A DNA stretch of 64,000 nt from positions 2,005-66,004 of the forward strand of contig CACMSB010000006.1 of the NCBI GenBank assembly GCA_902616245.1, in the 5' to 3' direction. The position numbers and the translations under genes are program-made. This document shows positions 1 through 64,000 of the stretch, in pieces (position 1 is the stretch's first letter; each line of letters starts with the position of its first letter). This DNA comes from an uncultured Pelagibacteraceae bacterium (GTDB lineage: Bacteria; Pseudomonadota; Alphaproteobacteria; Pelagibacterales; Pelagibacteraceae). The notes under the pieces are model-generated. The model saw only the letters and a program-made list of their open reading frames with translations. It made no database searches and was not told the DNA's origin.

Positions 1-812
1 ACTCCAAAAGTTTTATTAAAATCAAAAGGTACACCAAAAATATAAAAATTAATTAATGTCGACCAAATTAATTGTGAATATTGAAAATTAGTTACAAAAG
101 ATAAATTTGATAGTTGAATTGCAAGTATAATTAAAAGATGACTGGTAAAACCTAATACACCTAGAAATATTAACCAAATCCATAACTTTTTATTATCAAT
201 AGGTGTCCAGTCTAACATTACATAAATAGAGAAAACAATGGCCCCAACAACAGCAGCATAGAATAACGCCACTAAAGGATCATTATTACCAGAAATAAAT
301 TTTGTAAAAAATTGATATAAAGCCCAACATACTGGTGGTACCAAAGGAAAAATTAAGTCTAAACTTAAGACTTTCATACTAGGACTCATTGAATAAATTA
401 TACACCCGAAGCTTAATAACATTAAAATTATACCTTTAGATGAAAGAATATCTTTTAAAAACAATGCCGTTAAAATTGATACTATTAATGGAGCTGAGAA
501 GAAAACTACATATATATCGACAAGGTCAAATTTTTGTAAAGAATGAATGAAAAAAAAAGTAGCAAAAACCATTAATATAGATCTAATAATATTAATTTTA
601 AAATTGCTTTTTAAGTTTAACTTAGGTTTTAATATCGCGAATAAAATTAAAATAATCACAAAGTGGAAAAAAAATCTGCCCCAAATTACTTGATTTAATG
701 GCATTAATGTTCCCAGATATTTTGCAGTAGAATCTTGGCAAACTAAAATAAAAAATCCAGATATAGATAAAATTATAACTTTGGTAATAGATTTATTTTT
801 AAGAAAATTCAT
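1..812 (-). CDS. DMT/EamA-family inner-membrane permease (3' end runs off the window)
   Basis: Hand-translated, not in the ORF track. ATG at 812 gives MNFLKNKSITKVIILSISGFFILVCQDSTAKYLG...QVIWGRFFFH. The frame is open where spot-checked (FISGNNDPLVALFYAAVVG; TLINFYIFGVP) and hydrophobic throughout. Confidence 0.82.
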   Translation of the reverse strand, partial: MNFLKNKSITKVIILSISGFFILVCQDSTAKYLGTLMPLNQVIWGRFFFHFVIILILFAILKPKLNLKSNFKINIIRSILMVFATFFFIHSLQKFDLVDIYVVFFSAPLIVSILTALFLKDILSSKGIILMLLSFGCIIYSMSPSMKVLSLDLIFPLVPPVCWALYQFFTKFISGNNDPLVALFYAAVVGAIVFSIYVMLDWTPIDNKKLWIWLIFLGVLGFTSHLLIILAIQLSNLSFVTNFQYSQLIWSTLINFYIFGVPFDFNKTFG

Positions 813-827
813 ATTTGTGATTAAATT

Positions 828-1901
828 TTAGACCGAGCTAAGATTATCTAAAATTTTTTTTGAACACTGTTCTGTATTACTAGAGCCTTGTAGATCTTTT
901 GTTCGACTGTCTTTATCTTTAAGAGTTAATTCAATTGATTTTACTATTCTATCAGAAGCTTCTTTTTCACCTAAGTAATCTAACATCATTGCAGCTGACC
1001 AAATTTGACCCACTGGATTAGCTATCCCTTGTCCCGCAATATCTGGTGCCGATCCATGAACGGGTTCAAATAATGATGGGTATTTATTTGTTGGATTAAT
1101 ATTTCCAGATGGTGCAATTCCAATAGTTCCAGTACAAGCTGGTCCTAGATCAGATAGAATATCCCCAAAAAGGTTCGATGCGACTATCACATCAAAGCGT
1201 TCAGGACTTAACACAAATCTAGCAGCTAATATATCGATATGGTATTGATCAGTTTCAACTTCAGGATAATTTTTTTTATTTACATTAAATCTTTCATCCC
1301 AATAAGGCATTGTAATAGATATTCCATTTGATTTTGTGGCACTTGTTAGTTTTTTTCTCTTCCTTATCTTAGCTAATTCAAAAGCAAATTGTTGAACTCT
1401 ATCTATTCCATATTTTGACATTACTGTTTCTTGAATAACAACCTCTCTATCAGTTCCCTGATACATTCTTCCACCGACTGATGAGTATTCTCCTTCAGTA
1501 TTTTCTCTAACAATTATCATGTCGATATCACCCGGTTTTTTATTAGCTAATGGTGCATTTACACCTTCAAAAAGTTTTACAGGTCTTAAGTTAATAAATT
1601 GATCAAACTCTCTTCTAAATTTTAACAACGATCCCCAAAGAGTTATGTGATCTGGATATTTATCTGGCATACCAACCGCACCAAAGAAAATTGCATCGTG
1701 TTTAGTTAATTTATCTTTCCAGTCATCTGGCATCATTTTTCCATGCTTTTCATAATAATCACATGATGCAAAATCATAATCTTCTATATTTAATTTAAAT
1801 TGATGTTGTTGAGAAATTTCTTTTAATATTTTTTGTGCTTCAGGTACAACTTCTTTTCCAATGCCGTCACCAGCAATAGAAGCTATTGAATATTCTTTCA
1901 T
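828..1901 (-). CDS. ttuC: Tartrate / D-malate dehydrogenase (decarboxylating; isocitrate/isopropylmalate dehydrogenase family)
   Basis: Motifs IAGDGIGKEV, TLWGSLLKFRREFDQFINLRP, VASNLFGDILSDLGPACTGTIGIAPS and FEPVHGSAPDIAGQGIANP match the TtuC/DmlA subfamily. Confidence 0.85.
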   Translation of the reverse strand: MKEYSIASIAGDGIGKEVVPEAQKILKEISQQHQFKLNIEDYDFASCDYYEKHGKMMPDDWKDKLTKHDAIFFGAVGMPDKYPDHITLWGSLLKFRREFDQFINLRPVKLFEGVNAPLANKKPGDIDMIIVRENTEGEYSSVGGRMYQGTDREVVIQETVMSKYGIDRVQQFAFELAKIRKRKKLTSATKSNGISITMPYWDERFNVNKKNYPEVETDQYHIDILAARFVLSPERFDVIVASNLFGDILSDLGPACTGTIGIAPSGNINPTNKYPSLFEPVHGSAPDIAGQGIANPVGQIWSAAMMLDYLGEKEASDRIVKSIELTLKDKDSRTKDLQGSSNTEQCSKKILDNLSSV

Positions 1902-2936
1902 TTATTTAGTGAATGTATCGTTAAATTGCTTAGTAACTCTGACAAAAGTTGTGCACTTACTTAATTGTTTTAAAGAGGGTGCGCCAACATATGTACAACT
2001 ACTTCTTACACCACCTAAAATATTTAAAATGGTATCATTAATTTTACCACGGTACTTCACTCTGACTGTTCTTCCTTCGCTACTTCTGTAGTCTGATAGT
2101 CCACCGTAATGTTTATTGTTAGCTGTTTCAGAACTCGATCCATAAAATTCGACATATTTAGAACCATTAGATTTTACTAATTTTCCTTTACCTTCATCAT
2201 GACCTGCAAACATTCCTCCAAGCATAACAAAATCAGCTCCTCCACCAAATGCTTTAGCAACATCACCTGGACATGTACATCCGCCATCTGCAATGATATG
2301 TGCACCTAATCCATGAGCAGCATCAGCGCATTCTATCACTGCACTTAACTGTGGATATCCAACTCCAGTTTGTATTCGTGTTGTACAAACACTACCTGGT
2401 CCAATTCCAACTTTAACAATATCTGCACCTGATAAAATTAATTCTTGAGTCATATCAGCAGTAACAACGTTACCTGCTATGATTGTTTTCGTTGGATATT
2501 TATCTCTAACAGATTTTAGAAATTTACTAAAATGCTCTGAGTAACCATTTGCAACATCAATACAAATAAATTTAATGAAACTAAATTCTTTTAAAACTTT
2601 ATCTAAATTTTGAAAATCTTCTTTTTTTGTTCCAATACTTAAAGCTACATTTGGATATATTGATTTTATTTTTTTAAATTGTTTAATTTTCTTTACATCA
2701 TGTTGTTTTGTTAAACATGTAATCATTCCATAATCAGATAATTTTTCAGCAACACCAAGGACGCCCACACCATCCATGTTAGCTGCCATTATTGGAATTC
2801 CAGACCATTCGTTTTTACTGTATTTAAAACGATAGGTTCTCTTTAAATTAACATCTTTTCTACTTTTAAGAGTGCTTCTTTTAGGTCTAAAAAGTACGTC
2901 GGAATAATCTAGTTTTAGCTCTTCTTCAATTCTCAC
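1902..2936 (-). CDS. guaC: GMP reductase
   Basis: (M)[26 protein letters not shown]-terminus, [22 protein letters not shown] with catalytic Cys, FYGSSS. Start moved to GTG at 2936 to match the family N-terminus. Confidence 0.95.
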
Positions 2937-3058
2937 AAAAATGAAGGTATACATCCAATGAATGATAATTCAATTTAATAATTGACCTTATTAACGTTGT
3001 ATTTGAACAATTTTAAAATTACTGATTGAATTATAAAAATATATATTAAAGTAAATAA

Positions 3059-3934
3059 ATGTTTGAAGGTTTTAAGAGCAGATATATAAAAGTAAAAAAA
3101 GGGAAAGTCTTTTGTAAAGTTAAAGGAGAAGGACCACCTTTATTATTACTCCATGGTTACCCCCAAACGCATTTAATGTGGCACAAAACAGCTCCAGAGT
3201 TATCTAAAAGTTTTACAGTGGTTGCAGCAGACCTTAGAGGTTATGGAAATAGTTTGGCACCGTCATCTGATAGTAAGCATTTTAATTATTCAAAAAGAGA
3301 AATGGCAAGTGATATGAAGCAAATGATGGTAAAATTGGGGTATTCTAAATTTTTTGTTGCTGGCCATGATAGGGGCGGAAGAGTTGCTCATAGATTGGCA
3401 AGAGATCATAGAAAAAATGTGCTTGCTCTCAGCGTTTTAGATATTTGTCCAACTTTAGATATGTATGAATTAACAACAAGAGATTTTGCAAAAGCTTACT
3501 TCCATTGGTTTTTCTTAATTCAACCAAAGTGGCTACCAGAAAGAATGATAATGAGTGATCCAAGAAAATGGATGAAGTATTGCTTAGATAAATGGTCTGG
3601 GAATCATAAATTTGGAAAAGTTGAAGAGGGTTATCTAAAGTGCTTTAAGCAACCAAAGAGAATACATGGATCATGTGAGGATTATAGAGCATCTGCAACT
3701 ATTGATCTTGATCATGACAGATACGATCGAAAGAAAAAATTAAATATTCCTGTTCAAGTATTATGGGGAAAAAATGGTGTTATAGGTAAACAATTTAAAC
3801 CTATTAAAATTTGGCAAAAATATTCAAATAAAAAAGTTTTAGGAGTTGCTGTTAAATCTGGACATTTTATACCAGAGCAAAATCCCAAAGAAACAATTAA
3901 ACAATTAAAAAGTTTCTTTTTAAAAAATGCTTAA
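3059..3934 (+). CDS. Alpha/beta-hydrolase, haloacetate (fluoroacetate) dehalogenase type
   Basis: HGYPQT; GHD104R105GGR108; LD128ICPT; YFH149W150; CEDY209RA; GH269FIPE. These are the nucleophile, carboxylate-binding, halide-pocket and base residues of fluoroacetate dehalogenases. Confidence 0.85.
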   Translation: MFEGFKSRYIKVKKGKVFCKVKGEGPPLLLLHGYPQTHLMWHKTAPELSKSFTVVAADLRGYGNSLAPSSDSKHFNYSKREMASDMKQMMVKLGYSKFFVAGHDRGGRVAHRLARDHRKNVLALSVLDICPTLDMYELTTRDFAKAYFHWFFLIQPKWLPERMIMSDPRKWMKYCLDKWSGNHKFGKVEEGYLKCFKQPKRIHGSCEDYRASATIDLDHDRYDRKKKLNIPVQVLWGKNGVIGKQFKPIKIWQKYSNKKVLGVAVKSGHFIPEQNPKETIKQLKSFFLKNA

Positions 3935-4715
3935 AATTATTCCTAATAAAAAAAATATAGGTGCAGAATTAGTCTGTGATTTAAATAAAATTAATAATTC
4001 TACATTAAAAAAAATAAAATCTGCTCTCTCAAAATATGGAATGATTTATTTTAGAAACCAAAAATTAAGCTCTGATCATTATGTAAAATTTGCAAAAAAA
4101 TTTGGAAAACTTGCAAATTATCCAAGACTTAAAGGATTGAATAAAAAATATCCTCAAATAACTGTTGTTCAAAGAAAATCTACAGATAAAGGCCCTAGTT
4201 TTGGTGAGCAATTTCATACTGACTCAATTTATACTAAAAAACCACCTAGATTTACTATGTTACTATCTAAATTAGTTCCAAAAAAAGGTCAGGCAAACAC
4301 AGATTTTTGTTCCCAATATTTAGCTTATGAGAAATTACCAGCAAACTTTAAAAGAAAGTTGAAAGACGAAAAATGTATATTTTCTTCTGAAGGACCCATT
4401 TCTGTAACAAGATTAGAAAGAGAGAAAGAAAAGGGTAAAAAAGCGAAAGAACTTATTTCAAAGCATAAATTAATAAGAAAAATAAATAGTAAATATACTT
4501 TATACTGTAGTCCTGGACACTTTATTCGTTTTAATAACAGCAAAATTGATGAAAAATTAAAAACTTATTTATTTAAACACCAATTAAAAAAAAGTTTTCA
4601 ATATTCTTTAGAATGGGAAAAGAACCAATTAGCCATTTGGGATAACAGATCTATGCTACATCAAGCAACGGCCTTTAAAGGTAATAGAATTATGCATAGA
4701 ATTACTGTCCAATAA
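3927..4715 (+). CDS. TauD/TfdA-family Fe(II)/2-oxoglutarate dioxygenase
   Basis: HxD motif (FHTDS), WDNRSMLH with distal His, RIMHR with the 2OG-binding Arg, N-terminal IGAEL...YFRNQ. Confidence 0.85.
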   Translation: MLKIIPNKKNIGAELVCDLNKINNSTLKKIKSALSKYGMIYFRNQKLSSDHYVKFAKKFGKLANYPRLKGLNKKYPQITVVQRKSTDKGPSFGEQFHTDSIYTKKPPRFTMLLSKLVPKKGQANTDFCSQYLAYEKLPANFKRKLKDEKCIFSSEGPISVTRLEREKEKGKKAKELISKHKLIRKINSKYTLYCSPGHFIRFNNSKIDEKLKTYLFKHQLKKSFQYSLEWEKNQLAIWDNRSMLHQATAFKGNRIMHRITVQ

Positions 4716-5638
4716 TGTTTCAGGTATTTCTAGGATTAACACCATTTATAGGCATTACGCTTATAGGTTATCTTTTAGGATATATTAAAATATTTGATTT
4801 ACAAAAGGCTAAAATATTTAATTTATTTTCATTTTATATAGCGGTACCAGCTTTAATCATAAAACTAGTTGCACAAAGTGATGTTGGGGAAATAGATGTG
4901 TCTCAAATTTCATCATATTTTTTAATGCAATTAACGAGTGGAATATTTGCTTTTTTATTAACTAAAAATACTTTCAAAAGATCAATTCAAGAGTCAATTA
5001 TTTGGGCTTTAACAGTTGCTTTATCTAATCACGTAATATTAGTTTTACCTATTGCAGAAATTTTCTTTGCAGGGAGTACGATAACTCAAATATCAGGTAT
5101 TATTTTAATGGATAGTGTAGTTTTAATATCCATAGTTAGTTTCTTTTTAGAACTTACTGTAAAAAAGAGAATCAAATTATTTCAGTTTTTAAGAAATTTA
5201 ATATTAAATCCGATGATATTAGCAATATTAATTGGATTGATTATAAGAATTTCAAAGATCAATATAGACGACACTCCATTTGAGTATATTCTCCAAAGAC
5301 TTGCAGCATGTGTGATGCCAGTTGGGTTATTTGCAATTGGTATTATTCTATCTTTTTACTCAAAAAAAGTTTTCAATAAATTAACAATTACTATTTCAAT
5401 ATTAAAACTTATTATATCACCACTGATTTTGCTAATTTTAGGGTACACATTTTTTAGCTTATCAAATCCAATCAATTTTGCCGGAGCTTTGTTGGTTAGT
5501 GTTGGTCCTTGTGGAGCTACCTCAATTGTTATGTGTTCTGCGTATAATGTAAGTCCAGAAAATATTATTAAGGCAATATTTATTTCAACATTTGCTTCAA
5601 TATTTACCTTTTTATTTACAATAAATTTATTAAATTAA
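4715..5638 (+). CDS. AEC-family (auxin efflux carrier / malonate-malate permease-like) transporter
   Basis: About 10 hydrophobic segments; YIAVPALI, NPMILAILIG, MPVGLFAIG, KLIISPLI and C-terminal STFASIFT patterns. Confidence 0.8.
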   Translation: MFQVFLGLTPFIGITLIGYLLGYIKIFDLQKAKIFNLFSFYIAVPALIIKLVAQSDVGEIDVSQISSYFLMQLTSGIFAFLLTKNTFKRSIQESIIWALTVALSNHVILVLPIAEIFFAGSTITQISGIILMDSVVLISIVSFFLELTVKKRIKLFQFLRNLILNPMILAILIGLIIRISKINIDDTPFEYILQRLAACVMPVGLFAIGIILSFYSKKVFNKLTITISILKLIISPLILLILGYTFFSLSNPINFAGALLVSVGPCGATSIVMCSAYNVSPENIIKAIFISTFASIFTFLFTINLLN

Positions 5639-5644
5639 ATAAAT

Positions 5645-6094
5645 ATGATCAAAAATATATTTAGTATCCTTTTTATTTCTTTATTCTTATCATCGATTTC
5701 GATAGCTAAAGATAAAATAGATGAAACTATTGATAAAACCACTGACTTTTTAAAATCTATATCTAAGAAAAGTTTGAATAAATCACAAACTGCAGAATTT
5801 TTAAATAATTATGCAATAACATTGGAAGATGAGAGAAATCAAGGTGTTGTAACTTATATATTTGATGAAAAAAATTATAAAAGATACCAAGATGGAAACG
5901 TCATTTCAGAAGATGGATGGAGATTTACAAACTTTGGTAAATTAAGAGTTTTTTCAGGAGATATCAAATTAACATGGAAATTTAAACTTGATAAGCAAAA
6001 CGTAATAGTAATTAAAACTAAATTTCAACCACTTGGAAAAGAATATCCTTTTACCTACCAACTAAAAGATAAGTTCTTTGAACAAATTAACTAA
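5645..6094 (+). CDS. Hypothetical exported protein
   Basis: 149-aa ORF with a signal-peptide-like N-terminus (MIKNIFSILFISLFLSSISIA|K); no recognised motif. Confidence 0.7.
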   Translation: MIKNIFSILFISLFLSSISIAKDKIDETIDKTTDFLKSISKKSLNKSQTAEFLNNYAITLEDERNQGVVTYIFDEKNYKRYQDGNVISEDGWRFTNFGKLRVFSGDIKLTWKFKLDKQNVIVIKTKFQPLGKEYPFTYQLKDKFFEQIN

Positions 6095-6208
6095 ATGTCA
6101 AAAAGATATAGCGGTAAATCATTTAAAGACTCTAGTGTAATGAAAAAAGCCAAACTTTCTCTTAAGGAAAAAAGAAAAATTAAAAAAGATAAGAAAAAGA
6201 GTAAGTGA
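6095..6208 (+). CDS. Putative 37-aa lysine-rich small protein
   Basis: ATG directly follows the upstream TAA. Hand translation MSKRYSGKSFKDSSVMKKAKLSLKEKRKIKKDKKKSK*; below the ORF-track cutoff. Confidence 0.45.
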   Translation: MSKRYSGKSFKDSSVMKKAKLSLKEKRKIKKDKKKSK

Positions 6209-6216
6209 AATCTTGT

Positions 6217-6244
6217 TTGCATCAAAAAATAAAAGTAGTATAAA
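6217..6244 (+). promoter_or_regulatory. Candidate sigma70 promoter for tRNA-Met
   Basis: TTGCAT (6217-6222), 16-bp spacer, TATAAA (6239-6244), 15 nt upstream of the tRNA. Confidence 0.45.
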
Positions 6245-6259
6245 CCAACAATTATTTAC

Positions 6260-6336
6260 GGCGGGGTAGCTCAGTTGGTTAGAGCGCGGGACTCATAAGC
6301 CCGAGGTCAGTGGTTCGATCCCACTTCCCGCTACCA
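6260..6336 (+). tRNA. tRNA-Met (CAT), most likely elongator
   Basis: 77-nt cloverleaf: acceptor GGCGGGG/TCCCGCT, D-arm AGCTCAGTTGGTTAGAGC, anticodon loop CTCATAA, T-loop TTCGATC, encoded CCA. G1:U72, G2:C71, C3:G70 and A73, with no C1:A72 mismatch, argue against the initiator. Confidence 0.96.
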
Positions 6337-6864
6337 TCAATGACCAGGAAAATCTAAAAGATTTTCAACTTTATATCCTTTTTTTAAAAGATTATCAGTA
6401 CCACCAAGATCAAACAAATTAATTACAAAAATAAATCCTGCAACCTTGCTTTTTGATATTTCTATTAGTTTAGCTGCAGCTTCAGCAGTACCTCCAGTTG
6501 CAATTAAGTCATCAATAATTAATACATTATCGCTTTCATTAAATGAGTCTTTATGAACTTCAATTGTAGCCGTTCCATATTCTAGCTCAAAATCAACAGA
6601 ATGTACCTCAGCGGGTAGTTTATTTTTTTTTCTTAACATTATAAATGGCTTATCTAAGATGTATGAAATAGCAGAAGCAAATACAAAACCCCTAGATTCT
6701 ACAGCTGCTATTTTATCAAAATTAAATTTTTTTGATCTCTCTACTATTTGATCAATACATTCTTTAAATGCTTTTTCATTTTTTATGAGAGTTGTGATGT
6801 CTCTAAATAGAATTCCCTTTTTAGGATAGTCTTGAATTGATCTAATATGTTCTTTTAAATCCAT
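6337..6864 (-). CDS. apt: Adenine phosphoribosyltransferase
   Basis: DYPKKGILFRDITTL, ESRGF, LEYGTA, PRPP-binding IIDDLIATGGT. Confidence 0.97.
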   Translation of the reverse strand: MDLKEHIRSIQDYPKKGILFRDITTLIKNEKAFKECIDQIVERSKKFNFDKIAAVESRGFVFASAISYILDKPFIMLRKKNKLPAEVHSVDFELEYGTATIEVHKDSFNESDNVLIIDDLIATGGTAEAAAKLIEISKSKVAGFIFVINLFDLGGTDNLLKKGYKVENLLDFPGH

Positions 6865-6872
6865 AAAACTTA

Positions 6873-6880
6873 ATTATAAT
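6873..6880. promoter_or_regulatory. Palindromic ATTATAAT giving a perfect TATAAT -10 box on both strands in the 28-bp apt/mtnP gap
   Basis: TATAAT at 6875-6880 (+) lies 12 nt before the mtnP ATG; TATAAT at 6878-6873 (-) lies 8 nt before the apt ATG. Confidence 0.45.
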
Positions 6881-6892
6881 CTAAAACGTATT

Positions 6893-7762
6893 ATGGCAAA
6901 TAATAAATTAGCAATTATTGGTGGAAGTGGCCTATATGATGTTGAAGAGTTTAAAGATAGAGAAACTTTAGATTTAAACACTCCTTGGGGAAAACCCTCA
7001 GATTTAATATTAAAAGCTGAATATAATAATAAAGAAATTTTTTTTTTACCAAGACATGGAAAAGGTCATTTTATTTCTCCATCAAAAATAAATTTTAGAG
7101 CAAATATAGATGCTCTTAAACAACTAGGTATCACAGATATAGTTTCTGTTTCAGCAGTTGGATCTTTAAAGGAAGATTTGCCTCCAGGTAAATTTGTTAT
7201 CGTTGATCAATTCATTGATAGAACTTTTGCAAGATACAAAACTTTTTTTGATGATGAGATTGTTGCACATGTATCAATGGCACACCCAACTTCAAATGGG
7301 CTGATGAATGCTTGCGAAGATGCTATAAAAAAAGAAAGCATACCTTATCAAAGAGGTGGAACTTATGTTGTAATGGAAGGTCCACAATTTTCTACATTAG
7401 CAGAGTCAAACCTATATAGATCATGGAAAGCAGATGTTATTGGAATGACAAATATGCCAGAAGCTAAACTAGCAAGAGAAGCAGAAATTAGATATGCTTC
7501 AGTTTCAATGGTAACAGATTATGATTGCTGGCATCCAGATCATGAAAATGTTGATGTTCAACAAGTTATAAAAGTACTCTTAGATAATGCAGCGAAAGCA
7601 AAAAACATGATTAAAAATTTGATAGAGAACTTTGAAAATCACATTGATCCTAAGGATCCAACTAATAATTGCTTAGATGTAGCAATAATTACTGCTCCAG
7701 AAAAAAGAACTCAAAAGACTAAAGATAAATTAAAAACAATTGCAGGAAGAGTTCTTACTTAA
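6893..7762 (+). CDS. mtnP: S-methyl-5'-thioadenosine phosphorylase
   Basis: IIGGSGLY, FLPRHG, INFRANI, MEGPQFSTLAES, DVIGMTNMPEAKLAREAE, TDYDCW. Confidence 0.95.
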   Translation: MANNKLAIIGGSGLYDVEEFKDRETLDLNTPWGKPSDLILKAEYNNKEIFFLPRHGKGHFISPSKINFRANIDALKQLGITDIVSVSAVGSLKEDLPPGKFVIVDQFIDRTFARYKTFFDDEIVAHVSMAHPTSNGLMNACEDAIKKESIPYQRGGTYVVMEGPQFSTLAESNLYRSWKADVIGMTNMPEAKLAREAEIRYASVSMVTDYDCWHPDHENVDVQQVIKVLLDNAAKAKNMIKNLIENFENHIDPKDPTNNCLDVAIITAPEKRTQKTKDKLKTIAGRVLT

Positions 7763-8838
7763 TGAAAATTAATGGTGTTAAATATAAAACAATTTGGTTT
7801 GATGAAGAAAAACAGGTTGTAAAAATAATAGATCAAACAAAGCTTCCACATAAGTTTATAATAAAAGAATTAAATTCAGTTAAAGACGCGATAAATGCTA
7901 TAAAAACAATGGAGGTGAGAGGTGCTCCATTAATCGGAGGTACAGCTGCATTTGGATTGGTTTTAGCTATAAAAGAAAATAACAGTTTAGATTTTATAAA
8001 AAAAAGTTCAGAGGAATTAGTTGCATCTAGACCAACAGCAATAAATCTTCAGTGGGCAGTTCATAGAATGAATAACAAATTGTCATTTGTTGAACCTGGA
8101 GATTTATTTAATGTTGCACTCAATGAAGCTAAAGAAATTTGTAAAGAGGATGAGGGATTTTGTGAAAGTATTGGTAAAAATGGATTAAATATTATTGAAG
8201 ATATATATAATAAAAAGAAAGATACTGTCAATATTCTCACACATTGTAATGCAGGTTGGTTAGCTACAATAGATTGGGGAACAGCAACTTCTCCTATTTA
8301 TCATGCACATAAAAAAGGAATACCTATACATGTTTGGGTAGATGAAACTAGACCAAGAAATCAAGGAGCAAACCTTACATCATATGAACTTAATGAAGAA
8401 GAAATTCCAAATACAATTATAGCAGATAATACAGGTGGAATATTAATGCAAAGAGGACAGGTTGATATGTGTATTGTTGGAACAGATAGAACATTATCTA
8501 ACGGAGATGTGTGCAATAAAATTGGAACCTATTTAAAAGCTCTTGCAGCTCATGATAATAAGGTACCTTTTTACGTAGCTTTACCAAGTTCAACGATAGA
8601 TTGGAATTTAAAAAACGCAAAAAATATTCCTATAGAAGAAAGAGATCCAAAAGAACTTTCTCATGTGGATGGAATTAACAAAGATAATAAAGTGGATAAA
8701 GTTTTAATATATCCCGAAAAAAGCAAATCATTAAATTTAGCCTTTGATGTAACACCTGCTAAATATGTTACTGCATTAATAACAGAAAAGGGAGTTTGTG
8801 ATGCTTCTTCTGAGGGTTTAAAAAAGTTATTTAATTAA
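7762..8838 (+). CDS. mtnA: S-methyl-5-thioribose-1-phosphate isomerase
   Basis: MEVRGAPLIG, SRPTAINL, THCNAGWLAT, ETRPRNQGA, GTDR...NKIGTY, AFDVTPAKYV. Confidence 0.95.
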   Translation: MKINGVKYKTIWFDEEKQVVKIIDQTKLPHKFIIKELNSVKDAINAIKTMEVRGAPLIGGTAAFGLVLAIKENNSLDFIKKSSEELVASRPTAINLQWAVHRMNNKLSFVEPGDLFNVALNEAKEICKEDEGFCESIGKNGLNIIEDIYNKKKDTVNILTHCNAGWLATIDWGTATSPIYHAHKKGIPIHVWVDETRPRNQGANLTSYELNEEEIPNTIIADNTGGILMQRGQVDMCIVGTDRTLSNGDVCNKIGTYLKALAAHDNKVPFYVALPSSTIDWNLKNAKNIPIEERDPKELSHVDGINKDNKVDKVLIYPEKSKSLNLAFDVTPAKYVTALITEKGVCDASSEGLKKLFN

Positions 8839-10872
8839 TTATCTTAAAGAAGCTGCAATATTTCCACCGTCAACAGTTAGTACTGCTCCAGTTGATTTTT
8901 TTGATATCGCAAGATGATAAAAAGCTTTGGCCACATCATCTGCTTTAACTTCGCTTAACAGTAAATTGCCACTCATATATTGATCAGTGGTTACTTCTCT
9001 TGCTTTCGCTCTTTGTTTAATCATTTTATCATTTAATAAACCACTTCTAATTCTATCAGCGTTTACACCGTTTGATCTAATACCAAGGTGTCCATAATCA
9101 ACTGCATATTGTTTACATAAATTTAAAAGCGCAGACTTAGGCAATCCATATGGTCCAAAATTTTTACCAGGATTAACTGATTGCTTAGATATATTAAATA
9201 ACAAACATCCATTTATATTTTGTTTTTTCATAATTTTAACAGCCTCTGAAGCACAATTTTGATGTGAGAAAAAATTATCTTCAAAACTTTTTCGAAGTAT
9301 TTCATCATTAACTTCTGCAATTGATCCACCTATAGCAGTGCCTGCATTAGATATTAAAATATCTACACCTCCATATATCTCCAAAATTTTATTAAATGCT
9401 TTTTTTACACTTTGTTTGTCAGTTACATCACAGTGGATACAAAGATCACTTATTTTTGTTTGCAAATCATTTATTTTACTTTTATTAATATCAAGTAAAA
9501 CAACTTCAGCTCCATATTTTTTAAATAATTTATAGGTTGCTTTACCAATTTCGCCTGTGCTACCAGTGATAACAACAACGTTTCCTTGCAATTCTTTTTT
9601 TGCTTTATTTAATTTTGCTTGTTCCAAGGACCAATACTCAACATCAAATAAGTCTTTTTTCGATAAAAATTTATATCTGGATGTTTCCTCAACACTTGAA
9701 ATTACATTGGCATTAGTTTGAGTTAAATCTCCTGCAATTTTTGCAGCTTTTAAGGTATCTCCTACTGTAAATAAACCAAAATTCTGAACTAGAATTACTC
9801 TAGGAGATGTATCAAGCATTACTTTTTTTTCTTTAGTTTTTTTCTTATTAGATTCAAAATATTTTTTATATTTTTGCCTATATTCTTTGAATTTTTTTTC
9901 AGCTAAATTTTTAAATTCATCTAAATTACAGTTTGCTTTTGGTGATATTACTAAAGGAAATGGTTTAACTCTTATAACATGATCAGGTGTAGCTGTACCT
10001 TCATTTGAGTATCTATTTATATCTTTACCATTAATAAAATAATCTAACTTACTATTTTTTTTAAAATTTATGATAAATTTGTTATCATTTTTTTCAGATA
10101 AAAGACCTCTCAATATAGGAGCTATATCTGCAGTTGAGAAATTAAATTTAGTTTTCTTTATCTGTTTTATTTTTTTCTTTTTTAGTTTGGTTAAAGTTTT
10201 TTCAGCATCAGATATATACTTTATCATTAAACTGTAAGCATCTTTTGCATTATCAGCAAATGTGAAAATACCGTGGTTTAATAAAATCAAACAATTTATA
10301 TTTGGATTTTTAGAATAAACTTCATTTATTTTTTGTGCTAATTTAAATCCTGGCATTACATATGGCACTATTGCAGTTTTTTTACCAAATATTTTTTTTG
10401 ATAAGATTTCTCCATTTGGTCTATTAGTGATTTTCATAATTGCATCAGAATGAGTGTGATCAACAAATTTTAACGGTAAAAATGCGTGTAAAAAAGTTTC
10501 AACTGATGGATTGGGAGATTTTGTATCTATTAAATTTTTTTTTTGAAAAGCAACCATGTCATCATCAGAGAGAGTTTTCTTTTTTTTCATAGTTAGCAAT
10601 GGATTTAATTTAACTGCTGGCAAACCCGCTGGTTCAATTTCCGCCATATCCCATCCGCTGCCTTTTACGCAAAGAACATCATAATATTTACCATCTATAT
10701 CCTTGATTTTTGTCTTAACTGATGTATTTCCACCACCATGCAATACCAATTCTGGATTTCTTCCTAGAAGCCTAGTTGTATAAACTCTTAGAGCCATATC
10801 CTCAGAATGACCTAATTTTTTATACTTTTTTATGTATTTTTTAGCTTCGTTATCTGACCAATTGTTTTTCAA
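8839..10872 (-). CDS. Bifunctional class II aldolase / short-chain dehydrogenase (RhaD/RhaEW-like fusion)
   Basis: N-domain GGGNTSVK, PSVETFLH, DHTH and NHG (Zn ligands). C-domain TGSTGEIG, NAG and YGLPK (SDR). TTG start with a GAGG SD. Confidence 0.88.
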   Translation of the reverse strand: MKNNWSDNEAKKYIKKYKKLGHSEDMALRVYTTRLLGRNPELVLHGGGNTSVKTKIKDIDGKYYDVLCVKGSGWDMAEIEPAGLPAVKLNPLLTMKKKKTLSDDDMVAFQKKNLIDTKSPNPSVETFLHAFLPLKFVDHTHSDAIMKITNRPNGEILSKKIFGKKTAIVPYVMPGFKLAQKINEVYSKNPNINCLILLNHGIFTFADNAKDAYSLMIKYISDAEKTLTKLKKKKIKQIKKTKFNFSTADIAPILRGLLSEKNDNKFIINFKKNSKLDYFINGKDINRYSNEGTATPDHVIRVKPFPLVISPKANCNLDEFKNLAEKKFKEYRQKYKKYFESNKKKTKEKKVMLDTSPRVILVQNFGLFTVGDTLKAAKIAGDLTQTNANVISSVEETSRYKFLSKKDLFDVEYWSLEQAKLNKAKKELQGNVVVITGSTGEIGKATYKLFKKYGAEVVLLDINKSKINDLQTKISDLCIHCDVTDKQSVKKAFNKILEIYGGVDILISNAGTAIGGSIAEVNDEILRKSFEDNFFSHQNCASEAVKIMKKQNINGCLLFNISKQSVNPGKNFGPYGLPKSALLNLCKQYAVDYGHLGIRSNGVNADRIRSGLLNDKMIKQRAKAREVTTDQYMSGNLLLSEVKADDVAKAFYHLAISKKSTGAVLTVDGGNIAASLR

Positions 10873-10960
10873 TGTTTAACCTCAATAAATTATTATAATA
10901 GTTTTTTGTTTGAAAGAAGTAAAAAATTTCGTTAGTTAAAAAAACATATATTAGATTCTT

Positions 10961-12001
10961 ATGGAAAAAGTTGGGGAACATATAACACTGGATATAGTTG
11001 GAACTAAAAAGGAATATACTCCCGAATTTTATGAAAAGTTAGTTTATAAAATTGCTAAAGCAGCAAAAGTAACAGTTCTAAAAATATCTAAATATAAATT
11101 TGAGCCACAAGGATTTACATTGGTCGCTTTGCTTGCTGAAAGCCACATTAGTTTTCATACTTTCCCAGAAAAAGAAATTGTAAGCTTTGATTTTTTTACA
11201 TGTGGAAAAGTATCACCAAAAGTTTCTCTAGATATAATAAAAGATGAGATGGAACACACAAATATCATCATTAAAGAATTTAATAGAGATACTATTGATC
11301 TTTATCATGACAATTATAGTTCTCCAGGTTTAAAAAAATCATATGTTGTTAATAGAGTTTTAGAAAATTTTAAATCTAAAGTAGGTCAATATATTGAAAT
11401 ACTTGATTTAGAACAATTTGGAAAAGCTTTATTTATTGATAATGAAATACAAGTAGCTGAAAGTGATGAACATTTATATAGCTCAACCTTTGTAAATTCA
11501 GGTCTTAATTTAAATTCGAAAAAAGAAAAAGCTGCAATTATTGGTGGAGGTGATGGTGGTGTAGCAAGAGAATGCATTTCACAAAACTTTGGCTTTATAG
11601 ATTGGTATGAATTAGATCCTGAAGTTGTGGATGTGTGTGATAAACACCTAAGTAAAATTGGTGAGAAGGCCACAGAAAAGAATTCAGTTAAATGCGTTTG
11701 GGGAGATGCTTTTGAAAGTATTAAATCTGTCAAAGATAATACTTATGATCAAATATTTGTAGATCTGAATGATGATCAATTTTGTATAGATCTGGCTGCA
11801 AAAAATATGTCATCTTTAGAAAGAATTTTAAAACCTAAAGGTGTAATTACCGCTCAAGTAGGAAGCCAAGACAAAAAACCAAAACAAGTTGAAAATTGGT
11901 TAAATGTTTTTAACAAAAATTTTGGAAATACAAAACTTTCAAGAGTTTATATACCAAGTTTCGATTGTTCTTGGAATTTTTCCTCGTCAATAAATCATTA
12001 A
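10961..12001 (+). CDS. S-adenosylmethionine decarboxylase proenzyme fused to spermidine synthase (SpeD-SpeE fusion)
   Basis: N-domain LLAE|SHISFHTFPE (pyruvoyl self-cleavage) and FFTCG. C-domain FGKALFID, IGGGDGG, ELDPEVV, DAFE, IFVD, YIPSF...W. Confidence 0.9.
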   Translation: MEKVGEHITLDIVGTKKEYTPEFYEKLVYKIAKAAKVTVLKISKYKFEPQGFTLVALLAESHISFHTFPEKEIVSFDFFTCGKVSPKVSLDIIKDEMEHTNIIIKEFNRDTIDLYHDNYSSPGLKKSYVVNRVLENFKSKVGQYIEILDLEQFGKALFIDNEIQVAESDEHLYSSTFVNSGLNLNSKKEKAAIIGGGDGGVARECISQNFGFIDWYELDPEVVDVCDKHLSKIGEKATEKNSVKCVWGDAFESIKSVKDNTYDQIFVDLNDDQFCIDLAAKNMSSLERILKPKGVITAQVGSQDKKPKQVENWLNVFNKNFGNTKLSRVYIPSFDCSWNFSSSINH

Positions 12002-12059
12002 TTTTTCTTTTTAAAACAATAATTTTATGAAATAATCTTTAAAATTTTTGGAGGAAAAA

Positions 12060-12887
12060 ATGAAAAAATTAAAAGTATTAGGACTTGGTATTTTAATATC
12101 ATCATTTCTAACAATTTCTTCAATTGCAGATCAAATTAAAATAGGAACTGAAGGTGCATATCCGCCTTGGAATTCTAAAGATTCAGCTGGAAATTTGATT
12201 GGCTTTGAAGTCGAATTAGCAAATGAATTATGCAAAATTATGAATCATGATTGCACAATTGTAGAGCAAGACTGGGATGGAATGATACCAGCTTTGGTTT
12301 CAAGAAAATTTGATGCCATCATGGCTGGAATGTCAATAACTGGTGAGAGAATGAAAACAATAAATTTTTCTCAAGGTTATGCTGATGAAGTTGCATCATT
12401 AGCTGTTATGAAAGGATCAAAAAACGAAGGTCTTAAAACAATGTCAGCTATAAATTTATCTGACGTAAGTGCTGATGAACAAGCAACACTAGATGTTTTG
12501 ACTAAAGCATTTAAAGGTAAAACTATTGGTGTACAAACAGCAACAATTCACCAGAACTTCCTAGAGTCTGGTTTAATGGGTAATGTAAAAATAAGAACTT
12601 ACAAAACTCAAGATGAAGTTAACTTGGATTTATCTGCTGGTAGAATAGATGCAGCACTAGCTGCAGCAGTTGCTTTTACGGATTATGCAGAAAAATCTGG
12701 TAAAGGAGTTGTATTAACTGGACCAACATTTGCAGGTGGAGATTTTGGTAATGGTGTTGGAGTAGGTATTAGAAAAGGTGACTCTAAACTTTTAAATGAT
12801 TTTAATGCAGCAATTGATAAAGCTAGAGATGATGGCATTATCAGTAAGCTTGCTATAAAACATTTTGGTTTTGACGCTTCTATGTAA
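12060..12887 (+). CDS. Polar (basic) amino acid ABC transporter substrate-binding protein (HisJ/ArgT/OccT-like)
   Basis: Signal peptide, IGTEGAYPPWN, EQDWDGMIPAL..RKFDAIMAGMSITGER. GGAGG SD at 12050-12054 favours the ATG at 12060. Confidence 0.9.
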   Translation: MKKLKVLGLGILISSFLTISSIADQIKIGTEGAYPPWNSKDSAGNLIGFEVELANELCKIMNHDCTIVEQDWDGMIPALVSRKFDAIMAGMSITGERMKTINFSQGYADEVASLAVMKGSKNEGLKTMSAINLSDVSADEQATLDVLTKAFKGKTIGVQTATIHQNFLESGLMGNVKIRTYKTQDEVNLDLSAGRIDAALAAAVAFTDYAEKSGKGVVLTGPTFAGGDFGNGVGVGIRKGDSKLLNDFNAAIDKARDDGIISKLAIKHFGFDASM

Positions 12888-12897
12888 TAAATTATTT

Positions 12898-12923
12898 ATG
12901 GGTGGCTATAATTAGCCACCTAT
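12898..12923 (+). promoter_or_regulatory. Intercistronic stem-loop between SBP and permease genes
   Basis: ATGGGTGGCTA-TAAT-TAGCCACCTAT: 11-bp stem with one G:U; ends 3 nt before the permease ATG; no U-tract. Confidence 0.65.
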
Positions 12924-12926
12924 ATT

Positions 12927-13619
12927 ATGGAACTTCTATATTTTGGTGATAAAGGTTGGGGAGACGAGTTATTCTTTGCAACCTTAATGACAATTGCGGT
13001 TTCAATAACCGCAATGATAATAGGCTTTATATTTGCTGCCTTATTTACTCCATTAAAATTATCTAATAACAAATTTCTTAATTCTATTGGTAATGCTTAC
13101 ACCACTGTTATTAGAGGTGTGCCTGAGCTACTAGTAATTTATTTATTTTTCTTTGGTGGAAGTGGAGCAATTATGTTTGTTGCTTCAATATTTGGTTATA
13201 ATGATTATATTGAAATTAATGCTTTTTTAACTGGTTCTTTTTCAATAGGGATAATATCGGGAGCATATTCAACTGAGGTATTTAGAGGAGCCCTACAATC
13301 AATTGATAAGGGTCAGTTCGAAGCTGCAAAAGTTTTAGGTTTTAATAAATATATTTACTTCTTTAAAATTATTTTGCCTCAAATGCTTAGACTAGCAATT
13401 CCAAACTTAAGTAATGTTTGGCAAATTACTTTAAAAGATACTTCTCTTATTTCTGTAACAGGTTTGGTTGAAATAATGAGACAATCTTATATCGCTGCCG
13501 GCTCAACTAGAGATCCATTATTTTTTTACTCATTTGCAGCAGTTCTATACTTAATGCTTACATTTTTAAGTATGCAATTATTAAATAGATTAGAAACAAA
13601 ATATAGCAAAGGTTATTAA
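12927..13619 (+). CDS. Polar amino acid ABC transporter permease (HisQ/OccQ-like)
   Basis: YTTVIRGVPELL, AYSTEVFRGA, EAA motif GQFEAAKVLG, LKDTSLIS. Confidence 0.92.
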   Translation: MELLYFGDKGWGDELFFATLMTIAVSITAMIIGFIFAALFTPLKLSNNKFLNSIGNAYTTVIRGVPELLVIYLFFFGGSGAIMFVASIFGYNDYIEINAFLTGSFSIGIISGAYSTEVFRGALQSIDKGQFEAAKVLGFNKYIYFFKIILPQMLRLAIPNLSNVWQITLKDTSLISVTGLVEIMRQSYIAAGSTRDPLFFYSFAAVLYLMLTFLSMQLLNRLETKYSKGY

Positions 13620-14296
13620 TGGATATTGAATTAATGATAAATAGTTTTCCTAAGTTGTTAAACGCAACTTTGATTACTCTTAAACTATTATCTGTATCTC
13701 TAATTCTTGGTCTTTTTATTGGATTAGGTTTTGCAATCTTGAGAATGAATAATAATAAGTTGATTAATAAATTTGCTTACGGGTATTCATATATTTTTAG
13801 AGGAACACCTTTATTGGTTCAAATCTTCATAATATATTTTGGATTAGGTCAAATTGAATATTTAAGAACAACAATTTTATGGGTAGTTTTAAAAGAACCA
13901 TACTGGTGTGCGATAATTGCATTTTCATTAAATACTGGGGCTTATACTTCAGAAATATTGAGATCAGCTTTTCAAACTATAAAACCAGGATATTTAGAAG
14001 CTGGAAGAAGCCTAGGGATACCTTCAAAAATTATTTTTACAAAAATACAAATTCCTATTGCAATTAAACAATCTTTACCAGCGTATGGTAATGAAATTAT
14101 TTTAATGCTCAAAGGTACATCTTTGGCAAGTACAGTCACACTTATGGACTTAACTGGTGTTGCTAAATATATAATTTCAACAACTTTTAAGCCTGTCGAG
14201 GTATTTATTGTGGCAGGAGGTATTTACTTGTTTATGACTTTTATAATCCATAATGTAATTAAATATTTAGAAAAAAAATATGGATTTCAAACATGA
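13619..14296 (+). CDS. Polar amino acid ABC transporter permease (HisM/OccM-like)
   Basis: FRGTPLLVQ, LNTGAYTSEILR, LEAGRSLG, LKGTSLAS. Confidence 0.92.
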   Translation: MDIELMINSFPKLLNATLITLKLLSVSLILGLFIGLGFAILRMNNNKLINKFAYGYSYIFRGTPLLVQIFIIYFGLGQIEYLRTTILWVVLKEPYWCAIIAFSLNTGAYTSEILRSAFQTIKPGYLEAGRSLGIPSKIIFTKIQIPIAIKQSLPAYGNEIILMLKGTSLASTVTLMDLTGVAKYIISTTFKPVEVFIVAGGIYLFMTFIIHNVIKYLEKKYGFQT

Positions 14297-15078
14297 AAAT
14301 AGCATGCATACAATTATCTAGTGGAGAAAATTATGAAAGTAATTTCAAAGATATTCTTAAATACGTAAATCAAGCTATAAAAAATAAATCTGATTTAATT
14401 ATTACACCTGAAACCTCTTCTTTGATGTCCAGTAGTAGAGAAACACTGTTTAAATATTCATTTGAAATGAATAAAGATCCAATTTTGAAAAAAATTAAAG
14501 AAGTTTCAAAAAAATTTAAGAAATGGATTTTACTTGGATCAATTTGCGTTAAGGTTAAAAATAAACTTAGAAATAGATCTATACTGGTTGGACCGAATGG
14601 AAAAATTGTTAAATATTATGATAAAATTAATATGTTTGATGTTAAAATTCCAAATAAAGAGCAACATAAGGAAAGTAAAACTTTTAAAGCAGGAAATAAA
14701 TTAGTCACCGCCAATTTACCTTGGGGTAAAATAGGTTTTACAATTTGTTATGATCTCAGATTCCCAGAACTTTACAGAAATTTATCTAAAAAAAATCTAA
14801 GTTTTATTGCTGTTCCGTCAGCTTTTACAAAGTTTACTGGACAAAAACATTGGTTAACTCTTTTAAGAGCAAGAGCGATTGAAAATTTTTGTTATATATT
14901 TGCACCAGCTCAAACAGGTAAAAATACTCCAAAAAGAGAAACATTTGGTCATACAGTAATTATTTCACCGGATGGAAAAATATTGGCACTAAAAAAATTA
15001 GGCAAAGGAGTGATATATTCAAAAATTAATCCTAAGCTCTCTATGGATTTAAGAAAAATAATACCAAGTTTAATTTAA
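14293..15078 (+). CDS. Carbon-nitrogen hydrolase, Nit1/YafV (deaminated-glutathione amidase)-like
   Basis: Glu-Lys-Cys triad (PET, YDK, ICYDLRFPEL); AFT..TG..HW..LLRARAIEN; FGHT. Confidence 0.82.
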   Translation: MKIACIQLSSGENYESNFKDILKYVNQAIKNKSDLIITPETSSLMSSSRETLFKYSFEMNKDPILKKIKEVSKKFKKWILLGSICVKVKNKLRNRSILVGPNGKIVKYYDKINMFDVKIPNKEQHKESKTFKAGNKLVTANLPWGKIGFTICYDLRFPELYRNLSKKNLSFIAVPSAFTKFTGQKHWLTLLRARAIENFCYIFAPAQTGKNTPKRETFGHTVIISPDGKILALKKLGKGVIYSKINPKLSMDLRKIIPSLI

Positions 15079-16523
15079 TTCCTGCTATCCACAATCAATG
15101 TATCTTTTGATCCACCACCTTGAGAACTGTTAACTATCGTACTGCCTTTTTTTAGAGCAACTCTAGTTAATCCACCTGTTGTAACATACGTTGATTTACC
15201 TGTTAAAATAAAAGGTCTTAAATCTAAATGTCTTGGTTCAATGTTATCAGGTGTGATTGTAGGTACCGTCGATAGAATTTCTAATGGTTGTGCAATATAA
15301 TTTCTTGGATCTCTCTTAATTTTTTTTATCATTTCATCTTTTTCTTTTTTAGATGCTTTAGGGCCAATCATGATACCATATCCACCAGATGCATTAGCCG
15401 GTTTTACAACTAATTTGGATATATTTGAAATAACATGATTTCTATGTGTTTTTATATTACATAAAAAAGTTTCAACCTGATCAATTTTTGGTTGTTCGCC
15501 TAAATAATATACAATCATCTTTTCTACATACGAATAGACTGCTTTATCATCTGCGACACCAGTTCCTAATGCGTTTATGATACCCACATTACCTTTTCTC
15601 CAGCATTTAAATAGACCAGGAACTCCTAAAAGAGACCCTTTAAAGAATACTTTTGGATCAATAAAATTATCATCTAATCTTCTATATATACAGTCTACCT
15701 TTAGAGGCCCTTTGACAGTTTTCATATAGACATTGTCATTTTCAACAAATAGGTCTTTGCCCTCAACTAAAGCAATACCCATTTGTTCTGCTAAAAATTC
15801 GTGTTCAAAATAAGCTGAATTATAAACTCCTGGAGTTAATAAAACCATATGTGGATTATTAGTTTTTTTAGGAATGCATTCAGTCATGCAATTATATAAT
15901 TTATTCGCATACTGATGAACTGAAGATACCTTATATCTTGTAAATAATTCAGGGAAAATATCTCTCATTACCATTCGATTTTCCAACATATATGAAACAC
16001 CAGATGGAACCCTAAGATTATCCTCAAGCACTAAAAAATTACCATTTATATTTTTAATTAAATCTGTTCCAGAAATATTAGCCCAAGCCTTATGTTTTGG
16101 TGAAAAACCATCGCATTCTTTCAAATATTGTGGAGAATTAAAAACTAATTCTTTTGGAATTATTTTGTCCTTAAATATTTTTTTTTGATTATAGACATCA
16201 TCTATAAATAAATTTAACGCCTTAATTCTTTGGGATAATCCTATAGATACTGTTTTCCATTGCGATTTCGTTATAATTCTTGGTATAATATCTAAAGGCC
16301 ATTTTTTTTCTTCCGCTCTATTACTTGCAGAGTAAACTCTAAAATTTATTCCTCTAGCATTTATTGTACTTTGGCAATTTAACTCAATTTCTTGAAGTCT
16401 CTTTTTTCCATATTTTTCGAGAATACTTGAAATAATTTTAGCATGACTTCTTAACTTTTTATCTTTGCTAATGTATCCGTCAAAAGTTGATTTTGAATCA
16501 TAATTTTTCCAAAAATCTGACAT
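15075..16523 (-). CDS. Circularly permuted type 2 ATP-grasp protein (DUF404/DUF407-like)
   Basis: WPLDIIPR, VLEDNLRVPSGVSYMLENR, LTPGVYNSAYFEH, IYRRLDD.F.DP, NALGTGVADDK, VVKPANASGGYG, DLRPF, GLTRVAL...VNSSQGGGSKDT. Confidence 0.92.
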   Translation of the reverse strand: MSDFWKNYDSKSTFDGYISKDKKLRSHAKIISSILEKYGKKRLQEIELNCQSTINARGINFRVYSASNRAEEKKWPLDIIPRIITKSQWKTVSIGLSQRIKALNLFIDDVYNQKKIFKDKIIPKELVFNSPQYLKECDGFSPKHKAWANISGTDLIKNINGNFLVLEDNLRVPSGVSYMLENRMVMRDIFPELFTRYKVSSVHQYANKLYNCMTECIPKKTNNPHMVLLTPGVYNSAYFEHEFLAEQMGIALVEGKDLFVENDNVYMKTVKGPLKVDCIYRRLDDNFIDPKVFFKGSLLGVPGLFKCWRKGNVGIINALGTGVADDKAVYSYVEKMIVYYLGEQPKIDQVETFLCNIKTHRNHVISNISKLVVKPANASGGYGIMIGPKASKKEKDEMIKKIKRDPRNYIAQPLEILSTVPTITPDNIEPRHLDLRPFILTGKSTYVTTGGLTRVALKKGSTIVNSSQGGGSKDTLIVDSRN

Positions 16524-16637
16524 ATTTACTTAATTTTTTTACATAAGAGTCAAATAAGCAAATGATTAAATTAGATACCTGATATGAAATAAATGGGTTT
16601 TATTGTGATAACATATAATTTAAACAGTTAATTGATC

Positions 16638-17360
16638 ATGACTTATTGTATTGGCATTAAAACAGAGACCGGATTAGTATTTGCATCAGACTCTAGAACA
16701 AACGCTGGACTTGATAATGTAAATATATACTCCAAAATGCTAACACATGATGTTGGGGATAGATCAATTGTAATTGTCACTTCAGGAAATCTTGGAACTT
16801 CCCAGGCAGTTTATAATTCAATAAAAAAAGATTTAAAAAGTGAAACAGGTATTATGAATTTAAATACATGCAGTGATTTTGAGCAAATTGCTTCGTATAT
16901 AGGCTCCTTAAATATTGAGCATTCTTCACCTCAAGGCATTAATACTGATAGTGTTTTACTAGGCTCAACCTTTATTGTTGGTGGTCAAATAAAAGATCAA
17001 CTACCACAATTATATTTAGTTTACCCGCAAGGTAATTATATTCGTCCAGCAGATAGCAAACCATATTTAGTTATAGGAGAAGTGAAATATGGGAAACCTA
17101 TTTTAGATAGAGTAATCACACCAAAAGTCTCAATTGGCGATGCATCGAGATGCGCACTGATATCAATGGACTCTACATTAAAAAGTGATCTAACAGTTGG
17201 ACCGCCTATAGACTTTGCTGTTATCAAAAAAGATGAAATCAAAATAGCATCACTTAAATGCTTAAATATGAATGACCCTGAATTTTCCAAAGTTTGTAAT
17301 CAGTGGTCGCAAGGTATTTTTAAGATATTTGACTCTTTTCAAAGGTTTGACTGGGAATAA
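16638..17360 (+). CDS. Anbu proteasome-type (Ntn) peptidase
   Basis: M-T1YCIG...D17SRTNAG.D...K32 triad; GQI...P.LYLVYPQGN.I; QIGE.KYGKPILDR-like segment; ALISMDST..S.L.VGPP.D. Confidence 0.92.
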   Translation: MTYCIGIKTETGLVFASDSRTNAGLDNVNIYSKMLTHDVGDRSIVIVTSGNLGTSQAVYNSIKKDLKSETGIMNLNTCSDFEQIASYIGSLNIEHSSPQGINTDSVLLGSTFIVGGQIKDQLPQLYLVYPQGNYIRPADSKPYLVIGEVKYGKPILDRVITPKVSIGDASRCALISMDSTLKSDLTVGPPIDFAVIKKDEIKIASLKCLNMNDPEFSKVCNQWSQGIFKIFDSFQRFDWE

Positions 17361-17362
17361 AA

Positions 17363-17752
17363 TTAATATTTTGTGTATTCTTTAATTTCTTTAATTTTAG
17401 AACCTGTTTTATTATTTATTTCTAATTTTAATTTTGCTCGTTCATCATTTAAGAAGTGAACATCTCTTGATAATTTAATAAATTTTTCACCAAAGTCAGA
17501 GTTTTTTTCGCAAAGTCTTTTGTCATCCTCTATTACCCAAAGCTTTGAATTAATTTCTTTTAGCGAGTTATACAAAGTTTCAATTTCACTGTAAATTTTA
17601 ATATTTGTATTTAATTGATCTTTCAAAATATTATATTCATCAATTATAAAGTTTAGTTTCTTAGGATCTTTAATTTTTTCAGATTTAATTTCTAAAATCG
17701 AAATTTTATCCAGTAATTCTCCAACTGATACTTCTACTAAAATTTTATTCAT
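17363..17752 (-). CDS. Conserved hypothetical protein (DUF6165-like)
   Basis: VSVGELLDKISILEIK, N..LW.IED..R, ND.RA.LK..IN...GS.I.E.K.Y pattern. Confidence 0.7.
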   Translation of the reverse strand: MNKILVEVSVGELLDKISILEIKSEKIKDPKKLNFIIDEYNILKDQLNTNIKIYSEIETLYNSLKEINSKLWVIEDDKRLCEKNSDFGEKFIKLSRDVHFLNDERAKLKLEINNKTGSKIKEIKEYTKY

Positions 17753-17784
17753 ATAAATTGATATTATGTTAAGTTGTTAAAAAT

Positions 17785-18726
17785 ATGTCTAATATACTTA
17801 TTATAAAACATGGTTCCTTGGGTGATATAGCTCAAGCAAGTGGTGCAATTCAAGATATATCTGACAACCATCCAAATGATAATCTATATATACTGTCGAC
17901 TAAGCCATATTATAATTTATTAAAAAAAAATCCAAATATAACTGATGTAATTTTAGATAAAAGGCTCTCTAGGTTTAACCTAATTTATTTATATTTATTA
18001 ATGAGAAAGATAAAAAAATATAAATTTATTAAAGTTTATGATCTTCAAAATTCTAAAAGAACAAGTTTTTACAAAAAAATTCTTTACCCCAAAGCTTCAT
18101 CAGATATTTGGTCATCAACTGAAACAACTCTTCCAGAGGGAACTAATAAGACAGATTTTGATAAAGACACTGTTCTAAATCGCTTTGAACATCAATTAAA
18201 TGTTTCTGGAATTAAAACTGATAAGGTAACAAAACCAGACTTTTCTTGGAGCTGTGAAAATATTTCAGAAATCAAAAAAAAATATAATTTAAACAAGTAT
18301 ATAATTTTATTTCCTTTTTCATCGTCTCATTTAACCATAAAAAGATGGCCATATTACAATGAATTAATTAAAAAAATTAAATCTACTTTTGAAGATAAAA
18401 TTCAAATTTTAATAGCTCCTGGCCCAAATGAAATAAAATTAGCAAAAGATATTGATGCTAATATTATTTTAAATAATGATAAAGCATTAAGTATTTCTCA
18501 ACTTTCATCATTAATAAAAGATAGTTATTTTGTTATCTCCAATGATACTGGTCCAGCACATATGGCAGCACACTTAAATGTAAAAGGTTTAGTTTTATTT
18601 GGATCACACACTACTGCTCAAAAAGTTAGTATTGAACGAGAATACTTTAAAGCAATTCAAGTTTCAGATTTGGCTAAACTTTCTGCTGATAAAGTATTTC
18701 AAAAAATGCAAGAATCCATTAATTAG
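17785..18726 (+). CDS. Glycosyltransferase family 9 (heptosyltransferase-like)
   Basis: IIKHGSLGDI, YDLQ, KRWP, ISNDTGPAHMAA, LFG. Confidence 0.88.
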   Translation: MSNILIIKHGSLGDIAQASGAIQDISDNHPNDNLYILSTKPYYNLLKKNPNITDVILDKRLSRFNLIYLYLLMRKIKKYKFIKVYDLQNSKRTSFYKKILYPKASSDIWSSTETTLPEGTNKTDFDKDTVLNRFEHQLNVSGIKTDKVTKPDFSWSCENISEIKKKYNLNKYIILFPFSSSHLTIKRWPYYNELIKKIKSTFEDKIQILIAPGPNEIKLAKDIDANIILNNDKALSISQLSSLIKDSYFVISNDTGPAHMAAHLNVKGLVLFGSHTTAQKVSIEREYFKAIQVSDLAKLSADKVFQKMQESIN

Positions 18727-19798
18727 TTTTTCTAAATTTTGATAATAAAAAAGGCAAAAATAAAACTATTATGAAAATTCTTAAAAAATGATGGTAGCTC
18801 ACAAATATTGGATCAATGTTGTAAGCAACACTAATAACTACCATCTCATGAATTCCTCCAGGAGCAAAACTTAAAAAAGTTGGTATAAATTCAAACCCTA
18901 TATAAGTAAGCAAATAAGCAGTTATCATTGCAACAATTACTAAAATTGAACTAACTATAATTCCATGGAAAATAAAAAAAAGTAATTCTTTAATTTTCAA
19001 ACCGTTTAACCTTGTGCCCAAAGCTGTTCCAAGAAATATAAAAGCAATATTTATAAATGCATCTGGAAATCTGGCATTAATTATTTCAAAGGTATAAAAA
19101 ACTCCAGATAAAGCCATTGCGCCAACTAAAGTTGGAGAAGGAATCTTATATTTTTTTAGTATATTCGCAAAAATGAAACAGATTATTAATAAAAAAAATA
19201 TTTCTAAAAAATATCTTTCATTATAGATATTTTCATAATTGTAACCTGTGATTTCTGAGAAGCCTAAATTATTTATAAAAAAAATAGGAACAAAACTAAC
19301 GATAAATATCACTCTTGTAGCCTGAGGGATCAAAACACCTTTATCATTTTTGCTTTTACCAAATTCCAATAAGGCTGCAGATATTGGAACAAATGCACCT
19401 GGAAGAGCTGCCAAAACTGAAATAAATTTACTAAATTTACAAACTTTAAAAAAATAATAACCAGCAAGAATAGTACTAACTATTGTACAGACCAACATTG
19501 CTAATGATGAGAAAATCCATAAATGGATTTTATACAATAATGTTACATTTAGTGTTCCTCCCAGAATTATACCAACAATTAAAAATATAGGATTTAATAA
19601 TTTAGTTGGAAAAACTATTTTATAATTCGTAAATGCGAAACATAAATTTAAACCTAAAGATCCTAACAACCATGGTAAGGGTAAATTTATTAATGTACCT
19701 AAGTATCCACCGACTAGACCTATAAATAGAGCTTTATAACTACCTATTAATGCTAAAAAATATTCTTTTATGTTTTTAGAAGTATTATATTTGAGCAT
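18719..19798 (-). CDS. AbrB-family duplicated membrane protein (often mislabelled putative ammonia monooxygenase)
   Basis: Two similar halves with LPLPWLLGSL / IPSPTLVGAM and PGAF / APGGIHEM motifs, ending HHFLRIF. Confidence 0.82.
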   Translation of the reverse strand: MLKYNTSKNIKEYFLALIGSYKALFIGLVGGYLGTLINLPLPWLLGSLGLNLCFAFTNYKIVFPTKLLNPIFLIVGIILGGTLNVTLLYKIHLWIFSSLAMLVCTIVSTILAGYYFFKVCKFSKFISVLAALPGAFVPISAALLEFGKSKNDKGVLIPQATRVIFIVSFVPIFFINNLGFSEITGYNYENIYNERYFLEIFFLLIICFIFANILKKYKIPSPTLVGAMALSGVFYTFEIINARFPDAFINIAFIFLGTALGTRLNGLKIKELLFFIFHGIIVSSILVIVAMITAYLLTYIGFEFIPTFLSFAPGGIHEMVVISVAYNIDPIFVSYHHFLRIFIIVLFLPFLLSKFRKTN

Positions 19799-19859
19799 TG
19801 ACTAAAATTTATAACTTATGTTTAATGATGGTTTCATAAATATAATAAGAGAGGAAATA

Positions 19860-20834
19860 ATGAAACTAATTAAAACTTTTATTTCAGTTTTATTCTCTGC
19901 TTTCCTTCTGTTTTCATCAACAAGTTCATTTGCAGTTGAAAAATTACATTTTTTAATTGGCGGTGGTGCTGGTGGTGGTTGGGATGGAACTGCTAGAGGT
20001 ACTGGAGAAGCATTAACAAAAGCTGGTTTTTTGAAAAGTGCATCATTTGAAAACATGTCAGGTGGTGGAGGCGGTAAGGCTTTGGCTTACCTAATCAATA
20101 ACGCTCCAAAAGATACAGTTTTAGTTCAGTCAACACCATTGGTGTTAAGATCTATTACAAGACACAAAGGTTATGTAAAAGGTACTGGTACATTATCTTA
20201 TAAAGATGTTAAACCAATTGCAGGTGTAATTGGAGATTATGGTGCAATAGTTGTTGCAAAAAATTCACCTATCAAAAATTTCAAAGATGCAGTTGATCAA
20301 TATCAAAAAGATCCAAAGTCAATTAAAATGGCTGGAGGATCTGTAAGAGGAAGCATGGACCACTTAATTGGTGCGTTAGCTTTCCAAGCAGCTGGAGCAA
20401 ATCCGAACGATGTGATCTATGTTCCATATGATGCTGGTGGAAAAGCGCTTGCTGGACTTTTATCTGGAGAAACTCAAATACTTTCAACAGGCTTAGGTGA
20501 AGTAATGGGTGCTAGAGATCAAGTAAGAATAATTGGTATCACAGCTCCTGAAAGAGTAGGTGATGCACCAGAAGCTCCAACATTAAAAGAGCAAGGGTAT
20601 GATGTTCAGTTTGTTAACTGGAGAGGTTTCTTTGCACCAAAAAGCATGAGTATGAGTGATTATAACAAAATATCTAAAATGCTTGGGGATGTTCAAAAAA
20701 CACCAGAGTGGGAAGCTGTTAGAAAAAGAAATGCATGGGTAAATATTTATAACCCAGGTTCTAAATTTGATGCATTCTTGGAAAAACAAACAGTTGAAAT
20801 GACAGCTCTGATGAAAAAACTTGGAGTAATATAA
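19860..20834 (+). CDS. tctC: Tripartite tricarboxylate transporter substrate-binding protein
   Basis: GGGAGGGWDGTAR, NMSGGGG, GGS..GS.DH, YVPYDAGG, NWRGFFAP. GAGGAA SD supports the ATG at 19860. Confidence 0.9.
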   Translation: MKLIKTFISVLFSAFLLFSSTSSFAVEKLHFLIGGGAGGGWDGTARGTGEALTKAGFLKSASFENMSGGGGGKALAYLINNAPKDTVLVQSTPLVLRSITRHKGYVKGTGTLSYKDVKPIAGVIGDYGAIVVAKNSPIKNFKDAVDQYQKDPKSIKMAGGSVRGSMDHLIGALAFQAAGANPNDVIYVPYDAGGKALAGLLSGETQILSTGLGEVMGARDQVRIIGITAPERVGDAPEAPTLKEQGYDVQFVNWRGFFAPKSMSMSDYNKISKMLGDVQKTPEWEAVRKRNAWVNIYNPGSKFDAFLEKQTVEMTALMKKLGVI

Positions 20835-20864
20835 TCTTTATAGATTATTAAAGAATGTAAAGCA

Positions 20865-21335
20865 GTGAGAATAAGTCCTACAAAATTTATCTCACTGCTT
20901 TTTTTAGTTTTATCGGTATTTTATTTATACACGGCTTACAACATTCAAGTATTTGCATTCGATGAGAATGCACCATTCAATGCTAGGACTTTTCCAATAT
21001 ATTTAGGTTGGGCAGGAATAATTTTATCGAGTTTAAAAATAATTTTACCTGAGAAAGTTACTACAGAAGTAAATCACAAACACTTAGATTATAAAAGTAT
21101 AATTTATTTAATTGTAATCTCTTTAATATATGCAGCTGTAATTTTGAAAATTGGATATTTTATATCAACTTCTTTATTTCTTTTTGCATCTTACTATTTC
21201 TTAGGTGAAAGAAGATGGGGGTTAATGTTTATTTTATCTTTCCCATTTGTTGCTGCATTTATGTATTTGTTACATGGTTTATTAAACATTTACCTACGTG
21301 ATCCGTTTTTAAAATATATTGGAGTTATGGGATGA
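20865..21335 (+). CDS. tctB: Tripartite tricarboxylate transporter small membrane subunit
   Basis: 4-TM protein with ARTFP, IGYFIST and YFLGERR; lies between tctC and tctA. Confidence 0.85.
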   Translation: MRISPTKFISLLFLVLSVFYLYTAYNIQVFAFDENAPFNARTFPIYLGWAGIILSSLKIILPEKVTTEVNHKHLDYKSIIYLIVISLIYAAVILKIGYFISTSLFLFASYYFLGERRWGLMFILSFPFVAAFMYLLHGLLNIYLRDPFLKYIGVMG

Positions 21336-22831
21336 TCGAAGGAATACTAATTGGGTTATCAACTGCGCTATCATTAACGAATATTTTAATGGTGATGGTT
21401 GGATGTTTTGCAGGAACAATAATTGGAATGTTACCAGGACTTGGTCCAATGACTGCAATTGCATTAATGATACCAATTACTTACGGCTTTGATCCTTCAA
21501 CAGGTTTAATTTTAATGGCAGGTGTTTATTATGGAGCAGTATTTGGAGGATCTACATCTTCTATTTTATTAAATGCTCCTGGAATACCAGGAACTGTTGC
21601 TACTGCATTTGATGGTTATCCAATGGCACAACAAGGAAAAGCTGGTAAGGCTTTAGCGATAGCAGCCTATAGTTCATTTGCTGGAGGAACAATTTCTGCA
21701 ATATTTTTATTAGTTGCGGCCCCTAGTTTGTCAAAAGTAAGTTTAGCTTTTAGGTCACCTGACTATTTTGCACTAATGATTTTAGGTTTAACCGCCATTT
21801 CAGCATTTTCATCTAAAGGTCAATTTTTAAAAGCAATGATGATGGTAGTTTTAGGATTAATGTTAGCAACTGTAGGACAAGACTCTTTATCAGATATAAC
21901 AAGATTTACCTTTAACAATATGAATTTAACTGATGGAATAAGCTTTGTATTAATTGTCATGGCTACATTTGCAATGAGTGAAGCTCTTACAATTATTTTT
22001 AGAGGGAAAGATCCAAACAGAGCAGCAAAACAAATCTCATTAACAGAACTAGGTTCAATCAAAGTAAATAAAGAAGAAACTATCAAAATGGCTAAAACAA
22101 TTCCAAGATCTTCAATACTTGGTTTCTTAATTGGCGTTTTACCTGGTGCAGGCGCAACAATTGCATCTTTCTTAGCATATGGAATGGAAAGAAATTATGT
22201 AAATGAGGAAGAAAAACAAAAGTTTGGAAAAGGAAGCGTTCATGGTTTATCAGCACCAGAAACTGCAAATAATGCGGCTTGCTCTGGTTCATTTGTTCCA
22301 TTGCTAACATTAGGAATTCCTGGAAGCGGTACAACTGCAGTTATGCTTGGAGCCCTTTTAGGATTTGGTATTCAGCCAGGACCAAGACTTTATCAAACTA
22401 ACCCTGAAATATTCTGGTCAGTTATAATGTCAATGTACATTGGCATGGTCGTGCTTTTAATTTTAAATTTACCTTTAATACCTTATATCGCTAGAATTTT
22501 AGCAGTACCTAGAAATTATTTAATTCCTTTAATTTTATTTTTTTCAGTAACAGGAATATATCTTATGTCGTTTAATAATTTCGATATTTTTTTAATGATA
22601 GGTATTGCGCTGGTTGCAACTTTTTTAAGACTCTATGATTTTCCCATGCCACCTTTAATATTAGCTTTTGTACTAGGTGGATTAATGGAGGAAACATTGA
22701 GAAGGTCACTTTTAATAAGTGATGGTTCGCCTAATTTTTTATGGGATAGGCCAATAACACTCATAATATTATTGATCACAATCACAATTGTTGGTTGGCA
22801 AATTTTTTCAACTTTTAGAAAAAAAAGTTAA
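21332..22831 (+). CDS. tctA: Tripartite tricarboxylate transporter large permease
   Basis: GMLPGLGP, YYGA.FGGS..SILLNAPG, DGYPMA, PETANNA, PLLTLGIPGS, GIQPGP. Confidence 0.95.
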   Translation: MIEGILIGLSTALSLTNILMVMVGCFAGTIIGMLPGLGPMTAIALMIPITYGFDPSTGLILMAGVYYGAVFGGSTSSILLNAPGIPGTVATAFDGYPMAQQGKAGKALAIAAYSSFAGGTISAIFLLVAAPSLSKVSLAFRSPDYFALMILGLTAISAFSSKGQFLKAMMMVVLGLMLATVGQDSLSDITRFTFNNMNLTDGISFVLIVMATFAMSEALTIIFRGKDPNRAAKQISLTELGSIKVNKEETIKMAKTIPRSSILGFLIGVLPGAGATIASFLAYGMERNYVNEEEKQKFGKGSVHGLSAPETANNAACSGSFVPLLTLGIPGSGTTAVMLGALLGFGIQPGPRLYQTNPEIFWSVIMSMYIGMVVLLILNLPLIPYIARILAVPRNYLIPLILFFSVTGIYLMSFNNFDIFLMIGIALVATFLRLYDFPMPPLILAFVLGGLMEETLRRSLLISDGSPNFLWDRPITLIILLITITIVGWQIFSTFRKKS

Positions 22832-23244
22832 ATATAAATTTTATCAGCTAGACCGTAGCAAAGAATTCCACTTAGCACTGTTAAAATTCCTGATGCGATG
22901 ACACCTTCACTATTTGTTTTTTCGTTATGTCCAAGCTTATTGATATAAATTGTATATATCCCAATTAACAAATATAAAACGTTTTGAGCAAAAATTAATG
23001 TAAAGAAACCCCATGTTCCTGCCAAACCATCTGCTTTAATTAACATTATGTATAGTGCTACTAAAACTGATGCAATAAACGGTGCTCCAAAAAATCTAAC
23101 CATCACAGCTGCAGAATGATCTATATTGTATTGATCTAAAAATGATTTTGTTGCTACCACTGTTCTAAAAGCGTAAACAGCGTAAACGATAAAATGGACG
23201 ATAAAAATACTTAAATAAATTACTCCATTAAATTTATCTAACAT
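22828..23244 (-). CDS. Hypothetical 4-TM membrane protein
   Basis: 138 aa with four hydrophobic helices; family not recognised. Confidence 0.7.
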   Translation of the reverse strand: MLDKFNGVIYLSIFIVHFIVYAVYAFRTVVATKSFLDQYNIDHSAAVMVRFFGAPFIASVLVALYIMLIKADGLAGTWGFFTLIFAQNVLYLLIGIYTIYINKLGHNEKTNSEGVIASGILTVLSGILCYGLADKIYI

Positions 23245-23253
23245 GTTTTGATT

Positions 23254-24336
23254 TTATAAGATTCCTTTGTAGTTTTCAATTATCTTATCCCAAAGAAAAT
23301 TTTCGGAATGACTTTTGCACTCTTTTCCAAACTCAATATATTTATTACCTTCAAATAAACTATCTATACTTGAATAAATTTCATCTAGACTATTACCATC
23401 ACAAATTAATCCCGTTTTATTATGAACAATTGCATCAGAAGCACCACCATCTTTACCACCTATAGATGGAATCCCATATTGTGCGGCCTCAATAAAAGAA
23501 ATTCCAAAGCCCTCAACTGAAGATTTGTGAATTATTGATGGCATTATAAAAATATTGGATTTTGCTATTAGTGCATTTTTTAATTCATTAGAGATATCAC
23601 TTAAAAAAACTACATATTTATCAAGTTTTAGTTCTATAACTAATTTTTTCAAATTTTCCTCTTCATCTCCATATCCTATGCAAGTGTAAGTAATATCAGG
23701 ATATTTCTCTTTTAAATTCCGAATAGCCATTATAACTTTTTCATGATTTTTTCTTTTGTCAAATCTAGAAACAGTAATTAGCCTTTGTTTTTTTCCTCTT
23801 AGCATTTCTTCTGCTTGTTTAAGGTCATCTTTTGAAATTTCTATAACAGGATCTACACCTGGATTTATGACTATTAATCTTTTTTCTTCAACTCCGAGAC
23901 TAACTGCTAAATTTTTCGTAAAGTTTGAGTTTGCTACTACATGGTCAACATTATTTAAAACTTCTAAAACTTTTTTGTTTAATCTAGATCCTTTAGGATG
24001 ATTAATTTCTTTAGAATGAATTAAACATATTTTCTTTTTTGGGGATTTTATAAGTTCTAAACTTTTCCAGTGATCTGCAATGATACAATTTACATTTTTA
24101 TTTTCATTTAAATATTCATTTATTAGTAGAGATTTTCTATATTTTCTTAATAATTTAATTCCACTAACTCTTTCAATTGTAAAAGAAACTTTATCATCAA
24201 ACTTTTTATGATCTTCGTGGTAATCTGCAAAAACTTTAACCATATCTAACTTTGATAAAGATCTTGCTAATCCCCACATTAAATTTTGCATACCACCAAC
24301 ATCGGGTGGAAAAGTTCTAGTTATTATTAAATACAT
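23254..24336 (-). CDS. Glycosyltransferase family 4 (PimA/PimB-like)
   Basis: TFPPDVGGMQ, VSRFDKRKNH, EGFGISFIEAA, GG..DAI. Confidence 0.88.
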   Translation of the reverse strand: MYLIITRTFPPDVGGMQNLMWGLARSLSKLDMVKVFADYHEDHKKFDDKVSFTIERVSGIKLLRKYRKSLLINEYLNENKNVNCIIADHWKSLELIKSPKKKICLIHSKEINHPKGSRLNKKVLEVLNNVDHVVANSNFTKNLAVSLGVEEKRLIVINPGVDPVIEISKDDLKQAEEMLRGKKQRLITVSRFDKRKNHEKVIMAIRNLKEKYPDITYTCIGYGDEEENLKKLVIELKLDKYVVFLSDISNELKNALIAKSNIFIMPSIIHKSSVEGFGISFIEAAQYGIPSIGGKDGGASDAIVHNKTGLICDGNSLDEIYSSIDSLFEGNKYIEFGKECKSHSENFLWDKIIENYKGIL

Positions 24337-24890
24337 TAATTAGATGACCACTTAATACCACAACCCATACTTGGGAATTGTTCTTCAGGACCTTTGCCTG
24401 TTTCTGAAACTTGTTTCATAGCAATAAATAAATCACTATCTCCGGATCTCACAGGCTTTAGTTCTCTTAATTCTCTTATTCTTCCTCTATATTGGAGACC
24501 AAAATCTTTATCATAACCAAAAAAATCTGGAGTACATACAGCATCATATTTTCTTGCAATGTCTTGTGTTTCATCAATCAGGTAAGGAAAATTAAACTTG
24601 TGTTTAATTGCAAACTCTATCATTTTTTCAAAAGAGTCTTCTGGATAATTAATTGGATCATTAGAGCATATTGCAACTGAATTTATTCCTAAATCACTAA
24701 GCTTAGTACAGTCCTCCACCACATCTTTAATAATTGCTTTTACATATGGACAGTGATTACAAATAAACATTATCAAAGTTCCATTTTCACCTTTGATATC
24801 ATTTAAAGATATTAATTTGTTCTCTGTAGATTTTAATTCAAAGTTTTCTGCTTTTTTTCCAAAATCACATACTGGTGTTTTAATAGGCAT
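24336..24890 (-). CDS. Thioredoxin-fold AhpC/TSA-like redoxin
   Basis: FICNHCPYV, NDP..YPEDS, AVCTPDFFGY, PSMGCGIKW. Confidence 0.88.
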   Translation of the reverse strand: MPIKTPVCDFGKKAENFELKSTENKLISLNDIKGENGTLIMFICNHCPYVKAIIKDVVEDCTKLSDLGINSVAICSNDPINYPEDSFEKMIEFAIKHKFNFPYLIDETQDIARKYDAVCTPDFFGYDKDFGLQYRGRIRELRELKPVRSGDSDLFIAMKQVSETGKGPEEQFPSMGCGIKWSSN

Positions 24891-24910
24891 AATGTAATAA
24901 TATATAAATT

Positions 24911-25423
24911 ATGTTTTACGATTTGGAAGATAAAAAACCAAAAAACTCTGGCGAAAATTGGGTAGCGCCAAATGCAACTATTATTGGAGATGTCACATTA
25001 GAAAAAAACTCCAGTGTTTGGTTTAATGCTGTAATTAGAGGTGATAATGAAAACATTCATGTTGGAGAAGGTTCTAATGTTCAAGACGGAAGCGTTTTGC
25101 ATACTGACCCAGGCTGCCCTTTAAAAATTGGTAAAGACGTAACTATAGGTCATATCGTTATGCTTCATGGATGTACAATTGGAGACAATAGTTTAATAGG
25201 TATTGGAGCTGTAATTTTAAATAATGCGAAAATTGGCAAAAACTGCATCATAGGTGCAAAAGCGTTGATAACTGAAAACAAAGAAATTCCAGACAACTCA
25301 TTAGTGGTTGGAGCACCTGGTAGAGTAGTAAGAAAACTTACTGACGAAGAAGTAGGTAAAATTACTGAGAACGCAAAACATTACCAAGATAATTGGAAAA
25401 GATACGTAAAAACTGTTTTTTAA
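24911..25423 (+). CDS. Gamma-class carbonic anhydrase family protein (YrdA/CaiE-like)
   Basis: Hexapeptide repeats, VIRGD, NVQDGSVLH, IGHIVMLHGC (three His ligands). Confidence 0.9.
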   Translation: MFYDLEDKKPKNSGENWVAPNATIIGDVTLEKNSSVWFNAVIRGDNENIHVGEGSNVQDGSVLHTDPGCPLKIGKDVTIGHIVMLHGCTIGDNSLIGIGAVILNNAKIGKNCIIGAKALITENKEIPDNSLVVGAPGRVVRKLTDEEVGKITENAKHYQDNWKRYVKTVF

Positions 25424-25424
25424 A

Positions 25425-25715
25425 ATGCCAGCAGGGTATGTAATTGCACAATTAAGAGTAACCAACCCAGAAAATTATAAAGAGTATATTGAAAAAGTTA
25501 ATCCAATTGTAAAAAAATTCGATGGAGAGTTTTTAGTTAGAAATGGTGAATATCAAATATTTGATGGTGAAACTAAATTTCCAAGAATAATAGTTCTAAA
25601 ATTTCCAAGTTATGAGAGAGCGCTAGAATGGTATAATTCTGAAGAATATAAACCCATTAAACAGATTAGACTCGATAATTCTGAGGGGACTAATATAATA
25701 ATAAAAGGATTATGA
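25425..25715 (+). CDS. DUF1330-family protein
   Basis: GYVIA..RVTNPENYKEY, GEFLVR, VLKFPS...ALEWYNSEEY. Confidence 0.85.
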   Translation: MPAGYVIAQLRVTNPENYKEYIEKVNPIVKKFDGEFLVRNGEYQIFDGETKFPRIIVLKFPSYERALEWYNSEEYKPIKQIRLDNSEGTNIIIKGL

Positions 25716-26659
25716 AAAAAATATTATTAGCATTATTTGTCACATTATTTAGTTCATCATTATTAGCATCAGATGAAAAACCAGGTAGATTTTTTGAAGA
25801 TCAACCAGATGTAACTGATGATTATCAAATTCATTTCATATACATGCTTACAGCCAGTGATGAAGATCGTGAGCTAGATATAAATGGTAAAATTGAGGAA
25901 TATGCTAACAAAATGAACGCTCTTGTTGAAAAGTTTAGTAAAAAAACAAAAGGGTCTTCGGGTGTAAAAAAATATAAGTACGATTATCGAAAAGATGGAA
26001 AATTAGATGTTACCTTCATAAGATTAGATAAAAAAAGAAAAGAACTTCACAAACATATAAATAATAACTATCGTGCATACCTTTGGCTAAATGGATTTAA
26101 TAATCCAAAAAAAGTATATTTTACTTTTGCTGATGTAACTAGCCAAGATGGTGGAGAAGGTGGGGTAGGAATGGCATCAATTTTTCTTAAAAGCAAATAC
26201 AATAAAAATATAAATAGTATGGTTAAAACAGCTGTTCACGAAGTGCATCATGCAATGGGAGGGGGGTTTGCTTGCGTCCCTGGAATGAGTAAAAAAGCAC
26301 ATTTTAAAAGTGGACAAGACACTGATGAAAAGCAAATGTTTTTTGGAAAAGCTTATTTTCATGATGTCGAAGGCTGTCCAAAAGGAGAAGACACAGTATA
26401 TCTAACACCAACAACAAAAGATCCTTACGATCCTTTTAAGCTAATATGTTTGAACGAATGGGGAAAATATAATCACAAAAAGCTTGTTAAACTTAGAGAA
26501 AAACAGGAAAGCGATCTTAAAAAAGGTAAGTGGAACTATAGGAGTGGTGGATCTGGATGTAAGTTTACTTATTGGGACAGAAACGGTTCTGGAGTTATGA
26601 AATTATTTAATAATGAACAGGCTAATAGAGAGTATAATCGAAATCCAAAAGATCATTAA
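25712..26659 (+). CDS. Exported hypothetical protein with HExxH motif (possible zinc metallopeptidase)
   Basis: Signal peptide MKKILLALFVTLFSSSLLA; AVHEVHHAMG; four Cys in the C-half. Confidence 0.6.
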   Translation: MKKILLALFVTLFSSSLLASDEKPGRFFEDQPDVTDDYQIHFIYMLTASDEDRELDINGKIEEYANKMNALVEKFSKKTKGSSGVKKYKYDYRKDGKLDVTFIRLDKKRKELHKHINNNYRAYLWLNGFNNPKKVYFTFADVTSQDGGEGGVGMASIFLKSKYNKNINSMVKTAVHEVHHAMGGGFACVPGMSKKAHFKSGQDTDEKQMFFGKAYFHDVEGCPKGEDTVYLTPTTKDPYDPFKLICLNEWGKYNHKKLVKLREKQESDLKKGKWNYRSGGSGCKFTYWDRNGSGVMKLFNNEQANREYNRNPKDH

Positions 26660-26663
26660 ATAA

Positions 26664-27269
26664 TTAAGGAACTAACCAGGCATCTTTATTATTATCAACA
26701 TCAAATCTAGCTCTACGATGTCCTTTGGCAGCTAAATATAACCATTCCATAGATCTAATTTTACACTGTATGACGGTAAAGTTTTTGTATCCTTCCTCAC
26801 TTTGTTCTTTGGTGTAATCAAAATTATCTAATTCAGGTTTTAAACCAGATGTTGGAATATCAGATTCTGTACCTGGTCCATTATCTACCAAGTAACATTT
26901 ACGACTTATATGTTGAGTTTTTTCCCAAGATTGTTTTGTTATATCATTATTGTGATTGATAATTGCTTCAACTTTTAATCTAACCTGTATTTTTTCATCT
27001 TTATCATAAAATAACATAGATGAATTAGGATTTTTTTCTAATATTTTAATTTTATCAGATCTAATATCACTGTGGAATTGCACTAAATTATTTTGTTCAT
27101 CTGATTTTCTAAGAACAACAATTCTACTTTCAATATTGTCTTCACTTCCACATGAAAATACAGGTATTCTAAAGGGAGATGATCTATTTGTTACTGCATC
27201 AGTTAACATTAACCAAATTTTCTTTTTTATTTCGGAAAAATCCTCGTAGTAGGGAACAGTGGTAGACAC
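26664..27269 (-). CDS. Pyridoxamine 5'-phosphate oxidase-like FMN-binding protein
   Basis: RIVVLR, FHSDIRSDK, LFYD...QVR, EWLYL....HRRARF. Confidence 0.8.
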   Translation of the reverse strand: MSTTVPYYEDFSEIKKKIWLMLTDAVTNRSSPFRIPVFSCGSEDNIESRIVVLRKSDEQNNLVQFHSDIRSDKIKILEKNPNSSMLFYDKDEKIQVRLKVEAIINHNNDITKQSWEKTQHISRKCYLVDNGPGTESDIPTSGLKPELDNFDYTKEQSEEGYKNFTVIQCKIRSMEWLYLAAKGHRRARFDVDNNKDAWLVP

Positions 27270-27271
27270 AA

Positions 27272-28147
27272 TTATTTTTTCTTTTTTAATCTAGCAATTA
27301 AACTTGAGCTATCCCAACGATTTCCACCCATTTTCTGAACTTCAGCATAATAACCATCCACAATTTCAGTTACTGGTACAGGTGAACCATTTCTTTTTGC
27401 TTCTTCAATACATATTTTTAAATCTTTTCTCATCCAATCTACAGCAAATCCATAATCAAATTTATCAGCTACCATAGTTTTATATCTATTTTCCATTTGC
27501 CATGACTGAGCTGCACCTTTTGAAATAGTTTCCATAACTTTATCCATATCTAAACCTGCATTAATTCCAAAATTTACTGCTTCTGATAATCCTTGAACTA
27601 AACCACCAATACACATTTGATTAACCATCTTAGTTAATTGTCCACTACCTGATGGTCCGATTAAAGTTACTTTTTTACTATAACAATCAATTATTGGCTC
27701 TGCTTTTTTAAAATCATTTCCATCGCCACCAACCATGACAGTTAATATCCCACCTTCAGCACCTGATTGTCCTCCAGATATAGGAGCATCTAAAAAACCA
27801 AATCCTTTATCTTTTGCGGCTTTATAAAGTTCTCTAGAAATTTCAGCAGACACAGTTGAATTATCTATATATACGCATCCTTCTTTAGCATTATGAAATA
27901 ACCCATTATCACCTAAAGAGACTTGTCTTAAGTCATCATCATTTCCTACACAAGTAAAAATAAAATCAGCATTTTTAGCAGCTTCAGATGGTGTATCAGC
28001 CATATTACCTTTGTATTCACCAATCCACTTTTCTGCTTTTAATTTTGTTCTGTTAAAAACAGTTACATTATGTCCTGCTTTTGATATATATCCTGCCATT
28101 GGATAACCCATTACACCAAGACCTATGAAAGCAACTTTAGAAGTCAT
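27272..28147 (-). CDS. NAD(P)-dependent beta-hydroxyacid dehydrogenase (3-hydroxyisobutyrate / tartronate semialdehyde reductase family)
   Basis: AFIGLGVMGYPMA, DAPISGGQSGA..G.LTVMVGG, GSGQLTKMVNQ. Confidence 0.88.
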   Translation of the reverse strand: MTSKVAFIGLGVMGYPMAGYISKAGHNVTVFNRTKLKAEKWIGEYKGNMADTPSEAAKNADFIFTCVGNDDDLRQVSLGDNGLFHNAKEGCVYIDNSTVSAEISRELYKAAKDKGFGFLDAPISGGQSGAEGGILTVMVGGDGNDFKKAEPIIDCYSKKVTLIGPSGSGQLTKMVNQMCIGGLVQGLSEAVNFGINAGLDMDKVMETISKGAAQSWQMENRYKTMVADKFDYGFAVDWMRKDLKICIEEAKRNGSPVPVTEIVDGYYAEVQKMGGNRWDSSSLIARLKKKK

Positions 28148-28155
28148 ATTTTTTT

Positions 28156-29364
28156 ATGTTTAAAAATTTAAGTTTAAAAGTAATTGTATTTGGTTTTATA
28201 TTTACATTTTTTTCAAGTTTTGGACAGAGTTTTTTTCTTGGAATATTCAATACAAGTATAAGAGAGACACTCTCGATAACTCATGGACAATTTGGCTCAA
28301 TATATGCATCTGCAACATTGTGCAGTAGTTTACTACTAATATGGGTTGGAAAGAAAATTGACGATATAAATATTTTCCGATTTGCAATCTATGTAACATT
28401 ACTTTTATCTTTTTCTTGTTTTTTCTTTTCAAAAATTTCATCAATCATTTTTTTATTCATTGCAATTTTTTTAATGAGATTTTCAGGACAGGGAATGATG
28501 TCTCATACTGCAACAACAACAGTTTCAAGATATTTCACAATATCAAGGGGTAGGGCGTTAAGTATTTGCTGGTTCGGTTTATCTAGTGCTGAATTTATTT
28601 TACCTGTTTTAATGGTATTCTTGTTGTCATTAACCTCTTGGCAAAATATTTGGACAGTAATTGCTTTATTAATTTTAATATTTTTACCGATAGCATCGTT
28701 CTTTTTAGTTCGAACTGTTAAACTTGATACAAGAGAAAGCACTGGAGGTGAAGAATTTAAAGAGGAAAATATTAAGCAATGGAAAAGAATTGAAGTAATA
28801 AAAGATTATAAATTTTATATCGTAAGCATGAATATGCTTGCTATGCCTTGGATTGCAACTGGTGTATTTGTTTATCAGTCATTTATAACTGAGTCAAAAA
28901 ACTGGGGACCATTTGTAATTGCGCAGTCTTTTATGTCTTATTCAGTATTTTCAGTAATTACACTTTTAATATCTGGTTTTTTAATTGATAAATTCACAAG
29001 TCGAAAACTTTTAATTTTTATGAATATTCCTTTATTTCTGTCGACTTTTGTAATTATTTATTTTGATGCACAATTTACTGCATTTATATTTCTAGGTTTA
29101 ATTGGAATATCAAATGGTTTGGCAAACGTTTTGGGATCTTCCACTTGGGCTGAGGTTTATGGTGTAAAGCATATTGGATCTATTAAAGCTTTGACCACTG
29201 CACTTATGGTTTTTTCAACAGCTTTCGGAACTGCTCTTTTTGGTATTTTAATTGATATCGGATTTTCAATTGAGAAAATTGCTATAATATCTGCACTTTA
29301 TATACTTATTTCTTTTATTCTTCTTTTTTTAGTTAGAAAAAAATTAAACCCAATTTTAGTATAA
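28156..29364 (+). CDS. MFS transporter
   Basis: About 12 TM segments; SSFGQSFF, GKKID, RFSGQG, GFLIDKF, YG.KHIGSI. Confidence 0.88.
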   Translation: MFKNLSLKVIVFGFIFTFFSSFGQSFFLGIFNTSIRETLSITHGQFGSIYASATLCSSLLLIWVGKKIDDINIFRFAIYVTLLLSFSCFFFSKISSIIFLFIAIFLMRFSGQGMMSHTATTTVSRYFTISRGRALSICWFGLSSAEFILPVLMVFLLSLTSWQNIWTVIALLILIFLPIASFFLVRTVKLDTRESTGGEEFKEENIKQWKRIEVIKDYKFYIVSMNMLAMPWIATGVFVYQSFITESKNWGPFVIAQSFMSYSVFSVITLLISGFLIDKFTSRKLLIFMNIPLFLSTFVIIYFDAQFTAFIFLGLIGISNGLANVLGSSTWAEVYGVKHIGSIKALTTALMVFSTAFGTALFGILIDIGFSIEKIAIISALYILISFILLFLVRKKLNPILV

Positions 29365-29405
29365 AATACTTGATTTTGTTGATCTTGGAGTATATTTAAT
29401 CGCCC

Positions 29406-29933
29406 ATGGCAAGAGTTACCGTTGAAGACTGTATAGACAAAGTAGATAGCCCTTATGAATTAGTTTTGGTTGCTAAAGAAAGAGCTACTCAACTTAATTC
29501 AGGAATTGAACCTACATTAGATAGAGATAACGACAAACACACAGTTATTGCTTTGAGAGAAATAGCTGAAGAAACAATTAAAGTTCCAGATTTAACAGAA
29601 GCTGCAGTTTACAAACTAAGAAAACATGTAGAACAAATTGATGATACTGCTGAAGAAGATGAAGATATTGGTGATGATTTTGAGAATTTGTACAAAGGTG
29701 AAATATCAAAAAGTGGTGTACCAATTCTTCCTTCGAAAAGAGCTAGGAAAATTCCTGAAAAAATTCAAGTTTCAAAAGAAGATCTTGCTGAATTATCACC
29801 ATCAGCTCAACCTGATGTTAATGTAGAAGCTCCAAGCGAAGCTGAAGAAAGTGATGATGTTTCACTAGATCAAGTTTCAGAAGCAGAAGAACAAGTTTCA
29901 GACAACGTAAACGAAGAAGAAAATAATTCTTAA
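29406..29933 (+). CDS. rpoZ: RNA polymerase omega subunit with long acidic C-terminal tail
   Basis: [26 protein letters not shown]...[13 protein letters not shown]. Confidence 0.95.
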
Positions 29934-31076
29934 TTAAGAAAACTCTTTTAGTATTTTTTCCCTGTGTTCATCAAGATCAGGAATGTCCCCTCTAGTACTT
30001 TTATCCTCGTATGAAGACATTTTTATGGGATTTCCTGCCAATCTAAAATCACCAACTACTTTATGATAGGCTTTAACAATCATGTTTCTTGCTTCGACTT
30101 GAGGATTTTCTACCGCTTCTTTAATATTAAATATCGGTCCACAAGGTATCCTTAATTTTTCCATTTCACTTACCCATTCAGAAGTATTTTTTGAAGATAG
30201 TTTATCTTCAAAAATTGATTTAAGTTCATTCATATTTTCACATCTGAGCGAATTAGTGTTAAATCTTTTATCACTGACCATTTCAGGTATTCCTAATACT
30301 TCACAAAGTTTTTCAAATAATTTATCGTTACCTGCAGCAATGATTATATAACTATCTTTTGTTTTAAATGCCTCAAAAGGAGCGATTGAAGGATGTCTAG
30401 ATCCCATCGGTTTAGGAATTTCATTTTTAGACAAATATCTTGCAATTGCATTTTCTAAAATCGCAATCTGGCAGTCTAACATTGAAACATCTATAAACAT
30501 TCCCTTACCTGTTTTTTGTCTATCATACAAAGCTGCATTAATTCCGATTGCAGTAAAAAGGCCTGCTGTAATATCACCAATTGATGTTCCAACTCTTGTT
30601 GGTTCACTATTTGGATGACCTGTAACACTCATCAGTCCACCCATTCCCTGAACGACCATGTCATAAGCCGGTAATTCTTTTAAAGGTCCAGTTTGACCAA
30701 AACCAGATGCAGATGCATAGATTAATTTTGGATATTTTTTGCTTACATCTTTCCAACCATATCCCCATTTTTCTAAAGTACCTGGTTTAAAATTTTCTAC
30801 TAAAATATCTGCTTTTGCTAAAATTTTATCAAAGATTTTTTTATCATCTTCATTTTTTAAATTAAGAGCAATACTTTCTTTTCCTCTGTTAAGTGACATA
30901 AAATATGCTGAATAGTCTTTTACAAAAGGTCCAAACTTTCTTGAATCGTCACCAATTTCTGGTGCTTCTACTTTAATTACACGTGCACCGAGATCAGATA
31001 AAATCATTGTACAATATGGACCTACTAAAACCCTAGTAAGATCAACAACTAATAAATTTTTTAAAGGACCATCCAT
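29934..31076 (-). CDS. Family III (CaiB/BaiF) CoA-transferase, YfdE/UctC-like
   Basis: DLTRVLVGPYCT..LSDLGARVIKVE, GDDSR.FGPF, NRGKES, ENFKPG, SGFGQTGP...PAYD, VGTSIGD with catalytic Asp, GNPIK...LDEH.E.I..EFS. Confidence 0.9.
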   Translation of the reverse strand: MDGPLKNLLVVDLTRVLVGPYCTMILSDLGARVIKVEAPEIGDDSRKFGPFVKDYSAYFMSLNRGKESIALNLKNEDDKKIFDKILAKADILVENFKPGTLEKWGYGWKDVSKKYPKLIYASASGFGQTGPLKELPAYDMVVQGMGGLMSVTGHPNSEPTRVGTSIGDITAGLFTAIGINAALYDRQKTGKGMFIDVSMLDCQIAILENAIARYLSKNEIPKPMGSRHPSIAPFEAFKTKDSYIIIAAGNDKLFEKLCEVLGIPEMVSDKRFNTNSLRCENMNELKSIFEDKLSSKNTSEWVSEMEKLRIPCGPIFNIKEAVENPQVEARNMIVKAYHKVVGDFRLAGNPIKMSSYEDKSTRGDIPDLDEHREKILKEFS

Positions 31077-31099
31077 AATAAGTACGTCATTTCCTTATA

Positions 31100-31128
31100 T
31101 TGACTCTTCTGCTCAAGTTCAATTTAAT
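31100..31128 (+). promoter_or_regulatory. Candidate sigma70 promoter for the TRAP-MCD operon
   Basis: TTGACT (31100-31105), 17-bp spacer, TTTAAT (31123-31128); AGGGG SD before ATG 31159. Confidence 0.6.
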
Positions 31129-31158
31129 ATCAACATTATAAATAAAAAGGGGAAAACT

Positions 31159-32169
31159 ATGTTAAGAAAAATAACATTATATTTGTCTTCAATAATTATA
31201 GCTTTTTCAATAGTAGGATCTGCATACGCAGTTACATTAAAAGCAAGTCACCAATGGCCAGGTACACCAAGAGCTGATGGCTCTTTTGACCCACGTCATG
31301 AAATGGTACAAATTATTGCTGATGAAGTAAAAAAAGCAAACGTTGATTTAGAAATTAGAATTTATCCAGCTAAGTCACTTTATAAGCCAAAAGAACAGTG
31401 GAAACCTATGACTACAGGTCAATTAGATATTTCTGCTTTCCCATTAGCCTATGCATCAAAATTCCATCCAGAGTTTGATGCTACATTAATGCCAGGAACT
31501 GTAAAAAATCATGAGCATGCATTGAGATTTAATAAAGGTCCAATGATGACTGAGATTAAAAAAATTATCAGTGATGCTGGTGTTGTAGTACTATCTGATG
31601 CATGGTTAGGTGGTGGTTTCGCATCAAAAACTAAATGTATCAAAAATCCAAGTGATGCTAAAGGACAGGTGATGAGAGCTGCAGGAAAAGCTTTCAACCA
31701 AATGTTAGAAGCTGCTGGTGCAGGTATTCAAAGTATGCCATCATCTGAAATTTATACTGGATTACAAACTGGTGTATTAACAGGTGCAAATACTAGTTCA
31801 GGAAGTTTTGTGAGTTACAAAATATATGAACAAGTAAAATGTGCAACTCCTCCAGGAAAATTTGGTTTATGGTTTATGTATGAGCCAATTTTAATGTCTA
31901 AGAAAAGCTACAATGCTTTAAATTCTAGCCAACAAGTGGCTTTAATGAAAGCAGGTAAAGTTGCTGAGAAATATATGACAGCTCAAGTAGAAAACTTAGA
32001 TAAAAAGTTTGAGGAAGCATACAAAGCTGCAGGTGTTAAATTAGTGTATATGGATGCTGATGATCATGCTGCATGGGTTGATATTGCAATAAAATCATCT
32101 CACAAAGCTTTTGCTGAAAAAGTTCCAGGTGGCGATAAGCTAATGGAAATGGCTTTAGCAGTTAAATAA
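31159..32169 (+). CDS. dctP: TRAP transporter substrate-binding protein (DctP family, MatP-like)
   Basis: Signal peptide, LKASHQWP, conserved carboxylate-binding Arg in MRAAG, SSEIYTGLQTG; followed by dctQ and dctM. Confidence 0.9.
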   Translation: MLRKITLYLSSIIIAFSIVGSAYAVTLKASHQWPGTPRADGSFDPRHEMVQIIADEVKKANVDLEIRIYPAKSLYKPKEQWKPMTTGQLDISAFPLAYASKFHPEFDATLMPGTVKNHEHALRFNKGPMMTEIKKIISDAGVVVLSDAWLGGGFASKTKCIKNPSDAKGQVMRAAGKAFNQMLEAAGAGIQSMPSSEIYTGLQTGVLTGANTSSGSFVSYKIYEQVKCATPPGKFGLWFMYEPILMSKKSYNALNSSQQVALMKAGKVAEKYMTAQVENLDKKFEEAYKAAGVKLVYMDADDHAAWVDIAIKSSHKAFAEKVPGGDKLMEMALAVK

Positions 32170-32183
32170 AATAATATATAAAG

Positions 32184-32220
32184 AACCCCTATTTATTCTC
32201 TGTAAGTAGGGGTTTTTTTT
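32184..32220 (+). terminator. Intrinsic-terminator-like hairpin with U-tract abutting the dctQ start codon
   Basis: AACCCCTATTTA-TTCTCTG-TAAGTAGGGGTT (12-bp stem, one G:U), then T-run to 32220 and ATG at 32221. Confidence 0.7.
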
Positions 32221-32715
32221 ATGAAAGAAAAATACTTAAAATTCTGTGATTATGTTGCAAGAGCTTGTGGAGCTTTTGCAGTTCTAGCTTTACTGTTATC
32301 AATTCTTGTAATTGTAGAATTAGTTTTTGAAAGATACTTTTTTCAAAGAGCAATAACATGGCAAACTGAGCTAGTTACAATGCTTCTAGTTGCTTCAACA
32401 TTTATTGGAAGTGCATATGTTTTAAGTGAGAAAGCTCATGTGAGTATGGAGTGGATCTATGATTTCTTATCAAAAAAAAATATATTAAGACTTAAAATTT
32501 TTACCTCATTAGTCAGTTTATTATTCTTCTTAATTTTATTCTATTTTGGTTTTTTAATGGTTGAGGAAGCGTTTACTAAAAATTACTCAACAGGAACGGT
32601 TTGGGATCCTCCATTGTGGGTACCATATTCGTCAATGATGATAGGTGCTGCATTAATGATTTTACAATATATAGCAGAAATTATTAAGCTTACAGACGAA
32701 AAGGATACTAACTAA
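32221..32715 (+). CDS. dctQ: TRAP transporter small permease
   Basis: 4 TM; RYFF....WQTEL, GSAYVL...AHVSM, PLWVPY. Confidence 0.9.
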   Translation: MKEKYLKFCDYVARACGAFAVLALLLSILVIVELVFERYFFQRAITWQTELVTMLLVASTFIGSAYVLSEKAHVSMEWIYDFLSKKNILRLKIFTSLVSLLFFLILFYFGFLMVEEAFTKNYSTGTVWDPPLWVPYSSMMIGAALMILQYIAEIIKLTDEKDTN

Positions 32716-34046
32716 TGGATCCATTAATAATTGCAATAATTGTTGCTGTTTTTACTTTGATAGTATTATTTTCCGGAATACCAATTGCTTTTGGTTTAAG
32801 CTTTGTATCAATAGCTCTTTTAGTTGCTTTCGAAGGTTTCCAAATGCTAGATGTTTTTGCTGAAACTTTCTATGCGGGATTAAATTCGTTTGTCCTACTT
32901 TCAATACCAATGTTTATATTAATGGGGATGGCAGTTGCTAATTCCCCAGCAGGAAAAGATTTATATACAGGATTGGACAGATGGTTATGGAGAGTACCTG
33001 GAGGTTTGGTTATTTCTAATATAGGAGCTTGTTCAATCTTTGCTGCACTAAGTGGATCAAGTCCCGCAACCTGTGCTGCAATTGGTACCATGGGAATTCC
33101 TGAAATGAGAAAAAGAGGATATTCAGATCAAATTGCAACAGGAACTATAGCAGCTGGTGGAACTTTAGGAGTATTAATTCCTCCAAGCATTGTTTTAATT
33201 GTTTATGGAATTGCAACTGGAACATCTATTGGAAGATTATTTTTAAGTGGATTGATACCTGGATTTATGCTTGCAGGCATGTTTGCTATTTGGGCACTTA
33301 TACACAGTTATTTTATAGATAAAGACTCAGCTAAAGCTTTAAAGAATAGAACGCCTCCAACTTTTAAAGAAAAAATTGAAGTTCTGCCAAGAATACTTCC
33401 TTTCTTAGCAATCATTGCTGGTGTTTTATATGTTTTATATGGTGGTGTTGCTACTCCTTCAGAGGCTTCAGGGGTTGGAGCCTTTTTAGTTTTTGTTTTG
33501 ATTGCAGTCGTCTACAAGATTTATCAACCAAAAAAAATATGGAATATTGTTAAAGTTTCAATGAAAGAAAGCGTAATGATAATGTTTATAATCGCAGCTT
33601 CTTATCTTTTTGCATTTACATTATCACAACTTTACGTAACTCAATCATTAGCTCAAAGTATGGTAGAGATGAGCTCTAATAAATGGGTAGTATTTATTTT
33701 AATAAATATATTTCTTTTGATTGCAGGTTTCTTTTTACCCCCTGTTGCCGTAATTGTTATGACTTCAGCAATATTATTGCCAGTTATAACTCAACTGGGA
33801 TTTGATCCGTACTGGTTTGCAATTGTATTTACAATTAATATGGAAATTGGTCTTATAACTCCACCCGTTGGATTAAACCTTTATATAATAAAGGGTATAA
33901 CACCTGATGTTAGTTTGTCAGAAATTTTAAAGGGATCTATACCATTTATGATAATTATGGCTTTAGCTATACTTATTTTGTGTATTTTTCCTGAGATTGT
34001 GACCTGGTTACCTGACAAAATAATGGGTAAAAGTTTAGGTTTTTAA
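32715..34046 (+). CDS. dctM: TRAP transporter large permease
   Basis: LLSIPMFILMG, FAALSGSSPAT, AAGGTLGVLIPPS, TPSEAS, LITPPVGLNL. Confidence 0.95.
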   Translation: MDPLIIAIIVAVFTLIVLFSGIPIAFGLSFVSIALLVAFEGFQMLDVFAETFYAGLNSFVLLSIPMFILMGMAVANSPAGKDLYTGLDRWLWRVPGGLVISNIGACSIFAALSGSSPATCAAIGTMGIPEMRKRGYSDQIATGTIAAGGTLGVLIPPSIVLIVYGIATGTSIGRLFLSGLIPGFMLAGMFAIWALIHSYFIDKDSAKALKNRTPPTFKEKIEVLPRILPFLAIIAGVLYVLYGGVATPSEASGVGAFLVFVLIAVVYKIYQPKKIWNIVKVSMKESVMIMFIIAASYLFAFTLSQLYVTQSLAQSMVEMSSNKWVVFILINIFLLIAGFFLPPVAVIVMTSAILLPVITQLGFDPYWFAIVFTINMEIGLITPPVGLNLYIIKGITPDVSLSEILKGSIPFMIIMALAILILCIFPEIVTWLPDKIMGKSLGF

Positions 34047-34061
34047 TATATAAAAAACACA

Positions 34062-35369
34062 ATGCTAAATATAAAAAGAATATTCGAGACAATTGCTGAT
34101 GCTGGTCAAAAAATTTTAGAGAAAAAATCATTAAAAAAATTCTCTAAAAAAAGAGATTTGATTGAGCTATGTGATGACCTGTTATCATCAAAAGGAGCAG
34201 CTTTTGGAATTACATTAGCAAGAGATGTCTTGTTTAGGTATCATAACTTGTCTTACGATGAAAAATTAAAATTCTTATTACAAGTTAATGAAAAATATAA
34301 ACCAAATTCAGATAGCATAGATGAGGCAATAAAAGATTATAGTCAAAACAAAAATAGTAGGTCAATTTTAAATTTATCAAGAATATCATCAGGTAAACGA
34401 AAAGAATTATTTAAAAGATTAAATATGGCACCAAATGGTACACCAGAAATAGTTTCTTTAAGAGAGGATTTACAAACTTTTCTAATTAAAAATCCAGAAT
34501 TAAAAGATTTAGACTATGATCTCATAGATATCTTTAAAAATTGGTTTAATCCTGGATTTTTAAAATTAAGAAAAATTACATGGGATACTAAAGCAGCAAT
34601 ATTAGAAAAATTACTAAAATATGAGAAAGTTCATTCAATGAAAGATATGAATGAATTAAAAATTAGACTTGGAGAAAATAGAAGATTTTTTGCTTATTTT
34701 CACCCTGCTTTAGATGAAGAACCAATTATTTTTGTTGAGATTGCATTAACCAAAGGTTTGGCTAAGTCCATTCAAGAGTTGACACGACCTAATAATGAGA
34801 AAAAAGAAAATTATGACACCGCAACATTTTATTCAATTAGCAACTGTCAAGAGGGACTATCTAGGGTTACTTTAGGAAATTTTTTAATTAAAAGAGTAGT
34901 CTATGAGTTGCAAGAAGAATTAACTGATGTAAAGAATTTTGGAACACTCTCTCCAATGATAGGTTTTGCCGATTGGGTTAAGTCTTTAGATAATGAAAAA
35001 TTAGGAGAAATAGTTAAAAAAGAAAACTTTCCTAAAGTTGAATTTCTAAAATCATTAGGATTAAAAATTGGAGATAGAAAATTTATAGACAATAAAGATT
35101 TACTTACAAAAATTGCTCTAAATTATTTAGCTATTCAAAAAAATGATCTAGGTTTTCCAATTAATGATGTTTGTAGATTTCATCTAAACAACGGTGCAGA
35201 AATTGACGATATTGTAATAAATGCAAATGTGTCCGATGTAGGTTTTAAAAGATCATTTGGAATAATGGTTAATTACAAATATGAACTTGGAAAAATTGAG
35301 CAAAATCATCAAGAGTATGTAAACGAAAAAAAAATTAATTTATCAAGTAAACTTAAAAAATATGTCTAG
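34062..35369 (+). CDS. Malonyl-CoA decarboxylase (MatA/MLYCD type)
   Basis: WFNPGFLKLRKITW, YEKVH, RRFFAYFHP, IFVEIAL, FYSISNCQ.GL..VTLGNFLIKRVV, TLSP..GF, VCRFHLNNGA, GIMVNY.Y. Confidence 0.93.
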   Translation: MLNIKRIFETIADAGQKILEKKSLKKFSKKRDLIELCDDLLSSKGAAFGITLARDVLFRYHNLSYDEKLKFLLQVNEKYKPNSDSIDEAIKDYSQNKNSRSILNLSRISSGKRKELFKRLNMAPNGTPEIVSLREDLQTFLIKNPELKDLDYDLIDIFKNWFNPGFLKLRKITWDTKAAILEKLLKYEKVHSMKDMNELKIRLGENRRFFAYFHPALDEEPIIFVEIALTKGLAKSIQELTRPNNEKKENYDTATFYSISNCQEGLSRVTLGNFLIKRVVYELQEELTDVKNFGTLSPMIGFADWVKSLDNEKLGEIVKKENFPKVEFLKSLGLKIGDRKFIDNKDLLTKIALNYLAIQKNDLGFPINDVCRFHLNNGAEIDDIVINANVSDVGFKRSFGIMVNYKYELGKIEQNHQEYVNEKKINLSSKLKKYV

Positions 35370-36363
35370 ATTAAATAGAACTGTTTCTGTTGCTCCAATG
35401 ATGGATTGCACAGACAAACATGAAAGATTTTTCTTAAGATTAATCAGTAAAAATGTTCTTCTCTATACTGAAATGATTGTCTCAGAAGCTATTGATAGAG
35501 GAGATAAAAAGAAACTATTAGAATTTGATATGAGGGAAAAACCTGTTGCTCTGCAACTTGGTGGTTCTTCTCCAAAACTATTAGGAAATGCAGCATATTT
35601 AGGTGAAGAATTTGGTTATGATGAAATAAATTTAAATTTAGGTTGTCCAAGTAAAAAAGTTCAGAAAAATAGATTTGGGGCTTGTTTAATTCAAGAACCT
35701 AATCTTGTTGCTGATTGTCTAAGTGAAATGATTTCAAAAACATCAATTCCTGTAACAGTTAAAACTAGAATTGGATATGACAATGTTGATCAATACGAAA
35801 ATTTATATAATTTTGTGAATATTTTAAAAGAAACAGGTGTTAAAACTTTTATAATTCATGCCAGAAAAGCAATGTTAGGAAAATTTACACCTAAACAAAA
35901 TTTAAATATTCCACCTTTGAAATATGAATATGTAAATAGATTGAAAAAAGATTTTAAAGATTTAGAAATAATAATTAATGGAGGAATAACGTCTACTGAT
36001 CAAATCAAAGAACATTTAGATAATGTAGATGGTGTGATGATTGGAAGGTCAATTTATCATTCCCCTTACATGTTAGCAGATATTGAGAACCAAATTTTTA
36101 ATAATAGTGAAATTTTGACAAGACAAGAAGTTGTTGAGAAACTAATTAAGTATGTAAAAGAAGAAATTAAAAAAGGTACAAGATTAAATCAAATCATGAG
36201 ACATACTCTTGGTTTATTCCATGGACAAACAGGTTCTAGTTTTTGGAAAAGATATTTAAGTGAAAATATGTGTGTAAGAGACGCCGATGTTAAGAAAATT
36301 GATCACATAATGGATAAAGTAAAATTTAATCCACAAAGTATATCGGCAGGGCAAATTGAATAA
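35362..36363 (+). CDS. dusA: tRNA dihydrouridine(20/20a) synthase
   Basis: SVAPMMD.TD, LYTEM, ALQLGGS, NLNLGCPS..VQ..RFGACL, IHARKA, NGGI, GVMIGR. Confidence 0.95.
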   Translation: MSRLNRTVSVAPMMDCTDKHERFFLRLISKNVLLYTEMIVSEAIDRGDKKKLLEFDMREKPVALQLGGSSPKLLGNAAYLGEEFGYDEINLNLGCPSKKVQKNRFGACLIQEPNLVADCLSEMISKTSIPVTVKTRIGYDNVDQYENLYNFVNILKETGVKTFIIHARKAMLGKFTPKQNLNIPPLKYEYVNRLKKDFKDLEIIINGGITSTDQIKEHLDNVDGVMIGRSIYHSPYMLADIENQIFNNSEILTRQEVVEKLIKYVKEEIKKGTRLNQIMRHTLGLFHGQTGSSFWKRYLSENMCVRDADVKKIDHIMDKVKFNPQSISAGQIE

Positions 36364-37189
36364 TACTCTTTTAGAGATTAATAATATTTATTTTATTTTT
36401 TTAATGATGGCAGCCGCTGTTCCGGTTGGTTTTTTTGCAGGTTTTTTTGGTATCGGAGGAGGATTAATTTCAGTTCCATTTTTATTTTTTGTATTTGAAG
36501 CATTTGACGTTGATAAAGATTATTTAATGCATTTATCTGTAGGGACAGCTTTTTCAATAACAATTCTAACTGCTACAGCATCAGTATTAACTCACAGAAA
36601 ATATAATGCTGTTGATTTTAATATTATTAAAAATTATGGAACATTTGTAATAATTGGAGTTTTCTCTGGAACATTGATGGCGGCATTGATGAATACTAAA
36701 ACATTGTTATTTTTTTTTTCTGCAGTTGTTTACTTTTTTGGAGCTTACTTGTTGTTACAAAGTGAAAAGAAAAAAAAAATTAAAAAAAAATTTAATATTT
36801 TTCCTAGAATAATATTTGGATTTTTGTCAGGATTAATATCTGCTCCTATGGGCATAACAGGTGCTATGATGAATGTTCCTATACTAAGATATTTTGGTTA
36901 TCCAATTAACTTAGCAATAGGAAGCTCTGCAGCCATTGGATTTATAATAGCTTTATTTGGATCAATTGGATTTTTTACATCTGGTTTGATGTTAAAAGCT
37001 GATATCCCACTAAGTATAGGGTTTATTAATATACCTGCGTTTATAATATTTGTTCCAATAACAACATTCATGGCAAGGATCGGAGCAAAAACAGTTCAAG
37101 ACCTAGATAGAGTTAAAACACAGAGATTATTCGGTGTTTTTTTATATGTTATTGGTACTTTATTTTTATATAGATTTTTAGTGACCTAG
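36356..37189 (+). CDS. TauE/SafE-family membrane protein (sulfite exporter-like)
   Basis: GFFAGFFGIGGGLI.VP, SVGTA, AIGSSAA, GA......L...FG; TTG start overlapping the dusA stop. Confidence 0.85.
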   Translation: MNNTLLEINNIYFIFLMMAAAVPVGFFAGFFGIGGGLISVPFLFFVFEAFDVDKDYLMHLSVGTAFSITILTATASVLTHRKYNAVDFNIIKNYGTFVIIGVFSGTLMAALMNTKTLLFFFSAVVYFFGAYLLLQSEKKKKIKKKFNIFPRIIFGFLSGLISAPMGITGAMMNVPILRYFGYPINLAIGSSAAIGFIIALFGSIGFFTSGLMLKADIPLSIGFINIPAFIIFVPITTFMARIGAKTVQDLDRVKTQRLFGVFLYVIGTLFLYRFLVT

Positions 37190-37224
37190 GAGACGAGGTG
37201 GTTTCAGTCTCCCTCCGCCACCTC
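37189..37224. other. GC-rich structured element (two interleaved inverted repeats, pseudoknot geometry); possible ncRNA or cis-element
   Basis: GGAGAC (37189-94) pairs with GTCTCC (37207-12); GAGGTGG (37195-201) pairs with CCACCTC (37218-24). Strongly GC-rich against an AT-rich background. Confidence 0.5.
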
Positions 37225-37277
37225 AGTTACATAATAATCGATTCTCTAATTTTTTCTTAACTCTTTATAGTTGAATT

Positions 37278-38732
37278 TTAAATTTTTTGATCATAATCCC
37301 CAACCTTACCAGTTTGTTGAAGGAGATTATCAATAAAGTCAAAAATCTTCTTTTTTCTATCTTCGGAAGTTGGGCTTTCAGTAACTACAACTAAAGAGGG
37401 TTTATTAGAAGATGCTCTTATTAATCCCCAAGACCCATCATCAAAAGAAAATCTTACTCCATTAACAGTTAATATTTCTCTAATTTCTTGATTATCTACT
37501 TTAGTTTTATTTTCTTTAATATTTGTTATTTCTTTAACTAAATTCTCAACTACATCATATTTTTCACTATCTTTACAATAAGGAGCCATAGTCGGACTTT
37601 GATATGTTGTTGGTAATTCTGCAAGTATTTCACTCATTTTTTTGTTATTTTTATCGAGTAACTTACAGACCTGTATTGCTGAATTAATTCCATCATCATA
37701 GCCATATCCCAAAGGTTTATTAAAAAAGAAATGACCACTTTTTTCAAATCCTGCTAAAGCGTCATCGGTATTTACTTTTCTTTTGATATGAGAATGACCA
37801 GTTTTCCAATAAATTGTTTCACATTTATTCTCATTTAATATTCTGTCATTTGAATAAAGTCCTGTCGATTTTACATCAACAACAAATTTACTATTTTTAT
37901 GAATTTTTGAAAGATTTCTAGCTATTAATAGCCCTATTTTATCTGAAAAGATTTCATTACCTTTATCATCAATAACCCCAACTCTATCTCCATCTCCATC
38001 AAAACCAAATCCAATATCAGCATTATTTTCTTTCACAGCTGATGAAATTGCATGTAACATTTCTAAATCTTCAGGATTTGGATTATATTTTGGAAAAGTC
38101 CAATCAAGGTTGCAATCAAGTTCAATAACCTCACACCCAATACCTCTTAAAATTTCAGGTGCGAATATTCCAGCTGTTCCATTACCACATGCAACAACTG
38201 CTTTAATTTTTTTATTTAATGAGTTTTTTGTTATCAAATCATTTTTATAAATAGCTTGGAAACCATCAATTTTTTTCATATTTCCTTCACCATTAATAAA
38301 ATTTTGATTGAGAGTAATATTTTTTAGTTCTTTCATTTCCTCAGGCGCATGAGTTAATCCTTTTTTGATGCCCATTTTTACACCTGTCCAACCATTTTCA
38401 TTATGACTTGCTGTAACCATTGCAATTGCATCTGAATTTAAATTAAATTGAGCGAAGTAAACCATTGGGGATAAAGATAATCCTATATCCTCGATTTTGC
38501 ACCCAGTTGAAACTAAACCCTCTTTTAATTTTTCTTTGATATGTTCACTGTAAGATCTGTAATCTTGGCCAACTATAATTCTTGGATTGTTTTTCTTTGT
38601 ATGATTAATTATTTGAGTTCCAAGACCTTTACCAAGTTGAACGATTCCATCGTCATCTATGTCTTTTTCGTATACCCATCGTGCGTCATATTCCCGAAAG
38701 CCATAAGGATCAATTTTTCCCGAATTATTCAT
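37278..38732 (-). CDS. Phosphomannomutase/phosphoglucomutase
   Basis: GFREYDAR, phosphoserine loop TASHN, metal loop FDGDGDR, GFEKSGH, LIRASSNKP. Confidence 0.93.
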   Translation of the reverse strand: MNNSGKIDPYGFREYDARWVYEKDIDDDGIVQLGKGLGTQIINHTKKNNPRIIVGQDYRSYSEHIKEKLKEGLVSTGCKIEDIGLSLSPMVYFAQFNLNSDAIAMVTASHNENGWTGVKMGIKKGLTHAPEEMKELKNITLNQNFINGEGNMKKIDGFQAIYKNDLITKNSLNKKIKAVVACGNGTAGIFAPEILRGIGCEVIELDCNLDWTFPKYNPNPEDLEMLHAISSAVKENNADIGFGFDGDGDRVGVIDDKGNEIFSDKIGLLIARNLSKIHKNSKFVVDVKSTGLYSNDRILNENKCETIYWKTGHSHIKRKVNTDDALAGFEKSGHFFFNKPLGYGYDDGINSAIQVCKLLDKNNKKMSEILAELPTTYQSPTMAPYCKDSEKYDVVENLVKEITNIKENKTKVDNQEIREILTVNGVRFSFDDGSWGLIRASSNKPSLVVVTESPTSEDRKKKIFDFIDNLLQQTGKVGDYDQKI

Positions 38733-38806
38733 GTGGATATATGTACATTTTTTTAAAATTTTTATTGATAAATATTTAATAAGTTCTATAAATGTTCTAT
38801 TGATTT

Positions 38807-38853
38807 ACAATTTATATAGTATATCAGGTATATCTGCACACTATATCTAGTTA
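38807..38853 (+). promoter_or_regulatory. Tandem NrdR boxes upstream of nrdA
   Basis: acaatttatatagtat (38807-22) and acactatatctagtta (38838-53) resemble the acaCwAtATaTwGtgt consensus. Their 31-bp offset is typical of NrdR box pairs. Confidence 0.75.
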
Positions 38854-38893
38854 TTTACTAGATTTTTTAGTATAAAGATAAAAAGGGAGTTTA

Positions 38894-40831
38894 ATGAACA
38901 AAATATTGTCTCAGGCAATCAGGAAGGCTGTCTCTGATTATAAACCGGCGGAAAAAATCAGCAATAATGACAAAAGACCAGACTTATTTTCACTAAATAA
39001 CAACACAGAGTTGTTTCAAAATTCTAAAGGGATAACTATTAAAATAGATAGATCTAGAGATAATAATTTAACAGATTTTGGAAGAGCAACACTAAGTGAT
39101 AGATACCTTGGAGAAAACGAGTCTTTCCAAGATTTATTTGCAAGAGTTGCAAGTCATTATGCAGATGACAACTTGCACGCGCAAAGACTTTATAACTACA
39201 TAAGTAATTTATGGTTCATGCCAGCAACGCCAGTTTTATCAAACGGTGGAACAAAAAGAGGTTTACCTATTTCTTGTTTCTTAAATGAAGCAGGGGATAG
39301 CTTAACTGGAATATTAGATCTATGGAGTGAAAATGTTTGGTTGGCTGCTAAAGGCGGAGGTATTGGAAGTTATTGGGGCAACTTAAGATCTATTGGAGAA
39401 AAAATTGGAAGAGTTGGAAAAACCTCAGGAATTATTCCTTTCATCAAAGTTATGGACTCTTTGACAATGGCGATCAGTCAAGGTTCTTTAAGAAGAGGAT
39501 CAGCAGCTTGTTATCTTCCAATTGATCATCCGGAGATAGAAGAATTTATTGAAATGAGAAGACCAACAGGTGGTGATCCAAACAGAAGATCATTAAATTT
39601 ACACCACGGTGTTTTAGTTTCAGATGCATTTATGAGAGCTGTAGAGTTAGATGAACAATGGGCACTAAAAAGTCCAAAAGATCAATCAGTGCAAGCTACT
39701 GTTTCTGCAAGAAATTTATGGATTAGATTATTAACTGCAAGAATTGAAACTGGAGAACCTTATATTGTTTTCATTGATACAGTTAATAGAATGATACCTC
39801 AACATCATAAACTTGCTGGTTTAACTGTTAAGACATCTAACTTGTGCAGTGAAATAACTTTACCAACAGGAATTGATAAAGAGGGCAGAGATAGGACGGC
39901 AGTATGTTGTTTATCATCTTTAAATTTAGAAACTTATGATGAATGGAAAGACGATGAAAATTTTGTTCCAGATGTAATGAGATTTTTAGATAATGTATTA
40001 ACTGACTTTACTGAAAAAGCCCCAGAGTCATTTAGTGATGCAGTTTATTCAGCATTAAAAGAGAGAAGTGTTGGTCTAGGTGTTATGGGACTTCATTCAT
40101 TCTTCCAACAAAAAATGATCCCCTTCGAATCTGTAATGAGTAAAGTTTGGAATAAAAAAATATTTGAAAACATCCAAAAACAAGTTGATCAAGCTTCAAA
40201 AGATTTGGCTGATGAAAGAGGAGCATGTCCAGATGCAGCTGATTATGGAATTAATGAAAGATTTTCAAACAAAACTGCAATAGCTCCTACTGCTTCGATT
40301 TCAATTATTTGTGGAGGAACTTCTCCAGGAGTTGAACCAATTGCAGCAAATAGCTACACACACAAAACTTTGTCTGGATCATTTAATGTTAGAAACAAAT
40401 ATTTAAGTAAATTATTAGAAAAACATGGTAAAAATGATGATGAAACATGGTCAAGTATCACAACCAATCAAGGTTCAATTTCTCATCTTGATTTTTTAAC
40501 ACAACAAGAAAAAGACGTATTTAAAACAGCTTTTGAACTAGACCAGAAATGGATCGTGGAGTTAGGTGCAGATAGAACTCCTCATATTTCTCAAGCACAA
40601 TCAATAAATATATTTATACCTGCAGATATTCATAAAAGGGACTTACACCAAATCCATTTCCAAGCTTGGAAAAAAGGATTGAAGAGCCTTTATTACTGCA
40701 GATCTAAATCAATACAAAGAGCGGAAAACGTAAACGATGCAAATTCTACAGATGTAACTGCAAATGTTTACAAATCTAAGAAACAAGAAAATCAACAACC
40801 AGAATATGAGGAGTGTTTATCATGTCAGTAG
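38894..40831 (+). CDS. nrdA: Ribonucleoside-diphosphate reductase alpha subunit (class I, no ATP cone)
   Basis: PATPVLSNGG, ISCFL, SNLCSEI, VCCLSS, AIAPTAS, KSLYYCRS, C-terminal CLSC. Confidence 0.96.
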   Translation: MNKILSQAIRKAVSDYKPAEKISNNDKRPDLFSLNNNTELFQNSKGITIKIDRSRDNNLTDFGRATLSDRYLGENESFQDLFARVASHYADDNLHAQRLYNYISNLWFMPATPVLSNGGTKRGLPISCFLNEAGDSLTGILDLWSENVWLAAKGGGIGSYWGNLRSIGEKIGRVGKTSGIIPFIKVMDSLTMAISQGSLRRGSAACYLPIDHPEIEEFIEMRRPTGGDPNRRSLNLHHGVLVSDAFMRAVELDEQWALKSPKDQSVQATVSARNLWIRLLTARIETGEPYIVFIDTVNRMIPQHHKLAGLTVKTSNLCSEITLPTGIDKEGRDRTAVCCLSSLNLETYDEWKDDENFVPDVMRFLDNVLTDFTEKAPESFSDAVYSALKERSVGLGVMGLHSFFQQKMIPFESVMSKVWNKKIFENIQKQVDQASKDLADERGACPDAADYGINERFSNKTAIAPTASISIICGGTSPGVEPIAANSYTHKTLSGSFNVRNKYLSKLLEKHGKNDDETWSSITTNQGSISHLDFLTQQEKDVFKTAFELDQKWIVELGADRTPHISQAQSINIFIPADIHKRDLHQIHFQAWKKGLKSLYYCRSKSIQRAENVNDANSTDVTANVYKSKKQENQQPEYEECLSCQ

Positions 40832-41835
40832 AAAGTCTAAAAGATGCAAAACAAAAAATTGTAGAACCAAAAAAAATGGGTTTATTAGTTGAGAACCCAG
40901 TCTATAAACCATTCAGATACCCATGGTGTTATGATGCTTGGTTAACTCAACAAAGAATTCATTGGTTACCAGAGGAAGTTCCACTCGGTGACGATGTTAG
41001 AGATTGGCAAAAAAATCTTTCTGAGTCTGAAAAAAACTTACTAACTCAAATTTTTAGATTTTTTACTCAAGCAGATGTTGAAGTTAATAACTGTTATTTA
41101 AGACATTACACAACTGTATTTAAACCTACAGAAGTTTTAATGATGATGACAGCATTTGCCTCTATGGAGACAGTCCATGTAGCAGCTTATTCACATCTAT
41201 TAGATACAATTGGAATGCCAGAATCTGAATATTCTGCATTCATGAAATACAAAGAGATGAAAGATAAATATGATTACATGCAAAACTTCAATGTAAATTC
41301 AAAAGAAGATATCGCAAAAACTGTTGCAGTATTTAGCGCCTTCACAGAAGGTCTTCAATTGTTTGCAAGCTTTGCAATTTTATTAAACTTTCCAAGACAT
41401 AACAAACTTAAAGGAATGGGTCAGATAGTTACTTGGTCAGTAAGAGATGAAACTCTTCATTGTAATTCTATGATTAGAATTTTTAAAGAGTTCATTAAAG
41501 AGAACCCTGAAATTTGGACTCCGAAACTTAAAAAAGAACTTTATGAAGCTTGCAGAACTATAATTGAACATGAGGATGCATTTATTGATCTAGCTTTCGA
41601 AATGGGTCCAATGCAGGGTTTAACAGCTCAAGAAGTTAAAGATTATATAAGGTTCATTGGAAACAGAAGATTAACTCAGTTAGGTCTTGAGCCAATATAT
41701 GATGTCCAGAAAAATCCATTAACATGGTTAGACACTATGTTAAATGCAGTTGAGCATATGAACTTCTTTGAAGGTAGAGCCACTGAATATTCAAAAGCAT
41801 CCACACAAGGTAACTGGATAGACGCTTTCTCCTAG
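40822..41835 (+). CDS. nrdB: Ribonucleoside-diphosphate reductase beta subunit (class Ia)
   Basis: HWLPEEV, FFTQAD, ETVH.AAY (radical Tyr), EGLQLF, RDETLH, NFFEGR.TEY. GAGGAG SD favours the ATG at 40822. Confidence 0.96.
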   Translation: MSVESLKDAKQKIVEPKKMGLLVENPVYKPFRYPWCYDAWLTQQRIHWLPEEVPLGDDVRDWQKNLSESEKNLLTQIFRFFTQADVEVNNCYLRHYTTVFKPTEVLMMMTAFASMETVHVAAYSHLLDTIGMPESEYSAFMKYKEMKDKYDYMQNFNVNSKEDIAKTVAVFSAFTEGLQLFASFAILLNFPRHNKLKGMGQIVTWSVRDETLHCNSMIRIFKEFIKENPEIWTPKLKKELYEACRTIIEHEDAFIDLAFEMGPMQGLTAQEVKDYIRFIGNRRLTQLGLEPIYDVQKNPLTWLDTMLNAVEHMNFFEGRATEYSKASTQGNWIDAFS

Positions 41836-41841
41836 GATTAA

Positions 41842-42090
41842 GTGATAGTAAGTCCCTGTATAAGTATTTGTAAAACTGATCCAGTATCAGGCCTATGCTA
41901 TGGATGTGGTAGATCTGATGAAGAAAAGAAAATTTGGAAAGATCCTGAAACAACAGATGATTGGAAAAATAACAATCTAAAAGAAATCGAAAACAGACTT
42001 TCAGGTTGGCAATTAGAGAGCTTTAAAATGTCTTACAAAAACAAAATTGAAAAAGGCATTTCTTTGTATAAACAAAAACAATCTAAATAG
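41842..42090 (+). CDS. DUF1289-family Cys-rich small protein
   Basis: SPCISIC......LCYGCGRS.EE...W; GTG start 6 nt after nrdB. Confidence 0.8.
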   Translation: MIVSPCISICKTDPVSGLCYGCGRSDEEKKIWKDPETTDDWKNNNLKEIENRLSGWQLESFKMSYKNKIEKGISLYKQKQSK

Positions 42091-42136
42091 AATATATTTT
42101 ATAAGTAAAGATGATTAACTAATTAAATTTAAATAA

Positions 42137-42799
42137 TTAAATTTTTTCTTTATCTTCATAATTTGCTTCTTCATTAGAAACTTTGTTCTTCTTTGTATTT
42201 AAAATGTCAGCAAAACTATGATTCACATCTCTATGCCCAGCTTCATCGTCTCTTATCACTTTTACTACATCTTTTAGTCTAGAATTTAACGGAAGGTTCC
42301 AGTAATTTATTGCTATCTCTGGAGCCTTAATATTTTCAATTTTACCCTCTTCTATTTCATTTAGGTACTCAGTGTAGCTTATGACCGCTTCTTCTTCAAA
42401 ATACCCAACAATTCTATGAGCCGTTTTTTGTGAAATTAAATATATAAATAGATACATTAAAATAAATATAAATTGTGCAATCATTATAATTATTCTTTCT
42501 ATAAACGTAGGTTTTGCAATTTTAATAAAAGTCATTAAATGCATTCTTTCATTTGCAGCTTCATCTAATAGAATTTTTATCCAACCTTTATCATCTTGCA
42601 TTTTTCTTAAAGATTTTAGGTGAAGTAACATTCCAGCTACCATACCAGGAACAGCTGCTACAGTTTCTAAAACAACTGCTCTATGCCCATATTTTTTTTT
42701 AAAAAAAGTATCAGCCAAGAATCTTAAAAATTTTGTGAATCCAAAAGCAATTTTATCACTCAAGTTTTGGGGTTTATGATGTCTATTTAGATTTTCCAT
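42137..42799 (-). CDS. aox: Alternative (ubiquinol) oxidase
   Basis: HRAVVLETVAAVPGMV, EAANERMHL, GYFEEEAVISY, RDDEAGHRDVNH (di-iron carboxylate ligands). Confidence 0.96.
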   Translation of the reverse strand: MENLNRHHKPQNLSDKIAFGFTKFLRFLADTFFKKKYGHRAVVLETVAAVPGMVAGMLLHLKSLRKMQDDKGWIKILLDEAANERMHLMTFIKIAKPTFIERIIIMIAQFIFILMYLFIYLISQKTAHRIVGYFEEEAVISYTEYLNEIEEGKIENIKAPEIAINYWNLPLNSRLKDVVKVIRDDEAGHRDVNHSFADILNTKKNKVSNEEANYEDKEKI

Positions 42800-42847
42800 A
42801 CTATATATATGGCAATGATTAAATATTTTTAAATGAGTAAATTAGAC

Positions 42848-43972
42848 CTATCTTTGGTTCAAAAGCATTACTTTTCTGTATTTACTTCCTTTGTATTTGG
42901 CTAATGGTCTAATTAGTTTATTAGATGAATGTTGTTCCATTATATGAGCCGACCATCCAGTAATTCTTGAAATTACAAATATTGGTGTAAAAAAATCTGT
43001 ATCAAAACCCATTAGATGATAAGTAGGTCCTGTAGGGTAATCTACGTTTGGATGAATATTCTTTTTACTAATCATTACTCTTTCAACAATATCGTAAATC
43101 TTTAAAAACTTTTTATCTTTTTTAATTTTAGCAACTTTTTTGAAATACTCTTTCATTGTTGGAACTCTAGAGTCTCCACTCTTATAAACCCTGTGCCCAA
43201 AACCCATCACAACCTCTTTTTTTTTTAATGCATTATTGATCCATTTTAAGGCGTTCTCAGGTTTTTTTATTTTATTCATCATATGCATAACCTCTTCATT
43301 TGCTCCACCATGTAATGGCCCTTTTAGACTAGCTATAGCTCCTGTTATAGCGCCGTGAATATCAGATAAACTACTTGTTATAGTTCTAGCGGTAAAAGTT
43401 GAAACATTAAAACTGTGCTCTGCGTATAAAATTAAAGATACATCAAAAGCTTTTACAATTTCTTTTTGAGGTACTTTTCCAAAACACATGTAGAAAAAGT
43501 TTTCTGCAAAAGTTAATTCTTTTTTTGGTTTAATAATCTTCTTACCTTTTCGAATTCTATAAAACGCTGCTAAAGCAGTTGGAGTTTTAGCTAAAATTCT
43601 TAGAGCTTTTCTTGTATTTGCTTCCTGAGAATTATCTGTAGTTTCTTTATCTTCTAATCCCATAACACTTACTGCTGTTCGAGCAACATCCATAGGATGA
43701 GATTTCTTTGGCATGTGTTTAATTATTTCGTAAAGATTTTTTGATAAATCTCTATGTCCTCTCTCAATTTTTTCAAATTGTCTTAGTTCAATACTATTTG
43801 GTAAATCACCTTTTAAAATAAGATATGCAGCTTCTTCAAATCTACAAAATTCACATAAGTCTTGAACAGCATAACCCCTATAGGTTAATGAGTTAATCTC
43901 AGGCATAACTTTAGAAACTTCTGTTTCATCAACAACAATTCCTAATAAACCTTTTTTTACTTCTTCACTCAT
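42848..43972 (-). CDS. prpC: 2-methylcitrate synthase / citrate synthase II
   Basis: KGLLGIVV, YAEHSFNVSTF, LKGPLHGGANE, GFGHRVY...D.R, PNVDY; in the prp operon. Confidence 0.92.
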   Translation of the reverse strand: MSEEVKKGLLGIVVDETEVSKVMPEINSLTYRGYAVQDLCEFCRFEEAAYLILKGDLPNSIELRQFEKIERGHRDLSKNLYEIIKHMPKKSHPMDVARTAVSVMGLEDKETTDNSQEANTRKALRILAKTPTALAAFYRIRKGKKIIKPKKELTFAENFFYMCFGKVPQKEIVKAFDVSLILYAEHSFNVSTFTARTITSSLSDIHGAITGAIASLKGPLHGGANEEVMHMMNKIKKPENALKWINNALKKKEVVMGFGHRVYKSGDSRVPTMKEYFKKVAKIKKDKKFLKIYDIVERVMISKKNIHPNVDYPTGPTYHLMGFDTDFFTPIFVISRITGWSAHIMEQHSSNKLIRPLAKYKGSKYRKVMLLNQR

Positions 43973-44868
43973 TATTCGTGTCCCTCTGTGCTAAAATTAT
44001 ATATCTTTTCGTCTAAAGAGTTGTATTTTTCATACTCAACTAGATCATATAATCTTTTTCTAGTTTGCATCTTATCTATAATATTATTTTGATGTCCATC
44101 CGCAAAAATGGCACGTAGACCATCCTCAACACTTTTCATCGCTAGTCTTTGTGTTGTAACTGGATAAATTACAATATTGTAACCTAGCTCTTCTAATTGT
44201 TTAAAATCTAGCAGCTTCGATTTACCAAACTCGGTCATATTTGCTAAAAGATAACAATCTAGTGATTTTCTAACTTTTTCAAACTCAGCTTCATCTTTTA
44301 ATGCTTCTGGAAAAACAATTTCTGCACCAGCATCAATATAAGATTTACAACGATCAATCATTTTATCAATACCTTCAACGCTTTTAGCATCTGAACGTGC
44401 AATGATTTTAAATTGTTTGTCTGATCTTGCTTCTACACATTCTTTGATTTTTATTGTCATATCCTCTTTTGATATCAATTCTTTATTGTCTAGATGGCCA
44501 CATCTTTTTTGTTCTATCTGATCTTCTAAATGAATTGCTGAAATACCAAAATTTTCAAATGTTTGAACAGTTTCTTTACAAGATTTAAAACCTGTATCAA
44601 CATCAACAATGGTCGGAAGATTTGTAACACGTGCAATTTGCTTTGATCTGTTACTGACATCATTAAGAGTTGTTAATCCTATATCTGGATAACCCAAATC
44701 ATTAGACATAACACCTCCAGAAACATAAACACCATCATATCCAATTTCTTCAATAACTTTTGCTGTTAATGGATTATAAGCACCTGGTATTCTTAAAATT
44801 TTATTTGATTTTAGTTTATTATCTAAATCAATTCTTTTCTCTTCAGGTTTTTTTTCAACAAAGTGCAC
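43972..44868 (-). CDS. prpB: Methylisocitrate lyase
   Basis: PGAYN, GYPDIG, DVDTG, EDQ...KRCGHL, IIARSDA, FPEAL, LANMTEFGKS. Confidence 0.93.
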   Translation of the reverse strand: MHFVEKKPEEKRIDLDNKLKSNKILRIPGAYNPLTAKVIEEIGYDGVYVSGGVMSNDLGYPDIGLTTLNDVSNRSKQIARVTNLPTIVDVDTGFKSCKETVQTFENFGISAIHLEDQIEQKRCGHLDNKELISKEDMTIKIKECVEARSDKQFKIIARSDAKSVEGIDKMIDRCKSYIDAGAEIVFPEALKDEAEFEKVRKSLDCYLLANMTEFGKSKLLDFKQLEELGYNIVIYPVTTQRLAMKSVEDGLRAIFADGHQNNIIDKMQTRKRLYDLVEYEKYNSLDEKIYNFSTEGHE

Positions 44869-46370
44869 TAGAATATTCCTTTTTTATTATTCGATTTTAA
44901 GTATCTTCTACTCACTTCAATATTTAGTTTTGTAAGCTGATTATTTTTTAATTTTTTTAAATTTTGAACATCTTTTAAAAATCTATCACTTTCTTTTTTA
45001 GAAATAATACTTTCTGTTAAAATTTTAAATTTATTTATATAATCTTTTCTTTTAAAAGGTCTTTTCCCGTAAGGATGAGCATCTGCTCTTTCTAATTCCT
45101 CAATAATTTTTTTCCCATTATTTAATGTCACTATAACCTTTGCACCAAAAGATTTCTTTTTTGGATCAGGATCATGGTATTTCTTTGTCCATTTTTTATC
45201 CTCATGAGTTTTAATTGATCTCCATATTTTAATTGTACTTTTTTTGTTAGCTCTTTTTTTAGTATAAGACTTTACATGATGCCAATCTGCATCTTCTAAA
45301 GCTACTGCAAAAATATACATTATTGAGTGATCTAAAGTTTCTCTACTAGCATTCGGATCCATTTTTTGTGGATCATTAGCTCCAGTTCCTATTACATAAT
45401 GAGTATGATGACTTGTATATATATCTATTTTTTTAATTGTATTTAAATTATCAATTTTTTTATTAAGTGCTTTTGCAATATCAATTAATGCTTGAGCTTG
45501 ATATTCTGCAGAATATTCTTTTGTATATGTTTCAAGAATAGCCTTTTTTTCTTCGTTCTTTTTAGGCAAAGGAACAAAATATTTAGCATTTTTTCCATCT
45601 AATATTCTTGCTATCACACTATCTTCACCTTCGTAAATAGGACTTGGAGCCCCTTCACCTCGCATCGTTCTATCAACAGCTTCAATTGCTAATTTTCCTG
45701 CATGAGCTGGAGCATATGCCTTCCAACTTGAAATCTCACCTTTTCTTGATTGTCTTGTTGAAACACTCACATGTAATGCTTGTTGAACAGCTTGATAAAT
45801 AGTTTCTGTATTTAATTTTAACATAGATCCAATACCAGCAGCAACACTTGGTCCCAAGTGAGCGATATGATCAACCTTGTGTTTATGAAGACAAATAGCT
45901 TTTACAAGATTAACTTGCACTTCATAAGCAGTTATAATTCCTCTTAATAAATCATTTCCATTTTTTTTTAATTGTTGTGCTACTGCTAATAGGGCGGGAA
46001 TGTTATCGCCAGGATGACTGTAATCAGCTGCAAGAAATGTATCATGAAAATCCAATTCTCTAACAGCAGTTCCATTTGCCCAAGCAACCCATTCACAATC
46101 AAATTTAATTTTTGAATTTATACCAAAAAGATTAGCTCCATTTTTTCGTAAATGTTTTTTTGCCATTTCTCTTGCTGAAATTACTGGCCCTCTATTTAAT
46201 GAGGCAATTGCAACAGAAGCGTTATCAATAATTCTATTAATAACCATTTCTATTGAATTTTTATTTAATTTAGCATTATCACTTGCTATTTCTGCTATTT
46301 TCCAAGCGAGTTGTTTCTTTTTTGGTAAATTTTTTTTTGAAGGGTAAACTTTTACAATATGTTTAATCAT
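44868..46370 (-). CDS. prpD: 2-methylcitrate dehydratase (MmgE/PrpD family)
   Basis: [59 protein letters not shown]. Confidence 0.93.
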
Positions 46371-46389
46371 TGAGAAAATTTAATACTCC

Positions 46390-46408
46390 TTGATTAAGAT
46401 TTAATCAA
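46390..46408. promoter_or_regulatory. Perfect inverted repeat upstream of prpD (candidate operator or hairpin)
   Basis: TTGATTAA-GAT-TTAATCAA in the 40-bp gph/prpD gap, overlapping the AAGGAG SD-like sequence on the minus strand. Confidence 0.45.
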
Positions 46409-46410
46409 CA

Positions 46411-47100
46411 CTAATTAATAAGGTATTTATTAATTATTTGCTCAATATTATTAAAATCTTTTATCAAGTGATTATGATATATCTCATTTATAGTTTTATC
46501 AGTATATCCATCCTCAACTAATATGAATGGTAATCCCGCAGCTTTTGCAGACTCAGAGTCGGTTTCACTATCACCAATCATTATTGATTTTTTTAATTCA
46601 CCTTGAATAATTTCAATTACATTTGTTAAGTGTCTTGGATCTGGCTTACAATAGTCAAAAGTATTATACCCAGCAACGTATTCAAAATAATCGTATACAT
46701 TTATTTTTTTTAAAAGATCTACAGCTAAATGTTCAGTTTTATTAGTGCAAACAGCCATTGAAATATTATTTTTTTTACACCATTTAAGAAATTCTAAAAC
46801 TCCAGGAAGAAGCTTGCTTTCTACTGCAATATTTTTTCCATAGTAATCTATAAATTCATCAACCATTTTAGATTTTATTTTTTCATCATCAATTTTTTTT
46901 AGTTCTTTTCTGGCTTGATTCCATAATGATCTACCAATCATAGAGGCGGCACCTTTCCCTACCAAGTTTCTTATTTCATAAGTAGATTTGGTTTCATAAC
47001 CAAATTTTTGCATTACATGATTATGAGCATTCATTAGATCAGGGGCAGTATCAATTAAAGTCCCATCTAAATCAAAAAGAACTGTGAATTTTTGTGTCAT
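46411..47100 (-). CDS. gph: HAD hydrolase, phosphoglycolate phosphatase
   Basis: FDLDGTLIDTAPD, CTNK, KPDP, MIGDS.TD; sits in the conserved position divergent from glmU-glmS. Confidence 0.85.
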   Translation of the reverse strand: MTQKFTVLFDLDGTLIDTAPDLMNAHNHVMQKFGYETKSTYEIRNLVGKGAASMIGRSLWNQARKELKKIDDEKIKSKMVDEFIDYYGKNIAVESKLLPGVLEFLKWCKKNNISMAVCTNKTEHLAVDLLKKINVYDYFEYVAGYNTFDYCKPDPRHLTNVIEIIQGELKKSIMIGDSETDSESAKAAGLPFILVEDGYTDKTINEIYHNHLIKDFNNIEQIINKYLIN

Positions 47101-47169
47101 TTAAAAAGTATTAATAAGAAATAAATTGTGAATTAATTAAATTAATACCCAGTTATATACAACTATCTA

Positions 47170-47778
47170 ATGAATAGTCAAAATTTACAAAATAAACTTC
47201 GAGATAAATTTTTAAAAAAAGGTGTTAAAATGAAGGGGCCTGAGACAGTTTTTTTTTCTAAAGATACTAAAATTGGAAAAAATGTAGAGATAGAACCTTA
47301 TGTTGTCTTTGCTGATAAAGTTCAAATAGGGAACAATGTCAAAATTTTATCTTTCACTCATCTTGAGGGTGTTAAAATAGATAATGATGTGAGTGTAGGT
47401 CCATACGCACGTTTGAGACCTGGGACAAAAATAAAATCTGGATCAAAAATTGGAAATTTTGTTGAGGTAAAAAAAACAACAATAAATAAAAATTCTAAAG
47501 TTAATCATTTATCATATATTGGCGATGCTCAAGTAGGAAGAAATGTTAATATTGGAGCTGGAACAATAACTTGCAATTATGATGGAAGAAAAAAAAGTAG
47601 AACAAATATTAAGGATAAAGTATTTGTAGGTTCAAATACATCTTTAGTAGCACCAGTTACTTTAAATGAAAAAAGTGTTATAGGCGCGGGTTCAGTAATC
47701 ACAAGAAATGTAGCTAAAGGGTCTCTAGCACTAACAAGGCCAAAACAACTAGAAAAAAAAAATTATAAAAGGAGATAA
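47170..47778 (+). CDS. glmU: GlmU C-terminal glucosamine-1-phosphate acetyltransferase domain only (202 aa)
   Basis: [58 protein letters not shown]. The N-terminal uridyltransferase (GGxGTRM motif) is absent. Confidence 0.88.
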
Positions 47779-47784
47779 GAGGTA

Positions 47785-49605
47785 ATGTGTGGAATAGTTG
47801 GAATTACAAGCTCTAAAGAGGTCACTCCTAGAATTGTAAGTTCATTAAAAAAACTTGAGTATAGAGGCTACGACTCTGCAGGTATAGCAACTCTTTCAGA
47901 AGGAAATATAAATGAAGTAAAGTGTGAGGGTAGGGTAGATGCTTTAGAAAAAAACATTATACAAACAAAAATATCTGGTTCTATTGGTATTGGACACGTA
48001 AGATGGGCCACACATGGAAAACCTAGCTCTATTAATGCACACCCTCATTCATCAGAAGATGTATCCGTAGTCCACAATGGTATAATTGAAAATTCAACTA
48101 TTCTTAAAAAATTATTGGAAAATAAAGGCTACAAGTTTAAATCTCAAACAGACACAGAAGTAATAGTCCATTTGGTAACTGATTATTTAAAAAAATATAA
48201 TCTTAAAAATACAATTATAAAAGTTTTAAAAAAATTACATGGTAGTTTTGCATTAGGAATAATATTCAAAGATCAACCAGACTTAATAGTTGGGGCAAGA
48301 AGAGGTTCTCCACTAGCAGTTGGTTACGGTCCAAACGAACACTACCTTGGTTCAGACTCTTATGCATTAAAGTCAATGACTAATAAAATTTCATATTTAA
48401 ATGATGGAGAATTTTGCATATTAAAAAAAGATCAAGTCGAATTTTTTGATACTGATGGAACAAAAGTTAACAAGAAGATTTTAAATCTTTCTAAGGATGA
48501 TCAAAATTATGAAAAAGGTGATTACAAATATTATATGGCCAAAGAAATAGACGAGCAGCCGATTACCTTAAAAAATTGTGTTAATGAGTACATCGACAAA
48601 CATAACAAAGAAATAAATATTTATAATTTTCCTTGGAAAATTAATGGAATTTCATCAGTAATTTTAATTGGATGTGGAACAGCATATCACTCATGTCTTG
48701 TTGCAAAGTATTGGTTTGAGCAAAATACAAGCCTAGATGTAAGTGTTGATATAGCTTCTGAGTTTAGATATCGAAAAATTAAATTTAAAAAAGATTGTCT
48801 TTACGTTTTTGTTTCGCAATCAGGAGAAACTGCAGATACATTTGCCGCATTAGATTTATGTAGGAAGAATGATGTTAAAACTTGTGCTGTTGTAAATGTT
48901 GTTGAAAGTTCAATTGCAAGAGATGCAGATCTAGTTTTGCCTATTCATTGTGGTCCAGAAGTCGGCGTTGCATCGACAAAGGCCTTTTTAGGACAAATGT
49001 TAGTTCTTTATTTGTTATGTACAAAACTTTCTTATGAACAAAAATCAATTAATAAAAAGAATTACCAAAAAAAGATAAAAGATTTACTGTCTTTGTCTAA
49101 ATCAGCAAAAAATACACTGAACATCGAAGATAAAATCCAAACTCTTGGAAAAGATTTTGCTAATTCTAAAGGATCAATGTTTCTGGGCAGAGGCTATTCA
49201 TATCCGATTGCACTTGAGGGTGCCTTAAAGTTAAAAGAACTTGCTTATGTTCACGCTGAAGGTTATCCAGCAGGAGAAATGAAACATGGACCTCTTGCAC
49301 TTATAGAGGAAGGTATGCCAGTAGTAGTAATTGCCCCAAGAGATGAGCATTACAAAAAAACTATTTCAAATATGCAAGAAGTTATATCTAGAGGTGCAAA
49401 AGTTTTACTAATAACAAATAAAAGCACTGATGAAATTTATTCAGAAAATATTTGGGAGCAAATAGAAGTTGATGCCATATCTGATGAACTTATTCCTTTT
49501 TTGACTACTATACCTTTGCAAAAGTTAGCTTATTACTCTGCACTTGATAAGGGATACGATATCGATAAACCAAGAAACTTAGCTAAATCTGTCACTGTTG
49601 AATAA
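47785..49605 (+). CDS. glmS: Glutamine--fructose-6-phosphate aminotransferase
   Basis: MCGIVG, LEYRGYDSAG, HVRWATHG, SQSGETAD, GVASTKAF, KHGPLAL, PRNLAKSVTVE. Confidence 0.98.
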   Translation: MCGIVGITSSKEVTPRIVSSLKKLEYRGYDSAGIATLSEGNINEVKCEGRVDALEKNIIQTKISGSIGIGHVRWATHGKPSSINAHPHSSEDVSVVHNGIIENSTILKKLLENKGYKFKSQTDTEVIVHLVTDYLKKYNLKNTIIKVLKKLHGSFALGIIFKDQPDLIVGARRGSPLAVGYGPNEHYLGSDSYALKSMTNKISYLNDGEFCILKKDQVEFFDTDGTKVNKKILNLSKDDQNYEKGDYKYYMAKEIDEQPITLKNCVNEYIDKHNKEINIYNFPWKINGISSVILIGCGTAYHSCLVAKYWFEQNTSLDVSVDIASEFRYRKIKFKKDCLYVFVSQSGETADTFAALDLCRKNDVKTCAVVNVVESSIARDADLVLPIHCGPEVGVASTKAFLGQMLVLYLLCTKLSYEQKSINKKNYQKKIKDLLSLSKSAKNTLNIEDKIQTLGKDFANSKGSMFLGRGYSYPIALEGALKLKELAYVHAEGYPAGEMKHGPLALIEEGMPVVVIAPRDEHYKKTISNMQEVISRGAKVLLITNKSTDEIYSENIWEQIEVDAISDELIPFLTTIPLQKLAYYSALDKGYDIDKPRNLAKSVTVE

Positions 49606-49639
49606 ATAATAAAGTCTGTTAAAACAATTTTGAGTTGAA

Positions 49640-51019
49640 ATGAAAAATTGGAAAACAAATAGCTGGAGAAAATACCCTGTCAAACATATTCCTCAATATG
49701 AAGATGAAAAGGAATTAGAGATGGTTTTAAATAAATTAAAAACCTTTCCCCCTTTAGTATTTGCGGGTGAAACAAGACATTTAAAAGATCAGTTAGCGAT
49801 GGTAAATGATGGAAAAGCATTTCTATTACAAGGTGGTGATTGTGCGGAAAGTTTTGCAGAATTTCATCCTGACAATATAAGAGATACTTTTAAAGTTATT
49901 CTACAAATGGCATTGGTGATGACTTACTCAGCATCTTTACCTATTGTAAAACTTGGAAGAATTGCTGGACAATTTTCAAAACCAAGAAGTGCTCCAACTG
50001 AAAAGCAAGGAGATCAAGAGTTACCAAGTTATTTGGGAGATAATATTAATGCAATAGATTTTAATGAAAAAGCCAGAAGACCTGATCCAAAAAGAATGTT
50101 TAAGGCTTACTCTCAATCTGCCTCAACTTTAAACCTTTTAAGAGCATTTTCAAAAGGTGGTTTTGCCGACCTTAACAAGGTTCACTTATGGAATTTAGAT
50201 TATATTAAGAAGAGTCCTCAAGCTAAGAAATTTAAAGAGTTAGAGGATAAAATTGCAGATGCATTAGCATTTATGGATGCTTGTGGAATTACATCTGATT
50301 TTAATAATAGATTATATACAGTTAACTTTTGGACTTCTCATGAAGCCTTACACTTACCCTTCGAGGAAAGCATGACTAGAGTAGACTCAACTACAGGTGA
50401 ATATCACGATACTTCAGCTCACTTTGTTTGGATAGGAGATAGAACAAGACAATTAGATGGAGGACATGTTGAGTTTTGTAAAGGAATAGAAAATCCAATT
50501 GGCATCAAGTGTGGGCCAACGTCAAAACCTGATGAGATTGCAAAAATATGTGAGGTTATAAATCCTAAAAATGAAAAAGGAAAAATTACTTTAATTTCAA
50601 GATTTGGTCATCAGAATGTTGAAAAGTTCTTACCAAAATTAATCAGAGGAATTAAAAAAGAAGGATTAAATGTTGTATGGTCTTGTGATCCAATGCATGG
50701 CAATACAATTAAATCAACTACTGGTTTTAAAACTAGACCATTTAATGATGTTGTAAGTGAAGTTAAAAATGTATTTGCAGTTCATCAAGCAGAAGGTTCT
50801 TATGCGGGAGGTCTTCATGTTGAAATGACTGGACAAGATGTGACAGAGTGTACAGGTGGAGCAAAAAAAATATCAGATGCAGATTTATCAAGCAGATATC
50901 ATACGCACTGTGATCCAAGATTGAACTCCGATCAAGCTATAGAATTAGCATTTTTAATCTCAGATGAGATAAAAAAGAATAGTTTGTATTCTAAAACTGC
51001 AATTAAAGCGGCATCTTAA
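49640..51019 (+). CDS. Class II DAHP synthase (3-deoxy-7-phosphoheptulonate synthase)
   Basis: LLQGGDCAESF, GRIAGQFSKPRS, WIGDRTRQ, CDPMHGNT, HCDPRLN. Confidence 0.95.
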   Translation: MKNWKTNSWRKYPVKHIPQYEDEKELEMVLNKLKTFPPLVFAGETRHLKDQLAMVNDGKAFLLQGGDCAESFAEFHPDNIRDTFKVILQMALVMTYSASLPIVKLGRIAGQFSKPRSAPTEKQGDQELPSYLGDNINAIDFNEKARRPDPKRMFKAYSQSASTLNLLRAFSKGGFADLNKVHLWNLDYIKKSPQAKKFKELEDKIADALAFMDACGITSDFNNRLYTVNFWTSHEALHLPFEESMTRVDSTTGEYHDTSAHFVWIGDRTRQLDGGHVEFCKGIENPIGIKCGPTSKPDEIAKICEVINPKNEKGKITLISRFGHQNVEKFLPKLIRGIKKEGLNVVWSCDPMHGNTIKSTTGFKTRPFNDVVSEVKNVFAVHQAEGSYAGGLHVEMTGQDVTECTGGAKKISDADLSSRYHTHCDPRLNSDQAIELAFLISDEIKKNSLYSKTAIKAAS

Positions 51020-51056
51020 CAGTTTAAAAATAAATTTTTTTTCTTATATTCATATT

Positions 51057-51794
51057 ATGTCCCCAAAAGATAAAGTGAATCACATTAAAAGCTGGATTTC
51101 AGATTATGTGAATTCTATGCCAAAAAAAGCTCAATCTTTAGTGATTGGTATTTCTGGTGGAATAGACTCTTCTGTTTCAAGTACATTAAGTGCAATGACT
51201 GGTTTAAAAACAATTGTTTTATCAATGCCTATTAAACAAAAATCTGCACAACATGATCTAAGTTTGGCACATCAAGAATGGTTAAAGAAGAATTTTAGCA
51301 ATGTAGAGGGACATACATTAGAATTAGATAGTTTATTCAAAACATTCGAGGGAACACTAAATAATTTTGGTAGTGAACACGGGATGGCAAACTCTAGAGC
51401 AAGATTAAGAATGACAACGCTTTATCAAGTAGCTGCCGCAAATAATGGAATAGTTGTTGGAACAGGAAATAAAGTAGAAGATTTTGGAGTTGGTTTTTAT
51501 ACAAAATACGGTGATGGTGGAGTAGATATTTCTCCAATAGCAGATTGTAATAAGACTGAGGTATGGGAACTTGGTAAAGAACTTGGAATTTTAAAAGAGA
51601 TTATTGATGCTCCTCCTACAGATGGTTTATGGGATGATGGTCGTACTGATGAGGGACAGCTTGGTTTGTCATATAAAGAATTAGAAGAAGCGATGGATAA
51701 TGAAAATTCTGTAAATCGAGATAAATATAATTCAATTCGAAGTGCAAATTTGCATAAAATGGAACCTATTCCAGTATGCAAAATTCCTAATTAA
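51057..51794 (+). CDS. nadE: NH3-dependent NAD+ synthetase
   Basis: GISGGIDS, NSRARLRM, GTGNKVE...GFYTKYGDGG, PPTDGLW...TDE. Confidence 0.95.
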   Translation: MSPKDKVNHIKSWISDYVNSMPKKAQSLVIGISGGIDSSVSSTLSAMTGLKTIVLSMPIKQKSAQHDLSLAHQEWLKKNFSNVEGHTLELDSLFKTFEGTLNNFGSEHGMANSRARLRMTTLYQVAAANNGIVVGTGNKVEDFGVGFYTKYGDGGVDISPIADCNKTEVWELGKELGILKEIIDAPPTDGLWDDGRTDEGQLGLSYKELEEAMDNENSVNRDKYNSIRSANLHKMEPIPVCKIPN

Positions 51795-51839
51795 TCAAAT
51801 AGATTCACAAATCTACAATTTAGGTATATTCCTAGTTGT

Positions 51840-53201
51840 ATGGCTAAAGATATTTTTTTAACTAATAGTCTTGGTGGTAAGAAAGAAAAATTTACACCCA
51901 AAAATGACAAATCCATAGGCATGTATGTTTGTGGTCCTACTGTTTATGATGATCCGCATATTGGTAATGCTAGACCATTAGTTGTTTTTGATATTCTGTA
52001 TAAAATTTTAAAAAATAGATATGGATCAAAATCTGTTAAATATATTAGAAATATAACAGACATAGATGACAAAATAATTAAAGCATCTATTGATCAAAAT
52101 ATTTCAATAAAAGATTTAACTTCAAAAATTACTGAAAATTTTCATAACGATTGTAATTACTTAAAATGTGAAACACCAAACAGCGAACCAAAGGCAACAG
52201 ATAACATAAAACAAATGATTGAAATGATCACAGAACTAGAGAAAAAAGGGTTTGCATATTCAAAGGATAAGCATGTTTATTTTGAAGTTAAAAAATTTAG
52301 TGATTATGGAAAACTATCTAATAAAAAGTTAGATGAATTAATAGCTGGTTCACGAGTAGAAGTTTCAGAAATAAAAAAAAATCCTGAAGATTTTGTATTA
52401 TGGAAACCGTCAACAGATAAAGAACCATCATGGGATTCTCCGTGGGGCAAAGGTAGACCAGGTTGGCATTTAGAATGTTCGGTTATGTCAAAAAGATATT
52501 TAGGGGAGGAATTTGACATTCATGGTGGTGGTAGAGACTTGATTTTTCCTCATCATGAAAATGAAATTGCTCAATCAAGATGTGCAAATGAAACAAATTC
52601 GTTTGCAAAGTATTGGGTTCATAACGGATTTATAACTCTTTCTAATGAAAAAATGGCAAAATCTCAGGGAAATATATTAAAAATAAAAGATTTTAAAAAT
52701 AAATATAATGGTCAAGTCTTAAGATTAGCATTAATTAGTGCTCACTATAGACAAGGATTAGATTGGAATGAAAAACTAATATCAGAATGTGAAAAGACTT
52801 TAAGCAAATGGTATTCAGTTTATTCTGATTTTGATAAAAGCAAAATATTACCAGATGAGGTATTAGCTCCTTTATTTGATGATTTAAACACTCCTGGTTA
52901 TATTGCTAATTTACATTCTTTATATAGCAAAGCTTCAACTGGAACTAACGAAGATAAAGCAATTTTTGTCAAAGCTTGTAATTTTATAGGTCTATTAACT
53001 GATACTTCAGAAGAGTGGCTACAAACAAAAAAAAATACAATTTCTCTTTCAGAGGATGAAATTAATTTAAAAATAGTTGAGAGAAATAAAGCGAGAGATG
53101 AAAAAAATTATGAATTAGCTGACAAAATAAGGAAAGATCTTTTAGACAAGGGTATTTTAATTGAAGATAAAGATGGTACAACCACTTGGAAATTAAAATG
53201 A
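51840..53201 (+). CDS. cysS: Cysteine--tRNA ligase
   Basis: YVCGPTVYD..HIGN, DFVLWK, GRPGWHLECS, FPHHENE, KMAKS. Confidence 0.97.
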   Translation: MAKDIFLTNSLGGKKEKFTPKNDKSIGMYVCGPTVYDDPHIGNARPLVVFDILYKILKNRYGSKSVKYIRNITDIDDKIIKASIDQNISIKDLTSKITENFHNDCNYLKCETPNSEPKATDNIKQMIEMITELEKKGFAYSKDKHVYFEVKKFSDYGKLSNKKLDELIAGSRVEVSEIKKNPEDFVLWKPSTDKEPSWDSPWGKGRPGWHLECSVMSKRYLGEEFDIHGGGRDLIFPHHENEIAQSRCANETNSFAKYWVHNGFITLSNEKMAKSQGNILKIKDFKNKYNGQVLRLALISAHYRQGLDWNEKLISECEKTLSKWYSVYSDFDKSKILPDEVLAPLFDDLNTPGYIANLHSLYSKASTGTNEDKAIFVKACNFIGLLTDTSEEWLQTKKNTISLSEDEINLKIVERNKARDEKNYELADKIRKDLLDKGILIEDKDGTTTWKLK

Positions 53202-54799
53202 GTAAAGAAAAAATCTATATATTTGACACAACACTTAGGGATGGGGCACAAACACAAGGTGTTGATTTTTCATTAAATGAAAAAGAAAAAATTGCAAAAT
53301 CTTTGGATAATTTGGGAGTTGATTATATAGAAGGTGGTTGGCCAGGAGCAAATCCAACTGATACAGAATTTTTTAACAAGGATCAGAATTTTAAAAATGC
53401 AAACCTTACTGCTTTTGGTATGACTAAAAAATCTGACCATAGTGCAAAAAACGACCCTATGTTGTCATCTTTGATTAATTCAAAGAGTTCATCGGTTTGT
53501 TTATTTGGTAAAAGTTGGGATTTTCATGTTGATGTTGCCTTAGGTATTTCTAATGATCAAAATTTAGAAAATATAACTGAGAGTGCAAAGCATATAGTTA
53601 ATTCAGGTAAAGAATTTATATTTGATGCTGAACATTTTTTTGATGGTTATAAATCAAATCCTGAATATGCAATATCATGTTTAAAAGCTGCCTATGATAA
53701 CGGTGCAAGATGGATTGTTTTATGTGATACTAATGGAGGGACATTACCTCACGAAATTTCTAAAATTGTTGAGGAAGTAACAGAACATATACCTGGAAAA
53801 AACCTTGGAATTCATGCCCATAACGATACAGAAAATGCAGTTGCTAATAGTCTAGTAGCTGTGCAAGCAGGAGTTAGACAGGTTCAGGGTACAATAAATG
53901 GACTTGGAGAAAGATGTGGTAATGCAAATTTAATGTCTTTGATCCCAACTTTTTTTTTAAAAAAAGATTTTTCAGACAAATATGAAATTAATATTAAGCC
54001 TGAAAATATTAAAAATTTAACACAATGTTCAAGATTATTAGATGAAATATTGAATAGAAAACCAAACAAACATTTACCTTATGTAGGTGCTTCTGCATTT
54101 TCACACAAAGGTGGAATGCATGTATCAGCTGTCCAAAAAGATCCAAAAACTTATGAACATATTAATCCTGATGAAGTAGGTAATGCTAGGAATATTGTTG
54201 TTTCTGATCAATCCGGACAATCTAATATAATGTCTAGATTAAATGCAATTGGTATTAATATTAAAAAAGACGATCCAAAAATTAAAAAACTTCTTCATGA
54301 AGTAAAGGATAGAGAGTTCATAGGATATAGTTACGATGGTGCTGATGCATCTTTCGAGCTTTTAGCTAGAAGATTGATGGGTGAAATACCAAGATACATT
54401 TCAATTAATGAATATGATGTTTCTGTTAAAAAAGATTCTACTGGAGAAGTAATATCATTTGCAAAAGCAAAACTAGAGGTGGATGGTCATGAAATATTAT
54501 GTGAAGGCGAAGGTAACGGACCAGTTAATGCTTTGGATAACGCAATTAGAAAGAATGTTAATAAACTTGAAAAATATTCAGAGTATTTAAAAGATCTAAA
54601 ATTAGTTGATTATAAAGTTAGAATATTAAATACGGGAACTGGTGCTGTAACAAGAGTTTCAATTGAAAGTGCAGACTCAAAACATGGTAATTGGTTCACA
54701 ATAGGAGTTTCTCCAAATATTATTGATGCATCATTTAAAGCTCTTGTTGATAGTTTGGATTACAAGCTATTTAAGGATAATGCTCCTGCAAGTATTTGA
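53198..54799 (+). CDS. cimA: Citramalate synthase (alpha-isopropylmalate synthase family)
   Basis: DTTLRDGAQ, EGGWPGANP, FDAEHFFDGY, CDTNGG, GERCGNANL, AFSHKGGMH. Start at the ATGA overlap with cysS. Confidence 0.9.
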   Translation: MSKEKIYIFDTTLRDGAQTQGVDFSLNEKEKIAKSLDNLGVDYIEGGWPGANPTDTEFFNKDQNFKNANLTAFGMTKKSDHSAKNDPMLSSLINSKSSSVCLFGKSWDFHVDVALGISNDQNLENITESAKHIVNSGKEFIFDAEHFFDGYKSNPEYAISCLKAAYDNGARWIVLCDTNGGTLPHEISKIVEEVTEHIPGKNLGIHAHNDTENAVANSLVAVQAGVRQVQGTINGLGERCGNANLMSLIPTFFLKKDFSDKYEINIKPENIKNLTQCSRLLDEILNRKPNKHLPYVGASAFSHKGGMHVSAVQKDPKTYEHINPDEVGNARNIVVSDQSGQSNIMSRLNAIGINIKKDDPKIKKLLHEVKDREFIGYSYDGADASFELLARRLMGEIPRYISINEYDVSVKKDSTGEVISFAKAKLEVDGHEILCEGEGNGPVNALDNAIRKNVNKLEKYSEYLKDLKLVDYKVRILNTGTGAVTRVSIESADSKHGNWFTIGVSPNIIDASFKALVDSLDYKLFKDNAPASI

Positions 54800-55518
54800 T
54801 GTCATTTAAAAATATAACTTTCATTTTACACAAACCTCAATTATCAGAAAATATAGGAGCCTCCGCTCGAGCTTTAAAAAACTTTAATTTTAATAATCTA
54901 TCAATTGTTAATCCAAAACCCTTATTTCCAAATGATAAAATTATTGCAACATCTGTAGGGGCAAAAGATGTTATTAAAAAAGCAAAAGTATATGAAAATT
55001 TAGAAACATCATTAAGTAATTTAGATATATTAGTTGCAACATCTGCAAGATTTAGAAATAAAAATATTAAACATATATCAATAACCGATCTTAGTAAGAT
55101 TAATTACAAAAAAAAGGTTGGTTTTCTTTTTGGATCAGAAGCATCTGGATTATCAAATAATGAGGTTAGTTATGCTGATTATACTTTACAAATTCCAAGT
55201 AATAAGAATTTTAGATCTTTAAATTTATCTCATAGTCTAATTATAGTAGCTCAAATAGTAAGCGGCCTAATTTCAAATAAAAAGTTTACCTTTGAAAAGT
55301 CAAAAAAAATTAAAAGTGCAAATAAGAATGACATTCAAAGAATGTTGAATTTATGCATTAATAATTTAGAAAATAAGAATTTTTTTCATCCACCTGAAAA
55401 AAAACCAATCATGATGGAAAATTTAAGAAGTATTTTCTATAAACTCAATCTTTCAGAAAAAGAAACTCGTATTTTATCGAGTGTATTTGCTGGTTTAAGT
55501 AAGGAAAAGGTTGATTGA
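54799..55518 (+). CDS. trmJ: SPOUT RNA methyltransferase (TrmJ/LasT family)
   Basis: PQLSENIGASARA..NF, ATSAR, LFGSEASGLSN, SLNLSH. Confidence 0.85.
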   Translation: MSFKNITFILHKPQLSENIGASARALKNFNFNNLSIVNPKPLFPNDKIIATSVGAKDVIKKAKVYENLETSLSNLDILVATSARFRNKNIKHISITDLSKINYKKKVGFLFGSEASGLSNNEVSYADYTLQIPSNKNFRSLNLSHSLIIVAQIVSGLISNKKFTFEKSKKIKSANKNDIQRMLNLCINNLENKNFFHPPEKKPIMMENLRSIFYKLNLSEKETRILSSVFAGLSKEKVD

Positions 55519-55542
55519 CAAAACATAACTTAGGCTTATAAG
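55515..55542 (+). promoter_or_regulatory. sigma70 promoter for rpsD
   Basis: Perfect TTGACA (55515-20, overlapping the trmJ TGA), 16-bp spacer, TATAAG (55537-42), then a C-rich discriminator-like ACCTCC. Confidence 0.7.
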
Positions 55543-55553
55543 ACCTCCTATTA

Positions 55554-56171
55554 ATGACAAAAAGATTAAACTCTAAACATAAAGTTGATAGAAGATTAAA
55601 AGTAAATTTATGGGGGAGACCCAAAAGTCCTTTTAATTCAAGAGCCTATCCTCCAGGACAGCACGGACAAACAAAAGCTGGAAAACCTTCAGACTACGGA
55701 ATTCAACTTCAGGCAAAACAAAAATTAAAGTCTTATTATGGAAACATGAATGAAAGACAGTTCAGAAATGTTTACAAAAAAGCAATCATGAAAAAAGGTG
55801 ATACTGCTGAAAACTTAATCGGATTATTAGAAAGAAGATTGGATGCTGTAATTTATAGATCAAAGTTATCAAACACTATATTTTCATCAAGACAATTGAT
55901 TAATCACGGTCATGTCAAAGTAAATGGAAAAAAAGTAAATATCTCGAGTTATCAAGTCAAAGAAGAAGATACTATTGAAATTAGAGATAAATCTAAACAA
56001 CTTGCTTTGATTGATATTGCACTTGCTAATAAGGAAAGAGAAGTCCCAGAATATCTACAATTAGATGAAAAGAATAAAAAAGTTAAATTTGTAAGAATTC
56101 CATCTTTTGAAGAAGTTCCTTATCCAGTTGTTATGGAACCAAACTTAGTAATTGAATATTATTCTAGATAA
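55554..56171 (+). CDS. rpsD: 30S ribosomal protein S4
   Basis: [42 protein letters not shown]. Confidence 0.98.
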
Positions 56172-56510
56172 TTAATTCTTTGCTTTAAAATTTATTCCTT
56201 TAGACTCAAAAAGTTTTGCAAGCTCTCCACTTTCATACATTTCTTTTACTATATCACATCCACCAATAAATTCATTTTTAACATATAGTTGAGGAATAGT
56301 TGGCCAATCACTAAATACCTTTATACCTTCTCTGAGCTTTTGATCAGCTAAAACATTTACACCTTTAAAATTTACTTCTAGAACCTTTAAAATATTTGAA
56401 GTTGCCATTGAAAATCCACACTGAGGTGCATCTGGAGTACCTTTCATAAAAAGACATACATCATTATTTTCAATTTCACTTTTTATTAAATCATTTGTTT
56501 CTTGTTCCAT
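56172..56510 (-). CDS. grxD: Monothiol glutaredoxin (Grx4)
   Basis: FMKGTPDAPQCGFS, WPTIPQLY...EFIGGCDI. Confidence 0.97.
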   Translation of the reverse strand: MEQETNDLIKSEIENNDVCLFMKGTPDAPQCGFSMATSNILKVLEVNFKGVNVLADQKLREGIKVFSDWPTIPQLYVKNEFIGGCDIVKEMYESGELAKLFESKGINFKAKN

Positions 56511-56741
56511 TTAAATTTCCTTTGTTTTAATTGCTAAAGCGTGAAGCTCATTTCCCATTTTACCTTTTAAAGAATTATATACCATTTTGTGTTGTTCTAT
56601 TTTACTTTTACCTGAAAATTCAGCTGATGTCACTGTAGCAGAATAGTGATTTCCATCACCCGCTAAATCTTGAATTTCAACTTTTGCGTCAGGTAATCCT
56701 TCCTTAATTAAACTCTCAATTTCTTTTAAATCCATTGCCAT
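56511..56741 (-). CDS. BolA/IbaG-family protein
   Basis: DLAGDGNHY, F.GKS.I.QH..VY, LHALAI; adjacent to grxD. Confidence 0.92.
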   Translation of the reverse strand: MAMDLKEIESLIKEGLPDAKVEIQDLAGDGNHYSATVTSAEFSGKSKIEQHKMVYNSLKGKMGNELHALAIKTKEI

Positions 56742-58933
56742 TAGCTATCCATATACTTCTTTAACCAATATTTATGTGCATCTGCCAATTCTTCAATAGG
56801 CAAATTGATGTCATCTTTATATATGATGGATTGTCCATTAACTGTCCCTAATTCATCGAAATGTACAGAATATTTGTTTAAAATATCATTTACTTTCTTC
56901 AAACTAGCTTTAGGTATTTCAACAATATATCGAGCTTGATCTTCACCAAAGAAATATTCATATTTATTTGTTAAACCTTTAAGTGAATTAATTTTTATTC
57001 CCTTTTTTCCTTTAATACACATTTTTGATAATGCTGTTAAAATTCCACCTAATGATACATCATGGCAACTCACAATAAGATTTTTTCTAGATAAATCTAA
57101 TACAGTCTCACCAATGTTTTTTTCATTAAATAAATTAACGGTTGGGGGTGGACCTTTTTTTTCATTTAAAAGCTCTCTTGCAAAAATACTTTGATCTAAA
57201 TGCCCATCAGTTTTACCAATTACATAAACTAAGTTTCCCTCAGTTTTAAAATCCATAGTAAGCATTTGTTGATAGTCAGAGATTAGTCCAACACCTCCAA
57301 TTGTTGGCGTAGGCTTGATACCTTTATCTTTTGTTTCGTTATAAAATGATACATTCCCAGATACGACTGGAAAATCTAGATACTTGCTTGCATCTGTAAT
57401 TCCTTCAACACATTCTACAAATTCACCCATATTTTTTTCTTTTTCTGGGTTTCCGAAGTTTAAACAATTTGTAATAGCAATAGGTTTAGCTCCTACCGAA
57501 ATAAGATTTCTATAGCTCTCACAAACTATTTGTTTTCCTCCAGTTAATGGATGCGAGAAACAATATAATGCAGAAGAATCGACTGATGCTGCTACCGCTT
57601 TATTGGTCCCGTGAACTCTAACAACACCAGCATCACCTCCAGGTTTTTGAATTGTATCACCCATTACTGTATGATCGTATTGATCCCATATCCACTTTTT
57701 ATCTGAAATATTTGAATTACTTAAAATCTTCTTTAGGCAATCTGATAGTTTTAGAGATTTAAATTCATCTTTATCAAATTTTAATTTTTGAGGTAATTTA
57801 GTTTTTTTCCAAGGACGATCATAAATTGGAGCATTTTCAGCAAGAAGATCAATTGGTATTTCAGCAACTTTTTTATTATCAAATATTAATTCTATTTTTT
57901 TTGAATTAGTTGTTTTACCTATAATTGCAAAATCTAAGTTCCATTTATCAAATATTTTCTTCGCATGTTCTTCTTTTCCTTTTTCAAGAACAATAAGCAT
58001 TCTCTCTTGACTTTCAGACAGCATTATTTCGTATGGAGTCATTTTTTCTTCCCTACAAGGGACCTCGCTAAGATTTAATTCAATTCCAAGATTTCCTTTT
58101 GATGCCATTTCAACACTCGAAGATGTTAATCCTGCTGCACCCATATCTTGAATTGCAATAATTGAATTATCAGTCATTAATTCTAGGCACGCTTCAAGTA
58201 ATAATTTTTCAGTAAATGGGTCTCCAACTTGAACTGTTGGTTTTTTTTCTTCAATTTTGTCATCGAAAGTTGCGGAAGCCATACTAGCACCATGAATTCC
58301 ATCTCTTCCAGTTTTTGAACCTACGTATATTACTGGTTTATCTAATCCAGCTGCTTTTGAGTAAAAAATCTTATTTTTATTTACTAAACCAAGTGTCATG
58401 GCATTTACTAAAATATTTCCATTGTAAGACTCATCAAATGTAGTTTGACCAGCAATGGTTGGAACTCCAATACAATTTCCATATCCACCTATTCCTTTAA
58501 CAACTCCCCTTAATAAGTTTCTTGTTTTTTTATGTTGTGGTGAACCAAAATGAATGGAATTTAAATTTGCTATTGGTCTTGCTCCCATTGTAAATACATC
58601 CCTCATAATTCCACCAACACCAGTCGCTGCTCCTTGATAAGGTTCAATAAACGAAGGGTGATTGTGGCTTTCAATTTTAAATACAATTGCATCGTCATCT
58701 CCAATATCAATAACACCTGCATTTTCTCCAGGTCCTTGGATGACCTGTTTTCCTTTTGTGTGCATTTTTTTTAAATGTTTTCTAGAGGACTTATAAGAGC
58801 AATGTTCGTTCCACATTGCAGAAAATATTGCAAGCTCAGTTAAATTAGGTGTTCTATTAAGAAGTTCACATATTTTAGAAAATTCTTCTTTTTTTAATCC
58901 GTGGTCTATTGCAACTGCTTCTGTAACTTCCAT
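56741..58933 (-). CDS. purL: Phosphoribosylformylglycinamidine synthase subunit PurL
   Basis: MWNEHCSYKSS, FKIESHNHPS, QDMGAAGLTSS, LSESQERM, VVSGNVSFYN. Confidence 0.98.
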   Translation of the reverse strand: MEVTEAVAIDHGLKKEEFSKICELLNRTPNLTELAIFSAMWNEHCSYKSSRKHLKKMHTKGKQVIQGPGENAGVIDIGDDDAIVFKIESHNHPSFIEPYQGAATGVGGIMRDVFTMGARPIANLNSIHFGSPQHKKTRNLLRGVVKGIGGYGNCIGVPTIAGQTTFDESYNGNILVNAMTLGLVNKNKIFYSKAAGLDKPVIYVGSKTGRDGIHGASMASATFDDKIEEKKPTVQVGDPFTEKLLLEACLELMTDNSIIAIQDMGAAGLTSSSVEMASKGNLGIELNLSEVPCREEKMTPYEIMLSESQERMLIVLEKGKEEHAKKIFDKWNLDFAIIGKTTNSKKIELIFDNKKVAEIPIDLLAENAPIYDRPWKKTKLPQKLKFDKDEFKSLKLSDCLKKILSNSNISDKKWIWDQYDHTVMGDTIQKPGGDAGVVRVHGTNKAVAASVDSSALYCFSHPLTGGKQIVCESYRNLISVGAKPIAITNCLNFGNPEKEKNMGEFVECVEGITDASKYLDFPVVSGNVSFYNETKDKGIKPTPTIGGVGLISDYQQMLTMDFKTEGNLVYVIGKTDGHLDQSIFARELLNEKKGPPPTVNLFNEKNIGETVLDLSRKNLIVSCHDVSLGGILTALSKMCIKGKKGIKINSLKGLTNKYEYFFGEDQARYIVEIPKASLKKVNDILNKYSVHFDELGTVNGQSIIYKDDINLPIEELADAHKYWLKKYMDS

Positions 58934-59616
58934 TATTTAAAATTATCTAAAATATTTTTGAAAAATAATGAACCATCTTCACCTGATAAATATTTGTCTA
59001 TCATTCTCTCAGGATGAGGCATCATTCCCAATACATTTTTGTTTTTATTAAATATTCCAGCTATATTTTTAATTGCTCCGTTAGGATTAGTTTTTTCATT
59101 TTCTGTGCCATCTACTCCGCAATACGTAACAGCTATTTGATTATTATCCTCTAACGATTTTAATTCATCATCACTACAAAAGTAATTTCCTTCATTATGG
59201 GCAATATGAAGTTCTAAGACATCTTTTTTCAAATCTTTAAAATATTTATTTTGTTTATCTTTAACTTTTACATAAACATTGCTGCATATAAAATTTAGAA
59301 ACTTATTTTGTTGTAAAATTCCATTTAGTAGGCCAGTTTCAGTTAAGATTTGAAATCCATTACAAATACCTAGTACTAGACCTCCAGAATTAGCAAAATC
59401 AATCACTGATTTTATAATTTTTGATTTTGAGGCTATGCTACCACATCTCAGATAATCACCATAAGAAAAGCCACCTGGCAATACTATTAAATCTGATTTT
59501 GGAATATATTGATCATTGTGCCAAACCATTTGATTTTTAAAACCAAATTTTTTTAGAGCCACATCCATATCTCTGTCACAATTTGATCCTGGAAAAATAA
59601 TGACTGATGATCTCAT
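58933..59616 (-). CDS. purQ: Phosphoribosylformylglycinamidine synthase subunit PurQ
   Basis: FPGSNCD, PGGFSYGDYLR, GICNGFQ, MMPHPER. Confidence 0.97.
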   Translation of the reverse strand: MRSSVIIFPGSNCDRDMDVALKKFGFKNQMVWHNDQYIPKSDLIVLPGGFSYGDYLRCGSIASKSKIIKSVIDFANSGGLVLGICNGFQILTETGLLNGILQQNKFLNFICSNVYVKVKDKQNKYFKDLKKDVLELHIAHNEGNYFCSDDELKSLEDNNQIAVTYCGVDGTENEKTNPNGAIKNIAGIFNKNKNVLGMMPHPERMIDKYLSGEDGSLFFKNILDNFK

Positions 59617-59619
59617 TAA

Positions 59620-59853
59620 TTAAACTATTTTGTAATCCTCAATCACAAGATTGGCCAATAGCTTTTTACACATATCATCTACTAAAGACTTTGCTTTCTT
59701 TTCATCTTTCTCTTTAACCTCAATTTCAAAATATTTACCTTGTCTTACATCTTCTACATTCCCAAAGTTCATTCCGTTAAGAGTTTGCTGAATTGCCTTT
59801 CCTTGAGGATCTAAAACTCCATTTTTAAGAGTTACAATTACTTTAATTTTCAT
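59620..59853 (-). CDS. purS: Phosphoribosylformylglycinamidine synthase subunit PurS
   Basis: VLDPQG, VRQGK, LLANLVIEDY. Confidence 0.95.
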   Translation of the reverse strand: MKIKVIVTLKNGVLDPQGKAIQQTLNGMNFGNVEDVRQGKYFEIEVKEKDEKKAKSLVDDMCKKLLANLVIEDYKIV

Positions 59854-60638
59854 TACTTCTTTTTAATCTTTACTGCTTGTGGTTTAGTGTATTTTAACGG
59901 TCTTATATTTGATTGTTCATGAAGTATATCCAATCTTCTTGCAACTTCTTGATAAGCCTCAATTAGATTACCAAGACCTTTTCTAAATCTATCTTTATCT
60001 AATTTTTTATCACTATTTACATCCCATAATCTGCATGTATCTGGACTTATTTCATCAGCAAGCATGATCTCTTTTTTTCCATTTTTTTCATATCTTCCAA
60101 ATTCCACCTTAAAATCTACAAGTTTAATTCCAACACCTCTGAACATACCTTGAAGAAAATCGTTAATTCTATTTAATTCTTTATTAATTAATTTTAGTTC
60201 ATCCTTCTCCATCCATTTAAATGCTAAGATATGTTCAGTGCTTACTAGAGGATCACCCAAGTCATCATCTTTCAAGCAATACTCTATTAAAGGATTATCT
60301 AAAACTGTTCCGTCTTCAATGCCTAATCTTTTAGTTAATGATCCAGTTGCAATGTTTCTTACAATAAATTCAATAGGTATAATTTCAACATGCTGAACTA
60401 GTTGTTCTCTCATATTTAAACGTTTTACTAAATGATTTTTGATACCAACATTGTTCAACTGGGTTAATATATGCTCAGATATCCTATTATTTAAAATTCC
60501 TTTACCATCCATAACTGCTTTTTTTTGATTATTAAATGCAGTTGCGTCATCTTTAAAATGTTGGATCACATATTTTTTATCATTACTTGCAAAAATTATT
60601 TTTGCTTTACCTTCGTATAATTTTTTTCCTTTTTTCAT
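59853..60638 (-). CDS. purC: SAICAR synthetase
   Basis: LYEGKAK, FKDDATAFN, LVDFKVEFG, ADEISPDTCRLWD, DKDRFR. Confidence 0.97.
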   Translation of the reverse strand: MKKGKKLYEGKAKIIFASNDKKYVIQHFKDDATAFNNQKKAVMDGKGILNNRISEHILTQLNNVGIKNHLVKRLNMREQLVQHVEIIPIEFIVRNIATGSLTKRLGIEDGTVLDNPLIEYCLKDDDLGDPLVSTEHILAFKWMEKDELKLINKELNRINDFLQGMFRGVGIKLVDFKVEFGRYEKNGKKEIMLADEISPDTCRLWDVNSDKKLDKDRFRKGLGNLIEAYQEVARRLDILHEQSNIRPLKYTKPQAVKIKKK

Positions 60639-61930
60639 TATTTGAATACTCTTTTAAATATATAATTTACATTTTTTAAGTGTTTGTCATATGTAAAGAT
60701 TTTATCTAATCTTTTTTCACTTATTTTACTAGTGATCGATTTATCATTTTTTAAAAGTGTTAATAAGTTTGTATTCTTTGCAAAACTAGCTTTTGCATGA
60801 GACTGAACCAATCTATACGCTTTCTCTCTAGTAAAGCCTGATTTAGTAAGTTCTAACATTACCTCTTGAGAAAAAACAAGACCTCTTGTTAAGTTTAAAT
60901 TCTTTATCATTGTTTTTGGATAAACAATCATTTTCTCTAAAATTCCTGACAATCTAACTAAAGCAAAATCTAAAGTTATATTTGCATCTGGGCCTATATT
61001 TCTTTCAACACTGGAGTGAGAAATATCTCTTTCATGCCACAAAGAAATATTTTCTAAAGCTGGAATTACATAGCTTCTCACCATTCTTGCAAGTCCTGTA
61101 AGATTTTCACTTAATATTGGATTTTTTTTATGAGGCATTGCAGATGAGCCCTTTTGATCTTTTGAAAAGTATTCTTGTAATTCATAAACTTCAGATCTTT
61201 GTAAATGCCTTATTTCTGTTGCAACTCTTTCAACAGATCCAGCAATAATCCCAAGAACTGCAAAATAATGTGCATGTCTATCTCTTGGTATAATTTGAGT
61301 TGAAAGGGGCTCAGCTTTCAAGTTTAATTTTTTTGCAACATAAGTTTCTATTTTAGGATTTATATTAGCAAATGTTCCTACTGCTCCTGAAATTGCGCAT
61401 GTTGATACATTTTCTATTGCATCTTTTAATCTTAATTTGTTTCTCTTAAATTCTTCATAAAATGATGCTAATTTTAGACCAAATGTAATTGGTTCCGCAT
61501 GAATTCCATGACTTCTTCCAATACATGGTGTTAGCTTATATTTTTTTGCCTGTTTTTTTAGAACAGATAATATTTTATCAATGTCTCTTAATAAAATATT
61601 TCCTGATTGAACCAATTGAATATTTAAAGTTGTATCTAAAACATCAGATGAGGTCATGCCTTGATGAAGATATCTTGCTTTAAGACCAGCTTGTTCTGTA
61701 ATTGATGTCAAAAAAGCAATTACATCATGTTTAACTTTTGCTTCTATATCATGAATTCTTTTAACTTTGATTTTACCTTTTTTTTTAACTAATGATGCAA
61801 CTCCTCTAGGAATAATTTTATATCTTTCCATTGCCTCAGCTGCAGCAATTTCTACATCTAGCCAAATTTTATATTTGTTTTCCTCAGACCAAATACTGAC
61901 AAGCTCTTTTCTAGAATATCTTGATATCAT
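60638..61930 (-). CDS. purB: Adenylosuccinate lyase
   Basis: MISRYSR, KHDVIAF, GMTSSDV, GRSHGIHAEP, GSSAMPHKKNP, WHERDISHSSVER. Confidence 0.97.
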   Translation of the reverse strand: MISRYSRKELVSIWSEENKYKIWLDVEIAAAEAMERYKIIPRGVASLVKKKGKIKVKRIHDIEAKVKHDVIAFLTSITEQAGLKARYLHQGMTSSDVLDTTLNIQLVQSGNILLRDIDKILSVLKKQAKKYKLTPCIGRSHGIHAEPITFGLKLASFYEEFKRNKLRLKDAIENVSTCAISGAVGTFANINPKIETYVAKKLNLKAEPLSTQIIPRDRHAHYFAVLGIIAGSVERVATEIRHLQRSEVYELQEYFSKDQKGSSAMPHKKNPILSENLTGLARMVRSYVIPALENISLWHERDISHSSVERNIGPDANITLDFALVRLSGILEKMIVYPKTMIKNLNLTRGLVFSQEVMLELTKSGFTREKAYRLVQSHAKASFAKNTNLLTLLKNDKSITSKISEKRLDKIFTYDKHLKNVNYIFKRVFK

Positions 61931-62700
61931 TAATTATATGGGGGCCTCTTGTAACCTTTAACAGATTCTGTGAAAATTTCATATGAATCTTCTGTGATAC
62001 CAACAGTGTGCTCGAATTGTGCTGATAATGATTTGTCTTTAGTTACTGCTGTCCACCCATCATTTAAAACTTTTGTGTCATATTTTCCATAATTTATCAT
62101 TGGTTCAATAGTAAAAGTCATACCAGGTATTAGTTCTTTGCCAGTATTTTTAGATCCATAATGAAGTATATTAGGAGGTTCATGAAATACATTGCTTATA
62201 CCATGCCCACAAAAATCTCTTACAACTGAATAACCTTTGCTTTCAACATAAGATTGAATTTCAAATCCTATATCACCCAGTTTTTTTCCTGGTTGTAAAA
62301 TTGATATTGCTTTCATCAATGAGCTATAGGTTGCTTCAATTAAATTTTTTGCCTTAACTGGTACATTTCCAATTTCATACATTCTGCTTGTATCACCATA
62401 ATAATTATCAACGACTGCTGTTACATCAACATTAACTGCATCACCATCTTCCAAAACTCTATCAGAAGGTATTCCATGACAAACTACATGATTTAATGAC
62501 GTACAAAGTGATTTTTCAAATCCTCGATAAAATAATGGAGCTGAATAGCCTCCATTATCTTTTATAAATTCATAACCTAACTTATCAATTTTATCTGTTG
62601 ATATTCCAGGTTTAATATAATCTGTAAGCATATCCAAAGTCCTTGATGCAAGCTTTCCAGCAACTCTCATCTTTTCAAATTTTTCTTTATAATCACTCAT
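61930..62700 (-). CDS. map: Methionine aminopeptidase type I
   Basis: SLNHVVCHGIP, DVT....YYGDTSR, FCGHGI..FHEPP, FTIEPM, SAQFEHT. Confidence 0.96.
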   Translation of the reverse strand: MSDYKEKFEKMRVAGKLASRTLDMLTDYIKPGISTDKIDKLGYEFIKDNGGYSAPLFYRGFEKSLCTSLNHVVCHGIPSDRVLEDGDAVNVDVTAVVDNYYGDTSRMYEIGNVPVKAKNLIEATYSSLMKAISILQPGKKLGDIGFEIQSYVESKGYSVVRDFCGHGISNVFHEPPNILHYGSKNTGKELIPGMTFTIEPMINYGKYDTKVLNDGWTAVTKDKSLSAQFEHTVGITEDSYEIFTESVKGYKRPPYN

Positions 62701-63379
62701 CTATAATATTAATTTTTTTTTCAATTTTAATCTCTTTAGAACTAAGTTTGCATCTATAAGCAAGAAATTTTACTCCAGCTTTTTTTGCTTTTTTGTAGTT
62801 TTCAAAATAAATTTGATCAATATCTTTTGCAATTCTAAAGTTATTTATATTTTGAATTTGCGTTAAAAATAAGACATATGGCTTATATCCTTTTTTAATT
62901 GATTTAATTAGCATATTTAGATGTTTTGTTCCTCTTGATGTTACTGCATCAGGAAATTCTGCAATATCATTTTCTCTAAATAATGTTACATTCTTTACTT
63001 CTATTAAGTAGCTGTCACATAAAAAATCAAATCTTGTATCATCACTAAATTTAAATTCTGGTTTAATATTTTTGATAGTTTTAAACTCAGATATTAATTT
63101 ATTTTCCAATCCATGATTAACGATTTTGTTAGCTCTATGAGTATTTACACCAACGTATCTTTTTTTTGCTTTAATAATTTCTAATGTAAATTTCAGTTTT
63201 CTCTTTGGATCATTGTGTTCTGTAACTAGAACTTCATTACCTTGATCCAAGAGACCCTGCATAGATCCAGTGTTAGGACAATGTGCCGTTATAATCTTGC
63301 TATTTACTTTTATATCGGCGAAAAATCTCTTATATCTTTTTAATAATTTTCCTTTAATAAGGCTATTTGTAAATTTCAT
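62693..63379 (-). CDS. sfsA: SfsA sugar fermentation stimulation / nuclease-like protein
   Basis: KRYKRFFAD, HCPNTGSM, RFDF, EVKNVT, FPDAVTSRG.KHL. Confidence 0.93.
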   Translation of the reverse strand: MKFTNSLIKGKLLKRYKRFFADIKVNSKIITAHCPNTGSMQGLLDQGNEVLVTEHNDPKRKLKFTLEIIKAKKRYVGVNTHRANKIVNHGLENKLISEFKTIKNIKPEFKFSDDTRFDFLCDSYLIEVKNVTLFRENDIAEFPDAVTSRGTKHLNMLIKSIKKGYKPYVLFLTQIQNINNFRIAKDIDQIYFENYKKAKKAGVKFLAYRCKLSSKEIKIEKKINIIDE

Positions 63380-63401
63380 ACAAATTTACTTATATTTACA
63401 T

Positions 63402-64000
63402 ATGCAAAATAAAAAAGAGATAAATGCTGGTATTTTAATTATCGGTAATGAAGTTCTGTCAGGCAGAACACAAGATGTTAACACAAGCACATTAGCTATT
63501 TGGTTAAATTCATTAGGCATACCTGTTGCAGAAGTTAGAGTAATTCCTGATGATGAGAGAATTATAATAAATACAGTTAATGAACTGAGAAAGAAATATT
63601 CTTATATATTTACAACTGGAGGAATAGGACCCACTCATGATGATATTACAGCAGAATCTGTTTCTAAAGCATTTAATATTGAATACGATTTTCATAAAGA
63701 GGCTTTTTCAATACTAGAGAATTATTATAAGCCAGGTGAATTTAATGAAGGTAGACAAAAGATGGCAAAAATGCCTGTAAGCGCTAAATTAATTTTAAAT
63801 CCATCTAGTGGTGCGCCTGGCTTTTATGTTGAAAATGTATTTTGTCTTCCAGGAGTTCCATCTATTATGAAAGCTATGCTTGGAAGTTTAAATAATCTTT
63901 TAGTTGGTGGAGAGCCAATATTAAGTGAAACAATTAATTTAAGAACTGTTGAAAGTGAAATAGCTAAATCATTAACAGAGGTACAGAATAATAATTCTGA
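63402..64000 (+). CDS. CinA-like competence/damage-inducible protein, molybdopterin-binding domain (3' end runs off the window)
   Basis: Hand translation MQNKKEINAGILIIGNEVLSGRTQDVN...TTGGIGPTHDDITA...LPGVP; frame reaches the window end without a stop where checked. Confidence 0.88.
   Translation, partial: MQNKKEINAGILIIGNEVLSGRTQDVNTSTLAIWLNSLGIPVAEVRVIPDDERIIINTVNELRKKYSYIFTTGGIGPTHDDITAESVSKAFNIEYDFHKEAFSILENYYKPGEFNEGRQKMAKMPVSAKLILNPSSGAPGFYVENVFCLPGVPSIMKAMLGSLNNLLVGGEPILSETINLRTVESEIAKSLTEVQNNNS

What the first reader, a model, noticed from the sequence alone, without database searches (positions are those of the whole stretch)
37189..37277. 36-nt GC-rich pseudoknot-geometry element between convergent genes
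Seen: interleaved perfect repeats GGAGAC/GTCTCC and GAGGTGG/CCACCTC (A-B-A'-B' order) in an otherwise very AT-rich genome, with no U-tract on either side, so not a standard terminator. On the minus strand a possible promoter (TTAAGA ... TATTAT, 6 nt upstream) would start a transcript at about 37224, antisense to the tauE 3' end. On the plus strand the structure begins within the tauE UAG stop; readthrough would add ETRWFQSPSATSVT. Inferred: a small ncRNA, conformational switch or recoding element. It matches no riboswitch, SRP, 6S or tmRNA pattern I recognise.
Basis: partly seen in the sequence, partly recalled or inferred. Interest (0 to 1): 0.7.

Follow-up and report, generated by a model that had tools for sequence, protein, structure and literature searches.

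The report
Tiny hairpin RNA shared with pelagiphages
The GC-rich element is the SAR11 copy of an apparently undescribed, strongly conserved RNA hairpin (apex GGGAGACUGAA) that has its own promoter in the bacterium and also turns up between genes of several unrelated SAR11 phages. This points to a shared host factor that reads it, rather than to the pseudoknot or recoding signal first proposed.

Summary
The repeats are real and sit at the stated coordinates. Only one of the two helices matters, and the functional strand is the minus strand. GAGGTGG/CCACCTC forms a hairpin conserved across SAR11, with 5 of 7 stem pairs showing compensatory changes and 39 distinct stems. Its apex is near-invariant: GGGAGACUGAA, a G.U/G-C step closing a GAGA tetraloop above a purine-rich internal loop. 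GGAGAC/GTCTCC is specific to the window's clade. Other clades have a U-run or unrelated sequence there, so the pseudoknot is not supported, nor is tauE readthrough.

Upstream on the minus strand lies a conserved sigma-70-like promoter. The hairpin starts 5-9 nt after the -10 box. The promoter-plus-hairpin module stays intact when moved kilobases from PMM, or to a different locus, so I read it as an autonomous gene for an RNA of about 40 nt. That is inferred: no transcript end was mapped.

The same hairpin, with different stems, sits between genes in cultured Pelagibacter phages (HTVC031P, HTVC019P, Jormungand) and in many low-GC viral contigs. No Rfam family or paper matches it. Function is unknown. 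My best guess is a recognition hairpin for a SAR11 factor that phages exploit.

The parts
37195..37225 (-). Conserved hairpin. The 5' arm GAGGUGG is at 37224-37218 and the 3' arm CCACCUC at 37201-37195. An optional U.G pair joins 37225 and 37194. The 16-nt 'loop' is predicted to be a 4x4 purine-rich internal loop, a G.U/G-C step and a GAGA tetraloop.
   Evidence: stem 99% paired, 5 of 7 pairs with double compensatory changes, 0 of 500 shuffles reach the covariation score; covariance model score 56.7 bits, single copy in 64 kb. RNAfold gives the same architecture.
37203..37213 (-). Near-invariant apical block GGGAGACUGAA. The GAGA tetraloop is at 37211-37208. G.U joins 37213 and 37206. G-C joins 37212 and 37207.
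   Evidence: GAGA and G18-C23 are invariant in 115 distinct hairpins. G17->A gives an A-U pair with U24, A16->C gives C-G with G25, and G25->U gives A-U with A16. Scans with half of the loop left free still return this block.
37189..37194 (-). It can pair with the loop's GGAGAC. Most other clades have a U-run here, and phages have unrelated sequence.
37231..37236 (-). -10 box TATTAT. The TA is invariant and the sixth T is present in 68% of 159 distinct host sequences. The hairpin starts 5-9 nt downstream.
37240..37244 (-). Invariant GAATC, three bases upstream of the -10 box. It is a GANTC site (the CcrM methylation motif) or a regulator contact.
   Evidence: 159 of 159 distinct host sequences. 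It is also present at the non-PMM locus.
37255..37260 (-). -35 box TTAAGA (TTCATA in other clades), with an 18-nt spacer to the -10 box.
37270..37275 (-). Conserved upstream block TTCAAC (TTCAAY), near -50. Possibly an UP element or activator site.
36356..37189 (+). Context: the convergent tauE (sulfite exporter TauE/SafE family) gene. Its stop codon abuts the hairpin tail.
37278..38732 (-). Context: the phosphoglucomutase/phosphomannomutase gene upstream on the same strand. Its stop codon lies 4 nt before the TTCAAC block.

Best explanation
The element is the SAR11 representative of a previously undescribed hairpin RNA motif, read on the minus strand.

Shown:
- A 7-9 bp GC-rich stem covaries extensively.
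- The stem carries a near-invariant apical module. Its consensus is 5'-GGYGR-YN-(G/U/A)(A/C)-GG-GAGA-CU-GAA-R-YCRCC-3'.
- In SAR11 it is single-copy in the regions examined and always follows a conserved promoter-like block: TTCAAY...TT(C/A)A..-18 nt-, containing an invariant GAATC-N3-TAnnnT. The hairpin begins 5-9 nt after the -10 box.
- This module keeps its integrity whatever the neighbouring genes are.
- The same hairpin occurs in sense orientation in intercistronic regions of Pelagibacter phages of at least three lineages.

Inferred:
- The host module is an autonomous mini-gene whose primary transcript starts at the base of the hairpin, at about 37224-37226.
- In most clades the transcript ends at the U-run right after the hairpin, giving an RNA of about 40 nt. 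In the window's clade, which lacks the U-run, some transcription probably continues antisense into the tauE 3' end.
- The invariant GNRA-capped apex is a recognition site for a SAR11 cellular factor. A protein is most likely; a ribosomal or other RNA partner is less likely.
- The host RNA would then titrate or be acted on by that factor. The phages would carry the same hairpin in their mRNAs to recruit or evade it, for processing, stabilisation or translation of the flanking genes.
For: Conservation and structure:
- The hairpin is in 61 of 80 SAR11 loci, always co-oriented with PMM, even with 0.3-5.6 kb of variable genes in between.
- The stem is 99% paired, and 5 of 7 pairs show double compensatory changes.
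- There are 39 distinct 7-bp stems among 115 distinct hairpins, with an invariant GAGA tetraloop and G-C closing pair.
- Changes in the apex keep pairing, and RNAfold predicts the same fold.

Strand:
- A U-run is found only on this strand.
- The conserved promoter lies upstream on this strand.
- The hairpin is co-oriented with the flanking genes in the phage contexts inspected.

Autonomy:
- The same promoter blocks plus hairpin occur at a second locus: lepA, tRNA-Ser, module, then a convergent NlpC/P60-like gene.
- They also occur downstream of divergent inserted genes.

Phages:
- Covariance model hits of 53.5, 35.7 and 39.5 bits in HTVC031P, HTVC019P and Jormungand.
- Dozens of low-GC viral contigs carry it.
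- Every named hit among 50,697 phage records is a Pelagibacter phage.

Novelty:
- No Rfam match.
- Absent from the Meyer 2009 alignments.
- No literature hit for the sequence string.
Against: - No transcript end has been mapped. The public metatranscriptome data available here are unstranded assemblies.
- Contigs ending exactly at the first stem base coincide with the border of the conserved block, so they may only reflect assembly-graph branching.
- Depth over the element is not clearly above the flanks once cross-genotype mapping is allowed for. PMM-side contigs run through the hairpin, so it may also serve as the PMM 3' end.
- No binding partner is known.
- In 10-20% of host loci a DUF2061 gene starts 9-60 nt downstream, which also fits a leader function.
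- The invariance of some stem columns (G8, G9, G11 and their partners) is partly imposed by my later search patterns.
Confidence: 0.55

Rival explanations
1. It is a cis-acting 5' leader element: an attenuator, a terminator-embedded sensor, or a translation-initiation hairpin for the gene downstream. That gene would be DUF2061 in the ancestral SAR11 arrangement, and primase, tail-tube or other genes in phages. The window copy would then be a retained or repurposed relic after loss of DUF2061.
For: - A DUF2061 gene follows on the same strand in 13 of 61 genome loci and about 10 of 91 metagenome loci, 9-60 nt after the hairpin and without a Shine-Dalgarno sequence.
- In L337 and L282 the AUG directly follows the U9 run.
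- In phages the hairpin lies 7-50 nt before a start codon, and several of those genes have no Shine-Dalgarno sequence in between.
- The apex contains the Shine-Dalgarno-like GGGAG/GGAGG.
- One metatranscriptome shows the hairpin+DUF2061 side at depth 17.5 against 0-3 on the PMM side.
Against: - In the window, and in most host loci, the next gene is convergent: tauE or an NlpC/P60-like gene. Promoter and hairpin are nonetheless perfectly conserved there.
- If transcription starts at the hairpin base, there is no upstream sequence available for an alternative (antiterminator) fold.
- The downstream genes are functionally unrelated, which argues against a metabolite riboswitch.
- In HTVC031P the position, right after the capsid gene, fits a 3' role equally well.
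Confidence: 0.2
2. It is simply an intrinsic, possibly bidirectional, terminator and 3'-end stabiliser hairpin at a convergent gene junction. It would end the PMM and tauE mRNAs and have no sequence-specific function.
For: - It is a GC-rich hairpin in an AT-rich genome, and such hairpins are rare here.
- A U-run follows it in 49 of 118 distinct host versions.
- It commonly lies between convergent genes.
- PMM-side metatranscriptome contigs extend through it and stop at 37169-37181.
- In HTVC031P it occupies the slot after the capsid gene, where T7 carries its T-phi terminator (the T7 comparison is from my own knowledge).
Against: - Thermodynamic stability does not require an 11-nt near-invariant apex shared by hosts and three phage lineages while the stems vary freely.
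- The conserved promoter fires into it from 5-9 nt upstream.
- The window clade, the GGGUGG clades and essentially all phage copies lack a U-run: none of 65 phage tails has 6 or more U in 8.
- The module persists when separated from PMM by kilobases, and at a different locus.
Confidence: 0.15
3. It is a DNA-level site: a recombination or attachment site bordering a flexible genomic island, or a single-stranded DNA hairpin used in replication priming. It would not be an RNA.
For: - Gene content between PMM and the module, and beyond it, is highly variable.
- In HTVC019P the hairpin abuts a tRNA-Cys on the opposite strand, which I take to be the phage attachment site.
- Many viral copies lie just upstream of the primase gene.
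- One viral contig type (L088) shares 28 identical bases with a host version.
Against: - Stems differ between phages and hosts, so there is no common recombination core beyond the apex.
- There is one copy per locus, with no flanking duplicate.
- Orientation is always co-directional with transcription.
- The U-run and the promoter are RNA-level signals.
- A 16-nt spacer between the arms is atypical for tyrosine-recombinase core sites (my own knowledge).
Confidence: 0.07
4. One reading: a plus-strand H-type pseudoknot starting in the tauE stop codon. It would act as a conformational switch or stop-codon readthrough signal.
For: Both helices are perfect in this window. A GC-rich interleaved pair does not arise by chance here.
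Against: - Arm A is absent outside the window's clade and is already degraded inside it (L010, L024).
- There is no covariation, and pairing is no better than with shuffled tails.
- The hairpin is conserved without tauE.
- There are zero nucleotides between arm A and the hairpin's 5' arm, which is sterically awkward for a coaxial pseudoknot (my own knowledge).
- On the plus strand the covariance model scores only 14.5 bits.
Confidence: 0.03

Closest known systems
'rhtB-associated element' of Candidatus Pelagibacter ubique (Meyer et al. 2009, PMC2704228)
   Same: It is a SAR11-specific single hairpin with a well-conserved loop and bulge and a covarying stem. About half of its copies are followed by U6-9, and it has no known function. 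In the published alignment a -10-like TATATT sits about 7 nt before the hairpin. That is the same promoter, hairpin, U-run mini-gene layout.
   Different: The sequence is unrelated (GAUAGUCCUU...AAGGACUAUC), and the loop is longer and differently structured. No GGGAGAC string occurs anywhere in that paper's supplementary alignments. No phage copies were reported for it.
Rho-independent (intrinsic) terminators
   Same: It has a GC-rich stem-loop, followed by a U-run in many SAR11 clades, and a GNRA-type tetraloop for stability.
   Different: It has a near-invariant 11-nt apex. Its own promoter lies immediately upstream. There is no U-run in this window or in the phage copies.
Phage and host protein-recognition hairpins: lambda boxB/nut and HK022 put, T7 RNase III sites, CsrA-binding GGA hairpins of CsrB/RsmZ-type RNAs
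   Same: These are short hairpins whose loop or internal-loop sequence, rather than the stem sequence, is conserved because a host factor reads it. They occur in intercistronic or leader positions of phage transcripts, and for RNase III and CsrA sites in host RNAs too. GGA is invariant in the apex here.
   Different: The sequence matches none of these consensus sites, judged from my own knowledge of them. There is one hairpin rather than many. The helix is too short for a classical RNase III substrate. Whether SAR11 has CsrA or an N-like protein was not tested.
Very short bacterial sRNAs with an ultraconserved exposed motif (for example cyanobacterial Yfr1)
   Same: It is a small transcript from a streamlined marine bacterium, with a conserved short sequence presented by stem-loop structure and an independent promoter.
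   Different: It is even shorter, a single hairpin of about 40 nt. The conserved block is purine-rich and probably structured rather than a single-stranded anti-Shine-Dalgarno seed. No complementary target was found in the 64-kb window.

Membership tests
Any Rfam 15 family (riboswitches, SRP, 6S, tmRNA, known sRNAs, phage motifs) | A covariance-model score at or above the family's gathering threshold | tested here: not met
   over the whole window only the tRNA passes; for 36900-37500 at E up to 10, the best score is 17.6 bits against thresholds of 47-80; 13 host and phage loci give no hits. ARAGORN finds no tRNA or tmRNA here.
Intrinsic (Rho-independent) terminator | A GC-rich stem-loop | tested here: met
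   7 bp, 5 of them G-C, -12.4 kcal/mol, z = -2.6.
Intrinsic (Rho-independent) terminator | A run of U immediately 3' of the stem | tested here: not met
   Not met in the window on either strand. Met on the minus strand in 49 of 118 distinct host homologues and in 0 of 65 phage homologues.
Intrinsic (Rho-independent) terminator | RNA 3' ends map just after the hairpin | tested here: inconclusive
   Unstranded contigs from the PMM side stop at 37169, 37181 and 37237. No read-level data were available.
   helices of 6 bp and 7 bp, both perfect.
   Helix B is 99% paired with 5 pairs showing double changes. Helix A is 60% paired with no double changes. Loop-tail pairing averages 5.3 against 4.8 for shuffled tails, or 2.64 against 2.57 with Watson-Crick pairs only.
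Stop-codon readthrough / recoding signal for tauE | The structure is conserved together with, and downstream of, the stop codon of the recoded gene | tested here: not met
   The hairpin is conserved next to DUF2061, next to an NlpC/P60-like gene, after tRNA-Ser and in phages. In other clades tauE is 20-1800 nt away or absent.
Independent small-RNA gene | Its own promoter, conserved in position | tested here: met
   GAATC and the -10 TA are invariant in 159 distinct sequences, with a -35 box at an 18-nt spacing. The same blocks occur at a second locus. This is sequence inference only.
Independent small-RNA gene | A discrete transcript with mapped 5' and 3' ends | not testable with these tools
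   Only unstranded Logan contigs were available. RNAs of about 40 nt are lost in standard libraries.
Base-pairing (seed-type) sRNA | Complementary target sites | tested here: inconclusive
   No other match to the motif or its complement, allowing up to 2 mismatches, in the 64-kb window. The rest of the genome and the rRNAs were not available.
CsrA/RsmA-sequestering RNA | GGA in a hairpin loop, usually in many copies, in an organism that has CsrA | tested here: inconclusive
   GGA is invariant in the apex. There is only a single hairpin, and the presence of csrA in SAR11 was not tested.
Meyer 2009 rhtB-associated element | Sequence and structure consensus of the published alignment | tested here: not met
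   the sequence is different. Only the overall layout is alike.

The most novel reading that the evidence does not exclude
SAR11 expresses, from a dedicated and possibly methylation-sensitive (GANTC) promoter, an RNA of about 40 nt that is nothing but one GNRA-capped hairpin. This RNA and the identical hairpins embedded in the mRNAs of three pelagiphage lineages would compete for the same host factor. That would be either a minimal protein-sequestering RNA that phages mimic to commandeer the factor, or a host decoy that blunts that hijacking. It would be a new host-virus RNA mimicry axis in the ocean's most abundant bacterium and its phages.
Probability: 0.25. Interest if true: 0.85.

Novelty: new variant of a known kind. 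Interest (0 to 1): 0.72.

Why it matters
SAR11 is the most abundant bacterial clade in the surface ocean, and its streamlined genome has very few known regulators and, as far as I know, no characterised small RNA. A near-universal single-copy module with an invariant promoter and an invariant hairpin apex implies strong selection for a function that is not yet known. Finding the same hairpin in intercistronic regions of T7-like pelagiphages, in primase-encoding viral contigs that look like podoviruses, and in contigs carrying T4-like marker genes points to a shared piece of host machinery that the phages depend on or subvert.

The hairpin could also serve as a host-specific marker for assigning uncultured viral contigs to SAR11. 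Every named hit among 50,697 phage records was a Pelagibacter phage. It also gives a concrete bait, a 30-40 nt RNA, for finding an RNA-binding factor in an organism without genetic tools.

Tried and rejected
- **Rfam and ARAGORN.** Rfam at gathering and at permissive thresholds on the window and on 13 loci, and ARAGORN, gave nothing at the element.
- **Plus-strand reading.** There is no terminator or promoter logic on that strand, and the covariance model scores 14.5 bits against 56.7 on the minus strand.
- **Pseudoknot.** Counted and compared with shuffled tails, then rejected as a conserved feature.
- **PMM 3'UTR only.** Rejected because the module is retained 0.3-5.6 kb away from PMM and at another locus.
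- **tRNA-fragment or attachment-site idea for the window copy.** Similarity to a tRNA 3' end is limited to TCCGCCA in this clade only.
- **Repeated phage promoter.** The 21-mer upstream of the HTVC031P copy is unique in that genome.
- **Identity with Meyer 2009 motifs.** The string is absent from all 12 supplements, and the rhtB alignment is a different sequence.
- **Literature.** The motif string, and pelagiphage stem-loop or terminator terms, returned nothing relevant. The TSS tables of the Red Sea mdRNA-seq paper did not yield a usable HTCC7211 entry.
- **Expression from public metatranscriptomes.** Only unstranded contigs exist. The apparent 20-fold depth peak in X29, and the contig ends at the first stem base, can both be explained by cross-genotype mapping and graph branching at the border of the conserved block.
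- **HTVC010P.** It lacks the motif, so the primase-associated contigs belong to a different podovirus-like group.
- **G.U versus A.C counts as a strand test.** Not decisive in the outer stem (17 against 18). It only mildly favours the minus strand at inner positions.
- **Resemblances considered and not pursued.** I weighed matches to ops (GGCGGTAG), the T7 +1 GGGAGA, the S15 G.U/G-C motif, hammerhead domain 2 and the 16S 3' end from memory. Each holds for only some variants or could not be tested.
Full report
**Observation.** The window is 30% GC, and its closest relatives are Pelagibacteraceae (SAR11) single-cell genomes at 98% protein identity.
- GGAGAC at 37189-37194
- GAGGTGG at 37195-37201
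- GTCTCC at 37207-37212
- CCACCTC at 37218-37224

The tauE (PF01925) stop codon TAG ends at 37189. The convergent phosphoglucomutase/phosphomannomutase gene (PMM) ends at 37278. Neither strand has a T-run next to the element. Interleaved perfect repeats of 6 nt or more are not unusual in this AT-rich sequence: 43 occur in the window against about 50 in Markov resamples. A GC-rich interleaved pair is unusual, with 1 against 0 in 30 resamples. The 36-mer is among the highest GC peaks of the window, alongside the tRNA-Met gene. Rfam and ARAGORN find nothing here.

**Comparative anatomy in SAR11.** I fetched 80 SAR11 loci through the PMM protein. Sixty-one contain the core of the element, always as a single copy and always on the PMM strand. 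It is there whether tauE is the neighbour or not, and whether PMM is 60 nt or more than 2 kb away.
- Helix B (GAGGTGG/CCACCTC) changes to GAGGTGA/TCACCTC, GGGTGG/CCACCC and AAGGGTGG/CCACCCTT.
- Arm A (GGAGAC) is found only in the window's clade. It is already eroded in two members, L010 and L024.
- In most other clades the corresponding position, read on the PMM strand, is a run of 5-9 U directly after the hairpin. That is the layout of an intrinsic terminator.

On a 52-sequence alignment the hairpin stem is 99% paired, and 5 of 7 pairs show double compensatory changes. None of 500 shuffles reaches the observed covariation. The proposed second helix is paired in only 60% of cells, mostly G.U against U-runs, with no double changes. 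Across 118 distinct host sequences, pairing between loop and tail is no better than with shuffled tails. The pseudoknot is therefore a peculiarity of this clade and not a conserved feature. Because the hairpin is conserved without tauE, a tauE readthrough signal is excluded.

**The apex.** The 16 nt between the arms are not a floppy loop.
- The block GGGAGACUGAA is near-invariant.
- RNAfold independently predicts G.U and G-C pairs closing a GAGA (GNRA) tetraloop above a symmetric purine-rich internal loop. It does so for the window copy, for another SAR11 clade and for three phage copies.
- To reduce ascertainment bias I ran scans that left either half of the loop free.
- Among 115 distinct hairpins, GAGA and the G-C closing pair never change. 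G17->A turns the G.U pair into A-U, A16->C creates a C-G pair with G25, and G25->U creates an A-U pair with A16.
- The 5' side of the internal loop varies more than the 3' side.
- Columns G8, G9 and G11 and their partners were fixed by my later search patterns, so their invariance is partly by construction. In the first scan, seeded on the loop only, they were 98-100% conserved.

**A dedicated promoter.** I anchored 159 distinct host sequences on the region upstream of the hairpin.
- GAATC is present in all 159.
- The TA of a -10 hexamer lies three bases further on in all 159, and T is at the sixth position in 68%.
- A TT(C/A)A.. -35 element lies 18 nt upstream, and a TTCAAY block lies near -50.
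- The hairpin begins 5-9 nt after the -10 box.

In the window these are TTCAAC (37275-37270), TTAAGA (37260-37255), GAATC (37244-37240) and TATTAT (37236-37231).

A random sample of 120 marine metagenome contigs carrying the motif gave 91 at the PMM/tauE/DUF2061 locus, 4 phage contigs and 25 others. Several of the others are a different low-GC locus: lepA, tRNA-Ser, then the same promoter blocks and hairpin, then a convergent NlpC/P60-like gene, ampG and trkH. A promoter-plus-hairpin module that keeps its integrity while its neighbours change is what an autonomous gene looks like. This is an inference from sequence, because no transcript ends were mapped.

**What lies downstream.**
- In 13 genome loci and about ten metagenome loci, a 66-70 aa DUF2061 membrane protein gene follows on the same strand, 9-60 nt after the hairpin and without a Shine-Dalgarno sequence. 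In L337 and L282 the AUG follows the U9 run directly.
- In most loci, including the window, the next gene is convergent.
- In the window's clade DUF2061 is absent from the 64 kb, and the tauE stop codon now abuts the hairpin tail.

**Phages.** A scan of IMG/VR with the apex returned 71 hits. About 55 of them are low-GC (31-38%) contigs in which the same apex sits on quite different GC-rich stems. The stems include GGGCGG/CCGCCC, GAGGCGA/UCGCCUC, AGUGGCGG/CCGCCGCU, AAGGGGG/CCCCCUU and GAGGACGG/CCGUCCUC.

Covariance model R1 finds exactly one copy in the window (56.7 bits) and one in each of three cultured phages:
- Pelagibacter phage HTVC031P: 53.5 bits, between the capsid and tail tubular protein A genes.
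- HTVC019P: 35.7 bits, between the lysozyme and primase genes. It sits directly against a tRNA-Cys on the opposite strand, probably the phage attachment site.
- Jormungand: 39.5 bits.

HTVC010P has none.

In a large group of uncultured contigs the hairpin lies between a phrog_2402 protein and a primase (phrog_21866). There it is preceded by a second small hairpin of the type UUUCUC-GUAA-GAGAAA. Other contexts are after an Hsp20 gene, before a gp33-like late-transcription regulator, and upstream of a small gene that precedes a likely large terminase (identified by eye only). In the contexts I inspected the hairpin is in sense orientation between genes, 7-50 nt before the next start codon. None of 65 distinct phage tails is U-rich. 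A BLAST of eight stem variants against 50,697 phage records hit eight Pelagibacter phage records (one a duplicate) and one uncultured Mediterranean fosmid, with no phage of any other named host.

**Expression data.** Only unstranded Logan assemblies of metatranscriptomes were available.
- The region is covered at roughly the depth of its flanks.
- PMM-side contigs run through the hairpin and stop at 37169-37181.
- On a better-represented genotype (L337), four contigs end exactly at the first stem base. One run shows the hairpin+DUF2061 side at depth 17.5 against 0-3 for the PMM side.
- The contig ends coincide with the border of the conserved block, where assembly graphs branch. The 20-fold depth peak in another run is the sum of many genotypes mapping to the conserved core. 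I treat these data as compatible with a promoter in front of the hairpin, not as proof.

**Interpretation.**
- Shown: a covarying hairpin with a near-invariant, probably structured apex; a conserved promoter-like block firing into it; modular behaviour in SAR11; and homologous hairpins in pelagiphage intercistronic regions.
- Inferred: an autonomous mini-gene for an RNA of about 40 nt. It would be terminated by the U-run in most clades. In the window's clade, which lacks the U-run, it probably reads partly into the tauE 3' end as antisense.
- Because stems vary freely while the apex does not, something must read the apex sequence-specifically.

The rivals are as follows.
- A cis-leader role for DUF2061 and for phage downstream genes fits a minority of contexts. 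It also fits the missing Shine-Dalgarno sequences.
- A plain terminator or stabiliser fits the U-runs and the post-capsid position. It does not explain the invariant apex or the promoter.
- A DNA-level recombination or priming site is suggested by the variable neighbourhood and by the primase and attachment-site adjacency. The differing stems and the RNA-level signals argue against it.
- The original pseudoknot or recoding idea is the fifth rival and is largely refuted.

**Comparison with known elements.** Nothing in Rfam 15 matches. The motif string is absent from the searchable literature and from all supplementary alignments of the 2009 survey of structured RNAs in Pelagibacter. That survey only screened intergenic regions longer than 100 bp, and the one here is 88 bp. 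The nearest analogue is that paper's 'rhtB-associated element'. It is another SAR11 hairpin with a conserved loop and a U-run in half of its copies, and its alignment also shows a -10-like TATATT just upstream. Its sequence is unrelated. SAR11 may therefore have a small class of promoter-hairpin-terminator mini-genes, of which this one is a new member with the added feature of phage homologues.

**Verdict.** What is there is an apparently undescribed, deeply conserved hairpin RNA module of SAR11 with homologues in its phages. Its function is unknown. The finding deserves experimental follow-up.

Noticed in passing
window 37240-37244 (minus strand); same position in 159 distinct SAR11 sequences: The invariant GAATC in the promoter spacer is a GANTC site, the target of CcrM-type methylases. 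Meyer 2009 lists a babIM (CcrM-like) methylase in HTCC1062. The promoter might therefore be methylation- or cell-cycle-controlled.
   Followed up: partly
window 12901-12920: This is the only other GC-rich perfect hairpin in the 64 kb (GGTGGCTA-taat-TAGCCACC). It sits just after a stop codon and has no T-run. The stem resembles the GGUGG arm of the element, but the loop is unrelated (covariance model score 13.8 bits).
   Followed up: partly
L027, L035, L036, L039, L040, L058, L059, L266 and others, between the PMM stop codon and the module: The stretch between PMM and the promoter-hairpin module holds from 4 nt to 5.6 kb of differing genes in different SAR11 genomes. The far side is variable too (DUF2061, tauE, small convergent ORFs). 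It looks like the border of a flexible genomic island.
   Followed up: partly
L153 (HTVC019P) 8566-8639, minus strand: A complete tRNA-Cys(GCA) lies on the opposite strand to all phage genes, its 3' end one base from the hairpin. It is presumably the phage attachment site. Jormungand has the hairpin but no tRNA.
   Followed up: partly
L155 3866-3881 and equivalent positions in many primase-type viral contigs: A second small hairpin (UUUCUC-GUAA-GAGAAA and covarying variants such as UUCCUG-UG-CAGGA(C) and UUUCCA-UCCGG-UGGAAA) sits 1-8 nt upstream of the conserved hairpin. The two together form a tandem two-hairpin unit before the primase gene.
   Followed up: no
L088, L118, L120 (viral contigs) against L036-type SAR11 loci: The viral hairpin CTAGGTGATGGAGGGAGACTGAAGTCACCTAG shares 28 consecutive identical bases with a host version. 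This is the only case where stem and apex are the same in a phage and a host.
   Followed up: no
SAR11 GGGUGG-stem clades (for example L263, L266, L284, L293, L310, L367), the 10-12 nt after the hairpin: Where the U-run is missing, the tail is unusually C-rich for a genome below 30% GC (CNACC.., for example CCAACCUC, CGACCCCUUUCC, CGACCCCCCCCC). Host tails are 78% pyrimidine against 38% in phages. The reason is unknown; it could be a Rho-loading site, an alternative 3' arm, or the end of the convergent gene.
   Followed up: partly
window 36737-36810: Metatranscriptome contig depth jumps to 260-3000 over the lysine-rich, A-rich stretch of tauE (SEKKKKIKKKF), with poly-T/poly-A loose ends. This is almost certainly cross-mapping of low-complexity reads and not expression.
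   Followed up: no
PMC2704228, Additional file 8 (rhtB-associated element): The published alignment shows a conserved TATATT about 7 nt before that hairpin and U9 after it. This suggests that element is also a promoter-hairpin-terminator mini-gene like the one studied here.
   Followed up: no
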